Below are positions 1 through 32,000 of a stretch of DNA of 32,000 bases, in pieces; position 1 is the stretch's first letter; the number at the start of each line of letters is the position of its first letter. Both the position numbers and the translations under genes were made by a program. The DNA comes from Thermoproteus tenax Kra 1 (GTDB lineage Archaea > Thermoproteota > Thermoprotei > Thermoproteales > Thermoproteaceae): positions 900,001 to 932,000 of the forward strand of contig NC_016070.1 in the NCBI RefSeq assembly GCF_000253055.1, read 5' to 3'. The notes beneath the pieces were generated by a model. The model ran no database searches. It saw only the letters and a list, made by a program, of their open reading frames with translations, and was not told where the DNA came from.

Positions 1-805
1 TGGCCTCCTCGAATATCTCCCTCAGCTTGGCCTCGGACTCGCCGTAGTATTTGGACATTATCTCGGGGCCGTTTATGGCTATGAAGTACGCGTTGGCCTC
101 GTTGGCCACCGCCTTGGCGAGGAGGGTCTTGCCCACGCCCGGAGGCCCGTACAAGAGTATCCCCTTGGGCGGCTCTATGCCCAGATGTTTGAACAGCTCG
201 GGGTGCCTCAGCGGGAGCTCCACTAGCTCCCTTATCTTCTGTTTCGCCTCCTCCAGATCGCCGATGTCCTCCCAAGTGACGCGAGGGATGGCCAGCTCGG
301 TCTCCTTGACGGGCTCCTCCCTTACAGCCACGTCGGTGTCAACCGACACGTAGGCCGCCGGGCCTGGTTGCACTTGAACTACTACAAACCTTATGGAGCC
401 GCCATAGAAGGGCACGTCTATGGCCTGTCCGCGCGTCACAGGCTTGCCCAGAAGGATCTGCTTCTTGAGGTACTCCGGGTCTACTCTGACGGGCTCCGTA
501 GGGGCCAAGACTACCCTTTGGGCTGGCTTCAGCGAGACCCTCCTCACTTTGACCGTATCCCCTATGCCCACGCCAGCGTTCTGCCTTATCATGCCGTCCA
601 TGCGTATTATGTCTTTGTCCTCGTCCTCAGGATAGGCCGGCCACACTTGCGCATAGGCCGTCTTGCGCCCCACGATCTCAACGTAGTCGCCCGGCTCTAC
701 GCCGAGCTTCTTCATGACTCTTATCGGTATCCTAACTATCGAGCGCCCAACGTCGCGGGACTTCGCTTCGTATATGCGCAGAATGACCTCATCGGCCATG
801 CTCAT
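1..805 (-). CDS. cdc48: CDC48/VCP-like AAA+ ATPase, N-terminal part (gene continues beyond the window start)
   Basis: Minus-strand translation from ATG 803-805 (or ATG 797-799) reads MSMADEVILRIYEAKSRDVGRSIVRIPIRVMKKLGVEPGDYVEIVG..., a CDC48 N-domain style. It runs to ...PKGILLYGPPGVGKTLLAKAVANEANAYFIAINGPEIMSKYYGESE (Walker A of the first AAA module) at the window edge. It is missing from the ORF track because no stop codon lies inside the window. TATA-like TTTTATAG (minus) at 819-826. Confidence 0.9.
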   Translation of the reverse strand, partial: MSMADEVILRIYEAKSRDVGRSIVRIPIRVMKKLGVEPGDYVEIVGRKTAYAQVWPAYPEDEDKDIIRMDGMIRQNAGVGIGDTVKVRRVSLKPAQRVVLAPTEPVRVDPEYLKKQILLGKPVTRGQAIDVPFYGGSIRFVVVQVQPGPAAYVSVDTDVAVREEPVKETELAIPRVTWEDIGDLEEAKQKIRELVELPLRHPELFKHLGIEPPKGILLYGPPGVGKTLLAKAVANEANAYFIAINGPEIMSKYYGESEAKLREIFEEA

Positions 806-900
806 GGCCCTCCCCTGTCTATAAAAGCTTTCTTCATCGCGCCGGCGACTCTGCGCCAATGGCGGAGATGAGTTTTTAAGAGGAAGTCTCATTTACGTAT

Positions 901-1425
901 ATGTCCATCTTCGACGAAATCGACAGAATAATGAGAAGATGGCAGAGGTTCTTTGAAGACTTAGAGAAAGAGATCGACGAGGAGTTCAGACGCCTCGCCT
1001 CACAACAGTATCAGTCCCCAAGAAGGCCGCGGTTTTACTACTACGGTTTCGAGATAACTATGGGCCCGGACGGGAAGCCCGTCGTCAGAGAGTTCGGGAA
1101 CGTCAGAGGCAGGAAACAAGGAGGCATCGAGGTCGTCGACGAGATTGAACCGTTGACGGACGTCGTTGAGGACGATGGGAAAATAAGAGTCGTCGCCGAG
1201 ATGCCCGGGGTCGAGAAGGAGGATATAAAGGTGAGGCTCTCCAACGACAACAGAACACTGATAATAAGCGCCTCCGGTAAGGACAGAAAGTATTACAAAG
1301 AGATACCTCTGCCCGCCGAAGTGATCCCAGACAAGACCAAGGCCTCCTACAGAAACGGCGTTTTGACAGTGGAGCTTGAAAAGAAGGACAAGGGACGGGG
1401 CGGTTTCGAGATCAAAGTAGAGTAG
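901..1425 (+). CDS. hsp20: Small heat shock protein, Hsp20/alpha-crystallin family
   Basis: 174-aa ORF with an alpha-crystallin domain pattern DDGKIRVVAEMPGVEKEDIKVRLSNDNRTLIISA ... ASYRNGVLTVELEKK. TATA-like TTTTTAAG at 873-880, about 25 nt before the ATG. Divergent from cdc48. Confidence 0.9.
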   Translation: MSIFDEIDRIMRRWQRFFEDLEKEIDEEFRRLASQQYQSPRRPRFYYYGFEITMGPDGKPVVREFGNVRGRKQGGIEVVDEIEPLTDVVEDDGKIRVVAEMPGVEKEDIKVRLSNDNRTLIISASGKDRKYYKEIPLPAEVIPDKTKASYRNGVLTVELEKKDKGRGGFEIKVE

Positions 1426-2371
1426 GCAGCTCCTGGGCCAACGCCTTGATGAGCTCCACTGCGTTTTTTAAGTCATCTAAGTGCACCATCTCGGCGGGGC
1501 TGTGGGCGTACTTGTTGGGTATGCCGATGGCCACGGCAAGCACGCCGGCTTGAACGAAAGCCGCCGCATCGGTGCCTCCCCCGCCTCCGCCTATTTGGAC
1601 CGGTATTCCCCTCCTCCTCGCTAAGTCTAGCACCGCCCTCGCCAAACGCGTCGCGTAGCCTCCGTAGTTATCAAACAGCCTTATCACGGGGCCCTTCCCG
1701 GGCTTAACTGGGCCGTTGACAGCGGGGTTGCAACACGCCATTGTGTCCACAACTACGGCGTACTTCACATCGAGCTTTCTCGAGATCCACTTGGCCCCCA
1801 CTAGCCCGACCTCTTCCTGAGTGGTCCACACAAATTTGGCATCTACCTCTCTCGACGCTGCCAACAACGCCCATGTGCCCGCTCTGTCGTCTAGAGACGG
1901 CGATGTCACAAAGCGCCCCGCGACGGCCGGCCTCTTCTCGAAGGCTATGGGCGTCAATGGGCCGAAGCCCAAGGACTCAAGCTCCTCCTTCGTCAAGCCG
2001 AAGTCGGCGTAGAGCTCCTCGGCCCCCTTCTCGACATGCCCGCTCTTCCCGAAGTGCGGCGCTTCGACCCCGATGACTCCCGTGAGCTCGAAGGAATCGC
2101 CGTAGGCGATCACGCGGGCCCCCTTCAGAACTGCGTCGTCGATCGAGCCAGCCTTTCTGAACTTTACTTTACCGTCGTCCTCTACAGATGTAGCTATCAA
2201 GCCCACTTCGTCGAGATGCGCCACGAAGGCCACCTTGGATCTCCCCGACGTAACTACTCCGAACTCATCCGCCTCTCCTCCGGCTAGCTCAGCCACCTTC
2301 GCCGAGATCCTCTGCTCGAATCCAGAGACGCCTGGGATCGACAACAGAGTGAAGAGGAGGTCCAGATCCAT
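1412..2371 (-). CDS. M42 family metallopeptidase (FrvX/TET aminopeptidase / endoglucanase-like)
   Basis: 319-aa ORF. N-terminus MDLDLLFTLLSIPGVSGFEQRI plus metal-site style motifs AHLDEVG, SLDDRAG, TTQEEVGLVGA, AHSPAE. The 3' end overlaps hsp20 by 14 nt (convergent). Confidence 0.8.
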   Translation of the reverse strand: MDLDLLFTLLSIPGVSGFEQRISAKVAELAGGEADEFGVVTSGRSKVAFVAHLDEVGLIATSVEDDGKVKFRKAGSIDDAVLKGARVIAYGDSFELTGVIGVEAPHFGKSGHVEKGAEELYADFGLTKEELESLGFGPLTPIAFEKRPAVAGRFVTSPSLDDRAGTWALLAASREVDAKFVWTTQEEVGLVGAKWISRKLDVKYAVVVDTMACCNPAVNGPVKPGKGPVIRLFDNYGGYATRLARAVLDLARRRGIPVQIGGGGGGTDAAAFVQAGVLAVAIGIPNKYAHSPAEMVHLDDLKNAVELIKALAQELPTLL

Positions 2372-2415
2372 ACGCCTCGTAGAGATTACGTTAAAATAAG
2401 TTTCTTCATACTCCT

Positions 2416-3126
2416 GTGCCCTATCACATCAGAGCCAACAGAGGGGATATAGCCGAGTTTGTTGTCGGCGTAGGCGATCCCGCGCGCGCCCAGCTATTCG
2501 CCGACCTTATCGGCGCGAGACTGGTGAACTCCCATAGATTTCCGGTCTATACAGGAGATTATCGGGGCATGCCGGTGACTATAGTGGGCCACGGTATTGG
2601 CGCGCCATCTATAGCCATAGCTCTGGAGGAGCTCCATCAGTTGGGCATGAGGAGGTTCGTAAGGATAGGTACAGCGGGCGCCCTCGCGGACCTGAGGATA
2701 GGCGATGTGGTCGTGGCGAGCTCCGCCATAGTCCCACATAGGGGCGGCATCTATTCGGCATATCTGGGCGACGCATATCCCCCTCTGGCCCCCTCGCCCG
2801 AGTTGGCCACGGCCCTCTACGAGGGGCTCAGAGGATCAAACGCCGTCCTTGGCCCAGTGGTCTCCAGCGATGCCTTCTACGCAGAGTCGCAAGAGGCAGA
2901 GAGGTGGAGGCGTTGGGGAGCTCTGGCGGTCGAAATGGAGTGCGCCGCGGCGATGATGTTGGGATGGCTGAGGGGGTTTCAGACGGCGTGTGTCCTTGTG
3001 ATAAGCAATGTGGTCGGAAGAGAGGAGACCGCAGATCTCTCGAAAAGGTTCGCGGAAATATTTCTGAGAGTACTGGATATCATGAGGGGTTCCTACTCGT
3101 CACCTATCAGGAGCGGCAGCCCTTGA
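2416..3126 (+). CDS. Nucleoside phosphorylase, PNP/UDP-1 family (purine or uridine phosphorylase type)
   Basis: 236-aa ORF with a GTG start. Motifs GHGIGAPS, RIGTAGAL and VEMECAA are characteristic of DeoD/Udp-type phosphorylases. A shared A/T-rich TATA region at 2388-2398 serves this gene and the divergent M42 gene. Confidence 0.8.
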   Translation: MPYHIRANRGDIAEFVVGVGDPARAQLFADLIGARLVNSHRFPVYTGDYRGMPVTIVGHGIGAPSIAIALEELHQLGMRRFVRIGTAGALADLRIGDVVVASSAIVPHRGGIYSAYLGDAYPPLAPSPELATALYEGLRGSNAVLGPVVSSDAFYAESQEAERWRRWGALAVEMECAAAMMLGWLRGFQTACVLVISNVVGREETADLSKRFAEIFLRVLDIMRGSYSSPIRSGSP

Positions 3127-3405
3127 ATCACTAAGTACGAAGTATTCGCGGCTTAAAATATCTAGCGCGGCGAGGATCTCTCTATACTTTTCCTCAATAC
3201 ACGAGGAGCAATACGCGAGAGCCCGCCTCTTATACACGCCTAAATAGCCTAAGTTTTCGGAGTTGATGTCTACGCCGCATCTACTACATTTCAATTTTCT
3301 TATTTTCAGAAAAATTTCTACTTCTGTTCTGTCTACGTTCGCCAGGACTCTGCCATCGACGGAAAGATAGTAGAATAGTTTCAGCCTACTCCCCCTCTCT
3401 CCCAT
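3100..3405 (-). CDS. Small hypothetical protein with CxxC...CxxC zinc-ribbon-like motif
   Basis: I trimmed the track ORF 3100..3447 to ATG 3403-3405 (MGERGSRLKLFYYLSVDG...) because a TTTTTATTC TATA-like box (minus) lies about 20 nt upstream. Contains CSRCG-x23-CSSC. The gene sits in a visibly A/T-richer patch than its neighbours, and its 3' end overlaps the phosphorylase gene by 27 nt. Confidence 0.45.
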   Translation of the reverse strand: MGERGSRLKLFYYLSVDGRVLANVDRTEVEIFLKIRKLKCSRCGVDINSENLGYLGVYKRRALAYCSSCIEEKYREILAALDILSREYFVLSDSRAAAPDR

Positions 3406-3447
3406 GTAGAATAGGATAGAATAAAAACAACTGACGTTGTCCGACAA

Positions 3448-4299
3448 ATGCTACAGCTAGTGCAATATTTCGCACAATACATAGGGCTAATGGCGGCGGG
3501 CTACCTAGTGGGCCGCCTATTGAGGGTCAAGGTGCCGTCTCTCGTCTTTACGTTGGTCGTCTCAGCGCTGATCTTCTTGGCGTCGGCCGCAAGCGCTGAT
3601 GTCATAATAGGCTCTGTAGGCTATATCCTGGCCATCTCATCTGCCTACGCCCTCTTAGTCTCGTTGGCATCGGCGGCGCCGCTCGCTCCACTGGTGGGCC
3701 GCGCCCACAGGGAGGGGGCGCCTGCGCCGAAGATATCCTTGGTGGCGTTGGCCTCTCTCATCTTGGGGATATCGTTCGGACGCCTCATCGACGCGCCCTA
3801 CGAGTCGGCCATAGGACCTGTCCTCATGTTGCTCCTATTTTTGGCGGGCGCAGACATAAGCTCAATTAGAGGATTGAAGATAGAGCCCAGAGCACTAGCT
3901 CCTCCTGCGGCGTCTCTCGCGGCGAGTTTCGCAGTAGGTCTCGTCATTTATGACCTTACCGGCGTAAGCCCCGCTGTGGCAGTCGGGATGGGCTGGTACA
4001 GCTTCACAGGACCCTTCTTGTTGACCGCCTCTAACGATCCAACTCTCTCCACTATAGGGTTTTTGGCAAACTTCATTAGAGAGCAGCTTACCTACCTACT
4101 GGTGCCTCTGCTCTCAAGCCGCCTCCCCCGCGAGGCCCTAATAGCCATGGGGGGAGCCACCACCATGGACAACACGCTTCCTCTGTATAGATCAGTCTAC
4201 GGAGCAGAGGCCGTAGTGCCCGCGGTGATTAACGGCGTCGTTCTCACGATCGCCGTCCCTGTGGTTGTGCCTTTGGTCTATAGCCTATTTCCTCGCTAG
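3448..4299 (+). CDS. Membrane protein, DUF340 / LysO (lysine exporter)-like family
   Basis: 283-aa ORF that is almost entirely hydrophobic segments. The GMGWYSFTGP motif resembles the conserved GWYS(L/F)(S/T)G of LysO/YbjE-like proteins. TATA-like AGAATAAAAAC about 25 nt upstream. Confidence 0.65.
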   Translation: MLQLVQYFAQYIGLMAAGYLVGRLLRVKVPSLVFTLVVSALIFLASAASADVIIGSVGYILAISSAYALLVSLASAAPLAPLVGRAHREGAPAPKISLVALASLILGISFGRLIDAPYESAIGPVLMLLLFLAGADISSIRGLKIEPRALAPPAASLAASFAVGLVIYDLTGVSPAVAVGMGWYSFTGPFLLTASNDPTLSTIGFLANFIREQLTYLLVPLLSSRLPREALIAMGGATTMDNTLPLYRSVYGAEAVVPAVINGVVLTIAVPVVVPLVYSLFPR

Positions 4300-4857
4300 C
4301 CGCTCTACGCCCCATCTATAGATGTCGTTGTGTCTGACTCCTATTATGTCCAGAATTCTGCCCACGACGAAATCTATCAAGTCGTCGATAGTCTTAGGTC
4401 TGTGGTAAAACGGAGGAGAGGCCGGCATAATCACGGCCCCCGCCTCGGCGGCCAACTGCATGTTTTTAATATGTACTAGGCTCAGCGGCATTTCCCTGAT
4501 CAACAACACCAGCTTTCTTCTCTCCTTGAGCGCTACCTCTGCCGCCCGTATTATTAAGTTGAGCGTCAACCCGTTGGCTATCGCCGCCAGGGTCTTCGTA
4601 GAGCACGGCGCTATGACCACGGCGTCTAGGGGGAAGCTGCCCGAGGCAGGCGGGGCGCCCATGTCGTGTTCCTCCCAGTAGTAGTCAGCCAGAGAGAGGA
4701 CGTAGTCTCTCTCAACGCCGAGTTCGTGCCTTATTATGTCCCAGGCTGTCCGCGACACGGAGAGGTGCACCTCAACGCCGTGTCTCTTCAGAGCTTGGAG
4801 CAACCTCACGCCGTAGATGACGCCGGAGGCCCCCGTGATTCCCACGAACGTTCTCAT
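4285..4857 (-). CDS. ubiX: Flavin prenyltransferase UbiX/Pad1 family
   Basis: MRTFVGITGASGVIYGVRLLQAL..., APCSTKTLAAIANG and the overall ~190-aa size are typical of UbiX. I moved the start from 4872 to ATG 4855-4857 because TTAATATATA (minus) at 4880-4889 sits about 25 nt upstream of it. Confidence 0.9.
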   Translation of the reverse strand: MRTFVGITGASGVIYGVRLLQALKRHGVEVHLSVSRTAWDIIRHELGVERDYVLSLADYYWEEHDMGAPPASGSFPLDAVVIAPCSTKTLAAIANGLTLNLIIRAAEVALKERRKLVLLIREMPLSLVHIKNMQLAAEAGAVIMPASPPFYHRPKTIDDLIDFVVGRILDIIGVRHNDIYRWGVERLARK

Positions 4858-4904
4858 GGGAGCCTGCGGCAATGAACATATATATTAAGCGTTAAGATGA
4901 TAAT

Positions 4905-5111
4905 ATGCGTAGCAAGAGGCGCATTCTCCACAACCCAGTTGTTGTATCAGTGCACTTGCCCGAGGACTATATCGAGAAGATGGACGCCCTAGTGAAGATG
5001 GGTCTGTTCAAAAGCCGGTCCGAGATCGTTGAGATAGCGTTGCAAGAGCTCGTCTCAAAATACAACGTGACTATCGAGGACGAGGACATAGACGTATTGA
5101 GGGGCAGATAG
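4905..5111 (+). CDS. Ribbon-helix-helix (CopG/NikR-type) DNA-binding protein
   Basis: 68-aa ORF. VVVSVHLPEDYIEKMDALVKMGLFKSRSEIVEIALQELV matches the beta-strand/helix/helix RHH pattern. TATA at 4879-4890. Confidence 0.7.
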   Translation: MRSKRRILHNPVVVSVHLPEDYIEKMDALVKMGLFKSRSEIVEIALQELVSKYNVTIEDEDIDVLRGR

Positions 5112-5112
5112 C

Positions 5113-5161
5113 TCAGTCGTGTCACCTGCGGTCACATATCGCCACACACCGCTCTCATCAC
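5113..5161 (-). ncRNA. C/D-box sRNA candidate (2'-O-methylation guide)
   Basis: Minus strand, 5161->5113: GUGAUGA (C box), GAGCGGUGUGUG (12-nt guide), GCGA (D'-like), UAU, GUGACCG (C'-like), CAGGUGACACGA (12-nt guide), CUGA (D box). That is 49 nt with canonical archaeal spacing. It exactly fills the gap between the convergent genes 4905..5111 and 5169..5777, directly 3' of the latter. The first guide complements CACACACCGC, part of the universal SSU rRNA sequence GUACACACCGCCCGUC. Confidence 0.55.
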
Positions 5162-5168
5162 AGATGCG

Positions 5169-5777
5169 CTAGGGCACCTCAATATTAGCGTGTCGCCTGG
5201 CGAGCTCTTGCTCATTCTTGCCGAGCCTCTTCATTAGGTCGGCTACAACGGCGTCCAGGACCACTATGGTAGTGTCCTCAAAGAGAGTGCCCAGAGGGGA
5301 CAGAGGCTCGTGGAGACCCAAGATCTGTCTGGCGAAATAGTCGTCCATCACGGCGACTTTGGTGCGGCCGGGGACAAATACGACTAGATCTGACAACTTC
5401 CCCAACGGAGAGTCGGGGTACGTAGTTACTGCGACAACGGTGGCGCCCATCTTCTTCGCCGCCTCGGCGGCCGCAATGACTATCTGGGTGGTCCCGCTGC
5501 CCGATATGGCGACAACTAGATCGCCCTTCTCCACCGGAGGGGTTATGGTCTCGCCCAGAACGTACGAGTGTAGGCCCAAATGCCTCAGTCTCATGGCGAA
5601 CCCTCTGCCGACGAGGCCGCTTCGGCCCATTCCAACCACGAGGACGGCCCTCTCCTCTTTATATGCTGTGACTAATAATTGTACAAACTTCTCAATAGAA
5701 TCTAAATCCAGTTTATTTAAAGAGTTTATTATGAAATGAGCAATTTCCAAATATGCAGATTTGAATATATCTGACAC
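5169..5777 (-). CDS. SIS-domain sugar-phosphate isomerase, 6-phospho-3-hexuloisomerase (PHI)-like
   Basis: 202-aa ORF with a GTG start. VVGMGRSGLVGRGFAMRLRHLG ... VAISGSGTT ... is the SIS phosphosugar-binding pattern. Size and layout match PHI/HxlB-type proteins. Confidence 0.75.
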   Translation of the reverse strand: MSDIFKSAYLEIAHFIINSLNKLDLDSIEKFVQLLVTAYKEERAVLVVGMGRSGLVGRGFAMRLRHLGLHSYVLGETITPPVEKGDLVVAISGSGTTQIVIAAAEAAKKMGATVVAVTTYPDSPLGKLSDLVVFVPGRTKVAVMDDYFARQILGLHEPLSPLGTLFEDTTIVVLDAVVADLMKRLGKNEQELARRHANIEVP

Positions 5778-5805
5778 ATATAAAAGAAATTATATGTTTT
5801 TAAAG

Positions 5806-6180
5806 TTATCTTCTCAGCGATCTATCCCCGCGGAATACCTCGACCCTCTGAGCTCCGAGCTCTTTGGCAATATAGTTGAAAGCCGCTTCGGGGTCTGTGT
5901 TGCCGCAAGTGTAGACGTCCACTGTAGCGAATGCGTGCTCTGGCCAAGTGTGGACAGATATATGGCTCTCGGCGACTATCGCGAAGACGGTGAGACCGCC
6001 GTTTGCCCCAAACTTGTATGTATTTACGGAGACTAGAGTCGCGTTGGCTATCTTCGCGGCGTTCCTCACTATCTGTATAAGTCTGCCCTCATCTCGGAGC
6101 ACCTCAGAGTTGCAATCATATAGGTTACCATATACGTGCCTGCCTACTACCACGGCCTCACCCCCGGCGACCCCCCTCAT
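5806..6180 (-). CDS. speH: Pyruvoyl-dependent decarboxylase proenzyme of the archaeal AdoMetDC (SpeH) family (could be the crenarchaeal arginine decarboxylase paralog)
   Basis: VAESHISVHTWPE self-processing motif and a length of about 124 aa. I placed the start at ATG 6178-6180 because GTTTATATAT (minus) at 6201-6210 lies about 25 nt upstream. The track start, GTG 6195, is an alternative. Confidence 0.85.
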   Translation of the reverse strand: MRGVAGGEAVVVGRHVYGNLYDCNSEVLRDEGRLIQIVRNAAKIANATLVSVNTYKFGANGGLTVFAIVAESHISVHTWPEHAFATVDVYTCGNTDPEAAFNYIAKELGAQRVEVFRGDRSLRR

Positions 6181-6283
6181 GAAAGGGGGGTTCACGGCAG
6201 ATATATAAACTTGACCCCCAAGATTGTTCTCGTAATATCTCGCGTCGTCCTAATCCTCTTATTCCTATAGAGATCACAAATTC

Positions 6284-6311
6284 AAAAAATATAAAGGTTA
6301 TTATACAAAAA
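6284..6311 (-). terminator. T-run terminator candidate for the small acidic ORF
   Basis: On the minus strand the stop TAA (6312-6314) is followed immediately by TTTTT (6307-6311). A TTTTTT run follows at 6284-6289. Oligo-T tracts are the usual archaeal termination signal. Confidence 0.45.
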
Positions 6312-6395
6312 TTACCATTCCTCTTCCTCCTCCCACTCCTCCTCGAACTCGTCCCACAGCTCCTCTTCCTCCTCCCACTCCTCCTCAAATGGCAT
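6312..6395 (-). CDS. 27-aa hyper-acidic Trp/Glu peptide (novel small ORF candidate)
   Basis: Hand translation of the minus strand gives ATG..TAA = MPFEEEWEEEEELWDEFEEEWEEEEEW. A TTTATATA box (minus, 6415-6422) is centred about 25 nt upstream of the ATG, a leaderless geometry. T-runs follow the stop. The ORF contains a perfect 26-nt direct repeat (6319-6344 and 6361-6386). It is below the 60-aa cutoff of the ORF track. Confidence 0.4.
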   Translation of the reverse strand: MPFEEEWEEEEELWDEFEEEWEEEEEW

Positions 6396-6414
6396 AGCTC
6401 AGGCTGTGTCGGGG

Positions 6415-6422
6415 TATATAAA
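6415..6422. promoter_or_regulatory. Bidirectional TATA box (TATATAAA / TTTATATA)
   Basis: This near-palindromic A/T octamer is the only A/T block between the divergent small acidic ORF (ATG 6395) and ORF 6425..7030. The spacing fits a leaderless start at 6395 on the minus strand. On the plus strand it fits a start near GTG 6440/6452. Confidence 0.5.
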
Positions 6423-6424
6423 CA

Positions 6425-7030
6425 ATGCACTTTGTAACTGTGGCGACGTTAGTGGCGGTCAAGAGGGCCTACGTGGAGGGAGTCACCCAAAGAAGAATCA
6501 GATATACATTTTTATATAACGAGGCGGCGCCGCTACGTCTGCTGATAGAGGAGGCGAGGCGCCGCGCCGAGGAGATAGCGGCTGAGTGGAGTTCGACCCT
6601 CTGCCGCGCGGAGCTCCCGAGCGTAGGAGTGCTCGCCCTAGAGTGGCTGGGAGGGACTCTATTGGCAGACTTGTCCATATGCTTCCCCATATCAAGGCCG
6701 TTGACGAGGCCCGTGGATATGTTCCTAGACGCAGAGTTCAAGAAACTATCCCTATGTCTTGAGCCTCTGGCCCCCATAGGGGAGATCTTGGGATATTCGG
6801 TGGCCAAGGCCAGATCCCTCAGAGATGCAGCGGGGCGCATCTCGTTGAGGGACGGCATCTTGGTGGTCAAACTGAAGGGCCTATATTTCATGGGAAGGGG
6901 ATCTGCCGAGCCCGATCTGCAGGGCGGCATCAGAGTCGAGGTGGCCAAGCTCGGCTGCGAGGGCATCGATCCCCTAAAGGGACTTCTGAAGGCCAGAGAG
7001 CTCCTCAGACGTCGGGGTAGGACAGCATGA
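6425..7030 (+). CDS. Hypothetical protein, no recognisable motifs
   Basis: 201-aa ORF with codon usage like the neighbouring genes (ATA, AGG/AGA, CTA/TTG). ATG 6425 lies only 3 nt after the TATA box, so the true start may be the in-frame GTG 6440 or 6452. The 3' end overlaps the convergent TnpB-like gene by 26 nt. Confidence 0.5.
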   Translation: MHFVTVATLVAVKRAYVEGVTQRRIRYTFLYNEAAPLRLLIEEARRRAEEIAAEWSSTLCRAELPSVGVLALEWLGGTLLADLSICFPISRPLTRPVDMFLDAEFKKLSLCLEPLAPIGEILGYSVAKARSLRDAAGRISLRDGILVVKLKGLYFMGRGSAEPDLQGGIRVEVAKLGCEGIDPLKGLLKARELLRRRGRTA

Positions 7031-7736
7031 AGGCCTCGCGGAGCTCGGCCAATTGCTCCATCCTGCCCAACCTCCTAATTATATTGCGGGCGAGCGTCCA
7101 CGCTGCGTTGACGTCTCTGTTTAACTGGACTTTACACTTAGGGCAGTAGACCAAGCGTCCTCTCTTGGTCATCCTGCCGCCGCATACGGGGCAGACATCC
7201 GACAGCATAGTGGTGTGTAGCTCCACGAAGTTCTCTTGCGCCAACGACAAGACCTCCCGCAGAGCTCTCTCGAACTGAGGAGCCATGGGCACGTCGGCTA
7301 TCAGAATGTTCACCCCCCTCTTGGGCACGAAGGCCTCTGAAATGCTCGAGGCGACCCCTCTGGCCACAAGCTCCGTGTAGCCCCCAAGTCTGAAGACTCT
7401 GTAGACTACGCCCCCCTCATTGACGTCCATGGCGTGGATTATAAGAGGCGCGCCCTCGGCCATCTCCCTTAGTCCGATCTTTTCATTGTCCCTTATCAGG
7501 CGGACAATGGCCCTATCCCCCTTGACATAGACCTCGGCCTTGGAGAGCCCCAAGGGCCTCCAATCGGCGTAGGTCAGACGCCATGATTTATACATACACA
7601 CCGGCATCTCTCCGGAGTAGAGCGAGACGACTGATTCAACTATTCGGACGGGTCCCCCCAGCTCGACCACAGCGTAGTCCCCTCCTATCGCTCCCCTGGC
7701 CCTCTCAGGGTCGCATTTGAGACTGTAGGTCAACAT
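7005..7736 (-). CDS. Miniature TnpB (IS605 OrfB)-like RuvC / zinc-ribbon protein, 243 aa
   Basis: I trimmed the track ORF 7005..7856 to ATG 7734-7736 (MLTYSLKCDPERARG...) because the upstream part overlaps the KaiC-like gene. The C-terminus CPVC-x12-CPKC-KVQLNRDVNAAWTLARNI is the TnpB/Cas12 Zn-finger plus RuvC-III signature. HAMDVNEGG fits RuvC-I. NILIADVP sits at the RuvC-II position, with Ala-Asp where TnpB has Glu. Confidence 0.65.
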   Translation of the reverse strand: MLTYSLKCDPERARGAIGGDYAVVELGGPVRIVESVVSLYSGEMPVCMYKSWRLTYADWRPLGLSKAEVYVKGDRAIVRLIRDNEKIGLREMAEGAPLIIHAMDVNEGGVVYRVFRLGGYTELVARGVASSISEAFVPKRGVNILIADVPMAPQFERALREVLSLAQENFVELHTTMLSDVCPVCGGRMTKRGRLVYCPKCKVQLNRDVNAAWTLARNIIRRLGRMEQLAELREAFMLSYPDV

Positions 7737-7747
7737 GCCGGCTCCAC

Positions 7748-8500
7748 TTACTCCGTTTTTATCCCCATCTCGGCCATCCTTCTGTTGAGATCCCTCAACA
7801 ACGCCTTGACGTCTACTTCCACCACCTTTTTGTCCACTATGTCTATATGGACCCAATCGTGGGAGACCCTCAGCCCTCTGGCCCTCGCAATCCTCAACCT
7901 CCTCATGAACAAGCCCATCTGTTCTAAGTTGGGATCCACCTCGGCCTCGATGATGAGGTCGGCCAGATGCTCGGCCAGGGCCAACGTGTTGGCTACATCC
8001 TCTACATCTGTATGGACGATGCCCACCACTATATTGTTGGTATATTTGGCGAATATCTTAAGTCCTCTGAACAGCTCAAAGACGTTCGACGACCTCAGTA
8101 TCACCTCGTTGAGGGAGTCGATTACCACTAGCCCGTTTTTGACGTACTCCGCCAACTCGGCCAGTTTGTCCAAAAAGGCCCTTGTATCCAAGACGTCCAA
8201 CCTCGATTTGTTCCAAAGCTTCATTTTGTTGATCCTCTCGGTGGGGGCATAGAAGCCGTCGACGATCAAGACCTCGGATGGATTCACGCCCCTCGACCTC
8301 AAGGCGTCCAGCACGTCATCGGGCAGAGCATCGATGGCGAACACTGCGGCGGGCGCCCCGGCATCTAGAGCGCTTTTCACGAAACAGTATGCGAAGAAGG
8401 TTTTGCCGACTCCCAAGGGGCCCTCAAGCAAGACGAGGTAGCCCGGGGGGACTCCGGACGGCGGAAGCTGTTGGTCGATAGGCTCAACTCCGGTCCTCAT
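7748..8500 (-). CDS. Single-domain KaiC/RadA-paralog (RecA-superfamily) ATPase
   Basis: 250-aa ORF with Walker A GPLGVGKT, Walker B LVVIDSL, and the N-terminal PIDQQL..GVPPGYLVLLEG pattern typical of archaeal KaiC-like proteins. The stop lies 11 nt upstream of the TnpB-like start. Confidence 0.85.
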   Translation of the reverse strand: MRTGVEPIDQQLPPSGVPPGYLVLLEGPLGVGKTFFAYCFVKSALDAGAPAAVFAIDALPDDVLDALRSRGVNPSEVLIVDGFYAPTERINKMKLWNKSRLDVLDTRAFLDKLAELAEYVKNGLVVIDSLNEVILRSSNVFELFRGLKIFAKYTNNIVVGIVHTDVEDVANTLALAEHLADLIIEAEVDPNLEQMGLFMRRLRIARARGLRVSHDWVHIDIVDKKVVEVDVKALLRDLNRRMAEMGIKTE

Positions 8501-8554
8501 AGTCTCTATGTTCCCCCCTTTTAAGAGCTTTTAACTAGCGGCCAGCTCTGGTTT

Positions 8555-9433
8555 GTGGGCGTGATAGCCAAATTCGACCCTTGGGGCAACCCGCTCTGTC
8601 CGTGTCCCCCCAAGTACGGCTTGAACCCCTACACTGGGTGTGGGCACGGCTGTCTCTACTGCTATATAACCGGCTACATCCCCCGCGCCTTCCAGCCCAG
8701 GCCCAAGGAGGATCTCCTAGAGCGGATTATGAGGGATCTGAAGAAGTTGCCCAAGGGGTCCGTGATATCGTTGTCCAACTCCTCGGACCCCTACACTCCG
8801 CCCGAGGCGCAGCTCAAGCTGACCCGCAAGGCCCTGTCCCTCATCTTGGGCGAAGGCCATAAGGTGCTCATAGTGACGAAATCGCCGTTGGTGTTGAGAG
8901 ACTTGGACTTGTTCACAAGATACAAGGGTAGAGTCGTGGTGCAGATAACTATAACTACTCTTGACGAAAAGTTGGCGAGCGTCTTGGAGCCGAACGCGCC
9001 CAAGCCGTCGGCCCGGCTGGAGGCGGTCAGAAGGCTTTCCCGCGCAGGTATACCGACTGGAGTTAGGCTGGACCCCATAGTGCCCTTTGTAAACGATAGC
9101 CTAGACTCGCTGGCGGCAGTGGTCGACGCGGCGGCCGGGGCCGGGGCGAGGCAGCTGGTGGCCAGCACGTACAAGGCTAAGCCGGACAACTTCGCCAGAC
9201 TCTTGAGGGCCTTCCCGGAGCTCACCGATAGGCTCAAGGACATGTACTGGACTAGGGGAACCTACATGCATGGGCAGAGATATGCGCCGGCAGAGTACAG
9301 AAGGAGGATATTGGAGGCGGTCAAAGCTATGGCAGAGGCCGCGGGGCTTCAATTCAACGTGTGTAGGGAGGAGTTCTTCGACCTTAACACGCCCAACACG
9401 TATTGCGACGGAAGTAACTTACTCTCCAGTTAG
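8555..9433 (+). CDS. Radical SAM protein, SPL/SplB-like (COG1533 'DNA repair photolyase' type)
   Basis: 292-aa ORF with a GTG start. It has a CGHGCLYCY CxxxCxxC cluster near the N-terminus, and the N-terminal FDPWGNPLCPCPPKYGLNPYTGC and overall size are as in COG1533 proteins. Divergent from the KaiC-like gene across a 54-nt A/T-containing promoter region (8501-8554). Confidence 0.8.
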   Translation: MGVIAKFDPWGNPLCPCPPKYGLNPYTGCGHGCLYCYITGYIPRAFQPRPKEDLLERIMRDLKKLPKGSVISLSNSSDPYTPPEAQLKLTRKALSLILGEGHKVLIVTKSPLVLRDLDLFTRYKGRVVVQITITTLDEKLASVLEPNAPKPSARLEAVRRLSRAGIPTGVRLDPIVPFVNDSLDSLAAVVDAAAGAGARQLVASTYKAKPDNFARLLRAFPELTDRLKDMYWTRGTYMHGQRYAPAEYRRRILEAVKAMAEAAGLQFNVCREEFFDLNTPNTYCDGSNLLSS

Positions 9434-9447
9434 GGCGCGTTTTATCC

Positions 9448-10053
9448 TTCCGCCGTAGACGCCCCAGTTGTCCAAGGCCCTTTTGAGCACCTCGGCGAAC
9501 TCGACGTCGCCCGCGAGCGTGGCCACGGCCTCTGAGATTATCGAGGAGTATATTATTCTTGAGCATCATGCCGCCGTCTATGACCACGTTGACATGGCAA
9601 ACAGCAAGCCTCGCCCTTTAGGGTGGGGATGGATTTAAGCTGTTTCACGGCCGAAGAAAGGCGTTCCGTGCAGGAGGAAACCTGAAAAGCACTGTGCGGC
9701 GGACTATATTTTATTATGGAAGCAGGGGATGGCAGAGAGGGGAGCGGGCAGAGGAGAGGCAGGAAGCGAAAGCGCAACAAGGGCAACGCTGAGGAGGAGA
9801 AAGCGCACGTCCTAACGCACGCCGTCGTTGTCCCCAGCCCGCGGCTGAGCTGGAGGAAGTTCAATACGCTGAAGGAGCTTGTGGAGAAGTACAGGGAGCT
9901 GGTCGTCCACTTCGTCGAGTTCGCGAGCGCGGCGTGACTGGACAGATCTCGCTCAGCAGAGCCCTCTACGGGGAGCTGAGGGGGGGCATCCGGTGCACCG
10001 ATGCCCCGGGCCCCTCCCGCGACTACGGCCACCTTGCCCGCGAACTTAGCCAT
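9448..10053 (-). pseudogene. Short-chain dehydrogenase/reductase (SDR) remnant: interrupted, frameshifted and truncated
   Basis: The minus strand from ATG 10053 reads MAKFAGKVAVVAGGARGIG (Rossmann TGxxxGIG motif), then runs into unrelated sequence. SDR-like sequence resumes near 9596 (HVNVVIDGGMM) and, after a frameshift, continues IISEAVATLAGDVEFAEVLKRALDNWGVYGG. It then stops, with no catalytic YxxxK region. Confidence 0.5.
9818..9985 (+). mobile_element. Fragment of an IS200/IS605-family orfB (TnpB) N-terminus, lodged inside the SDR remnant
   Basis: The plus strand reads HAVVVPSPRLSWRKFNTLKELVEKYRELVVHFVEFASAA and then, after a frameshift, TGQISLSRALYGELRG. This matches the usual archaeal OrfB N-terminal pattern (beta strand, then L.EL...YR..vn...d.a, then ...Y.ELR). 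No RuvC or Zn-ribbon part follows. Confidence 0.4.
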
Positions 10054-10077
10054 AAAAATTCACAGAAGTATAATTTA

Positions 10078-10755
10078 GTGCTTCCTCCCGTTGAGGCCAT
10101 CTTTAGATATGTAGAACACCTCGTAAGGCATACCCCCCTCTGGCTCTTCCTTGCCACATTCGCCATTCAGAGCGTGCCCTTCTCGCCAGTGCCCAGCTAT
10201 ATACCGTTAGTGTTCTATACTCTATATCACGTGAGATCCTCCAGTGATCTGGCGGCGGCAGTCTTCGTCTCAGCGGCGGGCGCCATCGCGGGGAAGATCG
10301 TAGTGTTCCTCTTCGGCGATTGGCTCAAGCCCTTGATGCCGCGCAAGAGCAGAGAGACGTTCAGAGAGCTGTTGCGCTCTATACCGGAGGACAAACTGAG
10401 CCTCGCCTTGTTCCTAATGGCCGCCCTTCCGTTGCCTGACGACGAAGTCTATATACTCTTGAGGGCCGGCGACTACGATTTGAGGAAACTTCTGATCGTT
10501 ATCACGCCGGCGAAGGTCCTCTGGGCTTTCTCCCATGTTATGTACATAGTGGCCCTCCGTGGAGCAATCGCTCCATTGATCGGAGGAGGGCCGCTCGCTG
10601 AGGGCGCGTTGGTATCGGCGGTGACGCTAGCCCTCACAGTAGCGGCGCTGAGGGCGGACTGGTCTCAAACGTTTAAGTGCTATAGGTCCCACGGCGCTGT
10701 GGCGGCTGTGAAGACGGCCCTAAAGAGCATCGTCGGAGGGAGCGACTTGGGCTGA
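10078..10755 (+). CDS. DedA/TVP38 (VTT-domain, 'SNARE-associated')-like membrane protein
   Basis: I trimmed the track ORF 9934..10755 to GTG 10078. The upstream part is antisense to the SDR N-terminus, and ATAAAAAT lies about 25 nt upstream of the GTG. Multi-TM protein with AGAIAGKIVVFLFGDWLKP and AALPLPDDEVYILLRAGDY motifs resembling VTT-domain re-entrant loops. Followed by a T-rich tract at 10856-10870. Confidence 0.55.
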   Translation: MLPPVEAIFRYVEHLVRHTPLWLFLATFAIQSVPFSPVPSYIPLVFYTLYHVRSSSDLAAAVFVSAAGAIAGKIVVFLFGDWLKPLMPRKSRETFRELLRSIPEDKLSLALFLMAALPLPDDEVYILLRAGDYDLRKLLIVITPAKVLWAFSHVMYIVALRGAIAPLIGGGPLAEGALVSAVTLALTVAALRADWSQTFKCYRSHGAVAAVKTALKSIVGGSDLG

Positions 10756-10862
10756 AGAGAGGGCGGAGTGTAGGCCCCCCGGAGGAGGCCCTATCATCGG
10801 CGCGGGGTGCCCGCCGCTCTGGACCTCACACCTAGGGCCAGTATCTAAGGATGTCGTTTTAT

Positions 10863-13688
10863 TTATTTTTCGAGGTAGATGCCGGGCTTCAGGGGTAGCG
10901 CCGCGCGCTTCTTGCCTCCTAGGTCAGGAGCCTGGGGATCGTCGGCTTTATACACCAACACGTCCAAGGACAAGGCCTTAGATATGTATGTCCCCAGCTC
11001 TGCCAATGTGGAGTACTCGTCGAAGTACTCCACATCGGCCACCAGCTGTCTAACCTCATCGCTGAGCTGTCTGGCGAAGTCGAAAACTCTCTTGGCCATA
11101 TTAGCCGGCACGCCCGCAGATATAAGCTCCCTTACGTCCTTCGCCTTGGCGGCTGCCTTAAGCCAGGCGAAGTTCCCGTTGACGTAGATCACAGCCCTTT
11201 TGGCGTCCTCCACTATCTTCATCAGGCTGGAGACGTCCTCTATCAACATATCGACATATCTCATGGCCAACAATACCCCTTTGTCTACGGGCAGAGTAGG
11301 CCAGGGGGCCTTAGCCACGAACGGCCTCTCCCCGAGTCTCTCCCACAGCTCCTCGGCCATGTGGGGTACTATGGGCTCCATGGCGATTATCCATGCCTTC
11401 AGCACATCGATTATGGACTTGCTGGGCGTGCCCGCGATGGCCAGATAGCGCTCGGCAAGCCTCCTCATATCGTACAAAATATATACGGCGGCCTCTCTGA
11501 TGGAGACTTCCTCGTACGCCCTCGCCGCCTTTTCTAACAAGAGGGCGGCCTCGGATCTGAACCACCTCTCGGCGGTGCCCTCACCTCTGTCCTCTGCCCT
11601 CTCGACGATACTCAAGATCAGATCGAAGATCTCCTCCAAATGTTTGGCTATGAACCTGGCCACAGTGCCTCTGAAGTCCAAGTCTTGGTCAACCTCGGCG
11701 GATACTGCGAGCGTCGCCCTCAGAGGATCTGCTCCGTATTGATTCACGGCCTTGCCCAACGCCAACACGTTGCGCTTGGATTTAGACATCTTCTCTCCCT
11801 CAACTAAGACCCAGCCGTTGGCCACTATCTGTCTCGGCCAGAGCTCCCGCGGGAAGATGGCCGCGTGGTTGAACAAGAAGAAGGTCAAGTGGTTGGGGAT
11901 CAGATCCTTGCCCGAGTTGCGGGAATCGAGGGGGTACCAGTATGTGAACTCCTCCCTTATGGCCTTGAGCACGTCTGGGCTTGCGCCGATCGCCCTAGAT
12001 ACCTCCTCGGGGGACCCCCTCCCCAGAAATACGTAGTCCCAGAAGGCCTCGGTCAACTGGTCCGGCCTCAGGCCGAACTCTCTAATCTTCCTTATCACAG
12101 TGTAGTAGGCCATGTATATCGTTGAGTCGCTTAGGCTCTCTATGATCCAGTTTGGATCCCACGGAAGCGGCGTGCCCAAGCCCCTCGTCCTTGCGCACGC
12201 CCTCTTGTCCAGCCAGTCTATAGTGGCCTCGAAGTGCGCCCGGGCCTCTGGCGGCAGTATCCTCATGCTCCTCAACAGCTCCTTAGTGAGGCTCTTCCAG
12301 CCGGGATCGCCGTAGTTCAAGAACCATTGATCCTCGAGGACTTTCACCACTACTTCTGTGCCGCATCTGCAGTACACGGGCTTGTTCATGATCTCGTACA
12401 TCTCGCCGCCAATGCCAGCGGCCCTCATCCACGCCTTAATGGTCTCTCTCGCCTCCCTCACGGGCTTCCCAGCAATGTAGAGCGAGAAGAACCCTTTGAG
12501 GAGGGCGCGCGCAAGCTCGGGCAGATCTCTCCCGACTCTCTCCACGACGTCTTGCCTCATGACGCCCTTGTTGTGCTCAGCCATATAGACCTCCTTTGTC
12601 GCATCCTCGAGCTTGGGGTCAGTCTGGCTCTTTATGCCCATCCTCTCCACGACCTCCTTTGCGGGGAACTCGCCGTAGCCCTCTACTGTGATCAGAGGAA
12701 TGAGCCTCTCTTGGCCTAGCTCCTTCAAGGCGACATAGTCGTAGGGCGCGTGCGCAGGAACCGCCATCACGACGCCAGTGCCCGTATGCACATCTACAAA
12801 CTTGGCCGGCAATATGGGGACTTTTTCCCCGGTTACTGGGTTGCGCACGCTGGCTCCCACGAACTTCTCGCCCTTAACCCTCTCCAGAACCTTAACTTTT
12901 GTCTGGAAGGAGAGTCTAAAGGCGGCATCTAGGCTGAGCACCACCCTCCTGCCATCGGCCTCGGCCACTGCGTAGTCCTCGTCCGGATTTATCCACAAGT
13001 TGGTCACCCCCAAGACTGTCTCTGGCCTGAGGGTGGCCGCAGGGTAGTAGAGCCCATCGGTTCCCTCGAAGAATATCAGAGTCCACTCGCCTATCTCGGG
13101 CTCTTTGTCGTCTTTCGTATCGTGTGCCCCCACCGGCATTTGGTGTTTTGGACACCACCCCACGGGGTGTCTGCCCCTCACCACTAGCCCCCTATCCGCC
13201 AATTTCTTGAACTGCCACCTTATGAACTGTTGATACTCTGGGTCTATGGTGGTGAACTCGCGCGACCAATCGATGGAAAGCCCCATTTTCTTCATATATT
13301 GTTTGGACAGCTCTCTGAAGTAGTTGGCCAAGAAGAGCGGATCGCCCATCCTTTTCACGTCCTCCTCAGGCACGTCGTATATCACTTTGAAGTCCTCCAT
13401 AGTCTTTCTATCTCCAGCCGCGATAGATTCGGCGACAGTCAATATGGGGGTGCCCGTATAGTGGAAGCCCATGGGGTAGAGCACGGCGTAGCCTCTGTGC
13501 CTATAAAACCTAGCTAGCACGTCCGCTATGAGATAGGTTCTGCCGTGGCCTATGTGTATAGCTCCGTTGGGATAGGGATATGCGGCCGTTATAAAATACT
13601 TGGGCCTCCCAGGCTCCGGCGTTGCCTCAAAGACGCGGGCCTCGGCCCACCGCCTCTGCCACTTCTCCTCAATAGAGTGAAAATCCAT
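10863..13688 (-). CDS. leuS: Leucine--tRNA ligase (archaeal type)
   Basis: 941-aa ORF with HIGH-type motif NGAIHIGHGRTY, KMSKS motif EKMSKSKRN, and the CP1 editing-domain region between them. Confidence 0.97.
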   Translation of the reverse strand: MDFHSIEEKWQRRWAEARVFEATPEPGRPKYFITAAYPYPNGAIHIGHGRTYLIADVLARFYRHRGYAVLYPMGFHYTGTPILTVAESIAAGDRKTMEDFKVIYDVPEEDVKRMGDPLFLANYFRELSKQYMKKMGLSIDWSREFTTIDPEYQQFIRWQFKKLADRGLVVRGRHPVGWCPKHQMPVGAHDTKDDKEPEIGEWTLIFFEGTDGLYYPAATLRPETVLGVTNLWINPDEDYAVAEADGRRVVLSLDAAFRLSFQTKVKVLERVKGEKFVGASVRNPVTGEKVPILPAKFVDVHTGTGVVMAVPAHAPYDYVALKELGQERLIPLITVEGYGEFPAKEVVERMGIKSQTDPKLEDATKEVYMAEHNKGVMRQDVVERVGRDLPELARALLKGFFSLYIAGKPVREARETIKAWMRAAGIGGEMYEIMNKPVYCRCGTEVVVKVLEDQWFLNYGDPGWKSLTKELLRSMRILPPEARAHFEATIDWLDKRACARTRGLGTPLPWDPNWIIESLSDSTIYMAYYTVIRKIREFGLRPDQLTEAFWDYVFLGRGSPEEVSRAIGASPDVLKAIREEFTYWYPLDSRNSGKDLIPNHLTFFLFNHAAIFPRELWPRQIVANGWVLVEGEKMSKSKRNVLALGKAVNQYGADPLRATLAVSAEVDQDLDFRGTVARFIAKHLEEIFDLILSIVERAEDRGEGTAERWFRSEAALLLEKAARAYEEVSIREAAVYILYDMRRLAERYLAIAGTPSKSIIDVLKAWIIAMEPIVPHMAEELWERLGERPFVAKAPWPTLPVDKGVLLAMRYVDMLIEDVSSLMKIVEDAKRAVIYVNGNFAWLKAAAKAKDVRELISAGVPANMAKRVFDFARQLSDEVRQLVADVEYFDEYSTLAELGTYISKALSLDVLVYKADDPQAPDLGGKKRAALPLKPGIYLEK

Positions 13689-13710
13689 AGGCTACGCAGA
13701 GGCACAGTTT

Positions 13711-14550
13711 TTATTTATTTCGAGGTCTCATATATGCGTAATCGGGACACTTCTTTACAATTTTTTTGCTGTAGGCAAGCCCCACCTCTAACAACACTGC
13801 GAAGGGCAAGAACGTGAGAAACACGGAGATGAGCGTTGCGTCCGGAGTAAACACAGCTATGATTATTAGGGAGAAGGCGTATATCACGGGCCGATACTCA
13901 GCGATAGACCAGGGGTTTATCAAACAGAGCTCCGAGAGCACGGCGATTACGACGGGGGCCTCGAAGAATATCCCCGACCACAACGCTATCTGGATTATTG
14001 TATCCACCACTGAGCCTATGCTGAACACCGGCGTGACGCCCGGCAACACGCTGGAGATGTCTATGAGGAAGCGGAGGAAGAACCGGGCAATTAGGCCCAG
14101 GCCGTAGAGGTTGCCAAGGTAGAAGAGTAGCACGGCGAATGCAAGATATTTCCTCACGGCTCTGATCTCGTGGGGGTAGAGCGCGGGCTTTATATATGCC
14201 CATACTTCGTACACAAGATAGGGCGCTATAGCCAACGCGGTGAAGTAGAGCGAGACGTACAACAACGCGTTGAAGGGGGCGAAGACCTCGCCTGAGATCA
14301 ACATGACGTTAGTGTAGGCCATATGTATCGAGGGGTTTATGACATACCTATAGAAGACGTCGTAGGCCAACGTCGTGTAGTTTCCCGTAACGAAGAAGCC
14401 CGTTATGATCTGGAGGGGGTCCGAGAGACGTTGGGGAGTCGGCATTAGCGTGAGGAGGAAGACTATGACGCCGACTACTAGGACCCTCTTGAGTCTATAC
14501 GCCAGCTCGGCCAAGTGCTCCCACAGCGGCATCTCTTTATCAGAGGACAC
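13711..14550 (-). CDS. tatC: Twin-arginine translocase subunit TatC
   Basis: 279-aa ORF. The N-terminus MPLWEHLAELAYRLKRVLVV is the canonical TatC start, followed by six hydrophobic segments. It lies 22 nt upstream of leuS. Confidence 0.9.
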   Translation of the reverse strand: MSSDKEMPLWEHLAELAYRLKRVLVVGVIVFLLTLMPTPQRLSDPLQIITGFFVTGNYTTLAYDVFYRYVINPSIHMAYTNVMLISGEVFAPFNALLYVSLYFTALAIAPYLVYEVWAYIKPALYPHEIRAVRKYLAFAVLLFYLGNLYGLGLIARFFLRFLIDISSVLPGVTPVFSIGSVVDTIIQIALWSGIFFEAPVVIAVLSELCLINPWSIAEYRPVIYAFSLIIIAVFTPDATLISVFLTFLPFAVLLEVGLAYSKKIVKKCPDYAYMRPRNK

Positions 14551-14579
14551 TGATACGTCCTTGTTTTCGACTAAAAGTT

Positions 14580-14774
14580 TTAGTCCTCGAATCTCGCCAA
14601 GCTGTCCTCAACAGCTATGGCGAAGACGAGCGGAAATATAATAGCCCAGAGCGCCATGGCCCTCATTGAGTTAAGGAAGCCTCCCCTCCATTTGAAATAC
14701 ATCAACAGAAGCCCCATCAAGAACAATAGGGAGAGCGCGTAGAGCTTTCTAAAGCCGCGCACAATTTTGTTCAC
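14580..14774 (-). CDS. Small membrane protein (2 predicted TM helices), hypothetical
   Basis: 64-aa ORF with a GTG start and two hydrophobic stretches (LYALSLLFLMGLLLMYF and MALWAIIFPLVFAIAV). It has its own GTTATATATAC box (minus) at 14791-14801. Confidence 0.4.
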   Translation of the reverse strand: MNKIVRGFRKLYALSLLFLMGLLLMYFKWRGGFLNSMRAMALWAIIFPLVFAIAVEDSLARFED

Positions 14775-14821
14775 CCCTCTTCAGCCAAGTGTATATATAA
14801 CTTCTTTGCTTATCTTCTGTA

Positions 14822-15595
14822 TCACTCGACAGTCAAGAACCTCTTGGCGACGAGGAGGCCCACAGCGGTGGACGCCGCAGCGAAGACGGCCAGATATGCC
14901 AACGCAGCTGCATCGTAGGGGTCGCTCAATACGACCCCCCTGCCTATTTCCGTCGCAAAAGTTATGGGGTTGACGTCCGCTATGGCCCTCATCCACGCCG
15001 GATAGAACGTCTTGGGGAACAACGCTGTAGAAGTGAACATCAATGGCAAGTTCAAAACGTTGGCCACAAGCTGGGGCAGTTGCCAGTCGGAGGAGCGCAT
15101 GGCCACAGATAGATAGATGCTTGAGAAGCCGAGCCCCAACAACACTAGGGCGGCCATCCACAATAGGTAGCCGCCGAAGTCTGCGGGGAGCCTCACTCCG
15201 AACGCGGCGGCCGCCGCCAACATGATGGGCACTTGCAGGAGCCCCCTCGTGACCGCTCCCAGGACCTTGGAGAAGAACACGGCCTCCCTCGGCGCAGGAG
15301 TCACCAAGATCTTTTTCAAGAAGCCGAAGCGCCGGTCCCACACTATAGACATGGAGCTGAAAGTTCCTATAAACAACATGGACGTGGCCAGCTGGCCCGG
15401 GAGGATAAAGCCGATATAGTTCGATGTGCCGAAGAACTGGACTAAGTACTCCTTGGGCATGCCGTTGAGCGAAGAGCCGAAGAAGATGATCCAGATTATG
15501 GGCTGGACGAAAGTCATAGCCAACGCCGGCGGCCTTCTGTAGATCTTGATTATCTCCCTCTTGTATAGGCCCCAGAAGGCGCCCAGTCCGCTCAT
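14822..15595 (-). CDS. ABC-2 type exporter permease
   Basis: 257-aa ORF with six hydrophobic segments. The start overlaps the stop of the upstream ATPase gene by 4 nt (15592-15595). Confidence 0.85.
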   Translation of the reverse strand: MSGLGAFWGLYKREIIKIYRRPPALAMTFVQPIIWIIFFGSSLNGMPKEYLVQFFGTSNYIGFILPGQLATSMLFIGTFSSMSIVWDRRFGFLKKILVTPAPREAVFFSKVLGAVTRGLLQVPIMLAAAAAFGVRLPADFGGYLLWMAALVLLGLGFSSIYLSVAMRSSDWQLPQLVANVLNLPLMFTSTALFPKTFYPAWMRAIADVNPITFATEIGRGVVLSDPYDAAALAYLAVFAAASTAVGLLVAKRFLTVE

Positions 15596-16563
15596 CGCCT
15601 CGCCCTCTGCACCATTATGTACAACTTTCGGTAGTCCACGTGCGCCTCCTCTATACGCCTCCCCGTCAGCTTCATGAACACGGCGTCCAGCGACGGCCTC
15701 TCGACTCTGAGCGCTCTCACGGCCGAGAAGTCGAGCGCCTTGACTATGGCGGGGATCGCCTCGTCGGCCCTCCTAACGGTTATCCTCACCTTCCCATCGG
15801 CGACTGCCACGTCGACGACCTCGGGGATCGCCTTGAGCCTCGCCAGATCCAGCGGCTTGTCCACGTCCAACTCGACGATCTCTCCACCTACGCTCGCCTT
15901 AAGCTCGTCTGGAGTTCCCACGGCTATTATCTTGCCCAAGTCGATTATGGCGATCCTCCTGCATAGGGCCTCGGCCTCCTCCATGTAGTGAGTCGTCAAA
16001 AGTATCGTCACTCCGAACTCCCTGTTGACAGTCTTTATCAAGTCCCACAACATGGCCCTCGCGTTTACGTCGAGCCCTATCGTGGGCTCATCCAAGAAGA
16101 GCACCTCGGGCGAGTGCAATAGGGCGGTGGCTATCTCGAGCCTCTTCCTCATTCCGGTCGAGAAGCCGCCCACTGGCCTATTGGCGTGTTCCAGCAAGCC
16201 GAAGTAATTCAGAAGCTCCCTAGCCCTCTCCCTCCAGTTCCTCACGCCTTGGAGCCTCGCTTGAAGCTCCAAGTTCTCCCAAGCGGTGAGGTCGTCGTCT
16301 AGGATGACCTCAGAGGACACCCAGCCGACCCTCCTCTTAACCTCGCGTGTCTGTTTCACTACGTCGAAGCCGGCCACATAGGCCTGCCCCGAGGTGGGGG
16401 GCGTCAGACCGGTCAAGATCTTGATGGTGGTCGTCTTGCCCGCCCCGTTTGGGCCGAGCAGGCCGAACACCTCGCCCCTAGCCACGGAGAACGATATACC
16501 GGCCAGGGCAGTGACGGGGCCGTACCTCTTAACTAGATCGACTGCCCTTATGGCCTCAGTCAT
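15592..16563 (-). CDS. ABC transporter ATP-binding protein (DrrA/ABC-2 subfamily)
   Basis: 323-aa ORF with Walker A GPNGAGKTT, signature FSTGMRKRLEIA and Walker B LFLDEPTIGLD, plus a C-terminal extension as in DrrA-like ATPases. Confidence 0.92.
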   Translation of the reverse strand: MTEAIRAVDLVKRYGPVTALAGISFSVARGEVFGLLGPNGAGKTTTIKILTGLTPPTSGQAYVAGFDVVKQTREVKRRVGWVSSEVILDDDLTAWENLELQARLQGVRNWRERARELLNYFGLLEHANRPVGGFSTGMRKRLEIATALLHSPEVLFLDEPTIGLDVNARAMLWDLIKTVNREFGVTILLTTHYMEEAEALCRRIAIIDLGKIIAVGTPDELKASVGGEIVELDVDKPLDLARLKAIPEVVDVAVADGKVRITVRRADEAIPAIVKALDFSAVRALRVERPSLDAVFMKLTGRRIEEAHVDYRKLYIMVQRARR

Positions 16564-16763
16564 CGATATATCGAATATTAAGAGTTTTTAACGCTTTGGG
16601 TCAACTCAGAAGCGATTCCAAAAAGTCGATCTTTTCGGCGCTCCTCTTCAGAGACTGGAGCGCGCCTTTCTCCAAGCCCCATTCCTCTCGGTTTTTATCG
16701 GCCCTAGGCATGCCCCTAGTCCGCTATACCTATATAATTGTTTAGGTGCAACAATAATACTCC

Positions 16764-17774
16764 CTATATACTGGAATATAACTTAGATCTACGCCTCAAC
16801 TCGACGTCGAATCCGGGGAAAGAGACGCGGCAAGTGTCGTCGTAGAGGTAGACGACGATCTTCGACGGCCCGGCTAGCACAACGTCGCAACAGTCGGGGA
16901 CCCGGGGAAGCTCCGCGGGCTCTACGTGTACTGTGAAACGGCCGCCGAACTTTCTTTCCAAACGCCGTTCTACTCTGTCTGCTATCTTGTGCGCCTCCTC
17001 AATCGTTATATCCCTCTTGACTTTTATCACGACTTCGCCGTGATATACGGGGCCGGCCTTACGGAGCTTCACATCCCCCACGCCCACGACGCCTTCAACC
17101 CCCTTGGCCAAGCGCGCCGCCTCATCTCTGAGCTGAGGCGGCGAATAGTCGAGGAGCTCCAGAGCAGCTCCCCGGGCCGACCTCAAGCTCAGTCTGACGA
17201 AAACTGCAGTTATGCCTGCGGCGACGGCCACATCGATCAACGGGCCGATCTCTCTGAACAGACCTGCGCTCCACTGCTCCAGAGCGAGACCGGTGACGAA
17301 GAGGGCCAGGACTGCCGACGACGCCACTGCGTCTGTGGCGAAGTGTAGAGAGTCTGCGCTCAGAGCTCTGCTGTGTTTGAACCTCCTCAGGACCCTCACG
17401 CGGCTCACGTCGACTACTATGGCTCCGGCGACAGCGGCCGTAGCGCCGAGGTCTGGCGTATAGGTCTCCCAGGCGAGGAGCTTCTCGACAGCCTCGTAGG
17501 CGACGAGGCCGGCCGCTACAAGCACGACGATAGATCCCAGGAGCCCGCCCAAGGCGTCGGCCTTCTGGTGGCCGTACGGATGCTCAAGGTCGGGCGGCTT
17601 CAGGCTGGCTCTGACAGCCAGATAGCTTGTGGCTACGCCGACTACGTCGACTAGAACGTGGGCGAGCTCCGAGAGCGCGGCCACGGAGCCGGTCGTTATC
17701 CACACGGCCGAGTATATGAGAATCACGATGCCTGTTGCCGCTATAGAGGCCCTGGCGGCGCCCAGCTCGTCCAC
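16764..17774 (-). CDS. Cation diffusion facilitator (CDF) family metal efflux transporter
   Basis: 336-aa ORF with a GTG start. It has an N-terminal 6-TM domain carrying HVLVD and HFATD (HxxxD metal-site motifs of TM2/TM5), followed by a cytoplasmic C-terminal domain. Confidence 0.85.
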   Translation of the reverse strand: MDELGAARASIAATGIVILIYSAVWITTGSVAALSELAHVLVDVVGVATSYLAVRASLKPPDLEHPYGHQKADALGGLLGSIVVLVAAGLVAYEAVEKLLAWETYTPDLGATAAVAGAIVVDVSRVRVLRRFKHSRALSADSLHFATDAVASSAVLALFVTGLALEQWSAGLFREIGPLIDVAVAAGITAVFVRLSLRSARGAALELLDYSPPQLRDEAARLAKGVEGVVGVGDVKLRKAGPVYHGEVVIKVKRDITIEEAHKIADRVERRLERKFGGRFTVHVEPAELPRVPDCCDVVLAGPSKIVVYLYDDTCRVSFPGFDVELRRRSKLYSSI

Positions 17775-17802
17775 AGGGCCTATGATATCGATATTTATAT
17801 GT

Positions 17803-17847
17803 TTTTCGATATTGTTAACTCTGTTAACGCGCAGGTGTTATCGAAAA
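17803..17847. promoter_or_regulatory. Perfect 9-bp inverted repeat (TTTTCGATA-N27-TATCGAAAA), operator candidate
   Basis: Arms at 17803-17811 and 17839-17847. The spacer holds two TGTTAAC copies (GTTAAC at 17814-17819 and 17823-17828). It lies in the divergent promoter region between the CDF gene (start 17774) and ORF 17876..18682. Confidence 0.4.
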
Positions 17848-17875
17848 CGATTTAAAATAGTGGCGACGAGCTGTC

Positions 17876-18682
17876 GTGAAGATACTAGTGGGCGAGCACC
17901 GCGACGAAAGGATCGAGGCGCTCCCGCCCGAGCTATTGGAGAGGGTGAGGGCCAGAGGCTCGTGGGACGACTACATGAAGATACACGGAGGTCCTCTGGC
18001 GTCTGAAGCAAAGAGGAGGGAGGCCGAGGTCTTGGCCGAGCTCGGCCTTTTGGACGAGGCGTTGAGGAGGGGCAGGGCCATCGTCGCGTCGTATCCGCCG
18101 AGGCTGATAGGCCACAGCTCGGGCAAGGGCGGATACCTCAATCCAGCCGCCTATCTGGCCGCCAAAACCGGCTATCCCCTGATCTCGTTCGACGCACATT
18201 TCCCATGGGGCACTTGGGAGCTACACCTCAAGCTGGGGTTTCCTTTGTTGGCTATATACAGCGGCGCAGAGGGGCCCCATCCGGGGAGGCTGGCCAAGAG
18301 GAGCGATAGAATCGTTGCAGTGCCCCTCCCGCCGGGCGCATCGGACCAGTCCCTAGAGGCGGCCATATCGTTGGCGGAGGGCCTCGGCCCAGTGGTGTTG
18401 GAGGTCGGACTGGACTTCTACTACCGGGAGCCCTCAGGCCACTTCTTCGCCACAGATAGGACGTACTATCGCCTGGGGGCCCTCGTGGGAAGGGGCGGCC
18501 TTGCAGTTTTGGACTGCGTCAGCAAAGCCTCGGCGGAGGCCGCGGCGGCTCTGTTGGCGGGAGCCGAGGGGGGCCCGGAGCCTCCGGACAGGCCGTTCGA
18601 GGAGACGCGCGCCGTCCAGTCGGAGGCGGCAGCGGCGATCAAGAAGGCCAAGGAGCGGGCCCGAAGGATCTTCAAGGTTTAA
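17876..18682 (+). CDS. Divergent histone deacetylase/AcuC (arginase-fold deacetylase) superfamily-like protein
   Basis: 268-aa ORF with a GTG start. GHSSGKGGYLNPAAYLAAKTGYPLISFDAHFPWGTWE aligns by eye to the HDAC core PGHHA..GFC.fN.aA.aA....v.D.DvHHGnGTq. VLEVGLDFYYREPSG aligns to the G.D....DplG segment. Several catalytic positions are substituted. Confidence 0.4.
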   Translation: MKILVGEHRDERIEALPPELLERVRARGSWDDYMKIHGGPLASEAKRREAEVLAELGLLDEALRRGRAIVASYPPRLIGHSSGKGGYLNPAAYLAAKTGYPLISFDAHFPWGTWELHLKLGFPLLAIYSGAEGPHPGRLAKRSDRIVAVPLPPGASDQSLEAAISLAEGLGPVVLEVGLDFYYREPSGHFFATDRTYYRLGALVGRGGLAVLDCVSKASAEAAAALLAGAEGGPEPPDRPFEETRAVQSEAAAAIKKAKERARRIFKV

Positions 18683-18705
18683 ATGGACAGAGCGAGAGGA
18701 GGGAC

Positions 18706-19875
18706 ATGGCCAGATCCTCGGTCTTGGCTCTCACCAGCGCCGCCCACTTCATCAACGACGGAAACACGTGGCTTCTGCCCGTTGCCTACGCCTATCTAGT
18801 CAAAGTGCACGGAATGCCTGCGTATCTGGCGGGGATCATAGCCGCCCTCTTCGCGGCCCTCGGCGCTCTGGCCTCGCCCTTGGTGGGGCGCCTTATGGAT
18901 AAATACAAGAGGCCCATGAGGCTGATAGGGCTCGGCCTAGTCTTGTGGGCCCTCGGGCTCGCGGCGTTCGGCCTAGGAGTTCAGACCTACGATCTGCCGC
19001 TCGTGTTCGCAGGCGCTCTTGTCTCCGGATTCGCCTCGGCGTTCTATCACCCGTTGGGCTCCGCGGCCCTCGCGTTAGCCTACGGAGGAAGCAGCGGGGC
19101 GGCCATGGGCATAAACGGGGCCATGGGCAGCTTGGGGAGAGCCCTCTATCCGTCTATCAGCACGGCCCTCTTCGCGGCCCTCGGCAACTACTACTACTCG
19201 CTAATTGCCCTCGCATTGGCCACAGCCGCCGTGGCTGTCCCGACCTTTTTGGCTGAGGAGCCCTCCTACGAGGAGAGGGGAGGCCGCGGCGGGAGGCCCG
19301 AGGCAGTCAATATGAGGGCTGTGGCCGCGCTGACCGCCTCGGCGTTCCTCAGAGGCTTTGCGCTACAGGGGATAAGCCAGTACGTCGGAGTAATCCTGGT
19401 GACCTACTTCGGCTACGCCTTCGGCCAGGGGCTCGGCAACGAGCTCACGGCCTTCTTGCTGCCCGCCATTGTGGGACAGCCCCTCTTCGGCTATCTGAGC
19501 GACGCCGTGGGCAGGAGGACCATGTTGGCCGTCTCAACGGTCGGGGCGGCCCTCTCAGCGGCGGCCTTCGCTGCAACGGGCTCAGTATCTCTGCTTCCCC
19601 TCTTCGGCTTCTTCACCTTCAGCGCGTTCCCGTTGATGCTCTCCCTCGCGGGAGACCTAGTGCCGCGCTCCTCCACGGGCCTGGCCACCTCACTGGTCTG
19701 GGGCCTTGGGAACACCGGCGGAGGCGCGCTGGGGCCGGCGGCCATGGGCTTTATGCTCTCGGCGATGGGCCTCGGCGCAGTGTACGTGATGGCGTCGGTC
19801 GCCCTGGCGTCGGCCGCCACGCTGCTCGCAGTGCCGAGGCCTCCGAGGAGGGGTAGAGTGCCTCTGTTCGGCTAA
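18706..19875 (+). CDS. Major facilitator superfamily (MFS) transporter
   Basis: 389-aa ORF with about 12 hydrophobic segments and MFS motif-A-like loops GRLMDKYKRP and LSDAVGRRTM. Confidence 0.85.
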   Translation: MARSSVLALTSAAHFINDGNTWLLPVAYAYLVKVHGMPAYLAGIIAALFAALGALASPLVGRLMDKYKRPMRLIGLGLVLWALGLAAFGLGVQTYDLPLVFAGALVSGFASAFYHPLGSAALALAYGGSSGAAMGINGAMGSLGRALYPSISTALFAALGNYYYSLIALALATAAVAVPTFLAEEPSYEERGGRGGRPEAVNMRAVAALTASAFLRGFALQGISQYVGVILVTYFGYAFGQGLGNELTAFLLPAIVGQPLFGYLSDAVGRRTMLAVSTVGAALSAAAFAATGSVSLLPLFGFFTFSAFPLMLSLAGDLVPRSSTGLATSLVWGLGNTGGGALGPAAMGFMLSAMGLGAVYVMASVALASAATLLAVPRPPRRGRVPLFG

Positions 19876-19878
19876 AAG

Positions 19879-19886
19879 TTTTAAAG
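19879..19886 (+). promoter_or_regulatory. TATA box for tRNA-Ser
   Basis: TTTTAAAG centred about 25 nt upstream of the first tRNA nucleotide (19908). Confidence 0.5.
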
Positions 19887-19907
19887 CCCAGGGCTCAGCA
19901 TAGGACA

Positions 19908-19991
19908 GCCGGGGTGGCCGAGCGGCCCAAGGCGCGGGACTTGAGATCCCGTCCCCGCGAGGGGGCGTGGGTTCAAATCCCACCCCCGGCG
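19908..19991 (+). tRNA. tRNA-Ser (anticodon UGA)
   Basis: Hand-folded cloverleaf: acceptor GCCGGGG/CCCCGGC with discriminator G; D arm GCC-GAGCGGCCCAA-GGC; anticodon arm CGGGA-CUUGAGA-UCCCG (anticodon UGA); long variable arm UCCCCGCGAGGGGGCG; T arm GUGGG-UUCAAAU-CCCAC. No intron and no encoded CCA. Confidence 0.93.
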
Positions 19992-20050
19992 TCCGTTACA
20001 TGCCCTTTGGCACAACACAAAATTTATATTATAGGACGTTCTAGGAGGAT

Positions 20051-20449
20051 ATGAAAGGCCTAACCTCGATAGAGCTGGCGATACTGTTAGCGATAATAAT
20101 AGTGATAGCGGTGGCGGTCGGATGGTATATGTATACGACGTTCCTCTCCAGCACTACAGGGGCCGCCAAGGTGGAGATAGTTAGTGCCCAATATAGCATT
20201 TCAGCGAAAAATCTGACGCTCCAAGTAATAAACCCTGGACCTGTCAATAATGTTGGGGTTGCCAGTATAACTCTTGCGGGCCAGCAGTGTTCAGTGGGTA
20301 GTAGCCTCACAATTCCCATGCAGAGTAGCCCTGTCACAATAACAGTAAGTTGTGGCAGCATTCCAGCAGCAGTTGGCTCGACCCTCCAGGGCACTCTGAC
20401 GCTAACTTCGGGCGCAAGCTATCCGTTCGTGGCAACGGTCGTTTCGTAA
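20051..20449 (+). CDS. Archaeal type IV pilin-like protein (class III signal peptide)
   Basis: 132-aa ORF. MKG|LTSIELAILLAIIIVIAVAVGWYMY is a short basic leader ending KG, with a Glu at +5 and then a hydrophobic helix, as in prepilin-peptidase (PibD/FlaK) substrates. The rest is Ser/Thr/Val-rich and beta-type. GGAGG at 20044-20048 and a TATA at about 20021-20030. The region is visibly lower in GC than its neighbours. Confidence 0.7.
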   Translation: MKGLTSIELAILLAIIIVIAVAVGWYMYTTFLSSTTGAAKVEIVSAQYSISAKNLTLQVINPGPVNNVGVASITLAGQQCSVGSSLTIPMQSSPVTITVSCGSIPAAVGSTLQGTLTLTSGASYPFVATVVS

Positions 20450-20497
20450 TATACAGAAAACGAAAACTTTTTTTCTATAAAAATTTTAAATCTACCG

Positions 20498-21601
20498 ATG
20501 ATTATCGATCTTTCTGGAATTGTTGCTATTTACGGGGGCCCAGGGACGGGGAAGACCACTCTCGCCGCATCGGTGGCCCACAAGAGGCTCGCCCAAGGCG
20601 AGAGAGTCCTCTGGGCCTCTTTCTACGAGGACAAGCCCACTCTGCTGAGCTCCATGGCCCGCCTGGGCTACGACTTGAGCGGCGCAGACGTATGGGAGGC
20701 CGTCCTCACAGACCCCACCTCCACCTTCAACCAGATCTCCCACTTAGTCTCCCACAGCCCGCCGAACCTCCTGGTCCTGGACTCTATAACTCAGCTTCAG
20801 GGCGTGGACATCAGAGCCAACGTCACAAACCTTATATACCGCGCCTTCAAATTCGCCGGAATTGACGCCATAATAATCTCGGAGGAGCCGCCCGGCCCCC
20901 TGAGCTACATCGCCGACACGAGCGTCAGAATGTCCCTCGAGCTGACGAGCAGGGGGGTCCCCATCAGGAGGATGGTGGTGGAGAAGTCAAGAGGGGCTCC
21001 CGCCGGCGTGGCCAAAGAGTTTGAGATCCTCGAGGGAGCCGGCATAATCTTCCTAGACGAGCTGAGACCCAAGGTGGCCAAGAGCTCCTCGCTGTCCCTC
21101 GACGGCGCCTCAGTCTCGGGCGCCCGCTCTGCCCTAATTGTCGGAGGCTCCTCCGGAGTGTTCGCGGCCGCGTGGGCCGAGAGGCTGGCCGCCTCAGGCT
21201 CCAGAGTGTTGTTCCGCACCTATAGATCCTCACTCCCCTCCATAAAGGGGGCCCAGGTGGACAAACTGATGGCGGATCCAAAGGCGTACGGCAGACATAT
21301 CTACGAGTTGGTGAAAAAGGTCGAGGAGGCCGACGCCGACGTGGTCTTCTACGACGGCCTCGAAGTGGAGGAGCTGGTCTACGGCGCGAGGGAGGCGTTC
21401 TCCCTCAATTTGAGGAAGATACGCGCGTTGACAGAGCGCGGAATAGCCCTAGTCCTGTCGGGCCTGAGGGGGCGTTGGCTCAGATCCGTAGTAGACGCCG
21501 TAGTTGTGGCGTCTGGAGACATCGCGACGATCTCCAAGCCCTATTCTCCTCCGCTGACCTGCAAGTTCTCGGCCGCCGGCGGGCTCTCGCTCAGCTGTTG
21601 A
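20498..21601 (+). CDS. Two-domain KaiC-like ATPase (active N-terminal P-loop domain, degenerate second domain)
   Basis: 367-aa ORF with Walker A GGPGTGKTT at residues 13-21 and Walker B LLVLDS. The second half is RecA-like in layout, but the P-loop position reads LIVGGSSGVFAAAW. It is paralogous by eye to 26261..27466 (TLAASVAHKRL..WASFYEDKPTLLSSMARLGYDL versus ALAASVANRYK..WFTFYENRNRLIKFLTSMGIEP). Confidence 0.8.
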   Translation: MIIDLSGIVAIYGGPGTGKTTLAASVAHKRLAQGERVLWASFYEDKPTLLSSMARLGYDLSGADVWEAVLTDPTSTFNQISHLVSHSPPNLLVLDSITQLQGVDIRANVTNLIYRAFKFAGIDAIIISEEPPGPLSYIADTSVRMSLELTSRGVPIRRMVVEKSRGAPAGVAKEFEILEGAGIIFLDELRPKVAKSSSLSLDGASVSGARSALIVGGSSGVFAAAWAERLAASGSRVLFRTYRSSLPSIKGAQVDKLMADPKAYGRHIYELVKKVEEADADVVFYDGLEVEELVYGAREAFSLNLRKIRALTERGIALVLSGLRGRWLRSVVDAVVVASGDIATISKPYSPPLTCKFSAAGGLSLSC

Positions 21602-22581
21602 TGCGCTACCTCTTTACGACGGTGCCGGGGCTTGAGGACGTCGCAGTGGAGGAGCTGGCCTCGGTGGGCGCGACGCAAGCATCAGCCGTCAGTCTGACCG
21701 GCAGAGTGATCGCCGAAGTCCCCGCGCCGCCCACATCGCTTCTGGGCCTGCGCTCTGTGGAGAAATTCGGCGTATTTGTGGCGTCCGGCAGCTTCCGGGA
21801 TCTGGCCGATATAGCCTCGGGCGTTATGGCCCACATGGGGGAGATCAAGGAGTACCTCTCGCCCAATACGTCCGTCGGCGTCTCATGCGAGAGGGCCGGG
21901 AAACACCCCTTCAAGTCGAGAGACGTAGAGGCGGCTGTGGGAAGACTGTTCAAGGAGGCGGGCTACCCCATAAACCTGGTCGATCCAGACGTGGAGGTCA
22001 ACGTAGACGTAGTGGGCGACGCGTACTACGTCTGGATAACTTCGACGAAGTCCTCGCTCAAGGACAGAGGGAGGCCCTACCAACACTACGCCGCGCTGAA
22101 CCCCATAGTGGCCTTCGCAATGGCCAAGTTGGCGCGGGTGAAAGACGGCGAGACCGTCTGCGATCTGACGTGCGGCGGGGGTACCATATGTCTTGAGGCC
22201 GCCCGCGCGGCGCGGGTGAGGTGCATCTGCGTGGATATATCGCTCAAACACCTGAGGGGGGCTCTACAGAACTTCAAGGCGGAGGAGACCGACGCCGACG
22301 TGCTCTGGTTCGATTCCACTAAGCTCCACAGAGCAATGAGGCCTGTCTGCGACGTCTTCCTCTTCAATCCGCCCTACGGCGTGAGGATCCCTGCGGATAT
22401 ACATAAATTATATAGAGGTCTGGCCAAGTCAATCTCGGCGCTCGCCAGAGGCGGCGCCAGAGTCGCCGTGGTGACCCCCCGCTGGAGGGCCTTCCTTAAA
22501 TACTTCAGGGGCGAGGTGTGGGAGCGCCGGGTCATATATCAAGGGGGCATCTACAGCTCCATAGTCGTGGGATCACTTTAA
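21601..22581 (+). CDS. THUMP-domain class I SAM-dependent RNA (tRNA guanine-N2) methyltransferase, Trm11/Trm14-like
   Basis: I trimmed the track ORF to ATG 21601 (MRYLFTTVPGLEDVAVEELA, a typical THUMP-MTase start). SAM motif I is DLTCGGGTICLEAA and motif IV is FLFNPPYG. The ATG overlaps the stop of the upstream KaiC-like gene (TGATG, 21599-21603). Confidence 0.85.
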   Translation: MRYLFTTVPGLEDVAVEELASVGATQASAVSLTGRVIAEVPAPPTSLLGLRSVEKFGVFVASGSFRDLADIASGVMAHMGEIKEYLSPNTSVGVSCERAGKHPFKSRDVEAAVGRLFKEAGYPINLVDPDVEVNVDVVGDAYYVWITSTKSSLKDRGRPYQHYAALNPIVAFAMAKLARVKDGETVCDLTCGGGTICLEAARAARVRCICVDISLKHLRGALQNFKAEETDADVLWFDSTKLHRAMRPVCDVFLFNPPYGVRIPADIHKLYRGLAKSISALARGGARVAVVTPRWRAFLKYFRGEVWERRVIYQGGIYSSIVVGSL

Positions 22582-22604
22582 TTAGGCCGGCGCCCCTTCC
22601 CCTC

Positions 22605-23759
22605 ATGTTGGAGATCCTCGCGTTTCTAGCCTCTGTGGCCTTGATAATAGGCGGCACTCTCTCGCGGAAGATCGACGTTGCAGCGTCCCTCGCCGCCGGC
22701 GCATTGCTGTACGGCGCAATGACCCTCGGGCCGCGCGCGCTCGAGGCCACGATCTCGTCCTTCAACTACTCTATGTTCGAGGTCCTTTCCTCCCTAATAT
22801 TGGCCATGGCGTTAGGATACCTCATGAGGATGAGGCGGGAGGCAATCGCCAGCGGGCTCATCGCAGTGGGCCCCCGTTTCGCGGCCTTCGCCATTCCGGC
22901 GGCCATCGGCTTGTTGCCCATGCCGGGCGGAGCCTACATCTCGGCAGTTGTGGCCGACCCGCTCTACAACAAGATGGGGTTGGGAGGTGCCCAGAGGAGC
23001 TTCCTAAACTACTGGATGCGCCACATATGGATACCCATATGGCCTCTGTTCCAGGGTGTCTTGATAACGGCGGCGGTATTAAACGTCCCAGTGCTCCGCG
23101 TCATATCGTGGTCTTGGCCGGCCAGCGTAGCGGCTCTAGTGGCAGGCGTGGCGGTGGGGGCGAGGGAGGTCAGAAGGGCCGAGGCCGAGGGCAGGCTCAA
23201 GGACCTTGTCTCTCTGTGGCCTCTGTTGGCTGTGGCCGCGCTCTCCCTCATAGCGCCCATATATATAGCTGTGGCCGCGGCCCTAGCCCTTTTCGTGGCC
23301 GTCCACAGGCCAGGCGGGCCCGCTATGGCCGAGGCCTTCAGATACGCTCTAACCCCCCGCATAATGGCCATAATCGTCTTCTCGCTTATGTTCTCAGAAT
23401 ATATAAGGGCCAGCGGCTTGAGCGAGCTCCTCGCCTCACGCCTTGGGGCAGCGGCGCCCCTAGCCGCGTTCTTGGTGCCCTTTCTCGTTGGTCTCGCCAC
23501 CGGCGTCGAGTTCACCTTCGCGGCCCTGGCCTTCCCGCCCCTGGCGCCGCTGTTACATGGCTACCGCCTAGCGGTCGCGTTCCTGGGCGGCTTTCTCGGC
23601 GTTATGTTGAGCCCGGCGCACAGCTGTTTTGTCCTAACTACCGACTATTACAAGGCTGAATATAGAGATGTCTACCGGCTCCTCATAAGAGCCATGCTCG
23701 CTGCGTTGGCTGCGGGCCTCCCCTTGTTCTGGGCCTTAGGCGCCCTATCGCCCGCGTAA
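22605..23759 (+). CDS. Polytopic membrane permease, DUF401-like / ion-transporter superfamily
   Basis: I trimmed the track ORF to ATG 22605 (MLEILAFLASVALIIGG). About 384 aa with 10 or more hydrophobic segments. The LPMPGGAYISA motif resembles DUF401-family proteins. The family call is tentative. Confidence 0.6.
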   Translation: MLEILAFLASVALIIGGTLSRKIDVAASLAAGALLYGAMTLGPRALEATISSFNYSMFEVLSSLILAMALGYLMRMRREAIASGLIAVGPRFAAFAIPAAIGLLPMPGGAYISAVVADPLYNKMGLGGAQRSFLNYWMRHIWIPIWPLFQGVLITAAVLNVPVLRVISWSWPASVAALVAGVAVGAREVRRAEAEGRLKDLVSLWPLLAVAALSLIAPIYIAVAAALALFVAVHRPGGPAMAEAFRYALTPRIMAIIVFSLMFSEYIRASGLSELLASRLGAAAPLAAFLVPFLVGLATGVEFTFAALAFPPLAPLLHGYRLAVAFLGGFLGVMLSPAHSCFVLTTDYYKAEYRDVYRLLIRAMLAALAAGLPLFWALGALSPA

Positions 23760-23808
23760 CGGCGCCTTTGCGTGAAAGGTTTTTATATAGCTCGAGAGGT
23801 GAAGGGCG

Positions 23809-25368
23809 GTGGCTAAATACGTGGTGGATATCTCTACGTTGTTGGACGGTTCGCTCAAGGAGGCCGTCATCTCCGGGGCTGTGAGAGGCTCGGTCCTCGT
23901 CCCCGAGGAGGCCCTGGACTATCTGGAGCGTCTGGCGAGGCAGGGCGACGGCGTGGGTCTAATAGGCATGGAGGAGCTGAGGGATCTAAGGAGCGCGATT
24001 GAGAAGTTGGGCCTAGGCGATTTGGTCAAACTGGAGTTCATCACGGCGGGCCGCAGGGGGGCCGAGCCCGACGAGTTGCCCTCCATCGTGAGGAGGTTGG
24101 CCAAGGAGAACGGCGCAGTGGTGGTAACGAGCGATCCCTTCCTGCGCGATTCGGCGGCGGCCATGGGGCTGGAGGTGCTCTATCTGGGGCGGGAGAGACA
24201 GAGTTTGACAATAGAGAAGTTCTTCGGGAAGGACGTTATGTCTGTGCACCTAAAGGAGGGAGTGCCTCCGCAGGCTAAGGCGGGGAGGCCGGGGAGCTGG
24301 CGCCTCGTCAGACTCTCCGACGAGCCTATGACGCGCCAACAGCTCGAGGTCATAGCGAGGGAGTTGGTGTCGGAGGCCGTGAGGGGCTCGGGCGCCACAA
24401 AGCTCGAGATACGGAGGCCGCACTCGATGATAATACAACACAAGGACCTCCGCATAGTGGTCACGTTTCCGCCCGTCTCAGACGGACTTGAGATAACCGC
24501 CGTAAAGCCGTTGGTCAAGAGGAGGTTGGAGGACTACGGCCTAGATCCCAAGATAGTCGATAGGCTCGAGAAAAGCGCCGAGGGGATACTCATCTCCGGG
24601 CCGCCGGGAGCCGGCAAGACGACGTTCGCGCAAGCGCTCGCCGAGTTTTATCTCTCCAAGGGCAGGATCGTGAAGACGATTGAGTCGCCTAGGGATATGG
24701 TTTTGGACAGAGCCATTACTCAGCTCTCCAAAAACTACGCCACCTCGGAGGAGCTCCACGACTTGCTCCTGCTGTCGCGCCCCGACTACACCATATTCGA
24801 CGAGATGAGGGACACGGCTGACTTCCAACTGTACGTGGATCTAAGGCTCGCCGGCGTGGGGATGGTGGGCGTGGTGCACGCCACGTCCCCCATCGACGCT
24901 GTGCAGAGGTTCGTGAGGAGGGTCGAGCTGGGCATGATACCGTCTATAATAGACACAGTGATATTCATGAAGGACGGCGAAGTCAAAAAGGTGTACTCTC
25001 TCGCTATGACCGTCAAAGTGCCCGCGGGCATGAGGGAGGAGGACCTATCCAGGCCGGTGGTAGTAGTCAAGGACTTCCTTACGGGCGAGCCCGAGTTCGA
25101 GATATACGTCTTCGGCGAGGAGACCTTTGTAGTCCCGCTGAAGAGGGGGGAGGGCCGTGCGCCGAGCAAGAAGCTGTACTCGGCGGTGATCTCGGCGTTG
25201 AAACGCTACGTGCCGCCGCAAGAGATCCGAGTGGAGGAGGGCGAGGACGGCGTCGTGGTAGTCAAAGTGCCCGAGGAGTATCTCTCAGTAGTTGTGTCGA
25301 GGGGAGTAAACAAGCTCGAGAAGCTCAGGAGGAGGTTCGCCGTGGATTTCAGAGTGGAGCCCCTGTGA
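23809..25368 (+). CDS. PIN-domain / PilT-family ATPase / KH-domain protein (COG1855 type)
   Basis: 519-aa ORF with a GTG start. The N-terminal PIN-like region runs MAKYVVDISTLLDG...VVTSDPFLRDSAAAMGLEVLYL. Walker A is ISGPPGAGKTTFA and Walker B is YTIFDEMRD. The C-terminal KH-like region is VVVKVPEEYLSVVVSRGVNKLEKLRRRF. TATA TTTTTATATAG at about 23780-23790. Confidence 0.88.
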   Translation: MAKYVVDISTLLDGSLKEAVISGAVRGSVLVPEEALDYLERLARQGDGVGLIGMEELRDLRSAIEKLGLGDLVKLEFITAGRRGAEPDELPSIVRRLAKENGAVVVTSDPFLRDSAAAMGLEVLYLGRERQSLTIEKFFGKDVMSVHLKEGVPPQAKAGRPGSWRLVRLSDEPMTRQQLEVIARELVSEAVRGSGATKLEIRRPHSMIIQHKDLRIVVTFPPVSDGLEITAVKPLVKRRLEDYGLDPKIVDRLEKSAEGILISGPPGAGKTTFAQALAEFYLSKGRIVKTIESPRDMVLDRAITQLSKNYATSEELHDLLLLSRPDYTIFDEMRDTADFQLYVDLRLAGVGMVGVVHATSPIDAVQRFVRRVELGMIPSIIDTVIFMKDGEVKKVYSLAMTVKVPAGMREEDLSRPVVVVKDFLTGEPEFEIYVFGEETFVVPLKRGEGRAPSKKLYSAVISALKRYVPPQEIRVEEGEDGVVVVKVPEEYLSVVVSRGVNKLEKLRRRFAVDFRVEPL

Positions 25369-25426
25369 ACAAAAAAGTTCACTTAAATGAATCGAAACGA
25401 ATATATTACTCCCCATCCCAGATACC

Positions 25427-26260
25427 GTGGCCGTCGATCAGTATTACCAATACTACGAGGACAGGGCGCCGACCGGCGTCTGGTACGTTGACCAACTCCT
25501 GGGGGGAGGATTCAAGAGGGGCGAGATCTACTTGGTGGCCGGAGAGGCGGGCCAAGGCAAGACCATATTCAGTCTCCAGTTCTTGAAGACTGGGGCGGAG
25601 CTGTACGATGAGCCCGGCCTGTATATAACTGTCGACGAGCCCTCTGAGGACGTCAAAAGGGGCGTCAAATCATCGTTGGGCTGGGATCTGGACATACTGG
25701 AGGAACAACAGAAGTTGGTCTTCGTGGATCTGCGTACCCATTTCAAGGCCTATACTCAAAACGAGAAGGTTGTGGCGGACCCGAGGGAGATCGCGAAGGT
25801 TATAATAGACAACGTGAGGAAGTACGGCATTAGGAGGCTCGTCGTTGACCCCATAGCGCCTCTGCTGATAACGTCTCACACAGACATATTATGGGTGAGG
25901 GAGTATATGAGGGAGCTGGTGTTTCAGCTGAGGAAGCTGAAGGACGTGACCACTCTAATGACCTCGGAGATCCCCACGGGGGAGAACAAAATAAGCAGAT
26001 TCGGCGTTGAGGAATATCTGGCGAGCGGCGTGATCAAGCTGGAGCTACAAGAGTACAGAGGCTTCGTCTTCAGAGTCATGTTCATAAGGAAGATGAGGTG
26101 GACTCCCGTTAGGCCCCAGAAGCTCGTCTTCGAGATATATCCGCAGTACGGCATATACGTTATAGACAGACTGGAGAACTTCCTCAAGTCGATAGATAGA
26201 TTCTACGCAGAGGTCTCGCAGCCCGCCCAAGAGTATCAGGAGTACGCCGCTGTTAGATAG
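25427..26260 (+). CDS. Single-domain KaiC-like / RadA-paralog ATPase
   Basis: 277-aa ORF with a GTG start. GVWYVDQLLGGGFKRGEIYLVAGEAGQGKTIFSLQFL is the classic KaiC N-terminal motif plus Walker A. Walker B is RLVVDPI. Confidence 0.88.
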   Translation: MAVDQYYQYYEDRAPTGVWYVDQLLGGGFKRGEIYLVAGEAGQGKTIFSLQFLKTGAELYDEPGLYITVDEPSEDVKRGVKSSLGWDLDILEEQQKLVFVDLRTHFKAYTQNEKVVADPREIAKVIIDNVRKYGIRRLVVDPIAPLLITSHTDILWVREYMRELVFQLRKLKDVTTLMTSEIPTGENKISRFGVEEYLASGVIKLELQEYRGFVFRVMFIRKMRWTPVRPQKLVFEIYPQYGIYVIDRLENFLKSIDRFYAEVSQPAQEYQEYAAVR

Positions 26261-27466
26261 CTAGGCGACTCTGCGGAAGGCCACTCTCCTCTCAGAGGGG
26301 TCCAGTTGGAATTTAAACTTCAGAGGCTCTATATGCTCGGGCGTATGCGCTATCAAGGCGTCCCGCTCAAACATGAATACGTAATCGGGTATCCCGCCCA
26401 ACGTGAGAGATATCCTTTTCCACACGTCGTGCGAATTGACGATTAGCACAGTCGTCACTCTCCTCTCCAGTCTCGATTGATACACTTGCGAGGCCTCCAA
26501 TAGAATCTCGTCCCCAGCCACCGTGACCACCTGTTCGTACTGATCGGCGAAATGTACATCTATGTTCAACCGGTTCACCAACTCCGCCGCTTTATACCAC
26601 CATGTTATAGACGCGTGTTCGCCCACAGGGTGGTAGTACCAAGTCAGATTGGGGTGCTTGACCTTTGCCCCCAAGGACTCGGCGAATTTGGCGAAGGTCG
26701 GAATCAGCTTGTGGTGGTGATACAAGACTTTTTTACCTGCCCTAGCTAACATGGACGCCGTCAAGACCATGAGCTTGCTCGCCAGCCCGTCCTCCGGGCC
26801 CACCACGACTACGTAGCTCCCAGCGATCACTCCGCCGTTTAGCTCTCTGTCAACAACGGGATCTCCTGTGGTGAGCCTCTCCTCCGGCGCCTCTCTGGCC
26901 TCTTGAGGCGGCGTGATTATCTTGGGACCTCCTTCGTCAAGGAGGAAGGTGTACGTGTTTAGATGTAGCGGCTGCCCCCTGCTTTTGACCACAGTGAGGT
27001 AGCGCATCAACTGGCCGGTCTTGCTAGCTCTATACGACAAGACTATAATATTGTCCGCTATATAGTCCGCGGGTCCGACCTCCTCGCCCTCCTTTATTAA
27101 GACGGTGGGCATTAAGGCTGAGACGAAGTGATACATAAGCGAGTGGACCACCTCCCTCTCGCCCTCATTAGTGAGGGCGTTTAGCCCGTCGATCACTACG
27201 AAGTCGGGCTTGATCTCGGCTATCTTCTTGAGAATTATCTCGACGAGCTCCTTGTGGCTGGAGGTAGATATCAGGTCGAATATGTGGCGCGGTGGCTCTA
27301 TGCCCATCGACGTCAGAAACTTTATAAGCCTGTTTCTGTTCTCGTAGAAGGTGAACCACGCCGAGTTTTTATATCTGTTGGCCACGGAGGCGGCCAAGGC
27401 GGTCTTCCCGGAGCCTGGCGGGCCCTTTATTAGGGTCAGCCCCTCGGAGAATAGCCTCTCCAACAC
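26261..27466 (-). CDS. Two-domain KaiC-like ATPase (degenerate second P-loop), paralog of 20498..21601
   Basis: 401-aa ORF with a GTG start, Walker A GPPGSGKT and Walker B FVVIDGL. The P-loop position in the second domain reads VVVVGPEDGLASKL. Its stop codon (26261-26263) abuts the stop (26258-26260) of the convergent KaiC-like gene with a 0-nt gap. Confidence 0.85.
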   Translation of the reverse strand: MLERLFSEGLTLIKGPPGSGKTALAASVANRYKNSAWFTFYENRNRLIKFLTSMGIEPPRHIFDLISTSSHKELVEIILKKIAEIKPDFVVIDGLNALTNEGEREVVHSLMYHFVSALMPTVLIKEGEEVGPADYIADNIIVLSYRASKTGQLMRYLTVVKSRGQPLHLNTYTFLLDEGGPKIITPPQEAREAPEERLTTGDPVVDRELNGGVIAGSYVVVVGPEDGLASKLMVLTASMLARAGKKVLYHHHKLIPTFAKFAESLGAKVKHPNLTWYYHPVGEHASITWWYKAAELVNRLNIDVHFADQYEQVVTVAGDEILLEASQVYQSRLERRVTTVLIVNSHDVWKRISLTLGGIPDYVFMFERDALIAHTPEHIEPLKFKFQLDPSERRVAFRRVA

Positions 27467-27487
27467 ATTTCTGAGAGGAATCGAGTT

Positions 27488-28039
27488 TTAAAGTAGTTTG
27501 CCCACGGCGAAGATCAGAGGAAACCTCCTCTTTATCGCTACGTTGAAGTAGGGGGACAGAGCCTCGGTGAGGCACCTCGCAGTACAGCTGTGCCCGCCTG
27601 CATAGATCCTATCTCCATCCACCTCGACGGCCAGGAAGACCCCGCCCTCCCGCAACACCGACGCGGCGGCGCGCACAGACTCATCGTGGGGCCCCCAGTG
27701 GTGCAACGTGAAGAGAGCGACGCCGGCGTCGAAGCTGCGCCGTTTAAACGGGAGGGCCCAGCTGGCGCCAGCTACAAGGCCGGCCGAGGTCCTCCTCACG
27801 GCGCGCCGCAACATGGCGGTGGAGATGTCCGCTCCGTACAGCCTATAGCCGAATCTCTCCATCCTCTGCAACATGCGCCCGACTCCCGGGCCTATTTCAA
27901 GGACTCTGGCGCCCGGCGGCACCAACCGTGCAAGCTCCTTTATAGTGGCCGAGTAGGCCCACTCGAAGAGCCTCAGTCTGACTAGCCACTCGTAGACCCT
28001 CGCCCCCCTCTCGTCGAAATACTCAAAATGCCCCTCCAT
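27488..28039 (-). CDS. Class I SAM-dependent methyltransferase
   Basis: I trimmed the track ORF to ATG 28037-28039 (MEGHFEYFDERGARVYEW). The Arg/Gly/Pro-rich upstream extension overlaps the acyP gene, and AATAATTAAATC (minus) lies about 25 nt upstream of this ATG. Motif I is VLEIGPGVGRM, followed by YGADIS. Confidence 0.8.
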   Translation of the reverse strand: MEGHFEYFDERGARVYEWLVRLRLFEWAYSATIKELARLVPPGARVLEIGPGVGRMLQRMERFGYRLYGADISTAMLRRAVRRTSAGLVAGASWALPFKRRSFDAGVALFTLHHWGPHDESVRAAASVLREGGVFLAVEVDGDRIYAGGHSCTARCLTEALSPYFNVAIKRRFPLIFAVGKLL

Positions 28040-28065
28040 CGTAGGGCCATGAAATGTAGATTTAA

Positions 28066-28359
28066 TTATTGGCGCGGCGTGGGCAATATCTTGAAGTCGG
28101 TGAACTCGCCGCGGAAGTCCTCGAAGACGACGTCCACTCCCTCCACCTTGGCCCCCGGGGGCCCTACGCGGGCCCACTCGAGGACTTTGTGGACGGCCCA
28201 CTCCTCCCCCTCCAGCACGGCCTCAACCGTCGTGTGATCTGGAAGGTTCCTCACCCAGCCGTATACTCCATAGCGCAACGCAACATCCCTCATGGACCTT
28301 CTGAAGTTGACTCCTTGCACCCTCCCCCTTATGAGGAGGTGCACCCTCACCTTCGCCAT
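28066..28359 (-). CDS. acyP: Acylphosphatase
   Basis: [50 protein letters not shown] carries the acylphosphatase signatures (V.G.VQGV.FR and G.V.N). About 97 aa from ATG 28359. Confidence 0.9.
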   Translation of the reverse strand: [97 protein letters not shown]

Positions 28360-28439
28360 ACCGGAATGGTGGGACACAGTTTTAAGGTTTTTAGGCTAAG
28401 GCCTACTCAAAGTTTAATAATTAGGCGTTAATTGTACTT

Positions 28440-29549
28440 ATGGTCGTAGTCACCTTGGAGAACGTGGACAAAATATTTCCGCCCAACGTTGTGGCGCTGA
28501 AGGATATAAATTTGAAGATAAACGACGGCGAGTTTTTCGTCGTGTTGGGGCCCTCGGGACACGGCAAGACGACCTTTCTGAGAGTTCTGGCCGGGCTGGA
28601 GGTGCCCACCAGGGGGCGGATAATGTTCGACTCCGAGGTCATAGTTGACACAGAGAGGGGGATATTCGTCGACCCTCCCAAGAGGAACGTCGGAATGGTC
28701 TTTCAGAACTGGGCCCTCTACCCACATATGAAGGTCTTCGACAACATCGCATTTCCGCTCAAGATCAAGAGGCTCCCCAAGAGGGAGATAGAGGCCAGAG
28801 TGAGAGAGATCGCCGAGATATTGGGGATCGGAGACCTATTGGACAGATATCCGAGACAGCTCTCCGGCGGACAACAACAGAGGGTGGCCATAGCTAGAGC
28901 GCTAGTCAAGAGGCCCCGGTTGCTCCTGTTGGACGAGCCCTTCTCCAATCTGGACGCCAGGATCCGCATCAGCGCAAGGGCCTTTGTGAAGAGGCTCCAG
29001 AGGGAGCTGAAGATAACGACGATACTCGTCACCCACGACCAACAGGACGCCTACTCTGTGGCCGACCGTCTGGCCGTCTTAAGGAGGGGCGTCATACAAC
29101 AAGTGGGCAACGTAGAGGATCTGTTGGACAGGCCCGCGAACCTCTTTGTGGCGACCTTCTTGGGGGACCCGCCCATGAATATATTCGAGGGTAAGATAAT
29201 AAGGGAGGGAGGCTCATATATCGCCGACGCAGGCAGCCTCAAGATACCGCTGCCGGACGCCCCCTCGCTGGGAGGATATGTAGGGAGAAAGGTGTTTGTG
29301 GGGATCAGGCCGGCCGACATCTACATAGCCCCGGAGCCCCAGAGTAGAGAGCATGCCGTTCTCCGAAGCGGGAGAGTAAAGCTTGTCGAAGTGACCGGTT
29401 TCGTCACCACCGCGCTGGTGGAGTGGGACGGGCTGGAGGCGCGCGTCCAAGTGATCGGCAGAGCTCCCGAGGAGGGCTCCGAAGTACCTGTATATGTAAA
29501 TGTGGGCAAGGTGAAGATCTTCGGCGATGACGAGAGAGCAATAACGTGA
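28440..29549 (+). CDS. ABC transporter ATP-binding protein, MalK/UgpC/GlcV-type (carbohydrate importer ATPase)
   Basis: 369-aa ORF with Walker A GPSGHGKTT, signature LSGGQQQRVAIARAL and Walker B LLLDEPFSNLD, plus a roughly 130-aa C-terminal regulatory (TOBE/MalK-like) domain. No permease or binding-protein gene is adjacent. Confidence 0.92.
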   Translation: MVVVTLENVDKIFPPNVVALKDINLKINDGEFFVVLGPSGHGKTTFLRVLAGLEVPTRGRIMFDSEVIVDTERGIFVDPPKRNVGMVFQNWALYPHMKVFDNIAFPLKIKRLPKREIEARVREIAEILGIGDLLDRYPRQLSGGQQQRVAIARALVKRPRLLLLDEPFSNLDARIRISARAFVKRLQRELKITTILVTHDQQDAYSVADRLAVLRRGVIQQVGNVEDLLDRPANLFVATFLGDPPMNIFEGKIIREGGSYIADAGSLKIPLPDAPSLGGYVGRKVFVGIRPADIYIAPEPQSREHAVLRSGRVKLVEVTGFVTTALVEWDGLEARVQVIGRAPEEGSEVPVYVNVGKVKIFGDDERAIT

Positions 29550-29603
29550 GGCCAGAAACGGCTCCGGTTGCCCTCAGCGATTGTGCGCGCCCTTCGACGC
29601 ATG

Positions 29604-29800
29604 AATAAAGGGGACGCTGTGGGTCCGTCCGCCGTTTGTCCCCTAGGCGCTCGCTGCTAGTAATTCTTAATTCGCGTCCAGGCACTTCCTCCTAGCCCTC
29701 GCATTCGCCGGCGCCTAGGGCACCTCGGGCACAGAGCCATCGGACATGGGGCAGCGGCCCCCCAGAAGTAGCCGCGGCTGGGATCGTGGGACTGCCCCCC
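29604..29800 (-). ncRNA. Structured GC-rich RNA candidate, about 195 nt, class unresolved (minimal type-T RNase P RNA is one hypothesis)
   Basis: It lies in a 385-nt gap with no credible ORF. On the minus strand a TTAAATAT box (29815-29822) is followed about 20 nt later by a G-run (29795-29800). A perfect 10-bp long-range helix forms between 29641-29650 and 29711-29720. Further helices form between 29748-29754 and 29792-29798 (7 bp) and between 29761-29765 and 29778-29782 (5 bp). The 5' and 3' ends pair (29794-29799 with 29610-29615), immediately followed by UUUAUU (29604-29609). Confidence 0.4.
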
Positions 29801-29864
29801 GCTGTTGTAAGCACATATTTAAGCTCCCCGTCTGCGCAGAAAAACGCGGACTCTCAACTACTAC

Positions 29865-29896
29865 GAAGAAGAAAAACCGCCCTCTGGGCTCCAGAG
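29865..29896 (-). terminator. Hairpin plus T-tract terminator candidate for the DsbA-like gene
   Basis: Minus strand: CUCUGG-AGC-CCAGAG (29882-29896), then GGGCGG, then UUUUUCUUCUUC (29865-29876). It begins about 40 nt after the stop at 29935. Confidence 0.5.
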
Positions 29897-29934
29897 TATC
29901 GTGGCACAAGACTTTGCCAGATATATAATATCAT

Positions 29935-30510
29935 CTACGTCCTCTTATGAAGCTCTATATATTTTTTGATAAGATTCTCTACATCAATATATCCATCTTT
30001 AACCTCGATCGCTTTCCCTCCGTCGACTAACAACGCCGTCGGCACTCCAGAGACGACGGCTCCGAGCGCCAGTGCGTATTCGTGCGCGAGCTCGTAGGCG
30101 AGCTCCGGATCGCCGGCCAGCCTGCCCAATTTGGCCCCCAAGCAGTCCCCGAGCCGCCCGAACTTGGCCTCGGCGATCTCCAACTGCCTCTGTATGGCCT
30201 TACGTTCATCTCTGACCTCCGAGGTCACTCTGAATAGCTCCAAGAGATATTTCACTCTCTCCGCCGGCTCGTCCACGCAGAAGGCGGACGCGTTGACGAG
30301 GTAGCTTCCCTCCGCCGTCTTCACCTCGCCTAGATCTTTCCATATAGAGTAGTGCACGGGCAGATAGACAAGCTCGAAGTAGGCGCCTGAGGAGAGCAGC
30401 TCGTGCCAAACGTTCAGAGCAGCTCTGGCGCAGAACGGGCAGTTCACGTCGTAGAACTCGACTAAGTAGGGGTTGTCCCTCTCGCCCACCCTAGTGACTA
30501 AGGCGTCCAT
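29935..30510 (-). CDS. DsbA-like thioredoxin-fold thiol:disulfide oxidoreductase
   Basis: 191-aa ORF. A CPFC active-site motif (YDVNCPFCARA) sits near the N-terminus, followed by a helical insertion and a C-terminal GVPTALLVDG segment (the cis-Pro loop region of DsbA-type folds). Confidence 0.75.
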   Translation of the reverse strand: MDALVTRVGERDNPYLVEFYDVNCPFCARAALNVWHELLSSGAYFELVYLPVHYSIWKDLGEVKTAEGSYLVNASAFCVDEPAERVKYLLELFRVTSEVRDERKAIQRQLEIAEAKFGRLGDCLGAKLGRLAGDPELAYELAHEYALALGAVVSGVPTALLVDGGKAIEVKDGYIDVENLIKKYIELHKRT

Positions 30511-30607
30511 GGAAAACTTGAGTGGTTCTGAAGTATATTAGTTTTCGGCCGCGGCTGCGCCTAGACAATTGGTTGCAAGAAATTAATTTCCATGTGAACT
30601 TTCGTTT

Positions 30608-31558
30608 GTGGTGAGAGTAGTTGTAGTGGGGGGAGGCATCGCCGGCATCTACTTTGCACACCGCCTCTTGCAGTCCACTAAGGCCGAGGTAATCTTGGTG
30701 GAGCCCAAGCCCCATCATGAGTTCGTCATAGGTATACCTATGGCCTACGGAGGGCTCTTGTCCTTCAAAGAGCTCCTTTTCCCCCTCTCGGGCCTCAAGA
30801 GGGTGAAACACGTGGCGGACGCCGCGGCGGGCGTAGAGGGGACCTGCGTGAGGCTCAGGGGAAGCGCCAACGTCTGCGGCGACTATTTGGTGTTAGCGCC
30901 CGGCTCATATAAGGTGGGGACCGCCGAGTACTGGAGCGTCGAGGGCTCCGAGAGACTCTTTGAGAGGATAAAGCCGGCGAGGGCCGTGAGGTTCGTGGTG
31001 AGCGAGTATACGCCGGTGATAGGGTTTCAAGAGCTCGCGTACGCCCTCAAGGCGCGCTTCCCCGAGAAGGAGGTCTCGGTGCACTTAGTCTACGTGTCCA
31101 ACGACTACATCTTCCTCCTGGAGCCCTGGAAGGCCAAGGCCAAGGAGATAGGCGTAGAGGTCAGCGAGGATCCGCCGCCGGCGAAGCCCAGCGGCGAGGT
31201 CCACATCTCGGTCCCCGCCGTGAGGCCCCACCCGCTCGCCGTGGGCCTTGAGGTCAAGCCGGAGACCCTTGAGACTCAGTACGAGAGGGTCTTCCTCATA
31301 GGCGACTCCTCCCTCCTCAAGCTCAGACTGCCGCCGATAGGCTGGGGCTCTCTGTGGCAAGCGTCCCTTGCAGCTCAGGCAGTGGCCTCGGAGATCGAGA
31401 GGGGGTACGTGGAGGTCCGACCAGACGAGTGGACGGCCAACACAGACCCCGAGTCCTTCAAACGCTGGCTCACCTACCGCATGACCACGGGCACTCCGCT
31501 GGTGCATCTGAAGGGTCTGTACGAGATATGGGCCAAGAGGGTTATCTCCTCTCTGTAG
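30608..31558 (+). CDS. FAD/NAD(P)-binding pyridine nucleotide-disulfide oxidoreductase family protein (SQR/NDH-2-like, short)
   Basis: 316-aa ORF with a GTG start. It has an N-terminal dinucleotide-binding motif VRVVVVGGGIAGIYFAHRL followed by VILVEP, and a C-terminal VFLIGDSS (the second FAD motif, GD). Divergent from the DsbA-like gene. Confidence 0.75.
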   Translation: MVRVVVVGGGIAGIYFAHRLLQSTKAEVILVEPKPHHEFVIGIPMAYGGLLSFKELLFPLSGLKRVKHVADAAAGVEGTCVRLRGSANVCGDYLVLAPGSYKVGTAEYWSVEGSERLFERIKPARAVRFVVSEYTPVIGFQELAYALKARFPEKEVSVHLVYVSNDYIFLLEPWKAKAKEIGVEVSEDPPPAKPSGEVHISVPAVRPHPLAVGLEVKPETLETQYERVFLIGDSSLLKLRLPPIGWGSLWQASLAAQAVASEIERGYVEVRPDEWTANTDPESFKRWLTYRMTTGTPLVHLKGLYEIWAKRVISSL

Positions 31559-31643
31559 TCCCCCAGGAGATCTGAATCAGACGCGCGGCCCCACATTAAG
31601 GCGGTTCCGTCATAGCTTAAAAGGGGGATACTGTAGCCTTAAC

Positions 31644-32000
31644 GTGTGGGAGCAGCTTCAACTGGCGTGGTCAGCGTTGTGGGAGCGGAGAGGAAGGACT
31701 CTTGGGGCAATCGCGGGGATAGTGATAGCGTATATAGCGCTCACCTTTGCGCTGTCTGTCGGCAACGCCTTCCGTATCTCGAGCATACGGTTGTTCCAAG
31801 CTCTGGGCACCAACAACGTCTTCCTCGTGGGCTCGTTCACTGACGCAGACGTGGCCTCTGTGAAGGTTTATACGGCCCCCTACGCTCTGGCGGTGATCCC
31901 AGTATCCGGGGCTCTGGGCTCCATAAGGCTCCCCAACGGGAAGATAGAGGGCGTGAATATATACGGAGTGCCCGCCCAAGACGTGAAATATCTATTGCCT
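31644..32000 (+). CDS. ABC transporter permease, MacB/FtsX-like, N-terminal part (continues beyond the window end)
   Basis: Hand translation from GTG 31644 gives VWEQLQLAWSALWERRGRTLGAIAGIVIAYIALTFALSVGNAFRISSIRLFQALGTNNVFLVG..., the canonical MacB/FtsX start (TM1, then a periplasmic domain). It stays open to the window edge and is therefore missing from the ORF track. CTTAAAAG lies about 25 nt upstream. Confidence 0.75.
   Translation, partial: MWEQLQLAWSALWERRGRTLGAIAGIVIAYIALTFALSVGNAFRISSIRLFQALGTNNVFLVGSFTDADVASVKVYTAPYALAVIPVSGALGSIRLPNGKIEGVNIYGVPAQDVKYLLP

Follow-up and report, generated by a model that had tools for sequence, protein, structure and literature searches.

A miniature non-mobile TnpB derivative encoded beside a KaiC-like ATPase and a radical SAM protein in Thermoproteus tenax

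Genes and signals at the locus

The window analysed in this work is a stretch of 32,000 nt from the genome of Thermoproteus tenax Kra 1. A gene for a 243-aa protein, called mini-TnpB hereafter, lies at 7005..7736 on the minus strand. Upstream on the same strand lies the gene of a 250-aa single-domain ATPase of the KaiC/RadA-paralogue type (7748..8500; PF06745) and, divergent from it, that of a radical SAM protein of the PA0069/Rv2578c/DUF1848 group (COG1533-like; 8555..9433, plus strand; PF04055 and PF08902), while a convergent 201-aa ORF (6425..7030, plus strand) shares 26 nt with the 3' end of the mini-TnpB gene. The ATPase stop codon TAA occupies 7748-7750 and the mini-TnpB ATG 7734-7736, with a spacer of 11 nt between the genes (7737..7747, minus strand; gtggagccggc, with GGAG inside), and the divergent region measures 54 nt (8501..8554). 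Direct reading thus agrees with the first-pass annotation in coordinates, spacing, overlap and divergent region. The latter carries two TATA-like boxes, arranged back-to-back as TTAAAA/TTTTAA approximately 20-28 nt from the respective start codons. Given an ATAAAA box located around 21-27 nt 5' of the mini-TnpB ATG, an internal promoter for this gene is possible. A longer ORF with a TTG start, reaching 7856, was rejected as an artefact, since all 17 aligned orthologues begin at the same M/V.

The ATPase matches the KaiC family PF06745 (E 1.8e-14, 54.1 bits, cut-off 26.6) and displays GPLGVGKT at residues 27-34 and LVVIDSL at 124-130; 10 orthologues all retain the Walker A G-x2-G-x-G-K and the Walker B D128. 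Its nearest solved relatives are KaiC (8db3, E 6.2e-9) and the single-domain PH0284 (2dr3, E 7.5e-9), and a search limited to close relatives recovered the 250-aa type from Thermoproteus and Pyrobaculum only. The radical SAM protein scores 60.3 bits with PF04055 (E 3.3e-16, cut-off 29.5), 33.9 against 30.5 with PF08902, and 136.9 bits with NCBIfam rSAM_PA0069, which is under the cut-off of 360; no solved relative was found by sequence. Its earlier description as SPL-type stands at the superfamily level, but a spore photoproduct lyase is not demonstrable, with scores of 13.9 against 27 for the SPL Pfam model and 21.5 against 400 for TIGR04070. The convergent ORF has no match in Pfam or NCBIfam. 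It is kept beside mini-TnpB in Thermoproteus only (50-60% identity in L004 and L009-L013; 57% in L030, tblastn), and a 32%-identical match occurs in the deeper lineage L024, approximately 4.5 kb from the mini-TnpB gene.

Fold and active site of mini-TnpB

PF07282 (Cas12f1-like TNB) matches mini-TnpB residues 154-214 with 35.1 bits (cut-off 26.3), NCBIfam guided_TnpB aligns to residues 179-217 through model positions 346-388 of 389, and hhalign against the mobile Thermoproteaceae TnpB alignment A4 gave E 9e-12 over residues 175-216, with significance confined to the zinc ribbon. All three cover the TNB zinc ribbon at residues 179-206 (7119..7202, minus strand; C182-x2-C185-x12-C198-x2-C201). 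The AF2 model (pLDDT 91.6, pTM 0.89) consists of a beta-rich N-terminal domain (residues 1-96; 7449..7736, minus strand) and a RuvC core with the inserted zinc ribbon and C-terminal helices (residues 97-243; 7005..7448, minus strand), the order of strands and helices being that of an RNase H fold. The best Foldseek matches were AsCas12f, Cas12g, SpCas12f1 and the ISFba1 TnpB (E 1e-5 to 1e-4, probability 0.97-1.0), and viral IS607/TnpB models also matched (E 1e-6 to 1e-4). The N-terminal domain occupies the place of the TnpB WED domain; modelled separately (pLDDT 89.1), it gave no significant Foldseek match (best E 0.24; dCas12f 0.35; ISFba1 TnpB 0.71). At the REC insertion point the model has one helix (residues 10-17), and the REC lobe is absent. 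The 243-aa protein is therefore a miniature non-mobile derivative of the TnpB/Cas12 superfamily, having a TNB domain and a RuvC fold, no REC lobe and no IS context. This is what the first-pass annotation had proposed, and RuvC/TnpB similarity was found by profile as well as by structure comparison.

The motifs given in that annotation are all present, namely GPLGVGKT and LVVIDSL in the ATPase and, in mini-TnpB, HAMDVNEGG (101-109), NILIADVP (143-150) and CPVC-x12-CPKC (C182-P-V-C185-x12-C198-P-K-C201-KVQLNRDVNAAW), as is the distance of 44 residues between D104 and D148. The candidate catalytic residues D104 (7425-7427), D148 (7293-7295), E172 (7221-7223) and D208 (7113-7115; all minus strand) show no variation among 17 orthologues or in the distant members P0025 and P0026, and the position of the canonical RuvC-II Glu on beta4 is Ala, Val or Ile in every family member. 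In a MAFFT co-alignment these four residues share columns with D204, D303, E349 and D384 of full-length Thermoproteaceae TnpBs, a correspondence that outside the zinc ribbon comes solely from this unvalidated alignment. Among the mobile proteins of approximately 415 aa, D204, D303 and D384 are invariant, E349 is near-invariant and the beta4 Glu is absent; at RuvC-II these multi-copy TnpBs place an Asp after a hydrophobic residue, and their beta5 carries a Glu. Judging from the sequences, the active site of mini-TnpB would be intact, with the D..D..E..D arrangement of its multi-copy full-length relatives, and in both groups the beta4 Glu has probably been replaced by the strand-end Asp and the beta5 Glu. 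TnpB clades with a rearranged RuvC-II and a relocated Glu, several of them archaea-specific, are documented by Altae-Tran et al. (2023; PMC10691335).

Because related full-length multi-copy TnpBs also lack the RuvC-II Glu, its absence is no sign of inactivation, and the earlier suggestion of a possibly nuclease-impaired protein is weakened, considering the Asp-type RuvC-II shared with these relatives and the four invariant acidic positions. The same evidence bears on a proposal that mini-TnpB is a nuclease-dead, TldR-like DNA-binding regulator, RNA-guided or guide-independent, which lost cleavage together with the RuvC-II Glu. Inactivated exapted TnpB regulators are known (PMC10705468 and PMC10691335), and the Ala/Val/Ile at beta4 across the family, the basic character of the protein (pI 8.1-9.3) and its frequent location at divergent promoter regions agree with such a role. 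However, the RuvC-I and RuvC-III Asp and the motif residues next to them (DVNE, RDVNA) do not change even where overall identity falls to 44%, whereas the inactivated clades of PMC10691335 are replaced in all three catalytic motifs; beta4 is likewise Glu-less in the mobile, multi-copy TnpBs of related species, which are presumably functional, and both a REC lobe for a guide-target duplex and any non-coding space or embedded conserved RNA beside the gene are missing. We consider a dead regulator unlikely. It would repress or otherwise control nearby genes, for example eIF-1A or the divergently arranged radical SAM/ATPase unit.

The gaps 3' of the mini-TnpB gene measure -26, 30, 6 and 36 nt (0 nt in L028) and those 5' of it 11, 1 and 28 nt; synonymous-site identity is flat along the gene, 3' end included (0.39-0.59, mean 0.48), and no Rfam match was found near it. 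Adjacent space for a guide RNA is absent, and a guide may be encoded in trans. Given the lack of both a REC lobe for the guide-target duplex and a cis-encoded omega RNA, mini-TnpB most likely works guide-free.

Distribution and gene neighbourhood

Just 24 mini-TnpB homologues were found among 5.8 billion clusters, and an HMM search over 1.84 billion representatives returned just 3 full-length clusters and no full-length similarity to any other family. Fifteen loci were counted in the genomes of 14 species, every one of them in Thermoproteaceae. Mini-TnpB is present in Thermoproteus, Pyrobaculum and two deeper-branching lineages, effectively in one copy per genome, the sole second copy being a disrupted gene in a probably mixed MAG. 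The 17 aligned orthologues, 243 aa long except for one of 242, show 60-80% identity to the window protein, and a further homologue, P0001, reaches 99%. No flanking repeats, IS ends or transposase partner were found at the gene, which is a single-copy orthologue and not the truncated IS copy considered earlier. Its identity to the window protein in T. uzoniensis, P. islandicum, L005 and L024 is 80, 63, 64 and 44%, compared with 78, 66, 62 and 56% for LeuRS and 79, 67, 63 and 56% for the radical SAM protein; in these comparisons mini-TnpB diverges about as slowly as LeuRS, in a housekeeping-like manner. Mini-TnpB is an immobilised, vertically inherited, single-copy chromosomal TnpB derivative of narrow phyletic range.

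The ATPase gene lies directly upstream of mini-TnpB in seven Thermoproteus species (approximately 22-37 nt away in L004, L009, L010 and L030, T. uzoniensis), so the adjacency is not peculiar to one genome. In at least seven Pyrobaculum lineages mini-TnpB adjoins a metallophosphoesterase gene, in either order; the immediate partner in this genus is the metallophosphoesterase, a different KaiC paralogue or none, and metallophosphoesterase, ATPase and radical SAM genes occur nearby in shuffled order. L023 has the string metallophosphoesterase-ATPase-radical SAM, and in L024 the radical SAM gene follows immediately after mini-TnpB, with the ATPase missing. No ATPase gene was found within 6-8 kb of mini-TnpB in L005/L019, L014 or L024. 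The operon arrangement claimed in the first-pass annotation occurs in Thermoproteus alone, with other partners in Pyrobaculum and a deeper lineage. The head-to-head ATPase/radical SAM arrangement also occurs in Thermoproteus, P. islandicum, L007/L015, L017, L018 and L021. Since eIF-1A and LeuRS, unlikely partners, persist equally near mini-TnpB, general synteny confounds the conservation of this neighbourhood.

These arrangements speak to the first-pass idea that mini-TnpB works with the ATPase, taken as a dedicated two-protein machine in which the KaiC-like ATPase, as an obligate partner, would load, remodel or regulate the nuclease. The genes are co-directional and 11-37 nt apart in the seven Thermoproteus species, the range of the 250-aa-type ATPase, as far as close relatives were searched, overlaps that of mini-TnpB, and L014/L015 carry a different KaiC paralogue (364 aa) directly 5' of mini-TnpB. 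Sulfolobus RadA paralogues of this ATPase type reportedly interact with the resolvase Hjc. Against this, most Pyrobaculum ATPase genes are on the opposite strand, behind an intervening phosphoesterase gene, or approximately 7 kb away, L005/L019 and L024 have none within 6-8 kb, the most constant partner of the ATPase is the radical SAM gene, and the ATPase evolves faster (50-54% identity, against 63-70% for mini-TnpB). The 364-aa paralogue belongs to a type IV pilus-like gene set with T2SSF, so its adjacency may be incidental. An obligate pair seems to us decidedly improbable.

The persistent neighbours, eIF-1A (in all Pyrobaculum arrangements examined and L024), RIO1, NMD3, LeuRS and ribosomal proteins L1/L10/L11, would suit an RNA-processing or ribosome-biogenesis nuclease resembling RuvX/YqgF, recruited among translation-apparatus genes and acting on rRNA or tRNA precursors instead of DNA. 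A Mut7-C RNase gene directly 5' of mini-TnpB in L028, an H/ACA sRNA 3 kb from it in the window and its housekeeping-like evolutionary rate point the same way, and PMC10691335 notes rearranged TnpB sites with a RuvX-like Glu on beta5. However, conserved synteny commonly brings such housekeeping neighbours, which differ between Thermoproteus and Pyrobaculum, and one archaeal family with two deeper lineages is an unexpected range for a core ribosome-biogenesis factor. We know of no TnpB-family member with RNA processing as its primary function, and such a role is very unlikely.

Proposed role and comparison with known systems

We give even weight, for and against, to mini-TnpB being an exapted, immobile TnpB remnant that kept its active site and works guide-free in a putative repair or processing neighbourhood. 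An ancestral TnpB would have shed the REC lobe and helical inserts, the N-terminal beta domain, RuvC core and TNB zinc ribbon staying behind, and the product may be a guide-free nucleic-acid endonuclease or binding protein that recognises structure or sequence. The recurrent, shuffled neighbourhood of KaiC/RadA-paralogue ATPase, calcineurin-type metallophosphoesterase and COG1533-like radical SAM protein would be compatible, through a weak link, with DNA repair or processing, the ATPase being the operon partner in Thermoproteus; the repair module of ATPase, nuclease and radical SAM enzyme proposed earlier is putative.

Altae-Tran et al. (2023; PMC10691335) have reported miniature archaeal TnpBs that are not mobile, among them the Sulfolobaceae GATase-TnpB (approximately 280 aa, wedge and RuvC only) and RuvC-only TnpBs of Halobacteria (approximately 220 aa), and a guide-independent nuclease role is proposed for these. 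Like these, mini-TnpB is archaeal, lineage-fixed, non-mobile and far below canonical size, lacks the REC lobe and room for a downstream guide RNA, and has apparently kept its catalytic residues. It differs in taxon (Thermoproteaceae), in its rearranged RuvC-II and in its neighbours, which are the KaiC-like ATPase, metallophosphoesterase, radical SAM protein and eIF-1A instead of the GATase of GATase-TnpB. The earlier statement that no such system was described thus applies to the family and its neighbourhood, neither of which is met in the available text of that study, but not to the kind, small WED and RuvC non-mobile archaeal TnpBs being already known.

The full-length IS605-type TnpB (OrfB) of Thermoproteaceae, approximately 415 aa, is represented by more than 20 paralogues in P. 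islandicum and is also present in T. tenax and P. neutrophilum. It shares with mini-TnpB the zinc ribbon (hhalign E 9e-12), the RuvC-I DVN, a hydrophobic RuvC-II strand ending in Asp, the RuvC-III RD and the beta5 Glu ahead of the STxCP zinc-ribbon entry. Unlike mini-TnpB, it is multi-copy and annotated as a transposase, and it exceeds mini-TnpB by approximately 170 residues; a helical (REC-like) insert lies in its N-terminal part, a coiled coil is inserted between RuvC-I and RuvC-II, and beta4 is followed by a loop. TldR, Sigma-TnpB, flagellin-TnpB and DppD-TnpB are likewise domesticated, immobile and host-kept in a fixed context, but these bacterial proteins retain the REC lobe and an adjacent guide RNA and have mutated catalytic residues, whereas mini-TnpB has invariant acidic residues and neither REC lobe nor guide-RNA space. 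Cas12f/Cas14 (type V-F) provides the best structural matches (AsCas12f 8j12_B, E 1.3e-5, probability 1.0), and PADLOC Cas12f models match the C-terminal 40 residues; mini-TnpB is about half the size, however, and has no CRISPR array or cas genes. With TM-scores of approximately 0.3 and an overall RMSD above 16 Å, the likeness to Cas12f is one at the level of the domain.

Identity and fold of a miniature TnpB

TnpB, from which Cas12 descends, is among the most abundant prokaryotic genes, and stripped-down TnpBs kept by their hosts show what a bare RuvC and zinc-ribbon scaffold does without a guide RNA. The protein encoded at 7005..7736 on the minus strand, hereafter mini-TnpB, suits this question: it has 243 aa, evolves about as slowly as LeuRS across genera, keeps four acidic residues, and can be compared directly with full-length mobile relatives within the same archaeal family. 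It is a RuvC and zinc-ribbon protein of the TnpB superfamily, immobile, single-copy and strongly constrained.

Profile searches bore out the TnpB-type zinc finger that the first-pass annotation had read from the sequence. Residues 154-214 match the Cas12f1-like TNB domain (Pfam PF07282) with 35.1 bits, over a gathering cut-off of 26.3, and the cysteines of its C4 zinc ribbon, which precedes RuvC-III, are invariant in an alignment of 17 orthologues. No full-length curated TnpB model of NCBIfam matched the protein: guided_TnpB (NF040570) gave 23.1 bits where its cut-off is 100, over residues 179-217 only, IS200_TnpB reached 16.7 bits against 425, and the TnpB, Cas12f2 and IS607-TnpB models covered just the last ~40 residues, far under their cut-offs. 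Searching solved structures with the protein and its family profile gave just weak zinc-ribbon matches (TiaS, DNA ligase, and Cas12n 9j09 at E 0.2) and nothing on RuvC-II.

The RuvC fold, likewise proposed from the sequence, was recovered in an AlphaFold2 model built from the 17 orthologues (pLDDT 91.6, pTM 0.89). In the model, residues 1-96 form a beta-rich N-terminal domain; then come an RNase H-type core (β-strands 98-106, 109-117 and 122-129, a short helix, β-strand 142-148, helix 153-165 and β-strand 170-174) and a C-terminal part in which the zinc ribbon (180-206) is followed by two helices. Against the PDB, the top nine Foldseek matches are all Cas12f, Cas12g or TnpB (E 1e-5 to 7e-4), led by AsCas12f, Cas12g, SpCas12f1 and ISFba1 TnpB with probabilities of 0.97-1.0, and Thermus thermophilus RuvC comes next with E 0.018; among viral models (BFVD), IS607/TnpB 'transposases' rank on top. 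Since TM-scores with the PDB matches are just ~0.3, the resemblance to Cas12 and TnpB structures is one of domains. The REC lobe is absent from the model, and an 8-residue helix (residues 10-17) stands in its place; mobile relatives have ~70-90 inserted residues there. Modelled alone, the N-terminal domain, at most a candidate WED (wedge) domain, reached a pLDDT of 89 and found no significant structural neighbour with Foldseek; its non-significant matches include dCas12f (E 0.35), ISFba1 TnpB (0.71), Cas12n (0.79) and Cas12g.

For mini-TnpB, PADLOC returned nothing beyond C-terminal Cas12f-like matches, and for the ATPase encoded upstream a weak mad8 match. A reading of the locus as a defence system was set aside, a typical defence island being disfavoured by the single-copy, syntenic and vertical inheritance of the gene.

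The catalytic site and its mobile relatives

Four acidic residues of mini-TnpB are invariant in all 17 orthologues and unchanged in two distant members of the family: D104 in RuvC-I ('DVNE'), D148 at the end of β4, E172 on β5 ('VELH') and D208 in RuvC-III ('RDVNA'). The canonical D-E-D triad is absent, the position of the β4 glutamate being occupied by Ala, Val or Ile in all members, and by its residues the RuvC site is rearranged and non-canonical.

A comparison with mobile TnpBs was provided by a truncated TnpB gene near the Pyrobaculum islandicum locus, which, used as a query, led to an IS605-OrfB family of full-length proteins (~415 aa). P. islandicum alone has over 20 paralogues of it, and T. 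tenax and P. neutrophilum have copies too. The P. islandicum paralogues are 50-75% identical, and the copy near the locus lies at 15644-16786 of our comparison locus from CP000504. This family conserves D204-V-N206, 'AAIVVD303' and R383-D384, with a near-invariant E349 in 'PYrEeRLYST'. It has no glutamate on β4 either: its RuvC-II strand ends in Asp and the conserved Glu lies on β5, which makes it a candidate archaeal mobile clade with a rearranged RuvC-II site. In a MAFFT co-alignment, D104, D148, E172 and D208 share columns with D204, D303, E349 and D384, and mini-TnpB appears as the ~415-aa scaffold minus three parts, namely the N-terminal helical insert, the coiled-coil insert between RuvC-I and RuvC-II, and the loop after β4. 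The hhalign comparison of the two families is significant over the zinc ribbon only (E 9e-12, residues 175-216), and profile-profile comparisons with a 147-aa RuvC-only fragment, the truncated P. islandicum TnpB and the mobile family are significant only over the stretch from helix through β5 to zinc ribbon. Because significance is confined to that stretch, the RuvC-I and RuvC-II correspondence draws on MAFFT and the motifs, and outside the zinc ribbon we infer it at motif level.

The Ala-Asp at RuvC-II had been taken earlier as a sign of an impaired nuclease, a claim that is probably wrong, considering that the acidic residues are invariant and that mobile TnpBs have the same β4 state. In TnpB, rearrangements of RuvC-II compensated by a relocated Glu are documented in the paper of Altae-Tran et al. 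(2023; PMC10691335), which mentions a RuvX-like β5 position and describes several clades with rearranged RuvC-II as archaea-specific. Given the four invariant acidic residues, the pattern shared with mobile relatives and this documented relocation, the site is probably rearranged and active rather than dead. A nuclease-dead regulator is the disfavoured reading, as the acidic residues are invariant and the RuvC-II state is common to the whole clade. TldR proteins, which have lost RuvC catalytic residues and kept a guide RNA locus, differ from mini-TnpB, which keeps D104, D208 and their motifs and has no guide locus.

Copy number, inheritance and absence of a cis-encoded guide

Homologues of mini-TnpB are rare: only 24 were found among 5.8 billion protein clusters, nearly all of them 243 aa long and from Thermoproteus and Pyrobaculum. 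Among 1.84 billion representatives, an HMM search gave just three full-length clusters, of which two are more distant (P0025, 245 aa; P0026, 229 aa). Inspection of P0028 and P0032 from the same search led to their rejection as spurious repeat or multi-zinc-ribbon proteins, and P0029 was taken as spurious on its multi-stretch pattern only. A pattern scan that took one genome from each of 185,579 species found 15 loci in 14 Thermoproteaceae genomes, two of them complete, with one intact copy per species genome. Two copies of odd length did not amount to paralogy, one being explained by an N-gap in the scaffold (locus L013) and the other by an internal duplication. The latter is a second copy in the metagenome-assembled genome KC_015 (locus L023, 8001-8908), where a tandem duplication of ~176 nt shifts the frame; the copy is a disrupted allele, if not an artefact of assembly. 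KC_015 carries two Pyrobaculum-like versions of mini-TnpB and probably mixes two Pyrobaculum genomes.

The gene showed no sign of an insertion sequence, in agreement with the earlier reading: a repeat search found no IS ends and no flanking inverted or direct repeats beyond chance 14-17-mers, there is no tnpA partner, and the position is syntenic across genera. With one intact copy per genome, the gene is also not one of many truncated IS copies, a possibility that the annotation itself had raised. Identity to the T. tenax protein is 80% in T. uzoniensis, 63% in P. islandicum, 64% in locus L005 and 44% in locus L024, compared with 78, 66, 62 and 56% for LeuRS and 79, 67, 63 and 56% for the radical SAM protein of the same genomes. 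Divergence thus tracks the host, and by these sequence identities the gene is inherited vertically and held under purifying selection, changing at a rate like that of housekeeping genes. Elements of the IS200/IS605 or IS607 type (OMEGA) differ from this locus in having TnpA, element ends and multiple copies.

In OMEGA systems, moreover, the omega RNA is encoded at the gene's 3' end or beyond it, and none adjoins mini-TnpB. In every arrangement the downstream gene overlaps it or begins within 0-36 nt, and on the upstream side there are 1-37 nt to the end of the preceding gene, or else a short divergent promoter directly adjoins. An omega-like RNA embedded in the 3' coding region was rejected on a codon-by-codon scan of 18 orthologues: synonymous identity is flat (0.39-0.59, mean 0.48), with no rise at the 3' end or over the highly conserved C-terminal tail, which is therefore conserved as protein and not as an overlapping RNA. 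No Rfam family was found near the gene, the window's matches being a tRNA-Ser and an H/ACA sRNA at 10769-10838 only. Mini-TnpB therefore has no cis-encoded guide; a trans-encoded RNA is conceivable. The sRNA (minus strand) matches PyrR201, a Pyrobaculum H/ACA-box sRNA (51.6 bits, gathering score 49, E 7.7e-7), and lies in the short gap that separates LeuRS from the VTT-domain gene.

The closest described relatives in kind, going by their description in PMC10691335, are non-mobile mini-TnpBs of ~280 aa (wedge and RuvC) beside a GATase in Sulfolobaceae, for which a nuclease role, possibly independent of RNA, has been suggested, and of ~220 aa (RuvC only) in Halobacteria (Altae-Tran et al., 2023). 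Compared by that description, mini-TnpB shares their size (~220-280 aa), REC-less architecture, immobility and fixation in a lineage, lack of space for a guide, and predicted active RuvC; its taxon, neighbours and RuvC-II state set it apart. A literature search linking TnpB with Pyrobaculum or Thermoproteus found nothing.

Gene neighbourhood and possible function

Re-reading the window found the coordinates and motifs of the first-pass annotation all correct. The ATPase gene (7748..8500, minus strand, 250 aa) precedes mini-TnpB by an 11-nt spacer (gtggagccggc) containing GGAG, and the 3' end of mini-TnpB shares 26 nt with the convergent ORF orf201 (6425..7030, plus strand, 201 aa). The radical SAM gene (8555..9433, plus strand) diverges from the ATPase gene across 54 nt with two back-to-back TATA-like boxes ~20-28 nt from the respective start codons, distances that fit the expectation for divergent leaderless transcripts. 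An ATAAAA box ~21-27 nt 5' of the mini-TnpB ATG leaves room for an internal promoter, so that co-transcription of the ATPase and mini-TnpB is likely rather than certain. A longer ORF starting with TTG, up to 7856, was rejected, since all 17 aligned orthologues share the same Met/Val start; 16 of them are 243 aa long and one 242. Between the AdoMet decarboxylase gene and orf201, a 229-nt gap holds two near-identical 29-nt CT-rich repeats (TCCTCTTCCTCCTCCCACTCCTCCTC) and degenerate copies at 6319-6389.

The proposed RecA/KaiC-type ATPase was confirmed by its KaiC domain (PF06745, 54.1 bits against 26.6) and by invariant Walker A (G27/G30/G32/K33) and Walker B (D128) residues. By sequence it is a single-domain KaiC/RadA-paralogue protein, unlike the double-domain clock KaiC (NCBIfam circ_KaiC, 12.6 against 546); in the PDB its nearest sequences are those of a KaiC (8db3) and of single-domain PH0284 (2dr3), and a search for close relatives brought up members from Thermoproteus and Pyrobaculum only. 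The radical SAM protein, earlier called SPL-type, belongs to the superfamily (PF04055, 60.3 bits against 29.5) and misses the SPL-specific models by a wide margin (PF20903, 13.9 bits against 27; TIGR04070, 21.5 against 400). Its nearest models are of PA0069/Rv2578c type, also below cut-off, and on this profile evidence we assign it to the PA0069/Rv2578c/DUF1848 group.

The operon of ATPase and mini-TnpB is a Thermoproteus trait, since other lineages show other arrangements. In the window, T. uzoniensis and five other Thermoproteus loci the order, in the direction of mini-TnpB, is radical SAM (-), ATPase (+), mini-TnpB (+), orf201 (-). Most Pyrobaculum loci (L008/L022, L017, L018, L021, P. islandicum, and L016 to its contig end) have eIF-1A, mini-TnpB followed by a metallophosphoesterase gene, ATPase and radical SAM. 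L005 and L019 have radical SAM, then metallophosphoesterase, mini-TnpB and eIF-1A in series, with the ATPase absent within 6-8 kb. In P. oguniense (L020) and L023, ~6 kb separate mini-TnpB from the radical SAM and ATPase genes, and L023 also has the phosphoesterase, in a phosphoesterase-ATPase-radical SAM string. In L001, four co-directional genes without Pfam match (6899-12462; 717, 186, 773 and 182 aa) fill ~6 kb from mini-TnpB to the radical SAM gene, at which the locus ends; the set is possibly an inserted island, and the gap in L020 and L023 is of similar size. A different, 364-aa KaiC paralogue from a T2SSF-containing set precedes mini-TnpB in L014 and L015, and in L028, one of two distant lineages, a gene for a Mut7-C (PIN-like) RNase lies directly 5' (2036-2410). 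The deeper lineage (L024-L027; LeuRS 56% identical) has eIF-1A and RIO1, then orf95, mini-TnpB, radical SAM and VTT genes in series, then LeuRS, with neither ATPase nor phosphoesterase; orf95 (L024, 7727-8014), a 95-aa ORF without family, overlaps the mini-TnpB start by 14 nt.

The wider association is thus a shuffled neighbourhood of four genes (mini-TnpB, ATPase, phosphoesterase and radical SAM), in which ATPase and radical SAM form the tightest pair and, in Pyrobaculum, mini-TnpB and the phosphoesterase directly adjoin in either order. Much of this conservation may be plain synteny of close genera, because eIF-1A and LeuRS are equally persistent neighbours. As the linkage varies, an obligate pair of ATPase and nuclease is disfavoured. 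Mini-TnpB is a real and tidy case of TnpB domestication. The first interpretation is supported in part: it holds for a domesticated derivative and probably fails for the impaired nuclease, and the ATPase pairing, which had lent the locus its exceptional look, is genus-specific.

The favoured reading of mini-TnpB is a nuclease that is active, its D/D/E/D centre being rearranged, and that would act guide-free on nucleic-acid structure or sequence; the ATPase, phosphoesterase and radical SAM proteins might work with it in repair or processing. That this guide- and REC-less TnpB descendant was recruited with them (the radical SAM protein of COG1533) as the core guide-independent nuclease of an undescribed Thermoproteaceae repair or processing pathway is a proposal we regard as improbable. 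If true, it would be an exaptation of TnpB into housekeeping DNA metabolism, not defence or transcriptional regulation, a new host function that would, besides, give three poorly understood families of archaeal proteins a role; otherwise mini-TnpB is a further example of the non-mobile mini-TnpBs already catalogued. An RNA-processing nuclease is a less likely rival reading, with translation-related neighbours as the sole pointer.

The Pyrobaculum phosphoesterase, of calcineurin type, matches Metallophos_2/_3. The 207-aa protein (L005, 5376-5999, and orthologues), without a detected homologue in the Thermoproteus window, also matches the PADLOC phage-defence-candidate model PDC-S10 (E 1.7e-21). 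Two more KaiC-family paralogues lie in the window, at 20498-21601 (plus strand) and 26261-27466 (minus strand), and are 27-29% identical to the 364-aa paralogue of L014 and L015.
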